A stretch of DNA of 64,000 nt, taken from Spirochaetaceae bacterium (GTDB lineage: Bacteria; Spirochaetota; Spirochaetia; DSM-2461). Numbering within the stretch: position 1 is the stretch's first letter; each line of letters starts with the position of its first letter. Under the pieces are notes generated by a model. That model was not told the origin of the DNA and made no database searches. It worked only from the letters and a program-made list of their open reading frames with translations. This document shows, one piece after another, positions 1 through 64,000 of this stretch. The stretch is taken from contig JAOPTT010000014.1 of NCBI GenBank assembly GCA_051531975.1, positions 135,167 to 199,166 on the forward strand. The letters run 5' to 3'. Made by a program: the position numbers and the translations under genes.

Positions 1-93
1 AGAGTTTTACCCCAAAAAGAGAGTTTAGACACAGAGATAATAGAATATTATATTAATGAAGCAATCAAAATAAACCAGGCTTTAAAGGGATAA
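1..93 (+). CDS. 3' end of a gene entering from the left edge (possibly DUF1801/YdeI-like)
   Basis: Frame 1 reads RVLPQKESLDTEIIEYYINEAIKINQALKG* with TAA at 91-93, converging on the next gene. The family guess rests only on the EAIKIN-type tail. Confidence 0.5.
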   Translation, partial: RVLPQKESLDTEIIEYYINEAIKINQALKG

Positions 94-94
94 T

Positions 95-589
95 CTATCT
101 AGGTTGGAGGATTTTTAGAAGGTCTGTTCTAACTGTTAAGTTACTAAAAGGTGTAGTTATATATCCTTTAGCACCTTTTTTAATGTTTTTATCCATTCGT
201 GTTTCTTTTTTTCTATTCACAATCATAATAACAATGGCACTACTATTATATTTAAGTATTTTATTTAAAGTAGTCAGTCCCCTATTTTTAGCATCATCAG
301 AACCTAAAAACAGAATATCTACTTCTTCACTTTGTTTTGTATACTTCTCAAAACCTTCTTTGTTATCTAATACAACATCAATAATAATAAATCCTTCAGA
401 TTTTAATATACTTGTTAACTGATATTGTTCCTTCTCTGAGTTATTTATAATAAATGCTCGAAGTTTTATTCCATCTCTTGTAAACCCAGATAAGATCTTA
501 TATGAGGCTCCACTAACAGCATCAGCTTCCTGTGAATAAAGACCAAAAGAGATGATAAATAATATAGTTATTAAACTTAATTTATACAT
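95..589 (-). CDS. Exported pseudo-receiver (degenerate CheY-like) protein with N-terminal DAVSGAS motif
   Basis: Hydrophobic signal peptide, then a receiver-fold pattern (LRAFIINNS, ILKSEGF, DILFLG, IVIMI, GAKGYITTP) with the catalytic residues replaced. Confidence 0.7.
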   Translation of the reverse strand: MYKLSLITILFIISFGLYSQEADAVSGASYKILSGFTRDGIKLRAFIINNSEKEQYQLTSILKSEGFIIIDVVLDNKEGFEKYTKQSEEVDILFLGSDDAKNRGLTTLNKILKYNSSAIVIMIVNRKKETRMDKNIKKGAKGYITTPFSNLTVRTDLLKILQPR

Positions 590-679
590 TCTGATATTCC
601 TTATAAATAGTTATCAATTACATTTAATTATAAACCATCTGGATCATTATTGTTATATTTAGTGTTTTTCAATTTGATA

Positions 680-1897
680 TTAATATCTCAAAGATAAATT
701 ATCTATAAATACTGTATCAGAACCACCATCAACTGAACTATCTTTACTATATTCCCATTTCAATTCATGCTCACCTTCCGATAATACATAGTTAAAATCA
801 AGCCAATCTGATGTTCCAGAGGCACTTAAGATTTCTGAATCATCAATATAAAATTTGAAATAATCATAACCACTCTCAGAAGATACTTTATATTTGAAAG
901 ATATGGTTGTACTAATATCGATATCTGTATTGTAACTAATACTGCTTTCCTCGTTACTATCAATTATCGCGGCTCTTAAACTCGAATAACCTCCTGTATA
1001 ACTATTAATATTATCTATGATCCAATCACCCTCTAAATCATCTGGAATAATATTGTTTTCAAAATCAAAATTAAAATCATTATAATAAGCTACACTACTG
1101 AATTCAATATAATCTAGCCAAGCTGAATCTGAACTTCGGTCACTACTTTTTGTATATTCCCATTTTACTGTATGCGTACCTGATGCTATTATAAATGAAT
1201 ATTTTGTCCAATCACTAATTTCATCTGATAATTCCTGTACTGCAGTTGTAGATTCATCTATATATACACTAAAATCTCCACCTGAGGATTTTTTTAAATA
1301 GTAGGAGACAACTGTTGCAGTTTCAAAAGTAATAGTGCTGCTCATACTACTTGTACCATAAGTAGTAGATATATCGAACTCAACAGCTTGAGATCCATCA
1401 TATGTATTATCAGTTTGTATTATAGGTTCATAGGTTGCAGACAAGTCCCAAGTATTTAAACTAGAAAATGTATCACCAGTACTTTCAAAGGAGTCATAAA
1501 CCTCTTTAGATATATAAACCATTCTATTAGAGCCCCAGCTTGACCATTCATCAGCTGAAAATTTAACTCTGGCTCTACAATAATAATCCCCTATTTCAGG
1601 TAGTGCTAAAGGTAAAATAAAAGCTAAGTTATCAGATGTTAATTCAGCACTATATAACGGATCTGAGTAAGTATCAGAACTACTAATCTCAAACTCATAC
1701 AAAATTCCATTATCAACTGAATTAATACTAATATCAGGTAAATTTGTATAAGCAAAAACATAATCATCGTCAAATAATTCTGATGGGGTGAAATCATATT
1801 TAGTATCAATATAATCATCCTCATCTATGGGTAAAAAATCCATATCGCAGGAGAATAGTAATAGTAAAATAACAAAGTTTTTAATTATATTTTTCAT
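680..1897 (-). CDS. Acidic lipoprotein with two beta-sandwich (carbohydrate-binding-like) modules
   Basis: Lipobox LLLFSC. Two similar modules end in GxHxxKWEYxK...DxxxxD, and the second carries SSESGYDYFKFYID. Confidence 0.75.
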   Translation of the reverse strand: MKNIIKNFVILLLLFSCDMDFLPIDEDDYIDTKYDFTPSELFDDDYVFAYTNLPDISINSVDNGILYEFEISSSDTYSDPLYSAELTSDNLAFILPLALPEIGDYYCRARVKFSADEWSSWGSNRMVYISKEVYDSFESTGDTFSSLNTWDLSATYEPIIQTDNTYDGSQAVEFDISTTYGTSSMSSTITFETATVVSYYLKKSSGGDFSVYIDESTTAVQELSDEISDWTKYSFIIASGTHTVKWEYTKSSDRSSDSAWLDYIEFSSVAYYNDFNFDFENNIIPDDLEGDWIIDNINSYTGGYSSLRAAIIDSNEESSISYNTDIDISTTISFKYKVSSESGYDYFKFYIDDSEILSASGTSDWLDFNYVLSEGEHELKWEYSKDSSVDGGSDTVFIDNLSLRY

Positions 1898-1907
1898 TTA
1901 ATTATCC

Positions 1908-3086
1908 TTAAATCGCAGTAGGTGTCATAAGAAAAGAGAATCCCAAAAATGTACCAGTTAAAGATAATAATAATCCAAGTCCAGCAGTTCCTAATGTAGC
2001 ATATTTCATATTTGTATAATCTGTGTAGTTAGATGTATTATCCAAGGCAAAGCTATCTGAATTCATTAAAAGTCCACTAACAAGAAGAGCAATACCAGAA
2101 CCTGCTAGAGATAAACCAGCTGTTCCTTTCATTTTTTTTTGTCTAATAGGGTCTTTATTGTAGTCAAGAATAATATCAAATGTATCGTTACCATCTACAT
2201 AAAAAGAAGATAATATTGGGGAAAATTTGTTTTTTTCAATCAGTATATTATTTTCTCCAACAGGTACATTTAAAGTGGCATTCAAAATGTTAGTTGTAAC
2301 ATCCTCGCCATTTAGAGTTATTTTACTACCGGGAAGATATCCACTAAGATTAACTTTAGGATTGTACAGTTCAATATTTATAGGTAATTCCATACTGTTA
2401 TTTATAGCTACAAAATCTTTATTAATTGTTTTAAAAGTCACATTTGTTATTGTTAATTCCCAATCACCTTCATATAAAGATATATGTTCATTGTCATTAT
2501 AAGTAATAGTTTCTCCAGTTGATTTTTCTACAAATAAGATAGATGTACCTAACGGTATTTCTTTATCAAAACTAACCAGAATCGATTTTTTTAGAGCAAC
2601 ATTAAGCTCTAAGTTCTCTAATTTTCCAATTTGAACAGTATTTGAAACAGGATAATACCCTTCTTTAGTTATTAAAACTGTATGTAGACCACTATTCAGT
2701 TTTATAGGTTTATTAATTTCTGAAGTAAAAGGAATTCCATTTAAAGTCAAACTTAATCCAACTAAATAGTTAGCAAATATATTTAAATAACCATAATAGT
2801 CTCCAAAAACAGGAGATATATAAGTTACTTTTGTTATATCAGGGTTATATATTATTTCACCTTCATACATTTTATCTTTACTTTTTAATAGAATACTGGT
2901 GTTACTTTTAATATTGGATAAAAAAATTGGAGATTCTCCAATAAAAACATCATCAATAAATACCTCAGAACTCTCTATTGGTTGAATAAAAACTAAATTT
3001 CCAGTTTCAATTATATTGTCATCATCAGCAAATAGCATAACTGACAACATTGTTTTTAATAATATTAGCATAATTTTTTTTGTCAT
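1908..3086 (-). CDS. PEGA-domain exported protein with C-terminal hydrophobic helices
   Basis: Signal peptide, PEGA-like motifs (SEVFIDDVFIGESP, GLHTVLITKEGY) and two C-terminal hydrophobic segments. Confidence 0.75.
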   Translation of the reverse strand: MTKKIMLILLKTMLSVMLFADDDNIIETGNLVFIQPIESSEVFIDDVFIGESPIFLSNIKSNTSILLKSKDKMYEGEIIYNPDITKVTYISPVFGDYYGYLNIFANYLVGLSLTLNGIPFTSEINKPIKLNSGLHTVLITKEGYYPVSNTVQIGKLENLELNVALKKSILVSFDKEIPLGTSILFVEKSTGETITYNDNEHISLYEGDWELTITNVTFKTINKDFVAINNSMELPINIELYNPKVNLSGYLPGSKITLNGEDVTTNILNATLNVPVGENNILIEKNKFSPILSSFYVDGNDTFDIILDYNKDPIRQKKMKGTAGLSLAGSGIALLVSGLLMNSDSFALDNTSNYTDYTNMKYATLGTAGLGLLLSLTGTFLGFSFLMTPTAI

Positions 3087-3192
3087 ATTTTTTTATATCA
3101 TGCATTATTAGTAATTACAAATGTTTTCTTGAATTTAATTCAAAACCGGATATAATATTCATATCTTAAAAACTCGTGGATGTACTATAAAA

Positions 3193-6100
3193 ATGAAAAT
3201 TAAAAAAAATATTATTCTATCTATCATTATACTTATTTTATTAACTGGATGTATCAGTACAGCAATTGATCCAGAAATACAAATGAACCTTGAAAAAGAA
3301 CAAATTAGTAATATCTATAAAGGCTGGAGTACTATTTTAAATAATAAGTATGAAGACGCTTATGTAGATTTTAATGACATTATAAATAACGATGAGTTAA
3401 ATTATTCTGAGCTTAGATCAAGTATGTATAGGGGTTTAGGTATTGCTTCATATGCTAAAAGTGATGACTTTGAAGCATTTGAGATGCTATATAAATCTAT
3501 AGAACTAAATCCCAACAATCCTTATTCATTAGTTGCAGCGACTTTTATTAGAGATGAAACTCTATGGGATTTTACTAGATATAAAAAACTAATTGTTCTT
3601 TTAGAAGAGATTGTAAAAGATAAGAAAACATCTACCTGGCTAAAAAGAGAGTACCTATATTTTTTAGACGATTATTATCGTTATGACATTGGAGATTTTA
3701 AAAAAGCTGATGGTATAAAAGAAAAACTCAATATCATAACTAATTGGGAAATAATTGGTCCATATTCAAATATTTCTAAATCTGGATATAAAAATGATTA
3801 CATTCTAATTGATGAAAAAGATCCCTCCGGATTAAAAAAAGCTAAAACTGGAATTAATAATTGGGCTATTAATACATTCACCCCTGAAATAAAAAACAGA
3901 GCTCTATATACCCCTATATCCTCTTATTTTGATTCAGAAAATTATACATCGATATATGCTTATAAAAATCTTTCAATAAAAGAGGAAGGCAACTACGAAT
4001 TTGTATTAAGCAGATATGGAAGTATCGAAGTTTGGATTAACGATAAAAAGCATATAGAACAGTCAAGTGATACAGGTGGAAACAATAACTTCTATTTTAC
4101 TGTAAAACTAAATGAAGGTGATAACAAAATACTAATAAAGAGTAATAAATTAGAGAGAAGTAATTCTTTTAATCTATCTTATGAAATAGCCAGCGAAGAT
4201 CACAAATACAATAGAAACAAACTGTATTCTAATCTTTTCCCTGATGAGTCAGTTTTTGACCCACAGCTAAATAGTTTATGTGAACAAGTTACCCTAGATA
4301 AAAGTTCTCCTGAGGGATATATATGGCTTTCTTATGCTCTACTAGACAAAGGTTGGATAAAACAAGCCACAAAGGTTTTAACGGACTTAAAAGAATACAA
4401 TTCTAATGGGGACTTATACCAATATTTTTCCGCATATCTATATAAATTAAATCAAGACTACCCTCTTTATAATAAAGAAATCATGAATCTAGCAGAGAAG
4501 AAAAAATCATTTGTTCCAATTCAGTTAAGAGCTGCTAAAAATTATCTTGCTATGGGACGGATTGGTAAAGCAGAAGCCTTTTTCAAAGAAAATTTTAAAG
4601 ATCGTACAGAATGGTTTTATACTCTGTATTTAGATCTATTGATAAATATAAATAATAAGAATGATGATAAGGTATTAACAATATATAAAAAAATAAAATA
4701 TCTATTTCCAGACATACCTTCAATAGATCTGACAATGGTTTATAACCAAAACAATATGACTGTAGCAGAAAAAAACAGTTATATTAGTAATTTATACAAA
4801 AGTGGAAATTATCGCTCAGCTCTCTATTTGGATTATACAATCAAGAGAAATCATGGAACATTTAGCCAAGCAAAAGAAAAATTGAAAAGTTATTTAGATT
4901 TTTATCCTCTAAACATTAACAATTGGATAGAATATATAGATCTTTTATATAATAGCAGCACTGCTGAATATAAAACTATTAAAGAAGTAATTGAATTGAC
5001 CATGGGAACTTACCCTAATTCTTATGATCTATTATATATAGAGAAAGAGAACTCCAGAGCAACATGGACAATGATGGATAAATATTATTATGAAAATTTA
5101 GATGATTTTAATACTAATACTTCTAATGTAAAGACTTTCATGTCAGATATGGAGTCAGCTAAAGAAACTTATAAGAACTCTATGGAGCAGATTATAAAAT
5201 ATTATCCATACAGTCTTGAAATTAGAGATGAACTTCGTAGATTAAGTAATAAAAAAGAGTTTCTTGATAAAATAAAAATAAAAGACTCATATGATATAAT
5301 TGATAAGTTTAAAAAGGCTGATTTTATACATAATCCATCAGATGCAACTATAGTATACGATTCACAACAAGAACTCTATTTTGGAGATGGAGCATCATCA
5401 CAATTTCATCACTTTATAATTAGGGTAAATACACTCTCAGGAATTGAGGATAATAGATTCATAAATTTAGGTTTTTATCCAAATAATAAATACAATCATG
5501 TATACGATGCATTTACATTAAAGGATGATGGGACAAGAATAGAAGCAGATTTCTCAGGAAAAGAAGTTGCATATTCAAGACTTAGCCCAGGGGACTTTAT
5601 AGTACTAAGTTATAGAACCGATCAGTACGAATCAGGGGAACTTAATAGTGAAATTTTTACTCAAGTAAACCTAGAGTCTACATATCCTATTCACTTTAAA
5701 GTATTGGATATTATCTATCCTAAAAAATTAAAACTAAATTATAAGTATATTAATATAGCTGAGGATGAGGTTGAACTTACTACAACCTCATTTGAAACTA
5801 GTTATACTAAAACAACGGTTAAGATAAATAATAAAGAGGCTAAAACATTTACAAATTTTACAGGTAAATGGAGAGATTATATTCCAAGTGTAGAAATATC
5901 TACTCTTAAAAGTTGGGATAACATTCTAGATTGGTATAAACCGTTATATGAAGGGCAAACAATTGCCTCTAAACTAGTTAAGCAAAAAGCTGAAGAGTTA
6001 ACAACTGATGCAAAAAGTGATAACGAAAAGATTAAGGCAATTTTTAATTTTGTGGCAAATAAAATTGAGTACGAAGACTTATCATTCCAATATGACGGCT

Positions 6101-7083
6101 ATATCCCACAGAGTGCTGATTCTATATTAAAAGAAGGGTATGGAGATTGTAAGGATCAGAGTGTACTGCTTATTTCAATGCTGAAATCCGTTGGTATAGA
6201 GTCTTACTTAACTCTTAATGCAACCTATTACAATGGATTAAATGTCTTTTTACCATCTCTGATATTTGATCATGCTATTGTTGCTGTAGAATCTGATGGG
6301 AATGTTTCTTATCTTGACCCTACACTTACATATTATACATATGGTGATATGCCAGCAGATAGAAATGGAACGTTCCTTTTAGATATAAAAGAAGGTGGAA
6401 CATTTCATAGGGCAAATTACAACATAGAAAAACAGAAAAATTTCTCTATTCTTGAGATAAAAAATATTGATAGTATTACAAAGATTAATGGTTCAATGAT
6501 ATATCAAGGTAGTAGTGCATGGAATATAAGATCAACATACAAAGATATAACTGAAGATGAGAAACAAACGACATTTGAAGAGCATACTAATAGCTGGATT
6601 CCAGGTTTTAAATTAAACACATTTGATCTAGAAAATAGTGATGATATTTTTTATGACCCTAAAATTGAGTTTTCAGGTAGTATGAATGGAATAATAACAA
6701 CTGTTGATAATAGCCTTGTTAAAATTAATTCTCCCTGGCGTGATTATTTAGATAATCAAACTCAGTATTGGTTAGGTGCAGATCCTGAAAGTAAAACTAT
6801 TTCAATTCCTGGTTCAAGAGTATCTACGCCCAAAAACCAAGTGATAATAATTGATATTCCTAATAAATACAAAATCCATTCACTTCCTCAGGAGATTAAA
6901 TTAACTTTTAAAAATAGTTATATTAATTTCAGTGCCCAAGAGATATCAGGCAAATTAGTTTTAAAGCGGGATATATTTATACCTGAACAGATTGTTGATC
7001 AGAATGAAATTGATGAATTTAAAATGTTTATAGAAAATGCACTTGAAGTAGAAAAGCAGGAAGTATATTTATCCATTAATTAG
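3193..7083 (+). CDS. Large lipoprotein with TPR repeats plus DUF3857/transglutaminase-like domain
   Basis: Lipobox LLTGC, TPR-like helices and a transglutaminase-like triad (GDCKD, FDHAI, YLDPT). Confidence 0.85.
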   Translation: MKIKKNIILSIIILILLTGCISTAIDPEIQMNLEKEQISNIYKGWSTILNNKYEDAYVDFNDIINNDELNYSELRSSMYRGLGIASYAKSDDFEAFEMLYKSIELNPNNPYSLVAATFIRDETLWDFTRYKKLIVLLEEIVKDKKTSTWLKREYLYFLDDYYRYDIGDFKKADGIKEKLNIITNWEIIGPYSNISKSGYKNDYILIDEKDPSGLKKAKTGINNWAINTFTPEIKNRALYTPISSYFDSENYTSIYAYKNLSIKEEGNYEFVLSRYGSIEVWINDKKHIEQSSDTGGNNNFYFTVKLNEGDNKILIKSNKLERSNSFNLSYEIASEDHKYNRNKLYSNLFPDESVFDPQLNSLCEQVTLDKSSPEGYIWLSYALLDKGWIKQATKVLTDLKEYNSNGDLYQYFSAYLYKLNQDYPLYNKEIMNLAEKKKSFVPIQLRAAKNYLAMGRIGKAEAFFKENFKDRTEWFYTLYLDLLININNKNDDKVLTIYKKIKYLFPDIPSIDLTMVYNQNNMTVAEKNSYISNLYKSGNYRSALYLDYTIKRNHGTFSQAKEKLKSYLDFYPLNINNWIEYIDLLYNSSTAEYKTIKEVIELTMGTYPNSYDLLYIEKENSRATWTMMDKYYYENLDDFNTNTSNVKTFMSDMESAKETYKNSMEQIIKYYPYSLEIRDELRRLSNKKEFLDKIKIKDSYDIIDKFKKADFIHNPSDATIVYDSQQELYFGDGASSQFHHFIIRVNTLSGIEDNRFINLGFYPNNKYNHVYDAFTLKDDGTRIEADFSGKEVAYSRLSPGDFIVLSYRTDQYESGELNSEIFTQVNLESTYPIHFKVLDIIYPKKLKLNYKYINIAEDEVELTTTSFETSYTKTTVKINNKEAKTFTNFTGKWRDYIPSVEISTLKSWDNILDWYKPLYEGQTIASKLVKQKAEELTTDAKSDNEKIKAIFNFVANKIEYEDLSFQYDGYIPQSADSILKEGYGDCKDQSVLLISMLKSVGIESYLTLNATYYNGLNVFLPSLIFDHAIVAVESDGNVSYLDPTLTYYTYGDMPADRNGTFLLDIKEGGTFHRANYNIEKQKNFSILEIKNIDSITKINGSMIYQGSSAWNIRSTYKDITEDEKQTTFEEHTNSWIPGFKLNTFDLENSDDIFYDPKIEFSGSMNGIITTVDNSLVKINSPWRDYLDNQTQYWLGADPESKTISIPGSRVSTPKNQVIIIDIPNKYKIHSLPQEIKLTFKNSYINFSAQEISGKLVLKRDIFIPEQIVDQNEIDEFKMFIENALEVEKQEVYLSIN

Positions 7084-7109
7084 AACCTGTTTATTTTTCT
7101 AAATAAGTG

Positions 7110-7158
7110 CTGTTCTACCCCTAATACGAAACCTAGGGGTTGGCAGAGTTTTTACCTA
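7110..7158. repeat. Hairpin-forming 49-bp sequence, copy 1 (copy 2 at 9614-9662)
   Basis: ctgttctacccctaatacgaaacctaggggttggcagagtttttaccta matches 9614-9662 at 43/49 by manual alignment. Confidence 0.85.
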
Positions 7159-7182
7159 TTTGAATTATCTACAGGAGCGAAA

Positions 7183-8244
7183 ATGAACAAAAAAAAATGT
7201 GTCATACTTCAATCAATATTTATTGCATCTTTAATAATTATCCTTACAGGTTGTGATTCTAAAACCATTGAGAAAGAAGTCGATTCTTACATTGAAACCT
7301 TTTCTGAATATAAGGCATTCCATGGATCCATTCTTATTGCCAGTGGAGATAATATTCTAGTTAGAAAGGGATATGGAATGGCTAATGTTGAACATGAAGT
7401 TAAAAACAATTCAAATACTAAATTCAGAATTGGCTCCATGACAAAACAATTTACAGCGATGGCTATATTAATACTGCAAGAAAAAGGATTACTTAATATT
7501 TCAGATAATATTGATCAATATATCCCTAATTGTCCTGAATCATGGAAGGAAATAACAATTCATCAGCTTCTTACACATACATCTGGGATTCCCAATTTCA
7601 CCTCTTTTCCAGAATATATGGATGTAATGAAAAAAGAGCATTCAGTCTTACAAATCATGTCATTGTTTATGGATAAATCTTTAAAATATACTCCAGGGAA
7701 ATTTTTCTCTTATTCAAATTCAGGATATATTGTACTTGGTTATATAATAGAAAAAGTTTCTAATAAAAAATATGAGGATTATCTCAACGAACATATATTT
7801 AAAAAGATTGGAATGAAAAACACAGGTTATGATCACAATAAAGAGATAATAAAAAATAGAGCTACTGGGTATTATTTCAATGGCACACAAAATGCTGATT
7901 ATATTCATATGTCGGTTCCACATGCAGCAGGAGCACTTTACAGCACAGTTGAAGATCTCTATTTATGGGATCGGGCATTATATACTGATAAAATTGTTAA
8001 TAAAAAATCATTAGATTCAATGTTTACAAATTATATTGGAAGCTATGGATATGGATGGAAAATTAATGAAACACAGAGCAATTCTAAACTAATTGAACAT
8101 GACGGAATGATTAATGGTTTTTCTTCTTACATCGGTAGATATATTGATGATGATTTAGTTCTTATTATTCTTTCAAATGATGGAACGCAGGGACGTTTAA
8201 TCCTTCCTAGCATAACTAAAATTGTTACAAACTATTTACCATAA
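7183..8244 (+). CDS. Serine hydrolase, beta-lactamase class C/AmpC-like family lipoprotein
   Basis: SxxK (GSMTK), LLTHTSG, YSN and HDG motifs; lipobox LTGC. Confidence 0.9.
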   Translation: MNKKKCVILQSIFIASLIIILTGCDSKTIEKEVDSYIETFSEYKAFHGSILIASGDNILVRKGYGMANVEHEVKNNSNTKFRIGSMTKQFTAMAILILQEKGLLNISDNIDQYIPNCPESWKEITIHQLLTHTSGIPNFTSFPEYMDVMKKEHSVLQIMSLFMDKSLKYTPGKFFSYSNSGYIVLGYIIEKVSNKKYEDYLNEHIFKKIGMKNTGYDHNKEIIKNRATGYYFNGTQNADYIHMSVPHAAGALYSTVEDLYLWDRALYTDKIVNKKSLDSMFTNYIGSYGYGWKINETQSNSKLIEHDGMINGFSSYIGRYIDDDLVLIILSNDGTQGRLILPSITKIVTNYLP

Positions 8245-8329
8245 TGGATCAGGTATTTAACTGCAACCTCTGTAGCACATGCATATTCATCATTATCTAT
8301 GGTGATTAATCTAGCTGTAAAGTTAAAAT
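8237..8329 (-). pseudogene. Remnant of a paralog of the WD40 lipoprotein gene (3' region, internally deleted)
   Basis: 8237-8296 matches 9737-9796 at 53/60, and 8297-8329 matches 9977-10009 at 27/33, by manual alignment. Confidence 0.8.
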
Positions 8330-8469
8330 CAAAGGAAGAAAATACATATAAAGTGCTGCCAAATACAACCTAGAGTTCAATTGGGAAGACGTTAAACAAA
8401 AGCAACAATCTTTCTTCTAGGTTATCTTATTGTAACTTTAAAGATACTGAATTAAATATATTTAACGAT

Positions 8470-8907
8470 TTAATTAGATTCCAAATAATTCTTGAAGTCT
8501 AAATTAATTTGTTTGAAATTTAACTCTGTCGGTACTAAAACTGGCTTAATTAGAGGTCTAATTAGAATACCTGAAAAATCCTCAATTTGTAATAATTTTG
8601 TAGTATTATCTCCTAAATCTTCAAAATGGAACTGATGGTGACCATCGAATAGACCATTAAACAATAGATGCCCAATCCACTCAAAACTTTTATTCTCTTC
8701 ATTTTTTAAAAGAGTTGGATTCATAGTCATAGGTTTTTTACCATCCTGATATAAATCGACTTTAAATCTTTCTCCTACTTTTGTATTAGTATAATAAACC
8801 TTAAATCCTTTATTCCAATTTGTATGGTCCTTAAAGTCTACAAATTTACTCCAAACACTTTTTATTGGAGCGTTAATTATAATTTCTGTCTCTATTCTGT
8901 ATTTCAT
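8470..8907 (-). CDS. SRPBCC (polyketide cyclase/START-like) family protein
   Basis: IETEIIINAP..VW start, plus GLFDGHHQF and EDFSG motifs typical of SRPBCC. Confidence 0.85.
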   Translation of the reverse strand: MKYRIETEIIINAPIKSVWSKFVDFKDHTNWNKGFKVYYTNTKVGERFKVDLYQDGKKPMTMNPTLLKNEENKSFEWIGHLLFNGLFDGHHQFHFEDLGDNTTKLLQIEDFSGILIRPLIKPVLVPTELNFKQINLDFKNYLESN

Positions 8908-8911
8908 AATA

Positions 8912-9466
8912 TTACCTTATCCCTTTAATTATAGTTTCTATTAGTTCATCAATAAAAGTTTCATTCATAATTGCAAGCTCACCGTTATCAAAAAATATTT
9001 TGTTATGATATGGAAAACTTATACATGCCAATATATACAGATATGAAACATCAACAGATTTAATTTTAAATTCACCAGTGTCATTTGCAATTGTTAATTG
9101 ATTTCTCAATTCATCCCAAAATGGTTGAATATATTGTTTTATATCTTTTAAACGACTACTTTTTAATATTATTTCACTGTGTAATATATCTATTAGTTCT
9201 GGGTCATTTTTCCTTAATATAAGTATTGTTTTTAACAGGTTTCTTAAATTCCCCTCAATATCAACCGAACTGTTTTTTATTTTTGTACTAGGAAAAAATT
9301 CATCGAATATACCAACTAATAATCCATTTTTACTACCGAAATAATATGAAATCATTGAACTGTTAACTTTCGATTTGTCTGAAATATCTCTTATTGATGT
9401 TTGTGCAAACCCTTTATTTGCAAATAGACTTTTACTTGCTAATAGTAGCTCAATTCTTTTGTTCAT
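8912..9466 (-). CDS. TetR/AcrR family transcriptional regulator
   Basis: N-terminal HTH LFANKGFAQTSIRDI...ISYYFGSKNGL. Confidence 0.92.
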   Translation of the reverse strand: MNKRIELLLASKSLFANKGFAQTSIRDISDKSKVNSSMISYYFGSKNGLLVGIFDEFFPSTKIKNSSVDIEGNLRNLLKTILILRKNDPELIDILHSEIILKSSRLKDIKQYIQPFWDELRNQLTIANDTGEFKIKSVDVSYLYILACISFPYHNKIFFDNGELAIMNETFIDELIETIIKGIR

Positions 9467-9474
9467 TCATCCTC

Positions 9475-9506
9475 TTTAAATCAATCAATCAATTGATTGA
9501 TTTAAA
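9475..9506. promoter_or_regulatory. Candidate TetR operator (15-bp perfect inverted repeat)
   Basis: tttaaatcaatcaat-ca-attgattgatttaaa lies directly upstream of the TetR start. Confidence 0.75.
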
Positions 9507-9613
9507 TATTAGCACTATAATTATTAAATAGCAAGTCTCTGAAAGCCGTATTAGATCAAATTAATGTTACTAGAGAAATACCATCAAGTTGTACAACCAT
9601 TCCATAAGAACTA

Positions 9614-9662
9614 CTGCTCTACCCCAAATACGAAACCTAGGGATAGGCAGTGTTTTAACCTA
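9614..9662. repeat. Hairpin-forming 49-bp sequence, copy 2, at the WD40 gene stop (likely 3' stem-loop/terminator)
   Basis: ctgctctaccccaaatacgaaacctagggataggcagtgttttaaccta; its last three bases are the WD40 stop codon. Confidence 0.8.
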
Positions 9663-11768
9663 ATTAATAATGTTCTTATAAAAATCTTTGTTACCAAACT
9701 TTGTATAAACTTCATCTCCTATTAGTACTTCATCCCTACCATAATGGATAAGGTATTTAATTGCATCGTCTGTAGCATATACATATTCATCGTTATGAAT
9801 TATGTAATTTTTATCATCTACAATATGAACAGCTAAAATAAAATCTCCACTATTTGAGTCCCAAATTCTAAAAGAAGAATCCCAGGATGATGTATACAGG
9901 TACTTCCCATTATTACTAAAGGTTACATCGGTTAATTGGTATGTATGACCTAACAAGTTAGTTACAACACCGTTATCTAAGGTGATTAATGTAGCTGTGG
10001 TATTAAAATATGATATTGCTATACTGTTATTAGATCCATTATAATCGATGTTTCTTGGTCTTTTATTACCAGTTTCATACTCTGATAATTTCTCTCCACT
10101 TTCAATACTCCAGACAGTTACTGTTCCATCACTTTCAGCTGTAAACAGTGTCTTACCATCATCAGAAACTTTAATTGTAGCGTCACTATAATTATCTAAA
10201 ACAATTGCTCTAATGGTCTCACCTGTTATTGCTGAAGCTATAATTACTGTATTCCGTTTATCTCCTATAGCTCCATAGGCTAAAATATCATTTTCTTGAC
10301 TAACAGAGACGTTTATTCTCATTCTTTTAGATTCAATTTCAATTCTTTTTTTAATTTCACCTGTCACAGCATCATATATGTCAATAATTCCATTTTCATA
10401 TCCACCTAATATAAGGTGTTTACCTTTATTATCCATCTCCAGGTCATAATATCTAACTTTATTTTTATTAAACCATAACTGTTTATTAGTTGTAAAATCT
10501 TCCCTATATAGATTGTAATCAGTTAAGACAATCACACTTTTATTATCAGGTAAAACCTTCATTTCATAAGCAGATGTATCATAATCACCAAAGCTTGTAA
10601 AATGTTCCATTTGATCTAAATCCCATACGATATTAGGGGAATTATGTTTGTATGGTGTAGCTGTCAGAACTTTGTCATCTAATATTGGTTCAACATCGTA
10701 TATCTTTAACCACTCTTTTGGATGTTTAATCAGAATCTTTCTTTCATTAAAATCGTAGCTTACAAAGTTTGTAGGTATGTCATAAAAGACTTTACTATCA
10801 CCCTCTACAAAATTAACCGCATAGGAGTATTCCTTATCTTTGTAGACTTCTTTTCCTTCGATCCAGTTTCTAATTGTTAAACCAGAGTTACAATATGCTA
10901 ATAGCTCACCATTGTTTGATAGTTTTATATTCATAAAACCGTTGCCCTTAATTGTTTCAGATAAAGATACATTTCCAGTTACAAAGTCTATTATTTCAAG
11001 CTCTCCACTATAACTTCCTACTGCTAAATATTGTCCATTACCAGATAAGTTTACTGCCGATGGAGAGAACCTTAGATCAATATTTCTACTATTTAATCCT
11101 GTTTCAATATCATAGACCCTAAACTTATCCTCTGATCCATTTCTAAGTATGAACTCATTTGTAAAATCATTTACTGTTAAATAATATACATTTTTAGCGT
11201 CATCAATTGTCATAATCTTAATAAGTTCTTTAGTTACAAGATCAAATTGATAGATCATCCCATAACTTGAAGCAATTATTTGTGTTCCATTTTTAGCAAA
11301 ATCATAGGACTGGAAATCCCTGTATTTTGTATGGTTATTTTTAATTACAAAATCAAGATTACCACTTTCTATATCCCAGAAGTAGATTCCTTTTCCTCTA
11401 ACTAAGCATGTAACTTGTTTATTATCTGGAGTAATTTTAATTTTAACGTCTTCATTGATTAGTTTATTCCAAACAGGTTTCATATTACTTGTATCGTAAG
11501 CTATTAGTCCTGTGAGTTCAGTATGTGCTACTAAGTATTTCCCATCAGTAGAGACTTTTGATTCAAATGCTCTAGTTGGAAATACATTTTGCCCAAAACC
11601 TTCATAGTTCTTAGCTATTTCTAAACCTTGTCCCGGCATATACAAGGAACTGCTAACAGCCTCTTCTTTAATACTAGTTTTACTTTCAGTTTTATTTTCT
11701 GATGTAGTCTCTGTCGTAAGACAACTAAAACACAATGTTGTAATTAATAATAAAATAATCTTTTTCAT
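9660..11768 (-). CDS. WD40/beta-propeller lipoprotein
   Basis: Lipobox LCFSC after MKKIILL (start moved to the ATG at 11768) and WD-type repeats such as LLGHTYQLTDVTFSNNGKYLYTSSWDSSFRIWD. Confidence 0.88.
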   Translation of the reverse strand: MKKIILLLITTLCFSCLTTETTSENKTESKTSIKEEAVSSSLYMPGQGLEIAKNYEGFGQNVFPTRAFESKVSTDGKYLVAHTELTGLIAYDTSNMKPVWNKLINEDVKIKITPDNKQVTCLVRGKGIYFWDIESGNLDFVIKNNHTKYRDFQSYDFAKNGTQIIASSYGMIYQFDLVTKELIKIMTIDDAKNVYYLTVNDFTNEFILRNGSEDKFRVYDIETGLNSRNIDLRFSPSAVNLSGNGQYLAVGSYSGELEIIDFVTGNVSLSETIKGNGFMNIKLSNNGELLAYCNSGLTIRNWIEGKEVYKDKEYSYAVNFVEGDSKVFYDIPTNFVSYDFNERKILIKHPKEWLKIYDVEPILDDKVLTATPYKHNSPNIVWDLDQMEHFTSFGDYDTSAYEMKVLPDNKSVIVLTDYNLYREDFTTNKQLWFNKNKVRYYDLEMDNKGKHLILGGYENGIIDIYDAVTGEIKKRIEIESKRMRINVSVSQENDILAYGAIGDKRNTVIIASAITGETIRAIVLDNYSDATIKVSDDGKTLFTAESDGTVTVWSIESGEKLSEYETGNKRPRNIDYNGSNNSIAISYFNTTATLITLDNGVVTNLLGHTYQLTDVTFSNNGKYLYTSSWDSSFRIWDSNSGDFILAVHIVDDKNYIIHNDEYVYATDDAIKYLIHYGRDEVLIGDEVYTKFGNKDFYKNIIN

Positions 11769-11838
11769 AATAAATTTATTCTCCAATATATTTTGTAATA
11801 TAGGATGCTCCTAACTAACCATCCTATTAGCTACAGTA

Positions 11839-13581
11839 TTACATCTTTTCCAAATATGGGATATTTAAAAGATAAAAGATATTTTTTAATACCTGTAATA
11901 CTACTTTAGATAGTTCTATTCTAGAAAAGTCTAAGTTTTTGTCTTCGTTATTTAATATCTGATTCTCATGATAAAACCGGGAGTAGGTTTTACATAAATT
12001 ATATAAATATGTAGTTAATACCGATGGATTTAGGTCCTTAGCTGCCAATTCTATAACAGATGGATAGTTTGCAACTATTTTAATTAATTCCCAGGCTTCA
12101 TCCGAAGTTAATAGCTGTGGTTTTAACTTATACCCTGCCGTATCCATAGTACTGAATTTATTTATTAATGTTGTTATTCTAGCTCCAGTATACTGCATGT
12201 ATGGGCCTGTGTTACCAGAGAAAGCCAGAGACTCTTTTGGGTTAAACATAATATCTTTATAGGTAGAAATATGTAGTAGGTAATAATTTAAAGCAGCCAA
12301 TACAATGTTATGTGCTGTCTCTTTAATATCGACCTTATCGTCTAATCTATCCCGACTATTAATTTCATCTATGGCAATTGTCTCTAAACTTTCAAGTAGA
12401 GTATCTGCATCAACAACTGTACCTTCCCGGGATTTCATCTTGCCATCAGGTAGTACAACCATTCCATAAGATAGATGGTGTAACATGTCTGCCCATTCAT
12501 ATCCCATTTTTTTTAATAGATGAAACAGTATTTTAAAGTGATAATCCTGCTCTGATGCAACGACGTATATTAATCTATTAAACTCAAAATCATCCCGTCG
12601 TTTTATAGCTGTTCCTAAATCTTGTGTTACATATACCGATGTTCCATCTGATCGTAGTAGTACTTTATTATCTAGGTCTATATCTTTTAGATCACATCGA
12701 ATACTTCCATCTTCATCTTTATAAAATGTTCCATTTTCTAGACCTTCTAAAACAATTTCTTTACCAGCTAGATATGTTTCATCTTCATAATAATAGCTAT
12801 CAAATGATATTCCAGTATTTTTATATGTCTGATTAACTCCTTCTAGTGTCCAGTTATTCATTTTCTTCCAAAGGTTTAATACTTCTGTGTCTCCAGCTTC
12901 CCATTGTTGTAACAGTTTTTGGGCTTTAACTTCTGCTGAGCTATCAGTCTTTGACCATTCATTATATTTTACGTAGTAGTTTCCAACAAAGTGGTCACCT
13001 TTTAATCCTGTGCTTTCTGGTGTTGTTCCATTTCCAAACTCCATGTATGCCAGCATTGATTTACATATATGGATTCCACGGTTATTAATTAGATTTACTT
13101 TTTTAACTTCTGCTCCATTGTTTTTTAATATCCGGGCATTACTTTCACCTAATATATCATTCCGCAGATGTCCTAAATGTAGTGGCTTATTTGTATTTGG
13201 GGATGAGAACTCGATCATAATCTTCTGACCTTTTAATGTCTCATTCTTACCATAATCACTTCCTAAAGTTAGAACATTATTGATAACGTCAGCAAAGAGT
13301 TTCTCTCTATCTATAAATATATTTATATATGCACCTTCTACTTTTATATTCCCGGAACCATTAATAAGCCCAGCAATTCCCTTAGCTAAACTAATTGGAG
13401 ATTCTTTAAAATCCTTAGCAAATGGAAACATGGGAAAGCATAAGTCTCCCTGTGATGCATTAGGTGGTGTTTGTATCAATAACCTTTTCTCGATATCTAC
13501 TATTTCTATAGATTGTTCTATAGCTCTCTCTTGTAGGGCTTCTATAATTATAGATTTCCACTCACTTTTCAATTCCAACAT
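11839..13581 (-). CDS. argS: Arginine--tRNA ligase
   Basis: EFSSPNTNKPLHLGHLRN (HIGH), KMKSREG, GNTGPYMQY, a DALR-type domain and the C-terminal EKM. Confidence 0.98.
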   Translation of the reverse strand: MLELKSEWKSIIIEALQERAIEQSIEIVDIEKRLLIQTPPNASQGDLCFPMFPFAKDFKESPISLAKGIAGLINGSGNIKVEGAYINIFIDREKLFADVINNVLTLGSDYGKNETLKGQKIMIEFSSPNTNKPLHLGHLRNDILGESNARILKNNGAEVKKVNLINNRGIHICKSMLAYMEFGNGTTPESTGLKGDHFVGNYYVKYNEWSKTDSSAEVKAQKLLQQWEAGDTEVLNLWKKMNNWTLEGVNQTYKNTGISFDSYYYEDETYLAGKEIVLEGLENGTFYKDEDGSIRCDLKDIDLDNKVLLRSDGTSVYVTQDLGTAIKRRDDFEFNRLIYVVASEQDYHFKILFHLLKKMGYEWADMLHHLSYGMVVLPDGKMKSREGTVVDADTLLESLETIAIDEINSRDRLDDKVDIKETAHNIVLAALNYYLLHISTYKDIMFNPKESLAFSGNTGPYMQYTGARITTLINKFSTMDTAGYKLKPQLLTSDEAWELIKIVANYPSVIELAAKDLNPSVLTTYLYNLCKTYSRFYHENQILNNEDKNLDFSRIELSKVVLQVLKNIFYLLNIPYLEKM

Positions 13582-13593
13582 CTTTGTCTCCTA

Positions 13594-13669
13594 GGTTGCA
13601 TCGGCGAGCAGAACCTTCGTTCGACCAGCCTTGGTTGCATAGGCGAGCAGTACTTTCGTCACACCAGCC
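13594..13669 (-). repeat. Tandem pair of a 37-nt structured motif directly 5' of the argS Shine-Dalgarno sequence
   Basis: Units at 13594-13630 and 13633-13669. mRNA consensus GGCUGGU-[hairpin]-UGCUCGCCnAUGCAACC; the same motif precedes thrS. Confidence 0.85.
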
Positions 13670-13693
13670 TTTAATTTGGTAAATATTTTGTGC

Positions 13694-13722
13694 AAAAAAA
13701 AACGACCCCATTAGGAGTCGTC
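13694..13722 (-). terminator. Intrinsic terminator of the argS attenuator
   Basis: mRNA GACGACUCC-UAAU-GGGGUCG followed by a 9-U tract, upstream of argS. Confidence 0.85.
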
Positions 13723-13743
13723 AAATTATATAAATATATCGTT

Positions 13744-13842
13744 TTAACAATATCTTATAATACCCCTATCCAAGCAAAAAGATTGTCTTCTCCTTGAGTT
13801 AACTGAGTTTATAGATCTGTTAAAAATTCTTGTATTGTTCAT
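13744..13842 (-). CDS. Arg-rich leader peptide of argS (32 aa)
   Basis: MNNTRIFNRSINSVNSRRRQSFCLDRGIIRYC* has 7 Arg including AGG AGA AGA, and lies between the promoter and the terminator. Confidence 0.75.
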   Translation of the reverse strand: MNNTRIFNRSINSVNSRRRQSFCLDRGIIRYC

Positions 13843-13851
13843 TATGTAATT

Positions 13852-13880
13852 AGCATAGTAATTAATATAATATTTATCAA
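13852..13880 (-). promoter_or_regulatory. Sigma70-type promoter of the argS leader
   Basis: TTGATA-N17-TATGCT, 9 nt upstream of the leader ATG. Confidence 0.6.
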
Positions 13881-14249
13881 GGGCTAGTAAATTTGTAGTA
13901 CATTTAATAAAATTTATAGGTGTTGATGTAATAATATTGTTTTAACTGGTCCTCAAGGAACAATAATCCCAGTAATCTGTTCTTTATACTAATATCTCTA
14001 TAAATGTATATGTCGTGTGTATATTTAGGGTCCTGTAAAAGTTACTTATATGTTGAAGTAAAGTGAGTATTCATTAGAATATACTCACAATAATTCTATA
14101 ATTTGGGGAGTTTCCTCTATAATTTCCCAAAGTTTACTTTAGAGTTGAATTATTATACATTAAGAGTGAAACCGAAGTGGTGTTGCTTTTCTTAGTCTAC
14201 AAGAAATGTAAAAAAAGGATAATCTAATTTAAGATTTTGATATATTCAT

Positions 14250-15686
14250 TTAATTGTCAGCAATTTTATCAAAAAAGCTTTCTATGCGATCTACAAAAGA
14301 GACAAGTTTATCATTTCTTTCAAAAATTTCATATTTCAATGCATTATAACATCTTTTTAGTTCCTTACTTAATACGATATCTTCATATAGATCAGATTCT
14401 TCTATATAACTAATATATAGTATAAATATAGAGTACAAATATGGTTTACTTGTAAATTCCAAAGAGTTTTGAAGATATATCATATCAGTTATATCGTTCT
14501 TAATTTTTGATAATTCTTCACCTGAGAAATCTTGAGAAATCTCAAATAATCTTTTAATAAATGGTATAGTGAATTCTAAGTTTGTATCTTTTACATTATT
14601 ACAAATAGTTCGAAGTATTTCATGCACATAATGCAAAAAACCCCTATTAATCATTTTCTTAGAATCAAATTCTATAAAATCTATTCTCAAAGTTAAATTA
14701 AATGATAATTCAATTACAGATGAATTATTATCGTTTATGGATAAAATGGAAAAAGCTTTAAAAAAATCTTTTACAATTGAGTTAATTCGCTCTTCAGAGT
14801 TATAGCTTTTTAATAAATCTTCCATTGCCCAATATATATTGCTTAGTAGTGATTTTATATTTTGAAGCAATATATCTGAGGAAGAAATTGTCTTGATTGT
14901 AGTCGTTAATGCTGCAACATTATCTCTAATTATTTGATAGTTCTTATCTAGTGCGGCAATTTTAATCTCATCTAATAGAAATTGCATGAGTCCATATAAT
15001 ATTGACTCATAGTCAATTCCAAGTTTTATATATTTCTTAATTTTTCTTGAGAATTTTTTTCTTTCTATATCATTTTCAAAACTTGCAATCCAGGTATTTT
15101 GCTTTAAGTTAGTACCACAAATTAATCTGAAGCAAATTTTATCTTTTATTTTTCTTATAGGCTTTGTCTTTATTTTAATAATTGTTAAATTACTTTCTAA
15201 AATACTACTACTCGTTAATGAGTAATCAGATCTAAATAAATCAAAATCTGATTCTTTTTCTAATATCTCAAGTTCATCATTAATTTTTTTCCATTTATAA
15301 TTATTTTGAATCTCTAACATTTTTCTAAAAATGTACTGAAATAAAATATTAAATTTGTAAACATTAGAGTTTTTGTGAAAGTTGTAGTATTTGATATAAA
15401 AACTGATTATTCGTATATATATAATGATGATTACAATTATTATAATTATTTCTGGATATATTTGTTTCCCTATAAATAATGGTGAAACCTTTGATGGTAT
15501 ATTAAATATATCAATAATATAAGTTGACGTTAATAATAATACTGTAAATAAAATAATCCTAAAAATGCTGGCTAATTTTAAATAAAATTCAAAGAAGTAA
15601 TTAGAATATTTATTTGTACCTTGAAAATAGACAATTGCAATAGGAATTATAATTCCAATAATTACGGACAAAAGACCAAATATCAT
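14250..15686 (-). CDS. Hypothetical membrane protein (about 3 N-terminal TM helices plus a helical soluble domain)
   Basis: Long ORF with a GAGGTG RBS and three hydrophobic segments in the first ~100 aa; very AT-rich. Confidence 0.7.
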   Translation of the reverse strand: MIFGLLSVIIGIIIPIAIVYFQGTNKYSNYFFEFYLKLASIFRIILFTVLLLTSTYIIDIFNIPSKVSPLFIGKQIYPEIIIIIVIIIIYIRIISFYIKYYNFHKNSNVYKFNILFQYIFRKMLEIQNNYKWKKINDELEILEKESDFDLFRSDYSLTSSSILESNLTIIKIKTKPIRKIKDKICFRLICGTNLKQNTWIASFENDIERKKFSRKIKKYIKLGIDYESILYGLMQFLLDEIKIAALDKNYQIIRDNVAALTTTIKTISSSDILLQNIKSLLSNIYWAMEDLLKSYNSEERINSIVKDFFKAFSILSINDNNSSVIELSFNLTLRIDFIEFDSKKMINRGFLHYVHEILRTICNNVKDTNLEFTIPFIKRLFEISQDFSGEELSKIKNDITDMIYLQNSLEFTSKPYLYSIFILYISYIEESDLYEDIVLSKELKRCYNALKYEIFERNDKLVSFVDRIESFFDKIADN

Positions 15687-15846
15687 ATATTAAACACCAC
15701 CTCAAATCAGAATTCACTTCTTATTTTATTCAATGTAATAAATATTTTTACCGAATAAAATACCACATAGGAGCGAACTCTCATTATTTTATTTCAGAGA
15801 GTATAACAAAAGGTTTGTCACTTCCAATATCTTACTCTATTTTATA

Positions 15847-17655
15847 TTAAACGATAGTTAATTTTAATTTTCTTCTATCGAGTTTTCTTTGAATTTTTGT
15901 CATTGATATTTTACTACGCATCCAATTTCTTAAATTAAATGCTTTTTGCATATCTGACTCACTGGAATCATATTCATCACCAATAATCTCTTCAATAATT
16001 TCAAGAATATTATTTATTAGTTTTGTTATAGCTCCATTATCTAATAAATATTTACCATCAAGAATATGATTAACAATAGTTCTTTGACTAATTGAATCAT
16101 GAAACCTATAAACATATCCTATTGCATAAATAATTTGCCATTTAGCCAACGTCGACTGATATCTTATTGAATCCTTATCTATTACCTTTTTTTCGTTTTT
16201 TAACATTTCTTGTAGATGAATCCATATAGTAATTATCGCAGCTACTTCTTTTGTTCTACATTTATCATAAAAATTTAATTCTTCATCATCTTCTCCAAAT
16301 ACTTTCCAATAAAGTCCTCCTAAATTAGAATCTGTTTCGTATAATAATGAAGATTTTGATTGAAAAGTAATAGGATCGAACATAAATGAATATAATAACT
16401 TTGCTAGAGTATCCATTTGCATAATTGATACATATTCATTTTTTCTTTTTTTATGATATCGTCGTTTTGGTTGATACAAAATTGATATATGTGGATTTTG
16501 TCCTTTATAGGAAAATTTTTGAAGTTCTTTTTCTAAAAATACTTGAATATCATCATTTGATCTAAAATCAGAGATTTTAATTGCTGTTTGATTATTATTT
16601 GCAGTAATTATTTCTCTATTTATTCCCTTTTTTTCAGATTTAAGATCACCTGCTTTTGTCAATCTCATAATTACTTGAACATCATTTAATTTACCTAGAT
16701 ATTCTTTTTCCATTTTTGCTATTGTAGATACTGTTTGAGCCCCATTAATTATTTGAAAGTTTTCACATTCTATACATGTATGAGGACCATCTTCTATCAC
16801 CTCATAGCTAGTACATATTGCAGATATTCCATTGTTTAAATAATAAAATAGTTCAGGATGATTTATAATCGTATTCTTTATTTTTTTATTTACAGGTTTT
16901 GCTCCTAAATAACCACGAATATTATAAGTAAACAAACTTTCTCGATTATTATTGTACTCATAAATACTTTTAATCTGTGATCCTTTAATTATTAAAATGA
17001 CTGTTTCGTAATCCGTTTCTTTAGCAACTAATTTTGTAATGTCTAAATATGCTTTATTATCTCTTGAAATTGTTTGAATAGGTATTTTAACTTTATCAGG
17101 TATTCCTTTAGACTGTGATATCGTATTTTTATATTCAATCCATATTTCATTTAAATCAACAAAGGAATAATCAATTTTCTCTGATTTAGTTTTTGTTTCT
17201 TTCAAATATTCATCAATATCAACATTGGTAACAAAATAGTAATATACAGATTTTTTAGAAGTAAAATCTTGTAGATGAAATTTTAACTCTTCGTTTCCGT
17301 GCTCTATCACGTAATTTTTATTTATTAAATTATCATGTAATAATTTGAATCCAGCAATTTCATCTCTATCAACGGTATGTTTTTTTCCTTTATACTTAAA
17401 CTGAAAAATTAAATAATTATCATCTTTAATGAAAATGCAATCAGCACCTAGATCTCCTGCTCCATCAATATTCAGTCCATCTTCAATTTCTTCATCGGTT
17501 AAGTTAAATTTATTAGACAAAATTTCAGTTACATAGAAATATGCAAAAGCATAACCTTTATGTATGTTACTTGGTTCAATAATTCCTTTCTTTTTATAAT
17601 AATCTTCCATTTTTTCTTTTATAATTGTTTTCATTTTATCTTTAGATATTTTCAT
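15847..17655 (-). CDS. AIPR family protein with N-terminal PD-(D/E)xK/Mrr-like nuclease motif
   Basis: AIPR motifs NIRGYLG, FYYLNNGI, QIINGAQT and NNQT; N-terminal DGAGDLGAD...FQFKY. Confidence 0.9.
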   Translation of the reverse strand: MKISKDKMKTIIKEKMEDYYKKKGIIEPSNIHKGYAFAYFYVTEILSNKFNLTDEEIEDGLNIDGAGDLGADCIFIKDDNYLIFQFKYKGKKHTVDRDEIAGFKLLHDNLINKNYVIEHGNEELKFHLQDFTSKKSVYYYFVTNVDIDEYLKETKTKSEKIDYSFVDLNEIWIEYKNTISQSKGIPDKVKIPIQTISRDNKAYLDITKLVAKETDYETVILIIKGSQIKSIYEYNNNRESLFTYNIRGYLGAKPVNKKIKNTIINHPELFYYLNNGISAICTSYEVIEDGPHTCIECENFQIINGAQTVSTIAKMEKEYLGKLNDVQVIMRLTKAGDLKSEKKGINREIITANNNQTAIKISDFRSNDDIQVFLEKELQKFSYKGQNPHISILYQPKRRYHKKRKNEYVSIMQMDTLAKLLYSFMFDPITFQSKSSLLYETDSNLGGLYWKVFGEDDEELNFYDKCRTKEVAAIITIWIHLQEMLKNEKKVIDKDSIRYQSTLAKWQIIYAIGYVYRFHDSISQRTIVNHILDGKYLLDNGAITKLINNILEIIEEIIGDEYDSSESDMQKAFNLRNWMRSKISMTKIQRKLDRRKLKLTIV

Positions 17656-17725
17656 TAAAACTCCTTATATTTAAATGATGAATGTATTGACCTTGTCGTA
17701 TTCTTATATTTATTTTTTTTGGGTT

Positions 17726-18748
17726 CTATCCCACAATCAACCCCTTCTGTGGCAGCAAGTCCCTAAGAACGTATGTTCTGTATATTGATGCCGCTTGAAA
17801 GAACTTGTAGACGTGTTGTAGCTTTACTGTTTCTGATGGCATTATTTGTAGGTTTATTATGTCTTCGTTCCAGGGTCTGTAGGTTGGGATGTCTTCTTTT
17901 ATGTGTTTGTATAATGACCCATCTATTCCTGCTGTTTGCCATGCTAAGATTCTTTTTGCTTTTGGTTCTTTTTGAGATAGTATATTGCTAACTGTCTCTT
18001 TAATATCGTCGAACTGTAGGTTTACATCTGGGTCTGTTAGATCTGGGCGTAGGTTTGCTATCTTCTTAAAATAGTTGAATAATCCTTCTGAACCTTCCAT
18101 AAAGGTTTTATGATTATCTCTTATGTCTGATTGGTTATTACCATATTTAAAAGACCAGGAAAGGTATGGTCTATCAGGGTTAGTGTATACGCAGCCATGT
18201 CCAAGTGGTAGGAATCTTGTGAACCTAGTTAAGAACTTCTCTTTTTTCTTGTTTATATGGGCTAATATTTCTCCAACTACACCAAGTTTTATACTATCTG
18301 TATCAACTAAATTTATTTTATGATTAATCCCTGCAAAACCGTAATGGGCAAAAGTATCTGCATAAACATGGGCTATTACACCTACAAGTTCAACAAAGTA
18401 CTCCTTGTCTACATTTTGATAAGCATAGTCTAATATTTTTAAAGCATTGGAACTATTCATCCTACAAACTAATCGATCGTAATAACTCTCGCCCTCATTC
18501 CCTGGTAAAAAATGAAAAGGAACCCAAACCTTTCTTTGATCCTTCTTATTTGCATTACTTATATTTGTTGCGTGGTGAGCAGTTGCAATGGTATGAATAC
18601 ACGAACCGTCTGATAAAATTATATCCTCATCTTTTGCATTGTCATCAACAAACTGTGCTGCTGTTGCAATGACTCTAACTATTTCTTTACTTAAACCTGC
18701 TGCCCTTGCTAAAGCAAAGGTCCCATAATAATGCATATCTATTTGCAT
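17726..18748 (-). CDS. DUF6765-like protein (putative Zn-dependent phospholipase C/P1 nuclease fold), paralog 1
   Basis: MQIDMHYYGT, QFVDD, PFHFLPGN, HVYADTFAH, LGHG and PDRP motifs. Confidence 0.75.
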   Translation of the reverse strand: MQIDMHYYGTFALARAAGLSKEIVRVIATAAQFVDDNAKDEDIILSDGSCIHTIATAHHATNISNANKKDQRKVWVPFHFLPGNEGESYYDRLVCRMNSSNALKILDYAYQNVDKEYFVELVGVIAHVYADTFAHYGFAGINHKINLVDTDSIKLGVVGEILAHINKKKEKFLTRFTRFLPLGHGCVYTNPDRPYLSWSFKYGNNQSDIRDNHKTFMEGSEGLFNYFKKIANLRPDLTDPDVNLQFDDIKETVSNILSQKEPKAKRILAWQTAGIDGSLYKHIKEDIPTYRPWNEDIINLQIMPSETVKLQHVYKFFQAASIYRTYVLRDLLPQKGLIVG

Positions 18749-19018
18749 GTAACATCCTTGTTTTAATTATCCTGTTAACTTTATTAATAATGTTATCAGG
18801 TTTATTGCACATGTCTATAAACCAAAAGTTATATTTTTGGCTATATTTTCATATTTCCTTATAGATTTGGCGCTATATTGTTGGGTTTTAACGTGTTTCT
18901 TGTTAATTGTTTGGGTTTTACTGCTTTTTTATGTTTATTTAATCTTAAATTAATATTTCTTTTATCTTTGTTTAATATTTGTTATTGGCATGTTGTTGCT
19001 TTAGTTTTAACTTTAGGC

Positions 19019-19037
19019 AATACTTAACGTAAGTATT
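19019..19037. promoter_or_regulatory. Candidate ROK-repressor operator
   Basis: aatactta-acg-taagtatt inverted repeat just upstream of the ROK gene RBS. Confidence 0.55.
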
Positions 19038-19053
19038 AAATCGAGGAGCTATT

Positions 19054-20070
19054 GTGATATTAACTACTGGGAATGTACGGGATTTAAATAGAGAACTTAT
19101 TCGGGATTTTCTTCGGACAAATAAATTTGGGGATAAAAACTCTATATCTAAAAGTACTGGGCTTAGTATCTCATCATGTCGGAATATATTAAATGATATG
19201 ATTAAAACTGGAGAGATAACTGAAACTTCATCTGGGCTCTCTAATGGTGGAAGGCCTTATAAAAGGTTTTGTTATAATAAAGACTTCTCCTTTATTGGAG
19301 TTATATCTGTTCGTAATAGTGGAGATAAAATTTATCTCTATAACTCTGTAAATAATCTGTTTAAAGAGAGTATTCAAAGTTCACAGGATGAATTTTCATC
19401 TCTTAGTTATTCTGATATTGAAGCTGTTGTTACAGATATGGTTAGGGATTATCCCAAGCTAGAAGCTGTATCTATTGGTATCCCTGGAATTGTAATAGAC
19501 GGTTATATAGATATGTGCGATGTTGAAGAATTAAGCCATATACACCTTAAGCAAAAATTAGAAGAGAAGTTCTCACTTACTATTGTTGTAGAAAACGATG
19601 TTAATGCTGCAGCTATTGGATATTACACAGAGAGTATTGATAAAGAAGTTGAGAGTTTTGTTTATATATATTTCCCTCATGATGGGATACTTGGAGCAGG
19701 AATAATTATTAACGGTAAGATTATTAGAGGTGCTACTAATTTTGCTGGAGAAGTTGGATCTCTATCCCTTAGTTATGAGTATGAAAAAAAGAAAAAGATA
19801 CAGGATGATATGGATACTTTTTTAAACTATGTATCGGAAATTATTGTATCTGTTAATGCTGTATTAAACCCAAATGAGATTATAATTTCTTGGTCTAAAA
19901 TGGAGGGCGATTTTATGTTTTTATTAGCTGAAAAAATGTTAGCCCGAGGGAATAAACAACACCTACCTAAACTAAATAGTAATAATAATTTACACACAGA
20001 TTATATAAACGGACTTTTGTATTTAGGCATGAAAGAGATATCCTGTAAAATTGGAGTAACAGAACTATGA
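19054..20070 (+). CDS. ROK family transcriptional regulator
   Basis: N-terminal HTH with GGRP, then GIPG, ENDVNAAAIG, GAGIIING and AGEVG; GTG start after GAGGAG. Confidence 0.92.
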   Translation: MILTTGNVRDLNRELIRDFLRTNKFGDKNSISKSTGLSISSCRNILNDMIKTGEITETSSGLSNGGRPYKRFCYNKDFSFIGVISVRNSGDKIYLYNSVNNLFKESIQSSQDEFSSLSYSDIEAVVTDMVRDYPKLEAVSIGIPGIVIDGYIDMCDVEELSHIHLKQKLEEKFSLTIVVENDVNAAAIGYYTESIDKEVESFVYIYFPHDGILGAGIIINGKIIRGATNFAGEVGSLSLSYEYEKKKKIQDDMDTFLNYVSEIIVSVNAVLNPNEIIISWSKMEGDFMFLLAEKMLARGNKQHLPKLNSNNNLHTDYINGLLYLGMKEISCKIGVTEL

Positions 20071-21245
20071 TAACAACAATTCTTTTAATCATTATATATT
20101 TAGCTTTTATTAGTTTAGGACTACCTGATTCAATATTAGGTGTAACTATACCTAGTTTGATTGATAAAATGGGTATTTCACTATCAGCTGGTGGGGTTAT
20201 TAGCATGGTAGTTGTTGGTGGATCTGTTATATCTAGTTTCTTTAGTGGCTATATTATTAAAAAAATTGATACTGGTAAAATTGTATTTATTAGTTGTCTA
20301 ACTACAGGGTTAGCACTATTTGGATTCTCTATAGCACCATCGTATTTCTGGTTAATATTATTAGCCCTACCCCTTGGACTTGGTGGTGGAACTGTAGATG
20401 CAGCACTAAATAATTATATTGCTCTTCATTATAAAGCACATCATATGAACTGGTTACATGGCTTTTGGGGTGTAGGTGCAACACTTGGACCACTAATTAT
20501 GTCATGGAACCTCTCTAATGGTGGAAGTTGGAGATTTGGGTATAAAACAATATCATTTCTCCAGTTATCTTTGGCCCTGTTTTTACTGCTTAGTATCTCT
20601 ATATGGAGAAGGCATAAAGTCTTACATGCCCCTGTTTCCCAGGAGGTTCATTCCTCTGCTTATAGTGGGAATATCTTTAAGATGAAGGGACTAAAATATG
20701 CACTAATAACAGTACTTATATGCTGCGCCGTAGAACTTGGGGCAGGACTATGGGGAAGTAGTTACCTTGTAAGTATTAGGGGATTTAGTTTAGATAGTGC
20801 AGCTAGGTTTGTATCCTTGTATTATGCCGGAATAACTTTAGGCCGGTTTGTCTCTGGGTTTATATCATTTAAGTTAAATAACAGACAACTTATATTTTAT
20901 GGAACAATAATATCCTTAGTTGGGGTTCTACTACTACTTCTTAACCTACCTAACCAGATAACAGGTGCTGCTTTAGTTTTAATAGGGATTGGTTTAGCTC
21001 CAATATTCCCATCTATGTTACACGAAACACCTAAACGGTTTGGTAAAAAATTATCCCAGAAGATTATTGGATACCAGATGGCATTTGCCTATATGGGTAG
21101 TGCAATTGTACCTGTGTTATTAGGAATAATGTTCGACTTTATAAATATAAGTTTACTGCCTATAGCACTGTTTATTTTATTAGGTTTCATGCTTTTCTCT
21201 ACAAGTAAATTAAATAGAGTAACAGGAGAATCATATGAAGATTAA
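20067..21245 (+). CDS. MFS transporter (fucose permease-like)
   Basis: About 12 TM helices; FISLGLPDS, DAALN and HMNWLH motifs. Confidence 0.9.
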   Translation: MITTILLIIIYLAFISLGLPDSILGVTIPSLIDKMGISLSAGGVISMVVVGGSVISSFFSGYIIKKIDTGKIVFISCLTTGLALFGFSIAPSYFWLILLALPLGLGGGTVDAALNNYIALHYKAHHMNWLHGFWGVGATLGPLIMSWNLSNGGSWRFGYKTISFLQLSLALFLLLSISIWRRHKVLHAPVSQEVHSSAYSGNIFKMKGLKYALITVLICCAVELGAGLWGSSYLVSIRGFSLDSAARFVSLYYAGITLGRFVSGFISFKLNNRQLIFYGTIISLVGVLLLLLNLPNQITGAALVLIGIGLAPIFPSMLHETPKRFGKKLSQKIIGYQMAFAYMGSAIVPVLLGIMFDFINISLLPIALFILLGFMLFSTSKLNRVTGESYED

Positions 21246-21624
21246 TCATATAGCTTTCTGGGTAAAAGATTTAGAGAAAATGAAGGATTTTTATCAGAGG
21301 TTTTTTAATTGCACATCTGGTGATAAATATGTAAACAGTAAAAAGTTCTCTAGTTATTTTTTAACATTTGATTCTGGGGTTTCCATTGAACTCATGACAA
21401 AACCCTATATTTCTAATAAACAAGATTCTGCAGATGCCTATGATGTTTTTGGATATGCCCATATAGCTATTTCTGTCGGTTCTAAAGAAATTGTGAATTC
21501 TCTTACAGAGAGACTTAGGTCAGCTGAGTATGGGGTTGTAGGAGAAGTTAGAACAACTGGGGATGGTTATTATGAGAGTGTAATATTAGATCCAGAAGGT
21601 AACAAAATTGAGATTACTATTTAG
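21235..21624 (+). CDS. VOC/glyoxalase family protein
   Basis: MKINHIA, GYAHIAISVGS, RTTGDGYYES and DPEGNKIEI motifs. Confidence 0.92.
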   Translation: MKINHIAFWVKDLEKMKDFYQRFFNCTSGDKYVNSKKFSSYFLTFDSGVSIELMTKPYISNKQDSADAYDVFGYAHIAISVGSKEIVNSLTERLRSAEYGVVGEVRTTGDGYYESVILDPEGNKIEITI

Positions 21625-21632
21625 GATATTAA

Positions 21633-22655
21633 TTAACCTACAATTAGTCCATGTTTAGGTAATAACTCTTTAAGTACAAATGTTCTATATATAGATGCTG
21701 CTTGGAAAAACCTGTAGACATTTAATTTGTTTAATAGATCAGTTGTTAGTTCGTTAAAAAATCTTAAATCCTCATTCCATGATCTATAGTTTGGAATATC
21801 TTCCTTAACTGAACCAAGGAAGTCCCTGCTTTTTACTGAGTGTTTCCATGCCTCGATTCTTCCATCTAATGGTTTCTGCTGAGACAATATCTTGGCTACA
21901 TCTTCTTTAATATGATTAAAAGTCAGATTGATATCAGGATCTGCAAACTCAGGCCGGAGTTCTCCTATTTTTTTGAAATAATTAAAAAGAGCTTCTGAAC
22001 CTTCCATAAAAGTTTGATGATTATCCCGTCGATCTTTAACGTCATTACCAAACTCAAAAGACCAATAGAGATATGGTCTGTCAGGGTTAGTAAATACTCC
22101 ACCATGACCAAGGGACAATGTATTTGCATAATTCACAAGGAACTTCTCTTTCTGTTTATCTAGATGTTTTAAAACATCACCTACTGAGCCAACTGTTATA
22201 GTCTCAGATTTAACACTGTTATTATGGTTTGTTATTCCAGAAAAGCCATAATGTGAAAAAGTATCAGCATATACATGGGCAACAATTCCAACTAGTTCAG
22301 CAAAATAATCTTTATCTTTATTAAAAAAAACATACTCTAGTACATCTTTGGCTGTTGGACTATTTTTTTTGCAAACTAATCGGTCGTAATATGTATCACC
22401 TTCATTCCCTGGTAAAAAATGAAAAGGAACCCATACTTTATGTTGGTCTTTCTTTTCAATATAACTTTTATTAACTGGGTGATGGGCTGTTACAACTGGG
22501 TTAACTGTAGCACCGTCTGGGAGCTCAATATCCTCGTGGTATGAGTTATCATTTACAAACTGGGATGCTGTTGCAATTACATGAACAATATCCTTTTTTA
22601 ATCCTGCTGCTCTTGCTAGAGCATAGGTTCCATAATAATGCATATCTATCTGCAT
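21633..22655 (-). CDS. DUF6765-like protein, paralog 2
   Basis: Same length (340 aa) as 17726-18748 and colinear with it, with many identical blocks. Confidence 0.75.
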   Translation of the reverse strand: MQIDMHYYGTYALARAAGLKKDIVHVIATASQFVNDNSYHEDIELPDGATVNPVVTAHHPVNKSYIEKKDQHKVWVPFHFLPGNEGDTYYDRLVCKKNSPTAKDVLEYVFFNKDKDYFAELVGIVAHVYADTFSHYGFSGITNHNNSVKSETITVGSVGDVLKHLDKQKEKFLVNYANTLSLGHGGVFTNPDRPYLYWSFEFGNDVKDRRDNHQTFMEGSEALFNYFKKIGELRPEFADPDINLTFNHIKEDVAKILSQQKPLDGRIEAWKHSVKSRDFLGSVKEDIPNYRSWNEDLRFFNELTTDLLNKLNVYRFFQAASIYRTFVLKELLPKHGLIVG

Positions 22656-23035
22656 ATAAAATCCTTGTATATCATACTAAATGTTATCAAATTTACTGGC
22701 ATATCTATATATTCAAAAGTTATATTTTTGGCTAAATTTTCATATTTTCCTATAAATATGGGATTTCAAAGATAATTTTCCTTGTATTCCCCAAACATTA
22801 TATAAATTTACAGATAAAATTTGGTGTTTTAATATGAAATTAATGTAAAGTTAATTTAAAGGCTTTAATGTTCTTATGTTTATATCATTATAAATTGAAA
22901 ATTAAAAGACCTTAGCTTTCTGGCTGCCTTAAAAGAGTTCATCTTGATTATATGTAACTTTTAAATTATTATCTGTTAACTTAAATTCTTAATTCTTTAT
23001 CTGTTAAAGAATTACAAAGGTCGTTTAATAAGTCT

Positions 23036-24088
23036 ATGAAGATTGCAGTATTATTATCAGGTGGAGTAGATAGCTCCGTTGTTTTATTTAAATTATTAGA
23101 AGATGGTTATACAGATATAACAGCATATTATTTAAAAATATGGCTAGAAGATGAATTAGACTTCATGGGAGATTGCCCATGGGAAGAAGACCTATCTTAT
23201 GCTCAGGCAGTTTGTGACAAAGCTGGAATTGAACTTAAAACAGTATCACTACAACAAGACTATTACGATAAAGTAGTATCCTATGTAATTGCAGAGTTAA
23301 AAGAGGGTAGAACTCCATCCCCAGATATATTTTGTAACCAAAGAATTAAGTTTGGTGCATTCTACGATAAAATCACAGAGAACTACGATAAAGTAGCAAC
23401 TGGTCACTATGCTCAGATAAGAGAAGAAAACGGTATATTCTCAATGTATAGGTCACCAGATCTTATTAAAGATCAGACATACTTCTTAGCTCACCTATCC
23501 CAGGAACAGATATCAAAAGTAATGTTCCCTATTGGTGGATTAGAGAAAAATGAAGTAAGGGTATTAGCAGAGAAATACGACCTACCTAATAAAGCAAGAA
23601 AAGACAGCCAAGGAATTTGTTTCCTAGGGAAGATAAAATATAACGACTTTATTGGTCACTACCTTGGTAAAGAGGTTGGAGAGATCGTAAACAGGGAAAC
23701 TTTAGAAGTTCTTGGTAAACATAACGGATTTTGGTACCACACAGTTGGGCAAAGAAGTGGCCTTGGCTTGAGTGGTGGACCATGGTTTGTAGTAGGAAAA
23801 GATACAAAAACAAATACTGTATATGTAAGTCATCAGAAAAATGATGAAAACAGAGAAAAACGTATATTTACAGTTAAAAACTTAAGTTGGTTAGGTAAAA
23901 AACCAACAGAAGATACACTAAGCATAAAGTTAAGACATGGCCCTAATATGGTTAAATGTTTTATTAATTGGTTAGAAGATGACAAAATTGAGATAACAAT
24001 GGCAGAACCAGATAAAGGAGTTGCTCCTGGACAGTTTGCAATCTTCTACTCTGGAGAAAAATGTCTAGGATGTGGACGAATAGAATAA
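23036..24088 (+). CDS. mnmA: tRNA-specific 2-thiouridylase
   Basis: SGGVDS, PDIFCN, ATGHYA, KDQTYFL, KDSQGICF and PGQ motifs. Confidence 0.97.
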   Translation: MKIAVLLSGGVDSSVVLFKLLEDGYTDITAYYLKIWLEDELDFMGDCPWEEDLSYAQAVCDKAGIELKTVSLQQDYYDKVVSYVIAELKEGRTPSPDIFCNQRIKFGAFYDKITENYDKVATGHYAQIREENGIFSMYRSPDLIKDQTYFLAHLSQEQISKVMFPIGGLEKNEVRVLAEKYDLPNKARKDSQGICFLGKIKYNDFIGHYLGKEVGEIVNRETLEVLGKHNGFWYHTVGQRSGLGLSGGPWFVVGKDTKTNTVYVSHQKNDENREKRIFTVKNLSWLGKKPTEDTLSIKLRHGPNMVKCFINWLEDDKIEITMAEPDKGVAPGQFAIFYSGEKCLGCGRIE

Positions 24089-24171
24089 AAAAACTATAGA
24101 ATTCGATTCCATATAGTTTTATAATTAAGATATGCAGCTAGCCTTACTTTAAAATAATAAAGGTAGCCTTT

Positions 24172-25863
24172 ATGAAAAGTTTGGATAAAGTATTAGGAGA
24201 AAAGGTTTTAGGAGTTAGAGTTACGCCTCTAACACTAAAAATTGTTCTAATATTTGTATTATTATTATTAGTATCTAATTTCTCTTCAAACTACATTAAC
24301 TTAACCCTAAATAAAGGTCAGCAATTAAAACTCATGAATCAGCTTCTTATCAAAGACTTAAAGGAGCTGCACATATTTGCAATGAATCAGTATGAAATAT
24401 ACTTTTTCACCCAGGATCTTGATACAACAATTCAAATAATAATTGATAATGCAAAAAAGCAACTACAAGGTGAAAAGTCAGTAGCTTTTGCAGTTAACCC
24501 TCAGGGGGAGATACTGTTCTACGCATCTAAAACCCCTACAATAACGACCTTAGAAGATAAAGATGCCCTAGAAGTAATAAATGCCAATGCACAGAACGAC
24601 ATAATCGAAAATACAATCGAGTTTAAAATAGGAAATGATGATTATTTTGGGATATATAAATATCATCCAAGGTGGGATTATTATTTTGTAAGAGGAGAAG
24701 AAAAGGTTGAATTCTACTCTGAAACCCAGTTAATATTTTATAGAATCTCCCTTATAATAATAGCATTAACTTTAATATGTACAATTCTTGGAGTCTATCT
24801 GATTAGGAGGATATTAAGATTTGTAAAAGTAATAACCCATGCAATTATGGAAATGCATAAAAGTAACAAAATGGGTTTAATAAACTTAGAAGGTGCCAGC
24901 CCAGACGAGATAACATATTTAGGGGCAGCACTAAATGCAACTTCTAGTACCATAGATACCTTAATGAACATATTTAAAAAGTTTGTAACAAAGGACGTTG
25001 CATTAAAAGCATATGAAGAGAAACAGATACGTCTCGAAGGATCAAAGTCAAATCTAACAATACTTTTTTCCGACATTAAAAGTTTCACATTTATAACAGA
25101 AGCCCTGGGAACCGACCTTATACAGCTATTAAATACCCACTATAACAATACCTTCAAACCAATTCATGATAACGATGGAATAATTGGTTCTATAATTGGG
25201 GATGCCTTACTGGCTGTTTTTGGAACCTATGGAAGTAAAGAAAACAAATCCTTACAAGCTATTAGATCAGGATTTGCAATACAGGAAGCTACAGAGGAAC
25301 TACGGAGTGATATGAAAAGAATAAAGCTAGCCCGGGAAAAGGATGTAGGAACATTAACAGATATAGAAATAAAAGTATTTAAAGCTGTTTCCTTAGAAGT
25401 TGGTGTTGGTATAGATGGTGGTGAAGTTTTTTACGGAAACATTGGTTCTTTTAGTAGAATGGCAAATACTGTTATTGGAGATAATGTTAACTCATCCTCA
25501 AGACTAGAGGGACTAACAAGAATATATAAAATCCCAATAATCTGCTCAGAATATGTTAAAGATGAAGTAATATCATGTAGCGATAAATATGCATTTGAAG
25601 AAGTAGACCAAGTTTTTGTTAAGGGTAAAACCGAGGGTAAAAGAATCTACTGGCCTATAGAGAAAGATAAAATTGATTCAGAACTTAAAGAGTTTTTTAA
25701 ATTATTTAAAATAGCTCGAGATCTCTATTATATAGGATATTGGGACGAATCTAAAAAATTATTTAATGAGTTAAACCATCCAATTTGTGATGAGTTTATA
25801 ATCAGATTAAACCAGGAGAAGCCTGAAAATTGGAGTGGAGTATGGTCGATGACAAGCAAATAG
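24172..25863 (+). CDS. Membrane-bound class III adenylate/guanylate cyclase (2 TM, periplasmic sensor, HAMP-like linker)
   Basis: FSDIKSFT, IGDALLA, GNIGS and TVIGDNVNSSSRLEG motifs. Confidence 0.9.
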   Translation: MKSLDKVLGEKVLGVRVTPLTLKIVLIFVLLLLVSNFSSNYINLTLNKGQQLKLMNQLLIKDLKELHIFAMNQYEIYFFTQDLDTTIQIIIDNAKKQLQGEKSVAFAVNPQGEILFYASKTPTITTLEDKDALEVINANAQNDIIENTIEFKIGNDDYFGIYKYHPRWDYYFVRGEEKVEFYSETQLIFYRISLIIIALTLICTILGVYLIRRILRFVKVITHAIMEMHKSNKMGLINLEGASPDEITYLGAALNATSSTIDTLMNIFKKFVTKDVALKAYEEKQIRLEGSKSNLTILFSDIKSFTFITEALGTDLIQLLNTHYNNTFKPIHDNDGIIGSIIGDALLAVFGTYGSKENKSLQAIRSGFAIQEATEELRSDMKRIKLAREKDVGTLTDIEIKVFKAVSLEVGVGIDGGEVFYGNIGSFSRMANTVIGDNVNSSSRLEGLTRIYKIPIICSEYVKDEVISCSDKYAFEEVDQVFVKGKTEGKRIYWPIEKDKIDSELKEFFKLFKIARDLYYIGYWDESKKLFNELNHPICDEFIIRLNQEKPENWSGVWSMTSK

Positions 25864-27254
25864 TTCTAAATGATAAAAACCTTACCCACAATGCAACAAC
25901 ACTGTTTATACATGAAGAATCAGAACATAATATCCCGCCAAAGTTATATGACCTGGATCTGGAATTTTCTAATACTAAAAAGAATAAAAATAGGGTTACA
26001 GTTGTCTCTCTAATATTATTTACCCTAATTTTTATAGCTGCAGCATATTTTGTAACTAGGTATATAGAGAATCAAAACAGTCAGGTTCCAATTAGTATCG
26101 ATGCATTTGAAGATGTTAACTTAAGGGAAATATTTGATAAAGCCAAACAATACAATAAAGAGATGAAAGATGCCCGACGAGAATTAAAGGATTTAATAAC
26201 ACAAAAAGAGGCTGGTATCTTAGATTTAGAAGATAGAGCATCAGGTCAAACCCAGATAATTAATACAGAGAACCCAATAAATAAAGCCTCTAAAATAAAC
26301 AGTATTAAAGACAGTCTAGAAATTGATATAAAAAACCATACAGAATCATATGACAAGGCAATACTCCAACTAGAAAATAGAATTATTTCTATACAGGATA
26401 ATATTGACTCCTACGATACAAGAATTGTAAAAAAAGCTCAGGAACAGGAAGAGTTAATAAACAATCAACAAAAAAGATTTGATATGGAGATGGAAAAATC
26501 TGTAGATTATTATGAAGGGAAAATTAAGGATCTGGAAAATACCCATAAACTTCAAGTTGAGAATATAGTATTAAATAATACTGAGTTAATAAAAACAATA
26601 AATAAGAATAACGATATATATGCAAAATCCTTAGAGGACAAATATAATCCAAAACTATTTCAAGATTATTTAACAAACGTTACTTTAAACAATATTAATA
26701 TAGATACCTTAAGAAGTAATAATATTGGAGATACTATTTACGATGAAGGACTGCTAAATAGAGATAAAGTAGATATTCAGCTACAAAAGGTAATTAATGC
26801 AAAAGAGACATTTAATAACTTAAAAGATATTCCCTACTACAACTACCCAAAACAAGCCATAAACTATTTAGAAAATGTCTATCAGGGTACAGTAGGAGAT
26901 TATACAGACCTAATAAAAATGGTTGGGCCAAAAATCAACTTTAAAAACAGTGTAATAAGGTCTAAGACATACGAAATTGATCAAATGGATTATTTTTTAA
27001 CCAACTACGTAAAAACCAGTCGAGTTAATGGTGTAATCATCGATCCTAGAAACAGTGCCATAAAAGTATTTATGGACCCAATTTACAACATAAAAGAAGA
27101 TACAACAGGTCTAGTTTTTAGAAACGACAGTGATTATATAGGTATGATTCAGTTTAAATATAGAAATGGTGTCTTAATTGCTAGAGTATTACAGCTTTCA
27201 GATGAAAATCGAGGAATAAACCCCTTCGATAAAATACTTATAAACCTTAAATAG
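25842..27254 (+). CDS. Single-pass membrane coiled-coil protein
   Basis: One TM helix and long heptad-like stretches; overlaps the cyclase stop, and the start at ATG 25842 follows GGAG motifs. Confidence 0.75.
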   Translation: MVDDKQIVLNDKNLTHNATTLFIHEESEHNIPPKLYDLDLEFSNTKKNKNRVTVVSLILFTLIFIAAAYFVTRYIENQNSQVPISIDAFEDVNLREIFDKAKQYNKEMKDARRELKDLITQKEAGILDLEDRASGQTQIINTENPINKASKINSIKDSLEIDIKNHTESYDKAILQLENRIISIQDNIDSYDTRIVKKAQEQEELINNQQKRFDMEMEKSVDYYEGKIKDLENTHKLQVENIVLNNTELIKTINKNNDIYAKSLEDKYNPKLFQDYLTNVTLNNINIDTLRSNNIGDTIYDEGLLNRDKVDIQLQKVINAKETFNNLKDIPYYNYPKQAINYLENVYQGTVGDYTDLIKMVGPKINFKNSVIRSKTYEIDQMDYFLTNYVKTSRVNGVIIDPRNSAIKVFMDPIYNIKEDTTGLVFRNDSDYIGMIQFKYRNGVLIARVLQLSDENRGINPFDKILINLK

Positions 27255-27263
27255 GAGGAGTTT

Positions 27264-28052
27264 ATGAAAAGGATATTTATATTATTATTGCTTAGCCCAT
27301 ATCTGTTCTCTATAGAGGATATAGATGTTACATCAAAGGAAGTTTTAAGTAGCCAACAGGAAGAGTTAGTTACCCGAACCTATGAGACATTTCATAATTG
27401 GCCAGAAATGTTGGTTAAAAAATCAAACCTAATATTTGAAGATGATAAATTAAGTATAATAATTGAACTGGATGAACTAAACTATAAAAATATTGAGATA
27501 TCCCAGTACATGCCTTCTGGAATACAACTCTATTATAATACATTTTATGAATACGACTTTAGAATGTTTAAAGATGGTCTTTTTATGCGTCTAAGAGGTC
27601 AATATTTCTCAAAAGAAGAATTTCTAGAGGAACTATACAAGGCAGTTCAAGACCCTATATTATACATTAAAGTTCATGACCCATCATACTTTATTAAGCA
27701 GATAGACCTTATTAGGGAAGAAAATAAAGACCGGAATAAGGAACTACTTGAACTTATAGAAAATCTAACAGAGCAACATAATAAACTACAGGTCGATTAC
27801 ACTGAACTGTTAGATAAACACCAAAAATTAACTACAGGTGTTATATCACTTAATAACACAGGATTTTTAGGCTCTCTTGCGGAGTATGATACAACATACG
27901 TAGAGTTAGTAATAACTCATAAAACAGAGAACAGCAACTTAACTGTTAAAGAGCTAGCTAAGTTATTAAAGGATAGCGGAACACCGGTTCCAGAAAAAGT
28001 AATTGAGTCTATTTTTATTATATATTTTGAGGAGTTCTCACAAAACAAATAG
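27264..28052 (+). CDS. Hypothetical exported protein
   Basis: AGGAGG RBS, signal peptide and a coiled-coil segment. Confidence 0.75.
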   Translation: MKRIFILLLLSPYLFSIEDIDVTSKEVLSSQQEELVTRTYETFHNWPEMLVKKSNLIFEDDKLSIIIELDELNYKNIEISQYMPSGIQLYYNTFYEYDFRMFKDGLFMRLRGQYFSKEEFLEELYKAVQDPILYIKVHDPSYFIKQIDLIREENKDRNKELLELIENLTEQHNKLQVDYTELLDKHQKLTTGVISLNNTGFLGSLAEYDTTYVELVITHKTENSNLTVKELAKLLKDSGTPVPEKVIESIFIIYFEEFSQNK

Positions 28053-28111
28053 TAATTGATATTAAACAGTTGACACTAAATAGTAAATTCTATAAATTAC
28101 TAACTGTTATC

Positions 28112-28185
28112 GGGTCTATAGCTCAGTTGGTTAGAGTCCCTGACTCATAATCAGGTTGTCCTAAGTTCAAGTCTTAGTGGACCCA
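28112..28185 (+). tRNA. tRNA with CAT anticodon, probably tRNA-Ile2 (lysidine-modified) rather than Met; CCA not encoded
   Basis: Acceptor stem GGGTCTA/TGGACCC, D arm AGCTCAGTTGGTTAGAG, anticodon arm CCTGA-CTCATAA-TCAGG and T loop GTTCAAG. Upstream TTGACA at 28070-28075. Confidence 0.93.
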
Positions 28186-28187
28186 TA

Positions 28188-28218
28188 TAAAGCATCTTAA
28201 TCTTAAGATGCTTTTTTT
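28188..28218 (+). terminator. Intrinsic terminator after the tRNA
   Basis: aaagcatcttaa...ttaagatgcttttttt hairpin with a T tract. Confidence 0.85.
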
Positions 28219-28392
28219 ATTTATAACTCCTTAACTAACAAGAGATTGAATCATCCTCTAATAAATCCTAAAGTATCATTTGGTGGGCAGTTCCAACAAT
28301 TTAAATTTCATGACAAGTGCGGCTGTGGCGATGTTCAAGTAAAAATAATTGTAAATATATTTACTCCATGATATTTTTAATAGGGAGCTAAA

Positions 28393-29382
28393 ATGCATAT
28401 CTATAAAAGTTTAAAACAGATAAAAGTAATATTTATTTTAAGTTTAATATTTTTTATGTGGGGTTGCGTAAGCTCTCCTAAAGAAGAAAGTCCAGAACAG
28501 CAGGAAAAGATTGTTTTAAACAACCGTTTGACTCTGAATAAACATACCATTTATCTTCCCTCTGACTGGGTATATGTACAAAATAGTCTTTATACTGGGA
28601 CACTTTTTGATTTTAAGTCATCTAATGGAATTGAAGGTGGATTAGAACATATAACTTTTGATTTCGATATTGATACTATTAAACTTAAGAATTTTTATAT
28701 AGATAATGTATTCGAATCTGATTCCAAAATTGAAACAGAGACCTTAAACTTCGTAGAATTAGGAGAGGTTGTTTCTTTTTCAGGACATTATAAAAACAGG
28801 AACTTATACAGCTTAATGTTTTATTCAGGGAACGATGTTACATTTCTACATTTCTCAAACCCATTAGAAGATTCAAAGGTTATTCTAAAAACATATGCAG
28901 ATACAATACTTAATAGTTATGAATATAACGACAGATCAGGACTTTCTGTTAGGGAAAAAGAAGATTATCCTCTATTTTACGATGTAACTAATAATTGGAT
29001 TTGGTATGACGACTTTAGAGATGGATTTTATATTGTTAAAAATAATGTTGAAGATTTAGGTGACCTTATTGCTGGCCTCTGGACTATTACTCCTGAAGAG
29101 TTAAATAATTTAGGAAATATTGAAGAATTTGATATAGAGCCATTTAGCTTTACTTTACGTATTAGAAACGAGAAAAAATTAGTCAATGTTTATGGAATTA
29201 GAAATGTTTCTGATAAAAGAAATTCAAGTGTGTATTACACCTTTAAATTAGACTCTAATATTTATTGTCTATACATAGCCGGAGCTCCTATTATTACAAA
29301 TGTAGATATAAATAATAATATTTATAAAGATGAATTACAAAACCTATTTGATTACAATATTGTTTTTACAAGGGGAGAGTAA
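28393..29382 (+). CDS. Hypothetical lipoprotein
   Basis: Hydrophobic leader ending in FMWGC. Confidence 0.75.
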   Translation: MHIYKSLKQIKVIFILSLIFFMWGCVSSPKEESPEQQEKIVLNNRLTLNKHTIYLPSDWVYVQNSLYTGTLFDFKSSNGIEGGLEHITFDFDIDTIKLKNFYIDNVFESDSKIETETLNFVELGEVVSFSGHYKNRNLYSLMFYSGNDVTFLHFSNPLEDSKVILKTYADTILNSYEYNDRSGLSVREKEDYPLFYDVTNNWIWYDDFRDGFYIVKNNVEDLGDLIAGLWTITPEELNNLGNIEEFDIEPFSFTLRIRNEKKLVNVYGIRNVSDKRNSSVYYTFKLDSNIYCLYIAGAPIITNVDINNNIYKDELQNLFDYNIVFTRGE

Positions 29383-29383
29383 A

Positions 29384-30955
29384 ATGAGAAAGATATATAT
29401 TATAATACTGTTAAGTTTTACTTTTCTAATTAATGCAGAGACAAAACCGATAATCCAGGTTGATCAAATAATAAACCTATCAGAGGAAGAGTGGTTAGAT
29501 GCACTTTGTTTAACTATTACCGATTCTATCTCTCTAACTCTAAGACTTCTTGGTAGGTATTCGGTTAAAAATGTAAACAGTGATATTACAAATGATGGGG
29601 AAATTGAAACCCTAAGAAAAAGGTCTGAGGATAATGGTTTTGATAATATAATCTATGGCTCATGTTCCTTTGAAAATGATGAATATATAATAACAATTAA
29701 CGCCTACGATAGAGCCCAAAACAAGATAACCTACTCTGGTTCCAAATCCTTAGAGTCTATATTTGATTCTTTTGATGCAACAGATCAGATAATCGATGAG
29801 ACAATAGAGGGATTTTCAGGAATACATGTAACTTACGGTAGTTTAAGGTTAATACCTCCTAAAACATCAGAACCTTTTAGTATTAAAATAGATGATTTTC
29901 CACTACAAAATGGAGAGTACTCTATTAAAAAGATACCATCTGGTAAACATAATCTTACAGTGATTCAAGAGAGGCCACTAGGGTTGTATAATAAAACAAC
30001 AGACCTACTTGTAACAAAGGATATAGAGAATAGATCAGTTATCCCTATACCGTACATAACAAAAGAAGAGTCTGGGTTGTTAAATAGTGTAGATAGAGAG
30101 ATTGCAACTAAAACTATAAATGGAGAGATTAATTTAGAATCTGTTTTAGATGATGCAAAAACATTAACAATGAGTTCATTTTTTAAGGATAATAGACAAG
30201 ATCTAACTAATAAATATAATAATTGGTTAGACCACCTAACTATAAATTCTGTGGCCAAGAGTATTAAACCATTAATAAATAGAAATGTTACAACCATATG
30301 GGACAATGATAAAAATAAGGGAGTATATAAAAGAGATGTAAGTTTATCTGAAATATACTATACAGAGTCTAAGGCTAGGTATAAATCCAGATATCCAGAT
30401 TTTAAAACTATTACAATAGATGGTAAAGCTGATGATTGGGACAATGTAAAATATATAATAAAAGATTTTCAAAATGACAGGTTGAAATCAAATATAACAT
30501 CAATAAAAGGTTTAGAACTAACAGAAGCTAGAATTGCCTATGATACAGAATATCTTTATATAATGATTAAGACTAAAGACCAGAGTTATAATGATAAACG
30601 GGTACGTTATGCAGTACATTTAGATAATAAACCAGCAATCCGTTTTGGATTATTTTTTAATTTAGGAGAAGAGCTTAAATCTGACCAATTATACGTCTCA
30701 GCCCATATCCCAAACTCTAATGATCATGGTACAGAATTAAACCACATGAAAAATAAAACAAAATATAGGGCCAGCGAAGTATTTGAAATTGCAATTCCAA
30801 TGATTGAACTATTAAAAATTAAAGAAATTGAACCTGGTTTTAATTTCTACATTGGTGCTGATATTATCGAATCTGATGATAGGGTCGATGAATTATATCA
30901 TAACAATGAAACAAAAATACCTTTTATGAAAGTATCAATAGTTAAAACTAACTGA
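29384..30955 (+). CDS. Exported multidomain protein (TolB-N/CsgG-like N-terminus, PEGA-like middle, CBM9-like C-terminus)
   Basis: Start moved to ATG 29384 (MRKIYIIILL signal peptide, GGAG RBS). ITIDGKADDW and FEIAIP motifs are typical of CBM9-like domains. Confidence 0.65.
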   Translation: MRKIYIIILLSFTFLINAETKPIIQVDQIINLSEEEWLDALCLTITDSISLTLRLLGRYSVKNVNSDITNDGEIETLRKRSEDNGFDNIIYGSCSFENDEYIITINAYDRAQNKITYSGSKSLESIFDSFDATDQIIDETIEGFSGIHVTYGSLRLIPPKTSEPFSIKIDDFPLQNGEYSIKKIPSGKHNLTVIQERPLGLYNKTTDLLVTKDIENRSVIPIPYITKEESGLLNSVDREIATKTINGEINLESVLDDAKTLTMSSFFKDNRQDLTNKYNNWLDHLTINSVAKSIKPLINRNVTTIWDNDKNKGVYKRDVSLSEIYYTESKARYKSRYPDFKTITIDGKADDWDNVKYIIKDFQNDRLKSNITSIKGLELTEARIAYDTEYLYIMIKTKDQSYNDKRVRYAVHLDNKPAIRFGLFFNLGEELKSDQLYVSAHIPNSNDHGTELNHMKNKTKYRASEVFEIAIPMIELLKIKEIEPGFNFYIGADIIESDDRVDELYHNNETKIPFMKVSIVKTN

Positions 30956-31384
30956 AGAGGATAGATATATAGAGAGCTCTCCACTATCCCGGTGTTCACT
31001 GGTTATTTTAAACTGCTCTTCTATAAAAACACATAGGCTCTCATCGGCAACATCGCATATAACAAGCCATAGATCTACAGAATCTAAAGTTTCAGCACTA
31101 TCCAAATGTATAATAATATGATCTAGACTCTCGTGTTTTAAAGTGGAGAGTATAACCTTTGCAGTGGAATTTAAAACATCTACTTGTAACCATGAATCAT
31201 CCATAGAGGAAGCCACTCCTACTGTTTTTGTAGATGTTCCACTGATTCCAAGGTTAACATAGTTAGGTGCAGGAACATTTAATTTATATCCTTCTGGCAT
31301 AAAAATAGAAATAGTAAAGGTTTCTGCATGTAAAAAACTTCCTACACTCAGTATCAGAACCATAATAGCATTGTTTATTTTCAT
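30935..31384 (-). CDS. Hypothetical exported protein
   Basis: AAGGAG RBS and a signal peptide ending FLHA. Confidence 0.65.
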   Translation of the reverse strand: MKINNAIMVLILSVGSFLHAETFTISIFMPEGYKLNVPAPNYVNLGISGTSTKTVGVASSMDDSWLQVDVLNSTAKVILSTLKHESLDHIIIHLDSAETLDSVDLWLVICDVADESLCVFIEEQFKITSEHRDSGELSIYLSSSVSFNY

Positions 31385-31445
31385 CTACATCTCCTTACAT
31401 TTCTATTAATAGTATAATACAATTTAGATAAGAATGAGGTTTTAA

Positions 31446-32303
31446 GTGAAATATAGAACATTAGATTTTATACTCTTAACCACTACAACTCTACTATTCC
31501 TTTTTTCTAGTTGTACTAGTATAAATAGGGTTTCTAACCAAAATTCAGAGGGATTATCTACAAAACAGTCCATTAGTTGGCATGCAGTTCTTGTTGCTGG
31601 AGCTTATACCGACCATGATCTTCAAATCGATAATTGGGATAATGCCATGGAACGTATGGCTGATGTTCTCTTAAACGCAGGGGTGAATCCTCAGGATATT
31701 CGTATGCACAGCTCTAAACCCCAGAACATAGGTAAAACCTATTGGGGTGTAAACATAGAGCCATCGTGGAAACAGAGGATTATTAGCTCCATAAAGAGTT
31801 TTGATCTCCAAGAGAGTGATGGATTAATCCTATACTTTAGTAGTCATGGTAAGGATAACCGGGGATTATATTTAGAATCAGAAGAGGAGTTTAGGAATAT
31901 TTTTAGTCCCAGTGAACTAGATGATGTTCTAGACTCTTTAGGGGATACTCTATTAGTCATTTTTATATCCTCATGTTATTCTGGGGATTTTATAACAGGT
32001 GAGGAAAATATAGTGAATGATAACCGGCTCATTTTAACTGCTTCTGCTGAAGATCGTAGCTCATTTGGTTGTGGAGCTGGTAATTATATGCCCCAGTGGG
32101 ATGATACTCTACTCAAGGTTCTTAAAGAAGGAAGTGGTAATAAAACTTGGGAGCAGGTTATCTCTCGGATAGATGAGGAGATTTCCTTGAAAGAAGTGAA
32201 TATTGCAGATACTAAAAAATCCCTACCACAACACAACCTACCAAGTCCATTAAATCCAGGATTCAATGATCTTCTTAATCAGATTTCCCATAATAGAAAC
32301 TAA
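31446..32303 (+). CDS. C13-family (clan CD, caspase-fold) peptidase lipoprotein
   Basis: FSSHG and ISSCYSG catalytic dyad, ILTASAEDRSSFGC, lipobox FSSC. Confidence 0.85.
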   Translation: MKYRTLDFILLTTTTLLFLFSSCTSINRVSNQNSEGLSTKQSISWHAVLVAGAYTDHDLQIDNWDNAMERMADVLLNAGVNPQDIRMHSSKPQNIGKTYWGVNIEPSWKQRIISSIKSFDLQESDGLILYFSSHGKDNRGLYLESEEEFRNIFSPSELDDVLDSLGDTLLVIFISSCYSGDFITGEENIVNDNRLILTASAEDRSSFGCGAGNYMPQWDDTLLKVLKEGSGNKTWEQVISRIDEEISLKEVNIADTKKSLPQHNLPSPLNPGFNDLLNQISHNRN

Positions 32304-32382
32304 AATCTTTCCTTGAAAATGCCTTTTATAGGAATTAGAGTTATAAATAGAAAAACTTTTTAAAACTGTAAAAGGATGATCT

Positions 32383-33381
32383 ATGATGCAAAAAAACATA
32401 TTCAGACTAACAACACTGTTTACTATTTTTATGTTACTAAGCTGTGTAACCACCATGCCTACTCCTGACAAAGGAAAAGGAACCCTGGTTATCCTTCCAT
32501 TGCAACATAATATTGAACACAGATTTGAACTTCATTTTGATTATTATGTACAAATTAACGATATTCAAACAGGTAAGAGAGTTTATAGTATAAAAATTCC
32601 TGATAACCGAAACTACATCTTTATTCGTTCCCTTAAACCTGGAGATTATTATGTGGCTGGATACAGGTGGCGAACAGATAATAAATCTGGAGATCTAATA
32701 AGTTTTAATCGTGAATTTTCACCATTTAGAGTTGAAAAGGGAGTTGTATCTCTAACTCCCTACGGATTTGGTTGGCACAAATACAAAGATGAAGAAAATG
32801 AAAATAGATACCGCTTCAACATACTAAAAAATAATGATGGTATCCTTCACAATGAAATTCTTAGAGAGCTAATGACAGAAAATCCAGAAGAGATGGCTTT
32901 GTGGAGTATACCAGAAATTCTGGACTCAACCATTCCAACACAGATAAAAACTGTTCTTAAGGATGCACCCATTCAACCCTTTGAACTAGATGTTATAGAC
33001 TTACTAAGTGGCAAGAACATTTCTATGGAGGATCTAAGGGGTAAAGTGGTAGTAATCGATTTCTGGGCGACATGGTGTGGCCCTTGTGTAGCAGAGGTGC
33101 CCAAAATGCTTGAATTATACAAAAAATATAAATCGCAGGGAGTTGAGTTTATTGGTATTAGCCTCGATGAGAAGGGCTCTACAGTTGTTAAGTTCTGTGA
33201 AGAGAGGGGTATTACCTGGCCACAGTACTGTGAAGGTGGAAACGGGAATACAAAGTTTAGCCAGAAGTGGGGTATTAACTCCATTCCCAGGCTCTTTATT
33301 ATTGATCAAAATGGAGATATATTTTCTAAAGAAGCCCGTGGGAAACTTCATACACTCATTCCAGAACTACTTGGTATATAA
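32383..33381 (+). CDS. Lipoprotein with C-terminal TlpA/ResA-like thioredoxin domain
   Basis: DFWATWCGPC and GINSIP motifs; lipobox LLSC. Confidence 0.9.
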   Translation: MMQKNIFRLTTLFTIFMLLSCVTTMPTPDKGKGTLVILPLQHNIEHRFELHFDYYVQINDIQTGKRVYSIKIPDNRNYIFIRSLKPGDYYVAGYRWRTDNKSGDLISFNREFSPFRVEKGVVSLTPYGFGWHKYKDEENENRYRFNILKNNDGILHNEILRELMTENPEEMALWSIPEILDSTIPTQIKTVLKDAPIQPFELDVIDLLSGKNISMEDLRGKVVVIDFWATWCGPCVAEVPKMLELYKKYKSQGVEFIGISLDEKGSTVVKFCEERGITWPQYCEGGNGNTKFSQKWGINSIPRLFIIDQNGDIFSKEARGKLHTLIPELLGI

Positions 33382-33518
33382 AAAAGAGAATCTATTTACT
33401 ACACTTCTTTCAAACAAAACTAAGAAGAGTTAAATGATTTGACAGTTATGATTCAGAAAACATATAATTTATCCTGTATCTCTTTTCTATAATTCCAGAG
33501 TGATATAAAGGATTTTCT

Positions 33519-36371
33519 ATGAAAAAAAAATTGACTTTAATCACTATTTTTTTACTAATAGCCACGGCAAACTTCAGTAAAGAACCAACAACAAAACCAA
33601 TGCTGAGACAAAACACTCAAATTCACTCATCACCTATAAAACGTTTAGATACAGGCGGTAAATATTTAATAACAGCCTCACTTGATAAAACAGTAAAATT
33701 ATGGAATGCAGAAACAGGAGAATATATCCGTACCTTTAGATTGCCAATCGATGAAGGAAATGAAGGGAAAGTATTTTCCTGTGCAATATCTCCAGATGGG
33801 AAAACCGTTGCAGTAGGTGGATGGACTGGTTGGAATTGGTACGGTGAAGCGGCAATTTACATATTCGATACAAATACTGGGATAATGAAAGATAAAGTAG
33901 ACGGTATGAAGAGTGTAATACGAGATCTTGAATTTTCTAAAGATGGAAAATATTTAGGTGCTTCATTAGCAGCAAAAGCTGGTGTTCAGATAATAACAAC
34001 AAATAATTGGAAGGTATACAAATCACTTGATGGTTATGGTTCAGATTCATACAATATTTCATTTGATAACAACGGGCACCTGGCAACTGTAAGTTTTGAT
34101 GGGAATATCCGACTATATAGTAAAAATTTTGTATTATTAAAAAAAGTAAAATCAGCAGGAGGCAACAAACCTTTCAATATAGCATTCTCCCCTGATAATT
34201 CAAAATTAGCCATAGGTCATAATGATACATCAAATATACATATCTTGGACTCTAAAACTCTAAATCTGCTTTATTCTCCTGATATTACAGGTTTAAAAAG
34301 TTCAAAAAAGATTAGTGCTGTTTGTTGGTCAAAAGATGGCAAGTACCTCTTTGCAGGTGGAAATCATTCAAAAGTCATTGATGGGAAATGGTGGTTTTTA
34401 ATTAGGAAATATAATTCTAAAGGCAGAGGAACATATACAGATTACAAAGCTAGCGCTAATACAATTATAGATATAAAACCTTTCTCAGAGGATATTATTT
34501 TTGCAGGAACCCATCCTGATCTTGGGAAAATGGATTATACCGGAAATTTAAGTTATTACAAAAATAGTGAAGGTCTTAGTTTTAGAAATGCAGCATTTAA
34601 ATATTTAAAATTAACAAAAACAAGTATAACTTTCAAAGCAATGGGTAAAGAAAGTGTAATATTTGACCTTAAAGAGTTTATACTTAAAAATGGTGATAAC
34701 AGTGGTAAAATTTATACGGATAATAAAAACGGAACATTAATTTCTGAATGGGAAGATTCATATGCACCCAAATTAGATAATAAACTAATAAGTTTTCTAA
34801 GAAAATATGAAATAAATAGATGTGTATCAATAACAGAAAACGGTTCTATACTATGGGGTACAGGTTGGAAAATATACTGTACAGATAAATCTGGAAAAGT
34901 TATCTGGAAGAAGCCTGCGCCTGGATCAGTATGGGCAGTAAATAGCATCGATGGTATTGTAACTGCTGCATACAGTGATGGAACTATTAGATGGTACAGA
35001 TTATCAGATGGCCAAGAACTAATGGCATTGATGGTACATGATGATATGAAAAGATGGGTATTATGGACACCTGAAGGATATTATACTGCCTCTCCAGGAG
35101 GTCAGGATCTCATTGGATGGCACATCAATAATGGTTCAAGCATGGAGGCTGACTTCTTCTCTGCTGACAGATTTGCTGATAAATTTTACAGACCTGATGT
35201 ATTGGAGTTGGTATTACAGGAAAAAGATACACAAATAGCCATTAGAAAAGCAAATATAATTAGGAACATCAAAGTAGTAGCAACAATAGAGGATAGTCTA
35301 CCTCCTGTAGTTAAGATAATTACTCCTAAAAATGCAGAGACTACATATTCTAAAAAAGTAAATTTTAGTGTAAAAATTAAAACTCCCAATGATAACCCTG
35401 TAATAGAGACAAAAATATTATTAAATGGTCGATTATACGAAGGTGGAGAACGAGGACTCAATCTTGTATCAAGGCAAGGTACAGATAAGAAGTACAGTGT
35501 TAGTCTGGAAAAAGGTAAAAACAATGTATCATTTCTTGCAAGAAACTCTTCAGGTTGGAGTGAAGCATCTACTGTAGAAGTAAATTTCGTTTCATCTTCA
35601 ATTGATGAAGATATGGGGTTTGTAATAAAACCTAAATTATATATTTTGGCAGTAGGAGTCTCAGATTACGAAGATTCAACCCTAAAATTAAAATATCCTG
35701 CCAAAGATGCTAATGACTTTTCTAATGTAATGAAGAAGCAAGAAGATAGAATATATAGGGAAGTAGAAACAAAATTATTAACAAATTCAAATGCCACAAA
35801 AGATAATATCCTTGATGGTCTCGACTGGATTCAAAAAGAGACAACATCTAAGGATGTAGCGATGATTTTTGTTGCAGGACATGGAATGAATGATGAGTCA
35901 GGTTATCTATATTATCTTCCTCAAGATGTAAATTTAGATAGGTTACGAAGGACTGGACTTCCTGCCGAAGAAATAACTAGAACGATCTCCTCTATAGCTG
36001 GTAAGGTCATTTATTTCATGGATACATGTCATAGTGGAAACTTAAGTGTCGAGGGACGTCGTGGAGGATTAGTAGATACCACCAAAGTTGTTATGGAACT
36101 AACCAGTGCTGAAAATGGTGCTGTTGTTTTTGCATCTTCTACAGGTAGACAGTATTCCCTAGAGCATGATAAATGGCAAAACGGAGCTTTTACAAAAGCC
36201 CTTGTTGAAGGACTTAGTGGAAAAGCTGACTATACAGGTAAAGGTAAAATATCTATTAATATGCTCGATCTGTATTTATCAGAAAGAGTTAAAGAGTTAA
36301 CAAATGGTTCCCAGACCCCAACTACCGCAAAACCTGATACGATAAGGGACTTTCCTTTAGCAATTAAATAA
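33519..36371 (+). CDS. Exported WD40-repeat plus C14 caspase-like peptidase
   Basis: WD repeats, an Ig-like linker and a C-terminal caspase domain with AGHG and DTCHSG. Confidence 0.9.
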   Translation: MKKKLTLITIFLLIATANFSKEPTTKPMLRQNTQIHSSPIKRLDTGGKYLITASLDKTVKLWNAETGEYIRTFRLPIDEGNEGKVFSCAISPDGKTVAVGGWTGWNWYGEAAIYIFDTNTGIMKDKVDGMKSVIRDLEFSKDGKYLGASLAAKAGVQIITTNNWKVYKSLDGYGSDSYNISFDNNGHLATVSFDGNIRLYSKNFVLLKKVKSAGGNKPFNIAFSPDNSKLAIGHNDTSNIHILDSKTLNLLYSPDITGLKSSKKISAVCWSKDGKYLFAGGNHSKVIDGKWWFLIRKYNSKGRGTYTDYKASANTIIDIKPFSEDIIFAGTHPDLGKMDYTGNLSYYKNSEGLSFRNAAFKYLKLTKTSITFKAMGKESVIFDLKEFILKNGDNSGKIYTDNKNGTLISEWEDSYAPKLDNKLISFLRKYEINRCVSITENGSILWGTGWKIYCTDKSGKVIWKKPAPGSVWAVNSIDGIVTAAYSDGTIRWYRLSDGQELMALMVHDDMKRWVLWTPEGYYTASPGGQDLIGWHINNGSSMEADFFSADRFADKFYRPDVLELVLQEKDTQIAIRKANIIRNIKVVATIEDSLPPVVKIITPKNAETTYSKKVNFSVKIKTPNDNPVIETKILLNGRLYEGGERGLNLVSRQGTDKKYSVSLEKGKNNVSFLARNSSGWSEASTVEVNFVSSSIDEDMGFVIKPKLYILAVGVSDYEDSTLKLKYPAKDANDFSNVMKKQEDRIYREVETKLLTNSNATKDNILDGLDWIQKETTSKDVAMIFVAGHGMNDESGYLYYLPQDVNLDRLRRTGLPAEEITRTISSIAGKVIYFMDTCHSGNLSVEGRRGGLVDTTKVVMELTSAENGAVVFASSTGRQYSLEHDKWQNGAFTKALVEGLSGKADYTGKGKISINMLDLYLSERVKELTNGSQTPTTAKPDTIRDFPLAIK

Positions 36372-36484
36372 CTAAATAAAATTCCCCTTATATTAGTTCA
36401 TATCAGTAACGATCTCTATTAAGTCATCCTCTGACCAATCCTCTTCTTTTCGAGATTGGTAGTTTTTTACACCACTATAATAAA

Positions 36485-38206
36485 TTACTCCATGTATCCA
36501 CCTTTTATAGCTGAGACTGCAGTACTTTTATAAATTCCTAATATTCCCTTACTTTTAACTCTAGGCTCTGGTTTAAATGTCGCTCTTCTTTCTTCTAAAA
36601 TTTTATCAACTTCTGATATGGTCATTTTTTCACCTTTAAAACCTATAATATTAATTGATCTTTCCTTAATATTAATTTCAACTAAATCATTTTTCTCTAG
36701 TAATGCAATTGCTCCACCTTCTACTGCTTCTGGTGATACATGGCCAATGGCAGGCCCTCTTGTTGCGCCTGAGAATCTACCATCAGTTATTAATGCAGTT
36801 GTATTGGATAATTTTTCATCTGCGGCAATAGCTTCAGTTGTATAATACATTTCTGGCATTCCACTTCCTTTTGGACCTTCATATCTAATGATAACTGCAT
36901 CTCCTGGTTTAATCTTATTGTTAATAACTGCGCTAAATGCTTCTTCCTCTGAATCAAATGGTTGAGCTTTAAGAACTACATGGGTTAAAGATTCGTCTAG
37001 AGCAGAGTGTTTAATAACTGCACCTTCAGGTGCTAAATTACCTTTTAAAATTGCAATAGCTCCATCTGACTTTATTGGTTTATTATAACTATATATAACA
37101 TCATCTTTATTAAATTTTAGTGTATCAAAATAATTATTAAACTTACTATAGAAGCCAGCTTCTCTTAAGTCATCAAGATTCTCACCTAAAGTTTTACCTG
37201 TAATAGTCATAACATCTAAGTGTAGAAATTCTTTAATTTCTTCCATAACAGCGGGAACACCTCCAGCATACCAGAAATACTGACTTGGATATTCTCCACT
37301 TGGTCTAACATTAACTATAAATGGAATTTTTCGATGTATTCTGTCAAAATCCTCTGGAGACAATGTTATACCCACCTCTCTAGCAATAGTAGGAATATGC
37401 AGAAGAGCATTTGAGGAGCCACCAATTGCAGCATGAATCATTATTGCATTTTCAAATGCTTTATATGTAAGAATATCAGATGGTTTAATGTTGTTTAGAA
37501 CTAGATATTTTAACCTATTAGCTGCAATTTTTATATTTTCTTCAATTAAGTTATTATATGCAGGCATAACTGAGGAGCCAGGAAGTGATAGTCCCAAGGA
37601 TTCAGACATTATTTGCATTGTAGCGGCTGTACCCATAAATGCACAGGCACCACATGAAGGACATGCACCCTCTTGGTATACTTTAAATTCCTTATCAGAT
37701 AGTAGACCTTTTTTATTTAAGGCGCTAAATGTACCTATTTGCTCTAGTGTTAAATCACCATTACCAGCTTTCATGATTCCACCAGGTATAACAATTGATG
37801 GGAAATTTAATCTTGCAACAGCAATTAGATGGGCTGGTACACCTTTATCACAGCTACAAATAAATAGTCCACCATCAAAAGGTGTTGCACTTCCTTGAAC
37901 TTCTATCATACCAGCTATGATCTCTCTAGATAATAAAGAATAGTTCATACCATCATGTCCCTGTGCTATTCCATCACATATATCTGTAACGGTATATTTT
38001 GCAGGCTTTATTCCAATATTAATTAACTCTTTTTCAGCAATTGAAACAAACTTATTTAAATGAACACTACCAGGATGACTATCTCCCCATGTACTTTGTA
38101 TCATTATTTGCATTTTTGATAAATCATCAACTGACCATCCAGCACCAAGCTTAAGTGCATCCATTTCAACTGCAACATTTCTCATTTTTTGACTTCTTAA
38201 TATCAT
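36485..38206 (-). CDS. ilvD: IlvD/Edd family dehydratase (dihydroxy-acid or sugar-acid dehydratase)
   Basis: [32 protein letters not shown] and [11 protein letters not shown] motifs. Substrate uncertain. Confidence 0.85.
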
Positions 38207-38265
38207 AAATTCTCCAAGTAGTTAATTTGTAATTTTGGTTTGTAATAATTTAGTAATTCTTAATT

Positions 38266-38964
38266 TTATATTTTTGTTGTTATCTGTTTAATTTCATTTA
38301 TTGTTCTTGTTAAATGCCTCTTCATAAATAATCCAGCCATTTCAGGATCTCTATTCTTTATAGCATCTAATATTTTTTCATGATCAATTATTCCACTATG
38401 GGATCCTAAATGTAAATTTAACTCTTTTTGATGATGTTTTAATAAATCAGTTAGAATTGTATTAATTTTAATTATCATTGAGTTGTGTGTACCTTTAGCA
38501 ATACAGTAATGAAACTTAAAATCATTAAAATAGAACTTCTCTTTATCATCGATGAACTTTTTCATATTTTCATAACACTGTTCCAATTCTGTTAATAGGT
38601 CTTGATCACAATTTTCAGCACATAACTCAGCACTTTCAGTCTCAATTATTTTCCTAAAAACCAATATATCAAGAAGGTTATCAGAATCTATCAATATCAT
38701 AGAGAGTAGTCCATTTAAATACATCGATGGTGAAAGATCATTTACAAAAGTACCACCACCTTTCTTTTTGGTTAAAACATTTAATGTCACGAGTTTTTCT
38801 ATAGCCTCGCGAACTGAAACACGACTTATACCTAATTCTGTAACCATTTTATTTTCTGATGAGATTTTCATACCAGAAGTCCACTCGTTACTAAGAATCT
38901 TCTTTTCAATATATTCATATGCAATATTACTAATATTTTTTTTAGTTTCCAAATTAACCTCCAT
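38266..38964 (-). CDS. GntR/FadR family regulator (true start possibly TTG at 38952)
   Basis: wHTH SENKMVTELGISRVSVREA...GGGTFV plus an FCD domain; GGAGG lies 5 nt before the TTG. Confidence 0.92.
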   Translation of the reverse strand: MEVNLETKKNISNIAYEYIEKKILSNEWTSGMKISSENKMVTELGISRVSVREAIEKLVTLNVLTKKKGGGTFVNDLSPSMYLNGLLSMILIDSDNLLDILVFRKIIETESAELCAENCDQDLLTELEQCYENMKKFIDDKEKFYFNDFKFHYCIAKGTHNSMIIKINTILTDLLKHHQKELNLHLGSHSGIIDHEKILDAIKNRDPEMAGLFMKRHLTRTINEIKQITTKI

Positions 38965-38965
38965 T

Positions 38966-38984
38966 ATAGTTGTAATACAACTAT
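38966..38984. promoter_or_regulatory. Candidate FadR-type operator
   Basis: atagttgta-a-tacaactat perfect 9-bp inverted repeat at the regulator's 5' end, resembling FadR-subfamily TTGT-N-TACAA boxes. Confidence 0.75.
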
Positions 38985-39318
38985 GTATAAATATAGTTTG
39001 GCAATTTTAATTAATCAACTGCTTAAAAGCACCACACATGACCTTTGGGATAAAAAGAGTAATATTAAGAGTCGAAGTTGTCACACAACTTCGATGTAAT
39101 GAATTTTATATTTTAATTAGATTAGAATCCAATATAATGAATATTCTTTGTAATTAATTCCTATGACATTGGGTATGAATCAGCAAAACTTGCTTTAAAG
39201 CATGTTTCAACAAAAATTTAGAAATTAATAAAGTGGTTTTACCCTATTTACTTATTGAACGTAAATCTTGTAGTAAAATAAAACTCAAGAAATAGTCTTA
39301 ATTAAACTGTTTATAAAG

Positions 39319-39350
39319 TATAAACCTCCAGAATTACCTGGAGGTTTATA
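39319..39350. terminator. Strong hairpin downstream of thrS (likely terminator)
   Basis: tataaacctccag-aattac-ctggaggtttata, a 13-bp perfect stem. Confidence 0.6.
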
Positions 39351-39543
39351 GCGGAAATAAAAATGTAACAATGATGATAATAGAATTCCTAGATTTTTTA
39401 CATTTTGTGTTTAAAAATAAGCCATTCCGTACCAAGACTTTAACTCCATAGTTACAGTTCATGAATAGTTAATTGACCCCTACATTACAAATGTTAATAG
39501 AGGTCAAAGTGTTATACAAATGAATTCTTCTTTTTTTTAAAAA

Positions 39544-41490
39544 TTATTCAAAAGTTGTAGTTAAATCTCTATTTCGATCTAATAATAGACACTTATTAAT
39601 AAAGTCATCTACCTTAACATCATGAACAACAGTTCCATCTAAAGTTCTAATACTTACACTATCATTCTCTACTTCTTTTTCACCAATAGTTAAAATTACA
39701 GGTACCTGCATTAACTGAGCAGTTCTTACCTTCTTCTTTAAAGTTTCAGATCTTGCATCAACATCTGATTTTAAACCTGCTCTTTTTAACTTAATATTTA
39801 AAGCTTCAGCTGCAGGGTGGCAAGCGTCGTTAATTGTTAAAATCTGAATCTGTTGTGGAGCCAACCAGAATGGGAATCTACCACCATACTGCTCAATAAG
39901 TAGAGCCATAGTTCTTTCGTAACAACCAATAGAAGATCTATGAATAATTACTGGTCTCTTCTCTACTCCATCTTTATCAATATAAGTCATGTCAAAACGT
40001 TCAGCTAAGGCGTAGTCTAACTGTACAGTAATTACAGTATCCTCTTTACCCCAAACATTTTTCATCTGAATATCTAGTTTAGGACCATAGAATGCAGCCT
40101 CCCCTATCTCTTCAGTATATTCCATTCCAGATCGGTCTAATATTCTTTTTAATATAGTCTGGGACTCGTCCCATGCTGCTGGGTTATTAATATATTTATC
40201 AGTATTATTTGGGTCCCACTTACTAAATCTATAAGAATAATCCTTTAGATCAAGAGTTTTCATAAAGTATGAAATAAGGTCTAGTACCTTCTCAAATTCC
40301 TCTTCTATCTGTTCCGGCATACACATGATATGCCCTTCAGATAAAGTAAACTGTCTAATTCTAATTAACCCATGCATACTACCAGAAGCTTCGTTTCTAA
40401 AAAGAGTAGAAGTTTCTGCATATTTAACAGGCAGATCTTTATAAGTATGAGGTTTTCTGTTGTAGATAATATACTGGTGAGGACAAGTCATTGGTCTTAA
40501 AGCTAAAACCTCTTCTTTTGGATCCTCTTCCTCTTTATCACCTAAAATAAACATTCCATCTTTATACAGATCCCAATGCCCAGAAACCTGGTAAAGTTCC
40601 TTATTAGCCATAAATGGAGTTGTAGTATATTCGTAACCTCTTGATATCTCTTCATCTTCAACAAATCTAACAAGAGTTCTTTTTAAAGTTGCACCTCTTG
40701 GAGTCAACAATGGAAGTCCCTTACCTACTCTTTTATCAGTAACAAACAGGTCTAACTCTTTACCAACTTTATTATGATCGTTAGCTTCAGCTTTAGCTCT
40801 CATTTCAAGATACTCTTTTAGAAGTTTCTTATCGTTAAAAGCAGTTCCATAAACTCTTTGTAACATTTTATTATTAGAGTCACCTTTCCAATATGCACCG
40901 GCTAATCTAATAACTTTAAAAGCTTTAATAGAACCACTGTTTGGTAAGTGGGGTCCACGACATAGGTCAATTAAGTCCCCAGATTTATAATAAGAGATAA
41001 TTTCATCGGCACCTAAATCGTTAATTCTTTCAATTTTATATGGTTCGTCTTTAAATATCTCTAAAGCTTCCTCTCTAGAAACTTCAAATCTATTAAATGT
41101 AACCTTCTCTTTTACAATCTTTTTAACTTCGGCTTCTATTCTAGCCATATCCACATCAGTCAGATGAATATCATCAAAGTCATAAAAGAAACCATCGTCA
41201 GTAGATGGCCCAAATGCTAATTTTGAATCAGGGAATAGTCTCTTAATAGCTAATGCCATAACATGGGCAGCAGAGTGTCTTAAAACATCTAATCCTTCTT
41301 TGTCTCTGAAAGTTATAATTGCAATTTCTGAATCTGTTGTTATAGGGGTAGTTAAATCTTGAGTAACACCATTTACTCTAATTGCTGCTGAACTTCTAGC
41401 CAGACCTTCTGAAATTGACAAAGCAACATCAAAACCTGTTGAGTTAACTTCGAACTCACTAATTTTTCCATCTGGAAATGTAATCTTCAT
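39544..41490 (-). CDS. thrS: Threonine--tRNA ligase
   Basis: TGS domain, RHSAAH, DLCRGPH, RPMTCP, GEAAFYGPKLD and the C-terminal anticodon-binding domain. Confidence 0.98.
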   Translation of the reverse strand: MKITFPDGKISEFEVNSTGFDVALSISEGLARSSAAIRVNGVTQDLTTPITTDSEIAIITFRDKEGLDVLRHSAAHVMALAIKRLFPDSKLAFGPSTDDGFFYDFDDIHLTDVDMARIEAEVKKIVKEKVTFNRFEVSREEALEIFKDEPYKIERINDLGADEIISYYKSGDLIDLCRGPHLPNSGSIKAFKVIRLAGAYWKGDSNNKMLQRVYGTAFNDKKLLKEYLEMRAKAEANDHNKVGKELDLFVTDKRVGKGLPLLTPRGATLKRTLVRFVEDEEISRGYEYTTTPFMANKELYQVSGHWDLYKDGMFILGDKEEEDPKEEVLALRPMTCPHQYIIYNRKPHTYKDLPVKYAETSTLFRNEASGSMHGLIRIRQFTLSEGHIMCMPEQIEEEFEKVLDLISYFMKTLDLKDYSYRFSKWDPNNTDKYINNPAAWDESQTILKRILDRSGMEYTEEIGEAAFYGPKLDIQMKNVWGKEDTVITVQLDYALAERFDMTYIDKDGVEKRPVIIHRSSIGCYERTMALLIEQYGGRFPFWLAPQQIQILTINDACHPAAEALNIKLKRAGLKSDVDARSETLKKKVRTAQLMQVPVILTIGEKEVENDSVSIRTLDGTVVHDVKVDDFINKCLLLDRNRDLTTTFE

Positions 41491-41502
41491 TTAATACTCC
41501 TT

Positions 41503-41595
41503 GGTTGCATAGGCGAGCAGGAACATGTTCCGACCAGCCCTTGGTTGCATAGGTGAGCAGAAACTTGTCTCGAGAAGAACGGGTTCCGGCTAGCC
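41503..41595 (-). repeat. Tandem pair of the same structured motif directly 5' of the thrS Shine-Dalgarno sequence
   Basis: Canonical 37-nt unit at 41503-41539, and an expanded two-hairpin variant at 41543-41595. Confidence 0.85.
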
Positions 41596-41605
41596 ATTAT
41601 AATAT

Positions 41606-41635
41606 AAAAAAAGCTCCAGTGTAGTACTGGAGCTC
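41606..41635 (-). terminator. Intrinsic terminator of the thrS attenuator
   Basis: mRNA GAGCUCCAGU-ACUAC-ACUGGAGC followed by 7 U. Confidence 0.9.
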
Positions 41636-41670
41636 TATGGTTAAAAACTAACGATACAAAACTCCAGAAA

Positions 41671-41724
41671 TTAATCTGTTGTGGTTTGAGTCGTTGTTGT
41701 TGTAGATTTAACATTTATAATCAT
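41671..41724 (-). CDS. Thr-rich leader peptide of thrS (17 aa)
   Basis: MIINVKSTTTTTQTTTD* has 8 Thr codons covering ACA, ACG, ACT and ACC. Confidence 0.9.
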   Translation of the reverse strand: MIINVKSTTTTTQTTTD

Positions 41725-41731
41725 GTCTAAT

Positions 41732-41760
41732 ATTATTAAGAAAATTCAACTACATGTCAA
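41732..41760 (-). promoter_or_regulatory. Sigma70-type promoter of the thrS leader
   Basis: TTGACA-N17-AATAAT, 7 nt upstream of the leader ATG. Confidence 0.75.
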
Positions 41761-41772
41761 CTGCATAAGAAA

Positions 41773-42192
41773 TTAACTTTTTTTGAACCTTTCATCCCAA
41801 TCTCTTTCTTTATTAAAAACTGTATCTTCCATTTTTCCAACTCTAGATTTTAAGTTATCAAATTCATTTTTAACATCTTCTACAGTTGCTCGACGTCTAC
41901 TATCTGAACCTTTACGGCCACTACGTCTGCTCTCCTGATAATCATTTTTAAACTTATTAAATATAGATTCAGAACCTTCAGAACCCGCTGAACCTTCAGA
42001 GCTATAATCATCTATAGGTAAAATAATACCTAGAGCAACATATACAAAAATAAATACACCACCAGTTACAGAAGCTGCAATAATAAAACCAACTCTAACT
42101 AAACCAGTATCAACACGTAACCAGTTAGCAAGTCCACCACAAACTCCCATGATTTTACCATTAGGAACTCGATAAAGTTTTCCTTTATTCAT
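41773..42192 (-). CDS. pspC: Phage shock protein C
   Basis: KLYR...IMGVCGGLA PspC motif, one TM helix and a C-terminal coiled coil; start moved to MNKGK. Confidence 0.9.
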   Translation of the reverse strand: MNKGKLYRVPNGKIMGVCGGLANWLRVDTGLVRVGFIIAASVTGGVFIFVYVALGIILPIDDYSSEGSAGSEGSESIFNKFKNDYQESRRSGRKGSDSRRRATVEDVKNEFDNLKSRVGKMEDTVFNKERDWDERFKKS

Positions 42193-42193
42193 T

Positions 42194-42451
42194 TTAATCC
42201 TCCCGATCCTTAGCATCTAAAATTGTTTCTAAGTTGCCAATTCTCTTACCAAGATCACTTAATCCATAATATATCTCGTCTAACATCTCACGGTCTTTGT
42301 TACTCTCTTCAGAATGTCCATGTTTACCATGTCTCTTTTTATCTTTTCTTGACGCTTTTGGCCCATGTATTAGGGTTACAATTGCACTACTAATAACAGG
42401 TATACCAACAACTATAAAAATTATAGCTAATACAAACTCAAATGGATCCAT
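42194..42451 (-). CDS. PspB-like membrane protein
   Basis: N-terminal TM and C-terminal RIGNLETILD, in the pspB position between pspA and pspC. Confidence 0.75.
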   Translation of the reverse strand: MDPFEFVLAIIFIVVGIPVISSAIVTLIHGPKASRKDKKRHGKHGHSEESNKDREMLDEIYYGLSDLGKRIGNLETILDAKDRED

Positions 42452-43098
42452 TACTTTTCACTCCCTTTTTTTAATTTCTTTTTTAACTCTTCAAGCTCGC
42501 TATCTACACTACCTGCACCTTCAAGCTTAGAGAATTCATCCTCTAAAGAACTAGAAGAAAATGAATCAATGTCGTATTTAGCTTCCATTCTATCAACCTG
42601 TCTTTCCATCTCACTTATTTTAGATGAAGAGTCATAATTATTGAATTTATTAGCTTCTTCTGCTTGTTTTGATCTGATTACAAGATCTTTATATTTAGAT
42701 TTAACACTAATAAGTTTTTTTTCTAACTTAACAATATCTTCTCTTGATAAGTCTACATTTACTGTTAATGTCTCTAAATGTTTTGTAAGAGTGTTTACCT
42801 TATCAGTAAAATTTCTTTTTTCAATCAAAGCCTCTTTAGCCAAGTCTTCTCTATTTTTATCTAAAGCAAGTGCTGCTCTATCTGCCCACTGTTTTGTTTT
42901 GCCATCAGCATCATCTAACTGTCTATTTACAGTTTTCTTCTCAGCTAATTGGGCTGCACAAGAAGATTTAAGATCAATTATTGTATCCTCCATCTCCTGA
43001 ATCATTAACCGCAACATCTTTGATGGGTCTTCAGCCTTATCAAGTAGAGAATTTATGTTAGCAGTTACTATGTCTTTAACTCGATTAAATACACCCAT
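42451..43098 (-). CDS. pspA: Phage shock protein A, copy 2
   Basis: MGVFNRVKDIVTANINSLLDKAEDP N-terminus and a long coiled coil. Confidence 0.92.
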   Translation of the reverse strand: MGVFNRVKDIVTANINSLLDKAEDPSKMLRLMIQEMEDTIIDLKSSCAAQLAEKKTVNRQLDDADGKTKQWADRAALALDKNREDLAKEALIEKRNFTDKVNTLTKHLETLTVNVDLSREDIVKLEKKLISVKSKYKDLVIRSKQAEEANKFNNYDSSSKISEMERQVDRMEAKYDIDSFSSSSLEDEFSKLEGAGSVDSELEELKKKLKKGSEK

Positions 43099-43165
43099 GA
43101 GTGCCCCCTTTGTTTAATTAATATAACACAATATATTGCAGCACAAAAGTGCTGGCTGCAATACT

Positions 43166-43819
43166 CTATTTTTTAGGTTTAAGTTTAGCTTTTAATGCAG
43201 CTAACTCATCGTCTATTTTACTATCTTGTTCCATATCTTCAAACTGGTTGTTTACACTAGAACCAAAAATCTCAGCTTCAGCTTCCATTCGCTCAATTTT
43301 AGATTCAAATCTAGAGAACTTTTCAAGTACATCTACACCACTAGCTTTATTTATTACTTCGTTGGTATAATTTTGCTCTTCTGCTCTCTCTGCTCTAGAT
43401 AATAGTTCTTTTTTCTTATTAACCATCTCTACAAGTTTTTCTTCTAACTTTAAAACCTGCTCTTTACAAAGTTCAACATCTGTATCGATTCTTTTATAAT
43501 CTGAATCAATCTGATTAAACTTAGACTCTGCAATCCCTCGCTCTCTTAGAGCTTCTTTAGCTAGATCATCTTTACCGTTTGTAACAGCAAGTTCTGCTCT
43601 CTCTATCCATCTTTTAACTTCAGACTTAAGCTCTTTAATCTGTCTTTCTAAAGTTTTCTTCTCTGCAAGCTTAGTAGTACAGCTACACTTTAAATCAGAA
43701 ATAGCCACTTCTAACTCTCTAACTATCTGATTGATCATCGCTTCTGGATTCTCTGCTTTATCCAACATTGAATTTATATTAGCTGTGAAAATATCCTTTG
43801 CTCTCTTAAATACACCCAT
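43166..43819 (-). CDS. pspA: Phage shock protein A, copy 1
   Basis: MGVFKRAKDIFTANINSMLDKAENP; start moved to ATG 43819 after GGAGG. Confidence 0.92.
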   Translation of the reverse strand: MGVFKRAKDIFTANINSMLDKAENPEAMINQIVRELEVAISDLKCSCTTKLAEKKTLERQIKELKSEVKRWIERAELAVTNGKDDLAKEALRERGIAESKFNQIDSDYKRIDTDVELCKEQVLKLEEKLVEMVNKKKELLSRAERAEEQNYTNEVINKASGVDVLEKFSRFESKIERMEAEAEIFGSSVNNQFEDMEQDSKIDDELAALKAKLKPKK

Positions 43820-43856
43820 AGGTTCCTCCAAATTATTTCTTATATACAAACTCTAA

Positions 43857-43873
43857 TGCAATGAGTGTGCCAA
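43857..43873 (-). promoter_or_regulatory. Sigma54 (-24/-12) promoter of the pspA operon
   Basis: TTGGCACACTCATTGCA matches TGGCAC-N5-TTGCA. Confidence 0.92.
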
Positions 43874-43925
43874 CTTTCTAAATAGGTTATTTAGGCTTTT
43901 TAAACCACTAATAGATTAAAGTTCT

Positions 43926-43958
43926 GGTATATTTTACCATATAAAGGTATATTTTACC
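43926..43958. promoter_or_regulatory. Candidate PspF upstream activating sites
   Basis: ggtatattttacc occurs twice (43926-43938 and 43946-43958) at a 20-bp period, each a GGTA-N5-TACC palindrome. Confidence 0.7.
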
Positions 43959-43959
43959 T

Positions 43960-44940
43960 ATGAATAATCAAGTAAATGACGCAATAGGTGAATCAACATC
44001 TTTTTTAGATTTTCAGCAGGGTATTAGCCGTGTAGCTAAAATAGAGAGACCAGTTCTTTTTATAGGTGAACGTGGTTCAGGTAAAGAGCTAGCAGCGTCT
44101 AGACTTCACTATCTATCTAATAGATGGGATAAACCATTTGTAACATTAAACTGTGCGGCTTTAAATGCAAACCTTATTGAAACTGAACTATTTGGTCATA
44201 CCCAGGGTGCTTATACAGGTGCAGGGACTAAAAGAAAAGGTCGTTTTGAAGAAGCAAACGGTGGAACTCTCTTTTTAGACGAGATAGGACTTTTACCAAT
44301 GGAAGTTCAGGCTAAAATCTTAAGAGTTGTTGAGTATGGTGTATTTGAAATGGTTGGTAGTTCAAGCCCAATTCAAACTGATGTACGAATTATTGGTGCA
44401 ACAAATGCTAATTTAAAACAGATGGCAGAGAAGGGAGATTTTAAACCCGATCTTTTAGATAGACTCTCCTTCGAAGTACTATTTTTACCTCCACTAAGAG
44501 AACGTAGACAAGATATTATGTTATTAGCTAGTCATTTTGCTAGTAGGATTGCAAGTGAACTGGATCTAGATGGAGTTATTGATTTTTCTGACCACGTAAT
44601 CGGGCAGATTATGGACTATGACTGGCCTGGTAATATCCGGGAATTAAAAAATGTAATCGAGAGAGCAGTATACTCTGAAGATACAAACATAATTAATAAT
44701 ATTAAGTTAAATCCCTTTTTAAATCCTTATATCTCTTCTGAGGCTTTAACTGAGGAATCCAAGGAACTCTTTTTAGAGAATTTCAAAGATGATATTAAAG
44801 ATAGAGAGATTGATTATTTAACAACCGCTCTTAAAACTGCAAACAACAGACAAAAAGAAGCAGCGGAACTTTTAAATATAACTTATGACCAATTTAGAGG
44901 CCTATATCGTAAATATAAAGAAATTATTATAAATAATTAA
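43960..44940 (+). CDS. pspF: Phage shock operon sigma54 activator
   Basis: AAA+ with no N-terminal sensor (GERGSGKE, GAYTGA, TLFLDE, WPGNIRELKN) plus C-terminal TYDQFRGL HTH; divergent from pspA. Confidence 0.95.
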   Translation: MNNQVNDAIGESTSFLDFQQGISRVAKIERPVLFIGERGSGKELAASRLHYLSNRWDKPFVTLNCAALNANLIETELFGHTQGAYTGAGTKRKGRFEEANGGTLFLDEIGLLPMEVQAKILRVVEYGVFEMVGSSSPIQTDVRIIGATNANLKQMAEKGDFKPDLLDRLSFEVLFLPPLRERRQDIMLLASHFASRIASELDLDGVIDFSDHVIGQIMDYDWPGNIRELKNVIERAVYSEDTNIINNIKLNPFLNPYISSEALTEESKELFLENFKDDIKDREIDYLTTALKTANNRQKEAAELLNITYDQFRGLYRKYKEIIINN

Positions 44941-45216
44941 TTTTTTTTAGTCTAAATAAGTAATTTATAGTTCCTTATTATTAAAGTAATAGCGGTTAAG
45001 GTCTTTTCTTGTACATAAATAAGACTTTGTCATTATTAAATAGGTATAGAATTACATCATTGTTTAAAAATATGGCTCCTGACAGAATTCAATAAATGTA
45101 TATAATAAGCAATTTATAGTTAAAAGGCTTATTATCACTATGTTTTTCATCTTTTTACCAACACTTTATTAACCAATAATATAAAGATATAATCATTTTA
45201 GAATAAGGAGTTAATA

Positions 45217-46407
45217 ATGGAATTAGAAAATAGACTAGCAGATAGAACTAAAAGTATGGGTGAGAATATTATTAGAGAGATTCTAAAGGTAGTTTCAATG
45301 CCGGGAATGGTCTCTTTAGCTGGTGGAATTCCATCACCTGATAGTTTTCCAACGGAACTTTTTTCTAAACTCCTTAGTAGTGCTCAAGAAAAGTACAAAA
45401 CAGCTGCATTTCAGTACGGAGCCACAGAAGGATTTTATCCACTTAGGGAAGCCCTTGTTCCAATTTTACAAAAAGAGGGAATAGAGGCTACAGCTGAAAA
45501 TATAATGATAACAAGTGGGTCCCAGGGTATTTTAGATGCACTTGGTAAGATCCTTATTAATAAAGGGGATAACATTGTTGTAGAGTCCCCTACATATTTA
45601 GGTGCACTTTCTGCATTTAATCCATACGAACCTAATTATATTGGAATAGATAGCGACGATGAAGGACTAATCCCTTCATCATTAGATGAAATATTAAGTC
45701 AAAATGATATGAAATTCATATATCTTATTCCTACTTTTCAGAATCCTACAGGAAAGACATTATCAGTAAAACGTAGATTAGAAGTTGCTGAAATAGTAAA
45801 AAAATACGACGTTTTATTAGTAGAAGATAACCCTTATAGTGGCCTTAGATACAGTGGTGATAATATTAAACCTATTGCAAGCCTGATCCCAGAGAAATCT
45901 GTATATTTAAGTACTTTATCAAAACTTTTTGCTCCAGGTCTTAGAATTGGGTACTTTGTAGCACCAGAATTAATTAGACACTGGTTAACATTAGCAAAAC
46001 AGGGAATTGATCTGCATACTAGTTCTTTAAACCAGGCTTTAGCAGCTGAATATATAAGTGGTGGGTATTTAGAACCTCAGATCGCCAAAATTATAGATCT
46101 TTATAGACCAAAAAAAGAGGCGATGTTATCCGCACTAGAAAAATATATGCCAGAGGGTTTTAAGTGGTCGAAACCAGAAGGTGGAATGTTTGTATGGGTG
46201 GAAGGTCCAAAACATCTTAATATGAAAGAGATAAATCAAATAGCTATACAAAATGGAATTGCTTTTGTACCAGGAGAGGTTTTTTACTCCGATGATATCC
46301 AAGGTAAAAATACACTTAGGCTAAATTTTACAATGATTGAACCCGATGAGATTATAAAAGCGATAAAAAAGCTTGGATTTCTATTTAACAGTTTACCAAC
46401 AGAGTAA
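45217..46407 (+). CDS. PLP-dependent class I/II aminotransferase (LysN/MocR-like)
   Basis: SLAGGIP, FQNPTG, EDNPY and SKLFAPGLRIG motifs. Confidence 0.92.
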   Translation: MELENRLADRTKSMGENIIREILKVVSMPGMVSLAGGIPSPDSFPTELFSKLLSSAQEKYKTAAFQYGATEGFYPLREALVPILQKEGIEATAENIMITSGSQGILDALGKILINKGDNIVVESPTYLGALSAFNPYEPNYIGIDSDDEGLIPSSLDEILSQNDMKFIYLIPTFQNPTGKTLSVKRRLEVAEIVKKYDVLLVEDNPYSGLRYSGDNIKPIASLIPEKSVYLSTLSKLFAPGLRIGYFVAPELIRHWLTLAKQGIDLHTSSLNQALAAEYISGGYLEPQIAKIIDLYRPKKEAMLSALEKYMPEGFKWSKPEGGMFVWVEGPKHLNMKEINQIAIQNGIAFVPGEVFYSDDIQGKNTLRLNFTMIEPDEIIKAIKKLGFLFNSLPTE

Positions 46408-46439
46408 ATGGATTTACAATCTTACCCAAAGGAGTACTA

Positions 46440-46847
46440 ATGACTTTACTTAAAGATTTAATAATCTCAGATTTTGGAAAAGCAGAGGATTACAACTGTG
46501 CTGAGAAAATACTATATGGAGCAAATAAAGCATACGATTTAGGCCTATCAGTTGAATCTCTAAAACTAAGCGCTGGATTTGGTGGCGGAATGGGTATAGA
46601 GAGTAGTTGTGGTGCATTAACTGCTGGAGTTATGGTATTAAGTCACCTAAATGTTGATAAAATTGCCCACGAAGGTACATTAATAAAAGAGAAATCCTCA
46701 GAATTTTTAAATAGTTTTATTAAAGAGATGAATTCTATAAACTGTTATAAGTTAAAAGAGATCTATAGAGACGATGAAAAACAGTGTGACGATATAATTA
46801 TTAAAGCTGCAGAACTACTTGATGAAATCTGTGCAATAGAAATCTAG
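46440..46847 (+). CDS. C-GCAxxG-C-C family (putative redox-active) protein
   Basis: YNCAE, GFGGGMG, CGALTAG, SINC and a C-terminal Cys. Confidence 0.88.
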   Translation: MTLLKDLIISDFGKAEDYNCAEKILYGANKAYDLGLSVESLKLSAGFGGGMGIESSCGALTAGVMVLSHLNVDKIAHEGTLIKEKSSEFLNSFIKEMNSINCYKLKEIYRDDEKQCDDIIIKAAELLDEICAIEI

Positions 46848-46856
46848 GAGACATTT

Positions 46857-47333
46857 ATGGCTAATAAAATTAAAAAGGAACCACTTGGAGGTGTATCAAT
46901 AATGGCACTTCTAGCAATTGCAGGAACTACAATTGTTTCATTAAATATATTTAGAGAACGACCAGTTCCTTTTAAATTTAATAGTACTTGGGTTGAAATT
47001 ACAGACCTTGCATCAAATAGTTACAATGGTCCCTGGATAAAATTAATAACATACGAATTTATTTCAAATATTATTCTAGTTATTTTCGCCTTATTATTAA
47101 TGATACAACTACTTCGAAAATCTAAATATTTTAAAATAACTCTTATTTCGTTTTTTATTACTAAAACAGTATTTTTAACCTTCACATTCTATTTCCAGAC
47201 CATAATTAGAAACTTGGCAACACCTACAATACAAGAGTTAACAGGTACTGGATTTACAACACTATTGTTAGTTGGCTTGTGGATACCCTACTATATGTTG
47301 TCAGAAAAAATTGATGAGACCTTCATTTATTAG
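46857..47333 (+). CDS. DUF2569-like membrane protein
   Basis: Four TM segments, N-terminal LGG and C-terminal WIPYYMLSEKIDETF. Confidence 0.7.
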   Translation: MANKIKKEPLGGVSIMALLAIAGTTIVSLNIFRERPVPFKFNSTWVEITDLASNSYNGPWIKLITYEFISNIILVIFALLLMIQLLRKSKYFKITLISFFITKTVFLTFTFYFQTIIRNLATPTIQELTGTGFTTLLLVGLWIPYYMLSEKIDETFIY

Positions 47334-47378
47334 CTAATTTAACTTTACCATATATGACTCTCAATCTATAATACTCCT

Positions 47379-48962
47379 ATGAAATCTATTATTAAGAAAC
47401 ATTCCATATATATTGGACTATTAGGATTATCAATTTTACTGTTCTCATTATCATTTCCAGGTTATTTTGTAAGAGATGGAATCGCCTTTTTGGCTTTCTT
47501 TGCATTAATACCAATGTTCTTAGTTATTTTTAAACTGAATTATATTGAAGGGATCATATATGGGTTTCTATTTGGAATGTTAAAGTACCAATCTTTTAAC
47601 TTCTGGTTCAAAGACTTTGACCCAGCAGCATATGCTGTAGCCCCTGGTATTCATGGAATCTATTTTTTACTATTTTTTCCTTTAGCTATATTTTTTTACA
47701 GAACCCTACCTAAACGTGGTTATTTATTAATAACTGTAGCATGGTGGGCCTATGAAATATTTAAAAGTACAAATGTTGTGGGGTACTCTTATGGAGTTCT
47801 ATCACAAACTATGTACCAAACTCATATTTTTACTGGGGTTGCTGATATTATAGGAAGTTATACACTATCTTTATTAATTATATTCCCATGTATATTAGCT
47901 ACTTTTTTATTCTCCCAGAGAAAAAGAGGAGTTAACAGATTAGAATGGATAGTCCCTGGTTTGATCTACCTAATTATAATGGTTACATCAATAATTTATA
48001 CAGCACATTCTAAAATTGATTATTCCAATACAAAAACTCTAAGGGTTTCTCTTGCACAACACAATTTAAACTGTTGGTTATCTAAAGAGAATGCAGAGAT
48101 GTATGTACAGGCCTACGACCATCTAGAAGCTTTAAGTAGAGAGGCAGAAAAACTGAATACTGATGTTGTGATGTGGTCAGAAACTGCATTTGTTCCAGCA
48201 ATTGAGTGGCATAAAGAGTACAGACCAAAAGACCAAAGAGAACGATACGATCTAATAATGAGAATGGAGAAATATCTAAGACAGACAAATGCTTTGTATA
48301 TAATTGGTAATAACGAGACTTATAATTTAAATAGAGATATAACATATAATACAGCATATCTATACAATAAAGATCAGATAATACAAAGATATAGAAAGAT
48401 GCAACTTGTTCCATTTACTGAGAGTTTCCCTTATCCAGAGAAGTTTCCATGGCTATATAATTATGTAAAAAAACTAGGTGCTACACAGTTAAATCCCGGG
48501 ACAGAGCAGACATTATTTGACCTAAGGGGTGTAAAATCTACTATTTTAATCTGTTACGAGGATGCATTCCCAGATCTCTCAAGAAAAAGTGTTCTAAACG
48601 GAAGCCAGCTACTTGTAAATATTACAAATGATGCATGGACAGATTATCCAGCAACGGCACTTCAACACCTAGCAGCAGCATCACTTAGAACCATAGAAAC
48701 TAGAAGAAGCTTAGTTAGGGCTGGAACAACTGGTTTTACAGGTGTAATTGATCCAAATGGTAAGATTGTAGCTTCACTACCTCTATTTACAAAAGATATA
48801 TTAACATACGATGTACCAATATATAGTGAACACATAACATTTTATACACGTTTTGGTGAAATAATAGATTCATTAGCTTATTATATTTTAGCCTTCTTAT
48901 TGGCTTTTACAATTGTAATAAAAATAGTTAAGAAGAAAAACAGTGATAAAAAAACACATTAA
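47379..48962 (+). CDS. lnt: Apolipoprotein N-acyltransferase, copy 1
   Basis: Nitrilase triad WSET, YRKMQLVPF and ICYED; NITNDAW; multiple TM helices. Confidence 0.93.
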   Translation: MKSIIKKHSIYIGLLGLSILLFSLSFPGYFVRDGIAFLAFFALIPMFLVIFKLNYIEGIIYGFLFGMLKYQSFNFWFKDFDPAAYAVAPGIHGIYFLLFFPLAIFFYRTLPKRGYLLITVAWWAYEIFKSTNVVGYSYGVLSQTMYQTHIFTGVADIIGSYTLSLLIIFPCILATFLFSQRKRGVNRLEWIVPGLIYLIIMVTSIIYTAHSKIDYSNTKTLRVSLAQHNLNCWLSKENAEMYVQAYDHLEALSREAEKLNTDVVMWSETAFVPAIEWHKEYRPKDQRERYDLIMRMEKYLRQTNALYIIGNNETYNLNRDITYNTAYLYNKDQIIQRYRKMQLVPFTESFPYPEKFPWLYNYVKKLGATQLNPGTEQTLFDLRGVKSTILICYEDAFPDLSRKSVLNGSQLLVNITNDAWTDYPATALQHLAAASLRTIETRRSLVRAGTTGFTGVIDPNGKIVASLPLFTKDILTYDVPIYSEHITFYTRFGEIIDSLAYYILAFLLAFTIVIKIVKKKNSDKKTH

Positions 48963-50535
48963 GTTTTTACTATTATCAGGAATAGGTATAGTTCTTTTTT
49001 CACTATCATTTCCTGGATATTTTAACGAAGATGGCTTATCAATGTTTGCATTTATAGCTATGTTACCTATGTTTTATATGATATCTGAAATGAACTATAA
49101 GGAATCTATATTTTATGGTTTCATTTATGGTGTTGGAACTTATCTAATGTTTAACTACTGGCTAAAAACATTTGATCCAGTAACATTCTCTGTTCTACCA
49201 ACGATAATGGGAATATACCACATATTATTGTTTCTATTATGTAAATATATTTATAACAGTTTTAGTAGATTAGCTTACATCCCTTTAACTCTTGCTTGGT
49301 TGGCATACGAGGTATTTAAAGGTGAAAACTTTGTAGGTTATACATATGGGACATTAGCACACTCCATGTACCGAACCCATATATTTACAGGAATAGCTGA
49401 TTTCACCGGAACCTATATAGTATCTTTACTTATAGTTTTTCCATCAGTTTTTGTCGCAGTTCTACTAGTAAATGGTGTTAAAAGTTTAAGTAAAAATCAA
49501 CTTTTTACACCGATAATAACTTACAGTATAGTTATGATTTTTTCTATTCTATATACACAGATCCAGAAAATAGATTATTCAGATTCAAGAAAACTTAAAG
49601 TAGGGATTATCCAACATAATATAGATTCATGGGCAACTGGAGAGTCTGGAGCTAACTCACTATATAGGGATACATTAAATAATCTTCTGGAGTTAAGTAC
49701 TGAGGCCCAAAAATCTGATCCAGATGTTGTTATTTGGTCAGAAACAGCCTTTGTTCCAGCTATAGAATGGCATAAAAAGAATAAATCCAACTTATTTAGG
49801 CTAAATCTAATTAAAGAGTTAGAAGCTTTTGTTAGTAAATTTGATGCTGACTATATAATCGGTTCAAATGAGACTATTGATTTTGATGAAGAACCAACTA
49901 AAAGATATAACTCTCTCTATCATTATGTTGGGAATCAGTCTGTATCTCGGTACAGAAAAATGAAATTAGTTCCATTCACTGAAATGTTTCCATTTCCAGA
50001 ACTCATGCCTTGGTTATATACATATATAAAATCAATTGGCGGAAAAGATCTTAGCCCTGGAGAGATACAGATTAATTTTAATATAAAAGGTGTTAAAGCT
50101 ACCCCATTAATTTGTTACGAAGATACATTTTCTTCTGTTGCCAGAGATGGTATAAAAAATGGTGGTGACTTAATAATAAACGCAACTAACGATGCCTGGA
50201 GTACAGAACCATCTTGTAGCAAACAACATCTTTCAGCATCAATCTTTAGAACAATAGAAAACAGACGATCTTTTGTTAGAGTTGGTACTGGTGGATATTC
50301 TGGGGTTATTGACCCTAATGGAAAAATATTAACTTCGTTGCCTGTATTAATTAGAGGGCAATTAAGCTACGATGTACCTATCTATAATGAAAAAACGACA
50401 TTTTATACTAAATTTGGTGACATAATAGAAAAAATATTTTTAATTATTCTTTTAATATTTGTGGCTATTAGACCTTTTAAGTCCATTCGCCTTGCTCTAC
50501 AACCAACGAAGATAGCAAAGTTAAGTCAGGAGTAA
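48943..50535 (+). CDS. lnt: Apolipoprotein N-acyltransferase, copy 2
   Basis: WSET, YRKMKLVPF, ICYED and TNDAW motifs; colinear with copy 1. Confidence 0.93.
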   Translation: MIKKHIKFLLLSGIGIVLFSLSFPGYFNEDGLSMFAFIAMLPMFYMISEMNYKESIFYGFIYGVGTYLMFNYWLKTFDPVTFSVLPTIMGIYHILLFLLCKYIYNSFSRLAYIPLTLAWLAYEVFKGENFVGYTYGTLAHSMYRTHIFTGIADFTGTYIVSLLIVFPSVFVAVLLVNGVKSLSKNQLFTPIITYSIVMIFSILYTQIQKIDYSDSRKLKVGIIQHNIDSWATGESGANSLYRDTLNNLLELSTEAQKSDPDVVIWSETAFVPAIEWHKKNKSNLFRLNLIKELEAFVSKFDADYIIGSNETIDFDEEPTKRYNSLYHYVGNQSVSRYRKMKLVPFTEMFPFPELMPWLYTYIKSIGGKDLSPGEIQINFNIKGVKATPLICYEDTFSSVARDGIKNGGDLIINATNDAWSTEPSCSKQHLSASIFRTIENRRSFVRVGTGGYSGVIDPNGKILTSLPVLIRGQLSYDVPIYNEKTTFYTKFGDIIEKIFLIILLIFVAIRPFKSIRLALQPTKIAKLSQE

Positions 50536-50851
50536 TGAAATTACCATTAGAATCTAATTCTAATTTAACAACACCTTGTACAGCGTTAATTGGCAATTCT
50601 CCATAAACGTGAGGATAATTCTCATCCATATTAAATAGGTTTTCTAATTTAATTTCTGAATCAATTCTCTTTTCATTGATACAAAGAATAACAATATTAC
50701 TCTGATTTTTGTAATAGGCATTTGCAATTTTAAGTATCTGATCTTCAAATGAACAATGAATATATCCTTCCACTGCTAATGATGTTGGTTGGTAAGTTAA
50801 ACCTGTTTTAACTGTATTCCACTTTGTTTCTGTTAAAATGTGATAAATCAT
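50477..50851 (-). CDS. DUF952 family protein
   Basis: MIYHI, EGYIHCS and YPHVYG motifs. Confidence 0.88.
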   Translation of the reverse strand: MIYHILTETKWNTVKTGLTYQPTSLAVEGYIHCSFEDQILKIANAYYKNQSNIVILCINEKRIDSEIKLENLFNMDENYPHVYGELPINAVQGVVKLELDSNGNFITPDLTLLSSLVVEQGEWT

Positions 50852-50860
50852 ATTTTCCTC

Positions 50861-53665
50861 TTATTCAATAATTTTTAGAGACTCTAATACATTAATTATA
50901 TCATTATTTACTTCAGTGTAAAATAAAATTAAAAATGATTTATTATTTTTATATTTAATAGGAAGAATTATGGCTTCTTTAAAGTTCTCTTTAGTCTCAA
51001 AAATGTCCTTGAAAGAAGTAGTATTAGTTTTATTCAAAACTATAGCATTACTACTTAAAACTGCTTCACCTAAGGCTCCTTGAGTCATTTCTGCCATTAA
51101 TTTCTCTACAACAGAAAGTTCAACTGCTAGATTAACAATTACTTCGTTATCGTAAATGACAGCTGCTGCATGAGTATTAAACTCTTTAGTTATTTTTAAC
51201 ATACCTTTGTATAATTGAGCACTAGAAGTTGGAAATTGTTCTAAATACTGATCAAAATTATATCCATAGGTACCATATGATTCAGTTTCAAGTTCATCTT
51301 CTTCATTATCGCCTTCTTCATATAGCCCTAAATCAAAATCAGTGACACTTACAATACTCTCTTGTGAATCTTCTGAATCTTCCCCATCTGTAATTTCATC
51401 AAGAAGATGTGTTAATTCATCAGAGGAATATGTCTCGTTTATAAACTGACTTAAATCAATAATTTTTATCTCTTCAGTAGAAGTTTCCATCTCTATAGTA
51501 TCTCTAATACGTTTCTCTTCTTCTTCTGGAGAATCAAACATATAGATGTCTTCAACTTCATCTAACTCTTCTAAAAAGCCTTCCTCATCGTTGACTTTAT
51601 CAAACTCTTCGACTTCATCTAACTCTTCGACTTCATCTAACTCTTCGACTTCATCTAACTCTTCGACTTCATCTAACTCTTCGACTTCATCGAACTCTTC
51701 GACTTCATCTAACTCTTCGACTTCATCAAGCTCTTCGAGTTCATCAAATTCCTCGAGTGTATCTAACAAGCCTTCCTCGTCGTCGGATTGATCTATATCA
51801 TGAATCTCTTCAATTTCATCAATACTATCGATATCTTCGAATTCAACAAGCTCTTCAGATGTGTGCACATTGTCATCAAGCTCTTCGATTTCATCAAGCT
51901 CTTCAGATGTGTGCACATTGTCATCAAGCTCTTCGATTTCATCAAGCTCTTCAAGTTCTTCGACTTCATCGAGCTCTTCAGATGTGTGCACATTGTCATA
52001 AAGCTCTTCAACTTCAATTGGCTTCATGTCAGAGAAATCATCACCATCATCCAACTCATCCAACTCATCAAGTTCATCAAGTTCATCAAGTTCATCAAGT
52101 TCATCAAGTTCATCAAGTTCATCAAGTTCATCAACTTCATCAACTTCATCAAGTTCTTCTAACAAACCTTCCTCGTCGTCGGCTTGATCAACTTCATCAA
52201 GCTCTTCGACTTCTTCAACGTCGATAGGTTTCATATTAGAGAAGTCATCTCCGTCATCTAATTCATCAACTTCTTCGACTTCAATCGGCTTCATATCAGA
52301 AAAATCATCTGGATCTTTTACGGCTTTTGCTTTACGTGTTGTAGTACCTTTCGAAGTAGGAACAGCTAGTCCCTTTTCAAAACCTTTAACTTTAACACCT
52401 TTGGATAAAACTCTTTCAAGTATTTCTTCTATTTGGTCAGCATCGATTTGTACACTTTCTTGTTTTTGTTCTTTAGGAATTTTTGAAGAAATAACTTCAA
52501 TAATATCTTCCCAACCTGAGTTTATCAGTTTATCTACTTCTTCTTTATTTTTAGTACCATATGCTCCAAGATTTTTTAATAATTCAGAGTGAACTTGTTT
52601 TTTTCGGGCTTTAATTTCATCTTGCCAATGAGCCCAATCAAGATCACCTTTACTTTCTACATAATCCTGTAAAAATTTTATTTGGAACTTCTTAATTCGA
52701 TTTAAAAGAATTACATTTTTATCCTGCTTAATATTAATTACAACAAAATTTACAAACAAAATTACAACAAATAAAGTGAGTAATAATAAGAACTTCATAT
52801 AACTTGTAAGATTTAATTCAGATGCTCTAACAATTCGCCCAACTGCACCTATATCATCGATAGATTCTGTAAAAAGTATGTAGGAGTCATCATCACTAGC
52901 ACTTATATATACTTGTTTCAAAGGGGATGTTTTATTCCAAATAGTATTAACATCATCTTTAATCAGGTCAAATTGACTCCTAGTTAAGTTGAAAATTACA
53001 CCGCCAGACTTTGCAACAAATGCTTCTTCTGAAGAAGATATATAACCTTCTTGAGATAACATATACCTATACCCACTAATACTTACATAAAAAAGGGCGA
53101 TCCCTTTAAATTGTTCATATTTATCTATAAAAGGAATTATATATAAAAATTGATTAGTATCTTCTAAATATTTAATTTCAAAACCAGTCTCATTTTCTAG
53201 TTCAACTGAAGTATAGAAATCGTTATCTTCAACCTGATTTATATTATAATAATTTCTTCTTTCACTATCTTCTGATCTAATATCTGTTGGAATTGTACTA
53301 AATTGGATTCTTTTTCCATCTATTGATAACACTCTAATTGAGTCAAATCCTGGAACCGATAAATGTAATTCATCAAAAACTTTATCTCTTTGGATTATAG
53401 TCTCTTTTGTAAATGTACTTTCAAATATATTATTAATATTTTCAGTTTTTAAAACTTCAGCTAATTTGTTTTGGTTATCAGAATGCATAACTTCTAACAT
53501 AGTAATTGAACTTTGAAGAGAAGTAGAAATGTTTTGGGATATTCGTTTACTAAAAAAGTTAGTTTCAATATATTCAAAACCACCTGAAAAAGTAACATAC
53601 AAAAAGGTTGTAAATATAATAAGTGAGGTAGTGATACTTATAGTAATCTTAGTTGTGGATTTCAC
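50861..53665 (-). CDS. Membrane protein with a periplasmic Cache-like region and a long acidic cytoplasmic repeat tail
   Basis: Two TM helices flank ~260 aa, followed by more than 300 aa of E/D-rich repeats and a small C-terminal globular domain. Confidence 0.85.
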   Translation of the reverse strand: MKSTTKITISITTSLIIFTTFLYVTFSGGFEYIETNFFSKRISQNISTSLQSSITMLEVMHSDNQNKLAEVLKTENINNIFESTFTKETIIQRDKVFDELHLSVPGFDSIRVLSIDGKRIQFSTIPTDIRSEDSERRNYYNINQVEDNDFYTSVELENETGFEIKYLEDTNQFLYIIPFIDKYEQFKGIALFYVSISGYRYMLSQEGYISSSEEAFVAKSGGVIFNLTRSQFDLIKDDVNTIWNKTSPLKQVYISASDDDSYILFTESIDDIGAVGRIVRASELNLTSYMKFLLLLTLFVVILFVNFVVINIKQDKNVILLNRIKKFQIKFLQDYVESKGDLDWAHWQDEIKARKKQVHSELLKNLGAYGTKNKEEVDKLINSGWEDIIEVISSKIPKEQKQESVQIDADQIEEILERVLSKGVKVKGFEKGLAVPTSKGTTTRKAKAVKDPDDFSDMKPIEVEEVDELDDGDDFSNMKPIDVEEVEELDEVDQADDEEGLLEELDEVDEVDELDELDELDELDELDELDELDELDELDDGDDFSDMKPIEVEELYDNVHTSEELDEVEELEELDEIEELDDNVHTSEELDEIEELDDNVHTSEELVEFEDIDSIDEIEEIHDIDQSDDEEGLLDTLEEFDELEELDEVEELDEVEEFDEVEELDEVEELDEVEELDEVEELDEVEEFDKVNDEEGFLEELDEVEDIYMFDSPEEEEKRIRDTIEMETSTEEIKIIDLSQFINETYSSDELTHLLDEITDGEDSEDSQESIVSVTDFDLGLYEEGDNEEDELETESYGTYGYNFDQYLEQFPTSSAQLYKGMLKITKEFNTHAAAVIYDNEVIVNLAVELSVVEKLMAEMTQGALGEAVLSSNAIVLNKTNTTSFKDIFETKENFKEAIILPIKYKNNKSFLILFYTEVNNDIINVLESLKIIE
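51603..51746. repeat. Intragenic 18-bp tandem repeat (EELDEV)n
   Basis: Seven near-perfect copies of aactcttcgacttcatct plus one degenerate copy. Confidence 0.92.
52065..52127. repeat. Intragenic 9-bp tandem repeat (LDE)n
   Basis: Seven perfect copies of tcatcaagt, flanked by variant copies. Confidence 0.92.
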
Positions 53666-53691
53666 GTTATATTAACCTCTAAATTTTAAAT

Positions 53692-53720
53692 AAAAAAAGG
53701 AGACACATACGTATCTCCTC
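53692..53720 (-). terminator. Intrinsic terminator after rplQ
   Basis: GAGGAGAUAC...GUGUCUCC followed by a U tract on the minus strand. Confidence 0.8.
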
Positions 53721-53751
53721 TAATTATCGTCTATTATATAGATAATATTAA

Positions 53752-54132
53752 CTACTCATCACCATTTTTTTCAGCTGTTTTTTCAACAAGCTCAAGAATT
53801 ACCATTTCAGCTGCATCACCTTGACGTTGACCAAGCTTTAATGTTCTTGTGTAACCACCAGGTCTTTCAGCAAATAATGGAGCAATATCAACAAATAATT
53901 TGTTTAATATTCCTTTATCCCACATTACTTTTGCAGCCATTCTTCTGTTATGTACAGAATCTATTTTTGCTCTAGTAATAAGCTTTTCAGCTGTTCTTTT
54001 GATTTCACCAGCTTTAGCTTTAGTTGTAGTAATTCTCTCGTGCTTAAATAATGAAGTCACCATATTTCTATGTAGAGCTTTTCTGTGACTTGATTTTCTT
54101 CCAAGTCTTTTAAATCCTACTCTATTATGCAT
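53752..54132 (-). CDS. rplQ: 50S ribosomal protein L17
   Basis: [19 protein letters not shown] and RPGGYTR motifs. Confidence 0.98.
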
Positions 54133-54134
54133 AA

Positions 54135-55175
54135 CTAATCTTCCTTATTCTTTTCAAGCTTAATTGTATTTTTAAGTACACTATAATCTGTCATACCTAA
54201 TGTTAAATTCCAATCTTTAAGCTTATCTTTAATTTCTAAAAGAGACTTTTTACCAAAGTTTCTTGTTTTAGCAATTTCATCCTCAGTTTTCTGAGTTAAT
54301 TCACCAATAGTTTTAATCTGAGCATTCTTAAGACAATTACTAGATCTAACTGAAAGTTCAAGTTCCTCAACAGCAGTAGCTAACAATTCGTTAATCTTCT
54401 CCTGCTCTTCGTCTCTCTCTTCTTCACCTTCGATACAATTCTCATCAAAATTGATAAAAACAGTAAATTGATCTTTAATAATTTTAGAAGCTTCAGCTAT
54501 AGCATCTTCAGGTCTAATTGAACCGTCTGTCCATAACTCAAAAACTAATTTATCAAAGTCTGATCTATCACCAACTCTAGTATTCTCAATATTATATTGA
54601 ACTTTTCTTATAGGAGAAAAATCCGAGTCCATAGGAATGGTCCCAACAACATCAATATATTTCTCATTTAACTCTGAAGGAACATAACCTCTACCTAATT
54701 CAACTTGTACTTCGATTTCGAAGTTAGCTTCTGGCATAGTGTTACATAACACAAGTTCTTTGTTAAAAATCTCAATACCATCTTTTTCAAGATCTGCTCC
54801 TGTAAGCTGACCTTCTCCAGTATATTCGACTAAAATTGTTATTTGTTCTACATCTTCTGGAAGACTTAATTGCAATCTTTTTAAATTAGCTAAAAAGATT
54901 GGAGTCTCTTCGACAACATGTGGAATTGATTCAAACTCACTAGCAATAACTTTAGAAGTTCCTTCATTATCAAAACTGGTTATACGTACTGATGTTACCG
55001 CATGCCCCTGTATTGAGGAAAGAAGAACTCTTCTTAAAGTATTACCAAGAGTCGCCCCATATCCCCTTTCAAACGGATAAGCAGTAAACTTTCCGTAATT
55101 AGGAGTTGTCTCTGAATGTTCAAATGATATACCTTTTGGTTTTTTTAAACCTTTAAGTAAAGATTTTCTAGCCAT
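54135..55175 (-). CDS. rpoA: RNA polymerase subunit alpha
   Basis: [21 protein letters not shown] and [12 protein letters not shown] motifs. Confidence 0.98.
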
Positions 55176-55232
55176 ACATTCTCCTCTTTAGAATATGCTG
55201 TGCAACAGCCATCAACACATGCGAGCATGCGT

Positions 55233-55261
55233 TAAAAAAGTACTGCAAAAAAGCAGTACTT
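55233..55261 (-). terminator. Terminator-like hairpin between rpsK and rpoA
   Basis: AAGUACUGC-U6-GCAGUACUU followed by further U residues on the minus strand. Confidence 0.6.
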
Positions 55262-55267
55262 CTAGCA

Positions 55268-55648
55268 TTAAACTCTCCGACTCTTTCTTGGTCTACAACC
55301 ATTATGAGGTATTGGAGTAATATCAGTAATTGTTTTAACTCTTAAACCAAGTGTACCTAAAGTTCTAATTGCAGATTCTCTACCTACACCAGGACCTTTA
55401 ACATACACATGAACTTCTTTCAAACCCATATCTATTGCTTTACTTACTGCAGTTTCAGCTGTAGTTTGTGCAGCATATGGAGTTGATTTTTTAGCACCTT
55501 TAAAACCTAAAGATCCAGCACTACTCCATGATAGAGCATTACCTTTTAAGTCTGTTACAGTAACAATCGTATTATTGAATGTTGCTTGAACATATACTTT
55601 ACCTTCATATACGGTTTTTTTTTCTTTTCTTTTCTTAACCTTAGCCAA
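55268..55648 (-). CDS. rpsK: 30S ribosomal protein S11
   Basis: [15 protein letters not shown] and [10 protein letters not shown] motifs. Confidence 0.98.
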
Positions 55649-55665
55649 CTAAATATCCCCCGCTA

Positions 55666-56031
55666 CTACTTTTTCTTTCTAGCAACTGTTTTAGCTTTAC
55701 CCTTACGAGTTCGAGCATTAGTTTTTGTTCTTTGCCCACGAACCGGAAGTTTTCTTCTATGTCGAAGACCTCTATAACACCCTATATCCATTAAACGTTT
55801 AATATTTAATGAAACTTCAGATCTTAATCTACCTTCAACTGTATATTCTTTCTCAATGATGTCTTTAATTTTACCTAAATCATCTTGAGTAAGGTCTGCT
55901 GTTCTTACATCGTGGGCTAAACCAGCTTCGTCACAAATTAGACATGCTGTAGTTCTACCGATTCCGTATATATATGTAAGAGCAATAGATAAATGCTTAT
56001 TAGGTAAATCAATACCAGCTATTCGAGCCAT
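55666..56031 (-). CDS. rpsM: 30S ribosomal protein S13
   Basis: MARIAG and [26 protein letters not shown] motifs. Confidence 0.98.
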
Positions 56032-56039
56032 TCTTCCTC

Positions 56040-56156
56040 CTACCCTTGTCTCTGCTTATGTTTAGGGCTTGCACTGCAAATAACCCTAACAATACCATGT
56101 CGTCTGATAATTTTACACTTATCACACATTGGTTTAACACTAACTCTAACTTTCAT
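56040..56156 (-). CDS. rpmJ: 50S ribosomal protein L36 (absent from the ORF track, 38 aa)
   Basis: Manual translation gives [38 protein letters not shown]. Confidence 0.97.
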
Positions 56157-56168
56157 TATCTTCGTCCT

Positions 56169-57476
56169 CTAAAGTTTGCTTGATCTAAGCTTACCCTTTT
56201 TTACAAGTCCATCATGATGATGCATTTTTAAATGCCCTTCAATCTGACTCATTGTATCAAGATCAACACCTACCATAATTAGTAATGAAGTTCCTCCCAT
56301 TAGATACGCAACTTGCTGTGGGAATTGAAACAAAATTATAATCAATGACGGTATTAGTGCTATAAGCGCCAGAAATAGGGAACCAGGAAGTAGTATTCTG
56401 TTGAGGATCCTACTTAAATGGCTTTCCATATGTTCTGCTCTAATACCAGGTATTGAACCACCATTCTCTCTTATATTCTTAGCAATTTCAAGAGGGTTAA
56501 CAGTAACCTGTGTATAAAAATATGCAAAAAACACAATTAAAAGTGTTAATACAATTAAATAAGGAAAAGAGTGAGGTGCAAAAATCTCTGCGAATTTTGA
56601 CCAGCCTGCACTTTTATTACCTAACATCTTAGCTAATTGTGGAATAATTGCTGTTATTGACGAAGCAAAAATTACCGGAATAACTCCAGATGGATTAACT
56701 TTGAAAGGGATATAGGTATTAGAACCTGCTCTCTTTGCATAGTTAATAGGAATTCTTCTTTGTCCTTGCTGCTCATAAATAACTGCTATAACAATTACAA
56801 TAAATAACATTACTGTTATAAGAATAAATATTGGGTTTAAATTATCAGCTTTTACTTCTTCTATTAAAAGACTAAAAGCTCCCGGCATCTTAGATACAAT
56901 ACCTGAGAAAATAATTAAAGAAACTCCGTTACCTACACCTTTCTGAGTAATTTGCTCACCCATCCACAGTACAAACATCGTTCCGGCTGTTATTGTAATT
57001 AACGCTACAAAATAAAACATAGTAATTGAAAAAGAACTATTGATTACATCAATACTCTTTACCCATGTAATTGAAGCAAAACCTTGAACTAAACACAATA
57101 AAACAGTTCCATACCGAGTAATTTTGGTAATCTTCTTTCTACCACCGTCTTCTTCTTGAATCTTCTTCAAAGAAGGAAATACAATTAATAATAATTGCAT
57201 AACAATAGACATTGTAATGTAAGGCATTACACCTAACATAAAGATTGAACTCTGTTTAAAAGCACCACCAGCAAAAAAGTTTAAGTATTCTACAATACCT
57301 AGACTGTTTCCAGTACTTGTCTGTTGCTCAAAGTAATTTTTTAATGCGTGTACATCGATCCCAGGGATCGGAAGTACAGAACCAAGTCTATAAACTAACA
57401 ATATTCCTAGAGTATAAAGGATCCTCTTTCGAAGATCCTTTACTCTGAACATGTCAACTAGTGGATTTCCAGCCAT
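56169..57476 (-). CDS. secY: Preprotein translocase subunit SecY
   Basis: SIFMLGVMPYI, GVGNGVSLIIF, GVIPVIFA and GGTSLLI motifs. Confidence 0.98.
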   Translation of the reverse strand: MAGNPLVDMFRVKDLRKRILYTLGILLVYRLGSVLPIPGIDVHALKNYFEQQTSTGNSLGIVEYLNFFAGGAFKQSSIFMLGVMPYITMSIVMQLLLIVFPSLKKIQEEDGGRKKITKITRYGTVLLCLVQGFASITWVKSIDVINSSFSITMFYFVALITITAGTMFVLWMGEQITQKGVGNGVSLIIFSGIVSKMPGAFSLLIEEVKADNLNPIFILITVMLFIVIVIAVIYEQQGQRRIPINYAKRAGSNTYIPFKVNPSGVIPVIFASSITAIIPQLAKMLGNKSAGWSKFAEIFAPHSFPYLIVLTLLIVFFAYFYTQVTVNPLEIAKNIRENGGSIPGIRAEHMESHLSRILNRILLPGSLFLALIALIPSLIIILFQFPQQVAYLMGGTSLLIMVGVDLDTMSQIEGHLKMHHHDGLVKKGKLRSSKL

Positions 57477-57500
57477 AATTATTCCTGTTCAAATAGTTTT

Positions 57501-57941
57501 TTATAAAACTTTCCCGCCAGCTTTTTCTATTTTTTCTTTAGCACTAGCAGAAATTTTAACTGATTCAATTTCTAATTTCTTAGTAATATCACCAGCTGCG
57601 AGAATCTTAACAAGTTTCTCAGATCTTTTAATTAGACCATTTGCTACAAGAGTATCAAGATTAACTTTGTCACCATCGTTAAATCTTTCCTCAAGCTGAT
57701 CTAAATTAACAGCTTGATACTCTTTCTTAAATGGATGGTTAGAAAAACCCCTTGAAGCGATTCTTCTAAAAAGTGGCATTTGACCACCCTCGAAACCTAA
57801 TTTAGTTCCACCACCACTTCTTGAGTTCTGACCATTACTACCACGACCAGACGTTTTTCCAAGACCAGTTCCCCGACCTCTTCCAAGCATTTTTTTATTT
57901 TTATTAGCACCCTTTGGTGCATTTAAATTAAAATCACTCAT
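57501..57941 (-). CDS. rplO: 50S ribosomal protein L15
   Basis: GRGRGTGLGKTSGRG and GFEGGQMPL; start moved to MSDFNL. Confidence 0.96.
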   Translation of the reverse strand: MSDFNLNAPKGANKNKKMLGRGRGTGLGKTSGRGSNGQNSRSGGGTKLGFEGGQMPLFRRIASRGFSNHPFKKEYQAVNLDQLEERFNDGDKVNLDTLVANGLIKRSEKLVKILAAGDITKKLEIESVKISASAKEKIEKAGGKVL

Positions 57942-57942
57942 A

Positions 57943-58251
57943 TCAGCTGATCTCCTCAACCGTAACAAGGTGTGAAACTGTTCTAACCATGCCTAGTATA
58001 GCAGGATTTACAACTTTTTCAACTTTAGAATTTATTTTTTTCAAACCCAAAGCTTTTACAGTTTTAATTTGATTAGGTTTCTTACCGATTGAACTCTTTA
58101 CAAGCGTAACTTTTATCTTTACAGAATCAGCTATTCTTGAGTCTAAATCTTTAAGTAACAAATTTAAAGCTTCACTCTTTTTTACTAGTGAAGTCTTCAT
58201 TTTTTTATTTGGTGTAGGTAAATACCTATCACCTCTAACTCTACTAGACAT
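57943..58251 (-). CDS. rpmD: 50S ribosomal protein L30 with N-terminal extension
   Basis: C-terminal ~60 aa is L30 ([11 protein letters not shown]...ALGL...GM). The most plausible start is the ATG at 58251, just after the rpsE stop. Confidence 0.9.
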
Positions 58252-58252
58252 T

Positions 58253-58759
58253 TTAACCCCACAACTCGTTAATAGACTTTCCTCTAGCATCTGCAACTTC
58301 TTTTGCATTTAATAGATTTGAAAGGCCATCGAATACTGCTTTTTCAATATTCATTGTGTTTTTAGAACCTAAAGACTTAGCAAGTACATCTTTTATACCT
58401 GCACACTCCATAACAGCTCTAACCGGTCCACCAGCAATAATTCCTGTACCAGGTGTAGCAGGTTTTAAAAGTACAGAAGCACTTTTAAAGTTACCTAATA
58501 TCTGATGAGGAATGGTATCACCTTTTAAAGGAATAGTAATTAAGTTTTTCTTTGCATCAGCAACACTTTTTCTAATAGCTTCAGTAACGTCGTTTGCTTT
58601 ACCAAAACCGTAACCAACTCGACCTTTCTGATCTCCTATTACCATAAGTGCAGAGAAAGAAAACCTTCTACCACCCTTTACTACTTTAGAAACACGATTT
58701 AACCGAATAAGTTTTTCAGTAAATTCTTTGTCAATATTTCGTTTTGAATCTCTTCTCAT
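58253..58759 (-). CDS. rpsE: 30S ribosomal protein S5
   Basis: [17 protein letters not shown] and PGTGIIAGG motifs. Confidence 0.98.
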
Positions 58760-58770
58760 AAGAATCTCCC

Positions 58771-59130
58771 CTAGAACTTTATTCCGGCTTCTCTTGCAGC
58801 TTCAGCTATTGCCTTAACTACACCGTGATATTTATATCCATTTCTATCAAAAACAATAGACTCAATTTTGGCTTCTTTAATTCTAAGGCCAATTACTTGA
58901 CCTATCTTAGTTCCACCAGCGATATTCGACTTAGTACCCTTTAGTTCTGCTTCTAATGTAGTTGCAGAAACTAAAGTGTGACCAGAAACATCATCAATTA
59001 ACTGAAGACTTATGTTTTTATTACTTCTGAATACAGTTAATCTTGGTTTAGTCGCAGTACCGCTTAAAGTCTTTCGAATATGATTTTTTCTTTGAGCTCT
59101 ACGCTTGTTCTTTTCTATTACTCTTTTCAT
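58771..59130 (-). CDS. rplR: 50S ribosomal protein L18
   Basis: PRLTVFRSN and [10 protein letters not shown] motifs. Confidence 0.98.
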
Positions 59131-59140
59131 GATTCGTTAC

Positions 59141-59680
59141 CTACTTAACACCAGTCTTTCCAACTTTTCGTTGAATATGCTCATCAGAGTATTTAATCCC
59201 CTTACCTTTATAAGGTTCAGGAGGTCTAAGACTTCTGATTTCAGCTGCAGCTTGACCAACTTTAGCTTTATCAATTCCAGAAACTTCAACTACAGTGTTT
59301 TTAACGCACTCTACTTTAACACCTTCAGGAATAACATATTCAATTAGAGTTGAATAACCTAAACTAAAGATAACACTGTTACCTTGAGCTTCAGCTCTAT
59401 AACCAACACCATTGATTTCAAGAGTTTTCTTAAAACCTTCTGATACACCAATAACCATATTGTTTAAAAGGTTTCTGTAAAGACCATGGAATGATTTTGC
59501 TGGCTTACTATCGTTAGTTCTATCAACATCTACAGAACCATCGCTAATTTTAAAATTAACTAAAGGTGAATAATCTTGAGTCATTTCACCTTTTGGTCCC
59601 TTTACTGTTAATAGCTCATTTTTAGCCGTTACAACAACACCCTTAGGAACAGTTACAGATTTTCTACCAATTCTAGACAT
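59141..59680 (-). CDS. rplF: 50S ribosomal protein L6
   Basis: MSRIG start (moved to 59680), GVGYRA and RPPEPYKGKGI. Confidence 0.97.
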   Translation of the reverse strand: MSRIGRKSVTVPKGVVVTAKNELLTVKGPKGEMTQDYSPLVNFKISDGSVDVDRTNDSKPAKSFHGLYRNLLNNMVIGVSEGFKKTLEINGVGYRAEAQGNSVIFSLGYSTLIEYVIPEGVKVECVKNTVVEVSGIDKAKVGQAAAEIRSLRPPEPYKGKGIKYSDEHIQRKVGKTGVK

Positions 59681-59690
59681 ATAACTCCCC

Positions 59691-60089
59691 CTACCAAACT
59701 TTACAGATAATCTCACCACCAACGTTTTGTTGTACTGCTTTTTTACCAGTAGTAACTCCGTTAGAAGATGAAACAATTACAGTTCCAAAACCGTTTAATA
59801 CCCGTGGCATGTCTTTATATCCAGAGTAAACACGTCTACCTGGAGTTGAAACACTTTTAATACCATTGATAACAGCTTTTTGATTATCATCATATTTTAA
59901 GAATACTCGAATAGAAGGTTTCTCATCAATTGAAACTTTTTTGAAGTTCTTGATGTAACCTTCATTCTTTAATATCTTAATTATTTCCAGCTTAAGCTTA
60001 GAAGTTCGAATATCAACTTTTTCGAACTCAGCTGAGCTGGCATTTCTTATTATAGTTAGCATATCCGCTACTGGATCTGAAACACTCAT
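59691..60089 (-). CDS. rpsH: 30S ribosomal protein S8
   Basis: [16 protein letters not shown] and GGEII motifs. Confidence 0.98.
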
Positions 60090-60099
60090 TAATAAACTC

Positions 60100-60285
60100 C
60101 TACCAACTAGCCTTAGTTATACCAGGAATCATACCTTCGCTAGCTAACACTCTAAAACAAATTCTGCACATTTGAAACTTTCTCATGTACCCTCTAGGTC
60201 TTCCACACACTCTACATCTATTGTATCCACGTGTTTTGAACTTAGGAGTTCTCTGAGCTTTAACAATCATAGATTTTTTAGCCAT
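60100..60285 (-). CDS. rpsN: 30S ribosomal protein S14, short zinc-binding type
   Basis: 61 aa with NRCRVCGR...CRICFR and KASW. Confidence 0.97.
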
Positions 60286-60296
60286 CTAATAATCTC

Positions 60297-60845
60297 CTAT
60301 TTCTTGAAAGGCATACCGAATAAAGTTAATAATGATTTTGCTTCTTCGTTTGTCTTTGCAGATGTAACGAAAGCAATATTCAGACCACTAACTTTTTCGA
60401 TCTTATCGTATTCTATTTCAGGAAAGATAATCTGTTCCTTAATACCTAAAGAGTAGTTTCCGTTTCCGTCGAAAGCTTTATCGTTAACACCTTTAAAGTC
60501 TTTCTCCCGTGGAATTGCAACAGAAATTAGTCTTTCCATAAACTCATACATTTTATTACCACGTAGAGTTACTTTAGCACCAATTAACTGTCCTTCTCTT
60601 AGTTTAAAACCAGCAATAGATTTTCTTGCAGCAGTTTTAACCGGTTTTTGACCAGTTATCAATGCCATTTCAGTAACCATTGCATCCAAAAGCTTTTTAT
60701 TATTTATTGCTTCACCAACACCGGCACTTACAACAATTTTTTCAAGTCTTGGAATTTGCATAACTGATTTATAACCAAATTCTTTATTTAATGCTTTTAC
60801 AATAGTTTTATTGTAATCAGCTTTTAGTTTAGGTACATATGCCAT
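60297..60845 (-). CDS. rplE: 50S ribosomal protein L5
   Basis: ITGQKP, FKLREG and FDGNGNY; start moved to MAYVPK. Confidence 0.97.
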
Positions 60846-61174
60846 TACAGTTTTTCCCCACACTTCTTACAAACACGAGTCTTTTCGTCAGCGTCAATTT
60901 TAACACCAACTCGTACAGGACCACATTTAGGACAAACAACTTTAACATTTGAAATTGCTAATGCTGCTTCTACTTCAACGATAGAACCTTTTTCACCAGT
61001 CTGAGGGTTTCCTTTTATTGTTTTCTTAACAATATTGATCCCCTCAACAATTACTCGGCCCTTTTCCTGGTCAACTTTTAAAACTTTCCCTGTTTTAGGG
61101 TTTTTCTTATTAAAGTCTTTTCCAGCAAGAATTTGTACTAGGTCGCCTTTTTTAATCTTATATTTTACAGCCAT
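60845..61174 (-). CDS. rplX: 50S ribosomal protein L24
   Basis: [18 protein letters not shown] motif, VEGIN and ISNV. Confidence 0.97.
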
Positions 61175-61182
61175 AAGTCCCC

Positions 61183-61551
61183 CTACAGTACCTCAGGAGC
61201 AAGTGAAACGATCTTCATTTGACCTACTTCTCTAAGCTCTCTGGCAACAGGTCCAAAAATACGTTTACCAACAGGTTCAAATTTATCGTCTAAAATTACA
61301 CAAGCATTATCATCAAATCTGATATAAGTACCATCTTTTCTTCTATACTCTTTGTGTGTTCTAACAATAACTGCTTTTTTAACTTCACCCTTCTTAATTC
61401 CAGAATTTGGTAAAGCTTCTTTAACAGCTACAACGATAATATCACCTACAGTAGCAAACATTCTATGAGAACCACCTAATACTTTAATACACATTACCTT
61501 TTTTCCACCGCTATTATCAGCAACGTTAAGGTAAGTTTGCATTTGAATCAT
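61183..61551 (-). CDS. rplN: 50S ribosomal protein L14
   Basis: [16 protein letters not shown] and SLAPEVL motifs. Confidence 0.98.
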
Positions 61552-61560
61552 AATTTACCC

Positions 61561-61818
61561 CTATTTCGCTTTTTCAACGATTTCAGTCATAGTCCACTTT
61601 TTGTTTTTACTCATTGGTCTAGACTCAATAATTTTAACTGTATCACCCATACCAGCTTCACTATTTTCATCGTGAGCCATGTACTTCTTACTTCTAGTTA
61701 CGTATTTCTTATAAAGAGGATGTAAAACTTTAGTTGTTACTCGAACAACTATTGTCTTTTCCATCTTGTTACTCTCTACGACACCTGTAAAAAGTTTTTT
61801 ATTTGATTTTTTTTCCAC
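61561..61818 (-). CDS. rpsQ: 30S ribosomal protein S17
   Basis: KMEKTIVV, HPLYKK and ESRPMSK motifs. Confidence 0.98.
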   Translation of the reverse strand: MEKKSNKKLFTGVVESNKMEKTIVVRVTTKVLHPLYKKYVTRSKKYMAHDENSEAGMGDTVKIIESRPMSKNKKWTMTEIVEKAK

Positions 61819-61828
61819 AGTCTATCTC

Positions 61829-62026
61829 CTAAGCCTTTTTGATACCAAGCTCAATTTGACGAATAACAGTGTTCATACGAGCTATATCTCTTCTGATATT
61901 TCTCTTTGAAACTGGATTCTCAACATGACCTAAAACCATATTAAATCTTAAATCCTGTAACTCTTTTTTAAGCTCATCTTTCTTAGCAAGACACTCTTCT
62001 AAAGTAAGGTTAGTATTTTTTTTCAT
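61829..62026 (-). CDS. rpmC: 50S ribosomal protein L29
   Basis: LRF...RRDIAR motif and operon position. Confidence 0.95.
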   Translation of the reverse strand: MKKNTNLTLEECLAKKDELKKELQDLRFNMVLGHVENPVSKRNIRRDIARMNTVIRQIELGIKKA

Positions 62027-62029
62027 ATC

Positions 62030-62452
62030 CTACCCCAGATTCCTTCTTTCTACGATCTTACATTTTACAGGAAGTTTACCTGCTGCAAGCTCTAATGCTC
62101 TTTTAGCAACCGCTAAATCAACACCACCAATTTCGAACATTACAGTTCCGTGTTTAACAGCCGCAACCCATTTCTCTACACCACCTTTACCTTTACCCTG
62201 ACGAGTTTCAGCTGGTTTCTTTGTATAAGGAATATGTGGAAAGATTCGAATAAAAACCTTTCCTTCCCTTTTACAATGTCTTGTAGATGCAACTCTGGCT
62301 GCTTCAATCTGACGGCTTGTAATCCATTCGTTTTCAGTAGAAACAAGACCAACATCTCCAAAAGATATTTTATTACCTCTTGATGCAGATCCTTTAGGAA
62401 TTGCTCTACCTCTATGAACTTTTCTATGTTTAACTCTTTTAGGACTTAACAC
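62030..62452 (-). CDS. rplP: 50S ribosomal protein L16
   Basis: [15 protein letters not shown] and GKGKG motifs. Confidence 0.98.
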
Positions 62453-62453
62453 G

Positions 62454-63158
62454 TTACTTGCTCCTTGAAGGACGGCTTTCCCGCTGTTTTTTAACTAAAA
62501 GTCCAGCATCATCTTTTTGCTCATTACCATATACTTCACCATTGAAAACCCAAACTTTAACACCAATGGCACCATAAGTTGTTTCGGCTCTTGCGAATCC
62601 GTAATCGATATTTGCTCTAAGAGTATGTAGTGGAGTTCTACCTTCTTTTACCAGTTGCGTTCTAGCCATTTCAGCACCACCGAGTCTACCAGAAATCTTG
62701 ATCTTGATTCCTTGAGCCCCAGCACGCATAGCATTTTGCATAGTCATTTTCAAGACTCTTCTAAATGCAGCTCTACCTTTAAGCTGTTTTGCAACGTTTA
62801 ATGCAATTATTTGAGCATCAATTTCAGGTTTTTTAATCTCTTTGATTTTTATTGAAATCTTTTGAGATGTATATTTCTGAAGTTCTTTACCCAACTTTTC
62901 AATATTCGCACCTTTAGAACCAATTATCACACCAGGTCTTGCTGTATGAACCATAATAGTTACTCTTTGAGGTTGTCTGATGATTTCAACATCTGAAATA
63001 TCAGCACTTTTCCCTTCGTTACTATTTAATACAGCTGCTCTGATCTGTAAATCTTCATGTAAAGTGTTTGCATAATCTTTTGGATCTACATACCACTTTG
63101 ACTTCCAAGTTTTATTGATTCCAAGTCTTAGTCCGTAAGGATGTACTTTTTGTCCCAT
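62454..63158 (-). CDS. rpsC: 30S ribosomal protein S3
   Basis: MGQKVHP and [12 protein letters not shown] motifs. Confidence 0.98.
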
Positions 63159-63524
63159 CTACTTATTCCCCTGCAACTTTTTCTCATCCAACACAACGTA
63201 GATGTGAGCGGATCTTTTTATTAATCTATCAGCTCTACCTCGTGATCTTGGCCAAATTCTTTTCTGACTTGGTCCAGCATCAACAAGTAGCTCTTTAACA
63301 TACAACATCTCTTCATCTAATTGATCATTCTGGAACATTGCGTTTGCTCCAGCAGATTGAAGAACTTTTCTTAGTAACTTTGCACTTTTGTTTGGCAATG
63401 CTTCTAATACTGCAACTGAATCAGTGTAAGATTTTCCTCTTACAAGATCAGCAACAGGTCGTATCTTAAAAGGAGACATTGGTAAACCTTTAGCTTTGGC
63501 GCTATAACCTTTTTTTGCTTCCAT
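63159..63524 (-). CDS. rplV: 50S ribosomal protein L22
   Basis: SPFKIRPVADLVRG and PRSRGRA motifs. Confidence 0.97.
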   Translation of the reverse strand: MEAKKGYSAKAKGLPMSPFKIRPVADLVRGKSYTDSVAVLEALPNKSAKLLRKVLQSAGANAMFQNDQLDEEMLYVKELLVDAGPSQKRIWPRSRGRADRLIKRSAHIYVVLDEKKLQGNK

Positions 63525-63535
63525 TTCTACCTAAC

Positions 63536-63811
63536 CTATTTCTTAGACTTCTTGTCAGATCCAGCGTGACCTCTGTACATTCTTGTAGGAGCAAATTCAC
63601 CGAATTTGTGCCCAACAAGATTCTCAGTTACATACACAGGAACCCAAGTTTTACCATTGTATACAGAAACAGTTAATCCAACCATATCTGGAACAATAGT
63701 TGATGTTCTAGAAAAAGTCTTGATCATCTTTTTATCGCCAGCTTTTGCAGCTTCAACTTTTTTATAAAGGCTTTTAGCGACAAATGGACCCTTTTTAATT
63801 GATCTTGACAC
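63536..63811 (-). CDS. rpsS: 30S ribosomal protein S19
   Basis: RSIKKGPF and [11 protein letters not shown] motifs. Confidence 0.98.
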
Positions 63812-63820
63812 GCTTTACTC

Positions 63821-64000
63821 CTATTTTCTTCGTTTGACAATAAATTTGTCAGTTTTGTTATGTTTCTTTCTTGTTTTGAAACCCTTCGTAGGCTGTCCCC
63901 AAGGAGAAACAGGATGTCTACCACCAGAAGTCTTACCTTCACCACCACCATGGGGATGATCTACAGGGTTCATTACAACACCCCTAACTTTTGGTCTTTT
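63821..64000 (-). CDS. rplB: 50S ribosomal protein L2, 3' end (truncated by the window)
   Basis: Manual translation gives [35 protein letters not shown]...KRRK*. Confidence 0.97.

Follow-up and report, generated by a model that had tools for sequence, protein, structure and literature searches.

A putative arginine-codon attenuator before a second arginyl-tRNA synthetase gene of a spirochaete

In a genome of the Spirochaetaceae, the second of two arginyl-tRNA synthetase (ArgRS) genes is preceded by an element (13,694-13,880, minus strand) that is probably a ribosome-mediated transcription attenuator, which would switch this argS on when Arg-tRNA(UCU/CCU) is under-charged. Positions refer to the window, that is, the whole stretch of 64,000 nt that was analysed (Table 1). 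The leader ORF with its Arg codons, the complementary segments, the terminator, the argS gene, its status as a second copy and the presence of sister leaders can all be read directly from the DNA. In the mechanism that we propose, transcription would start just before the AUG and the ORF would be read from a near-leaderless mRNA. When Arg-tRNA suffices, the ribosome would pass codon 23 before the polymerase finishes the terminator and would cover or split the antiterminator, and the transcript would end near 13694. When it is scarce, the ribosome would linger on AGG-AGA-AGA, with Arg 5 and Arg 9 adding to the delay, so that UAGGGGU would capture the emerging ACUCCUA and the polymerase would read into argS.

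Table 1. Positions of the features of the argS leader region and of the sister element before thrS
Feature	Position	Strand	Basis
Candidate sigma-70-type promoter, TTGATA (13880-13875)-N17-TATGCT (13857-13852)	13852..13880	-	consensus match 9/12
Leader ORF, 32 codons, MNNTRIFNRSINSVNSRRRQSFCLDRGIIRYC, near-leaderless	13744..13842	-	read from sequence
Control codons AGG-AGA-AGA (codons 17-19)	13786..13794	-	read from sequence
Hairpin spanning the RRR codons, -7.5 kcal/mol, perhaps a pause hairpin	13770..13797	-	predicted
Antiterminator 5′ strand UAGGGGU (codons 25-27), near copy of the terminator 3′ arm	13762..13768	-	
AU-rich inner hairpin, -5.4 kcal/mol, UAA stop near apex	13729..13759	-	predicted
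Intrinsic terminator GACGACUCC-UAAU-GGGGUCGUU and U tract (9 U)	13694..13722	-	sequence and predicted fold
Two 39-nt dispersed-repeat copies, ending at the argS ribosome-binding site AGGAG	13594..13671	-	
argS, 580 aa, spirochaete-type ArgRS, second ArgRS of the genome	11839..13581	-	TIGR00456, 471 bits (cut-off 262)
Sister element before thrS (ATG 41490): promoter, Thr-run leader 41724-41671 MIINVKSTTTTTQTTTD, terminator	41606..41760	-	

The Arg-rich leader and its argS gene

On the minus strand, a candidate promoter, a 32-codon ORF, the segments UAGGGGU and ACUCCUA, a terminator with 9 U and then argS follow one another in this order. A preliminary description had named these parts, and they were found where it had placed them: the promoter TTGATA-N17-TATGCT, which agrees with the consensus at 9 of 12 positions, though such sites occur at chance frequency here (6 found against 5.2 expected); the ORF of 32 codons, with 7 Arg and AGG-AGA-AGA at 13786-13794; the pairing of UAGGGGU with ACUCCUA, which comprises 7 bp with one G-U; and the terminator, with a stem at 13722-13701 (9 bp, -13.4 kcal/mol) and 9 U at 13702-13694. 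Its assignment of the downstream gene to argS was borne out by the TIGR00456 match. Terminator-like sites numbered 3, against 0.4 expected.

Transcription is predicted to start 3-4 nt 5′ of the leader AUG. This AUG stands 9 nt past the -10 hexamer; the gap is shorter in the genome's Thr, Ser, Gln and Leu leaders. No Shine-Dalgarno sequence precedes the ORF. Arg occupies codons 5, 9, 17, 18, 19, 26 and 30, every one of them AGA or AGG, which make up 60% and 14% of Arg codon usage in the genome; the tRNA-Arg genes include two for UCU and one for CCU. Two of these codons come after the predicted switch point: Arg 26 is part of the antiterminator strand and Arg 30 falls within the inner hairpin, and a ribosome stalled at either would cover the antiterminator. 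In nascent-peptide arrest sensors such as SpeFL and the fungal AAP, a peptide of conserved sequence binds a free metabolite in the exit tunnel; a phmmer search with the 32-aa leader peptide against 1.84 billion proteins returned one weak match only, to a repeat protein.

The chance level of such an ORF was estimated from 801 intergenic ATG ORFs of 25-40 aa of the same genome. Results showed RRR in 7 of them, at least 7 Arg in 4 and both in a single one, which precedes one of the genome's two argS genes. Among 2174 intergenic ORFs of 15-40 aa, runs of three were counted 15 times for R, 18 for Y, 23 for S and 6 for T. These frequencies bear on an alternative in which the ORF is open by chance, the terminator ends upstream transcription or leaks, and argS expression is constant and low or comes from a site in the repeat. 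We regard it as very unlikely: a gene on the same strand (14250-15686) could supply the upstream transcription, the promoter match and the antiterminator are near chance, and the leader is not conserved in any locus read, but only 1 of 801 ORFs has such Arg content and it stands before argS, the terminator lies 550 nt beyond the stop of the upstream gene, and none of the listed promoter-like sites falls between terminator and argS.

The argS gene starts 113 nt past the U tract, with a ribosome-binding site AGGAG at 13592-13588. It is 28% identical to the other ArgRS gene of the genome, which lies on contig C9, belongs to the type found in 3/3 genus relatives and follows an intergenic gap of 22 nt with no leader. 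The ArgRS type of the window was present in 34/37 genomes of the family; among the matches listed, most other genera have a conserved gene upstream of it at a short gap. More than one PF00750 match occurred in 3 of 401 genomes of the class, namely this one, G098, whose pieces lie on three contigs, apparently at contig ends, and G283. Two of the three ArgRS-domain matches of G283 (L312, L313, L316) are in 610-aa frames. According to a protein search, the closest relatives of the window ArgRS are P0002-P0004, full-length proteins of 580 aa with 88, 89 and 74% identity, and in a 20-row tree the close relatives formed a clade with 100/100 support on a long branch. By its named matches (Oceanispirochaeta and Spirochaeta isovalerica), the family belongs with the free-living spirochaetes. 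The GC3 of argS, 0.24, falls within the range of the genome (0.21, sd 0.05). The enzyme has 17 Arg, whereas the other copy has 23 and 29 orthologues have 17-47; the notion that it is poor in Arg was nevertheless not supported, since the genome has the lowest GC and the close relatives have 18-21 Arg.

We also weighed whether a once-working Arg attenuator might be decaying before a redundant argS that the genus is losing. This ArgRS type is found in 0/3 genus relatives (96, 81 and 71% complete), a repeat has been inserted in the leader and the spacing is looser than in the sister leaders, all of which would fit decay. The gene is intact, however, with its HLGH and KMKS motifs invariant and all 10 well-conserved Arg positions retained, and the three full-length relatives of 580 aa at 74-89% identity likewise make decay a poor explanation, to which we give little credence.

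The dispersed repeat between terminator and argS is one of a family whose 18-nt core was counted 31 times, in 19 clusters. Of these clusters, 17 end 11-21 nt short of a start codon, in most cases at an AGGAG-type site. Copies of 39-42 nt, often in tandem, stand at the ribosome-binding sites of unrelated genes, and the repeat also occurs before thrS (~41495-41560, minus strand). Since the thrS leaders of genomes G001 and G003 do not have it, the repeat is probably a later insertion and not a part of the switch. At this locus an RNA sequencing run touches the dispersed repeat only. Pieces related to the repeat were seen in RNA run X2. The join between terminator and argS rests on the assembly: it crosses a 31-nt exact repeat (3 copies), where Logan contigs break, with depths of 38.7 and 35.7 on the two sides in a run from which the assembly may have been made. 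Reads of ordinary length make a misjoin unlikely, and the match of an Arg leader to argS argues against it. The region upstream of the leader (14250-22655, minus strand) is possibly an accessory island. It contains a gene for a 478-aa membrane-type protein, which NCBIfam does not match, one for an AIPR-family protein that resembles MzaE at a score below cut-off, and a pair of similar 340-aa genes at 17726-18748 and 21633-22655. On the plus strand, a hairpin with a terminator-like score (14102-14131) lies in the gap that separates the upstream gene from the argS promoter.

Folding of the leader RNA and the modelled switch

The partner of UAGGGGU, ACUCCUA, occupies positions 13718-13712 in the 5′ arm of the terminator. 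Closed by the inner hairpin, the antiterminator reaches -12.0 kcal/mol in all in the predicted fold, and the terminator is compatible with the inner hairpin as well. The predicted hairpin over the RRR codons (13797-13770) leaves UAGGGGU free; in some folds a longer AU-rich alternative covers part of it. We modelled the capture of the terminator 5′ arm by folding only the RNA 3′ of the ribosome (A site + 9 nt), with the terminator 3′ arm not yet made. Capture was 0.97-0.99 with the ribosome at codons 4-22, fell to 0.12-0.13 at codons 23-24, rebounded to 0.54-0.91 at codons 25-28 and was 0.01-0.09 at codons 29-33; with no ribosome on the RNA it was 0.69. Once the terminator was complete, it won the equilibrium in every case of the model (capture at most 0.06). 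The antiterminator can therefore win only kinetically, because the finished terminator is more stable.

Since in the model the antiterminator forms by default as long as the ribosome is at or before codon 22, and likewise in ribosome-free RNA, the switch would amount to a race to codon 23. A ribosome that is short of the exit from codon 22 when the polymerase stands at 13718-13700 would give read-through. These results modify the mechanism of the preliminary description. Its reading of the element as an attenuator is supported by the cognate sister leaders and by the modelled switch just past RRR, but the idea that a stall frees UAGGGGU needs qualification, as this strand is not locked until the stall in the model. 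The same applies to its proposal that full translation masks UAGGGGU: a ribosome at the stop codon would prevent the helix by occupying its loop and not by covering the strand.

Taken by itself, the antiterminator pairing is little better than chance, a capture of 0.97 also being reached by 84 of 500 dinucleotide shuffles and by 7 of 96 gene-end terminators. When the same model was run on other leaders, the drop came 1-2 codons past the cognate run in the Ser, Gln and Leu leaders, in the Thr leader of G001 and in the Trp leader of G005, where occupancy rebounded after the drop; in the Arg leader it comes 4 codons past RRR. The Thr leader of G003 and the Tyr leader of G005 switched only partly. 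We take the fold model to be crude because neither of the genome's own Thr and Tyr leaders switched cleanly, the Thr leader still giving 0.95 at the stop and the Tyr leader never more than 0.49.

A race of this kind could also serve as a general sensor of transcription-translation coupling, in which any slowing of the ribosome before codon 23, be it by Asn or Ser starvation, by antibiotics or by poor initiation, would give read-through and Arg would be one input among others. The modelled default at codons up to 22 and without a ribosome would suit such a sensor, as would the 5 Asn and 4 Ser codons that the leader holds before codon 22, in the permissive window, and an initiation that looks weak, with no Shine-Dalgarno sequence. 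Yet the only run of three is of Arg and matches the downstream enzyme, and each sister leader carries a run fitting its gene. We consider a general sensor unlikely and retain attenuation by Arg codons as the preferred reading.

Sister leaders, other argS loci and other routes of control

A blind scan of the 4466 ORF-called genes of the genome yielded 104 pairs of an ORF and a terminator, which were ranked by amino-acid enrichment. The first two ranks were taken by a Gln run before a MetRS-like gene and a Thr run before thrS, ranks 3 and 4 by a repeat before a giant protein, and rank 5 of 104 by the Arg leader. A Leu-rich leader before leuA followed at rank 10, where the leuA-like identity is assigned from a sequence motif, and a Tyr run before tyrS at rank 13. 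A Ser leader was absent from the scan because the gene start had been called upstream of its terminator.

We also surveyed 25 aminoacyl-tRNA synthetase genes found by Pfam search and read the DNA upstream of them; EpmA, a hisZ-like gene and pheT were left out, and the Cys, Lys and PheS genes were presumed to be such from sequence motifs. An ORF with a terminator precedes five of the 25 (the second Arg, Tyr and Ser genes, thrS and the MetRS-like gene), a count that excludes the operon heads of the nine genes with gaps below 60 nt. In four of these five, the ORF has a run of the gene's own amino acid, RRR for the second ArgRS, YYYYY for the second TyrRS, SSSSS for the second SerRS and TTTTT for thrS; the fifth, before the MetRS-like gene, has a Gln run. 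Where the genome has a pair of synthetase genes (Arg, Tyr, Ser and Met), only the copy that is absent from the genus relatives carries a leader. This agreement between leader and gene within one genome is the strongest support for the attenuator reading.

G001 and G003 also have the Thr leader before thrS, and their terminator stem is the same; the Tyr leader is kept in G005. We therefore take the mechanism to be under selection in the lineage. As judged by eye, the six leaders of the genome start 6-11 nt after a -10-like hexamer and have no Shine-Dalgarno sequence, and in four of them (Thr, Ser, Gln and Leu) a hexamer-17-hexamer arrangement ends 6-8 nt upstream of the AUG. From the short distance between -10-like hexamer and AUG and from the missing Shine-Dalgarno sequence we infer leaderless initiation. 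Common descent of the leaders was considered and rejected: in alignments of the Arg leader with each of the other five (Thr, Tyr, Ser, Gln and Leu), between 18 and 265 of 300 shuffles did as well as the true sequence.

The Tyr-run and Ser-run leaders, with their terminators, lie upstream of the second tyrS at G000:C10:76574 (L132) and the second serS at G000:C5:435951 (L155). The second TyrRS contains only 7 Tyr against 13 in the first, which places it at the 4th percentile of the genome. The Gln-run leader and its terminator lie upstream of G000:C3:152264 (L194), and the mismatch between Gln and Met suggests that this MetRS-like gene has a function other than Met charging. The Leu-rich leader, also with a terminator, is upstream of the leuA-like gene at G000:C14:128703. 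In G005, of a neighbouring genus, a WWW leader precedes the second trpS (L136), a leader with a terminator precedes leuS (L119) and a YYY leader precedes the second tyrS (L131).

No Arg leader was recovered at other argS loci. A first set comprised 76 distinct loci, two of them from this genome, after 5 more had been dropped for their short upstream DNA; a terminator-like site was present at 8 of the 76, and an Arg-run ORF at this locus only, the 74 others having none. In a second set of 98 loci, out of 100 chosen from 150 of about 400 matches and possibly overlapping the first, 15 had a terminator-like site and none had RRR. The conservation check that the preliminary description had called for thus gave a negative answer for about 170 other argS genes in the two sets, which were not de-duplicated and did not include the closest orthologues, P0002-P0004. 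That description had counted a lack of conservation in relatives among the outcomes that would speak against it. Six weak candidates were read and discarded, five of them being inside upstream genes and the sixth, L293, having an RR frame with no convincing terminator. The leader DNA gave six short matches in 300 genomes of the class (E 3e-4 to 1e-3, 23-45 nt), taken as chance. As no homologous leader was found, covariation lends no support to the Arg element. We gave this null result less weight because the loci sampled are single housekeeping copies and the closest orthologues lie outside the sample.

Other routes of control were looked for in the same DNA. No T-box (RF00230) was matched in the leader or in the genome, and an Rfam scan of the 64-kb window at the gathering score returned one tRNA and no leader family. 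The genome has an ArgR gene, and argR heads an argC-argB-argD-argG operon, the gene names of which we take partly from sequence motifs; no leader ORF of the Arg-run kind lies upstream of it. Control of argS by ArgR was rejected: an ARG-box pattern matched only at 14146, ~270 nt upstream of the promoter, and it is common (0.56/kb). In the leader and the 260 nt around the argS promoter, neither a T-box nor an ARG-box-like site offers an alternative. T-boxes were matched in 26 of 38 genomes of the family, one per genome and 9 of them over the Rfam cut-off, with none in G000, G001 and G003. That of G005 stands before its thrS, which suggests that a leader took the place of a T-box at thrS, the lineage with the Thr leader lacking the T-box of G005.

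A wider reading, which we put forward tentatively and somewhat short of even, is that the genome holds a set of reserve synthetases (for Arg, Tyr and Ser, and a Met-like one under a Gln leader), each under its own near-leaderless codon-run attenuator that would do the work of a T-box. The Arg member would then be the ancestral-type ArgRS of the family, displaced as housekeeper by another ArgRS and kept, under a newly built Arg-codon switch, as a backup induced by starvation or an inhibitor.

Comparison with known systems

E. coli pheST has a classical leader-peptide attenuator before a synthetase gene. One study names E. coli pheST among such attenuators and predicts others before trpS2 and leuS of Streptomyces; in its available text, no leader-peptide attenuator for arginine was found in Actinobacteria, and arginine is listed under T-boxes (PMC1262725). 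A His leader has been described before hisS paralogues of bacilli, in a paper whose available part does not mention arginine (PMC2965389). The argS leader has in common with these systems a short ORF of cognate codons, an antiterminator, an intrinsic terminator and a synthetase as target, often a paralogous copy; it is unlike them in its Arg specificity, in having argS as target, in belonging to a spirochaete, in its near-leaderless ORF and in having no clear hairpin that locks the antiterminator strand.

A full-text literature search, the coverage of which left most subscription journals and supplements outside, so that a predicted case in a survey table is possible, returned no Arg-codon attenuator on argS or arginine synthesis; within that coverage, the earlier suggestion that the element may be new stands. 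What appears to be new is the amino acid (Arg), the target (argS) and the phylum, the mechanism itself being textbook and the element being seen in one genome so far. If the proposal is true, arginine and argS join the targets of classical attenuation, and Spirochaetes join the groups that use it. The leader would be a compact sensor of Arg-tRNA charging and would illustrate how such switches can be built locally before a redundant synthetase. A codon run in a leader can also point to the function of a gene, which is relevant to the Gln-run leader before the MetRS-like gene.

Upstream ORFs that sense arginine through Arg codons are already in print with other outputs. In Salmonella orf34, upstream of speF, consecutive Arg codons sense arginine by ribosome pausing, which refolds the RNA as it would in the argS leader; the output there is RNase G decay, Rho termination and unmasking of the RBS of a polyamine gene, in contrast to the intrinsic terminator before a synthetase in our case (PMC6386406). 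The leader peptide rbfL of Staphylococcus aureus senses Arg limitation through AGA and AGG codons, as we propose for argS, but its pausing blocks a downstream RBS and lowers expression, whereas pausing in the argS leader would raise transcription (PMC13009471). The fungal arginine attenuator peptide senses free arginine (PMC11550727), and codon choice has been treated in theory (PMC1183508).

The argS T-box of Firmicutes (RF00230) resembles our proposal in that uncharged tRNA-Arg is sensed and premature termination before argS is controlled. A T-box controls one of the three argS genes of B. cereus, and none was found in the 6 spirochaete genomes covered by that survey in its available text (PMC2494555). 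A T-box binds the tRNA directly and needs no ORF, whereas the argS leader has an ORF and no T-box is matched in it or in the genome. Finally, the polycysteine leaderless ORF attenuators of mycobacteria, in which leaderless initiation is documented, have been called a 'ribulon' (10.1101/834739). As we propose for the spirochaete leaders, several loci in a single genome have leaderless short ORFs with runs of cognate codons; the ribulon ORFs, however, unmask an RBS and respond to one common amino acid, whereas the spirochaete leaders each have a terminator and a different amino acid.
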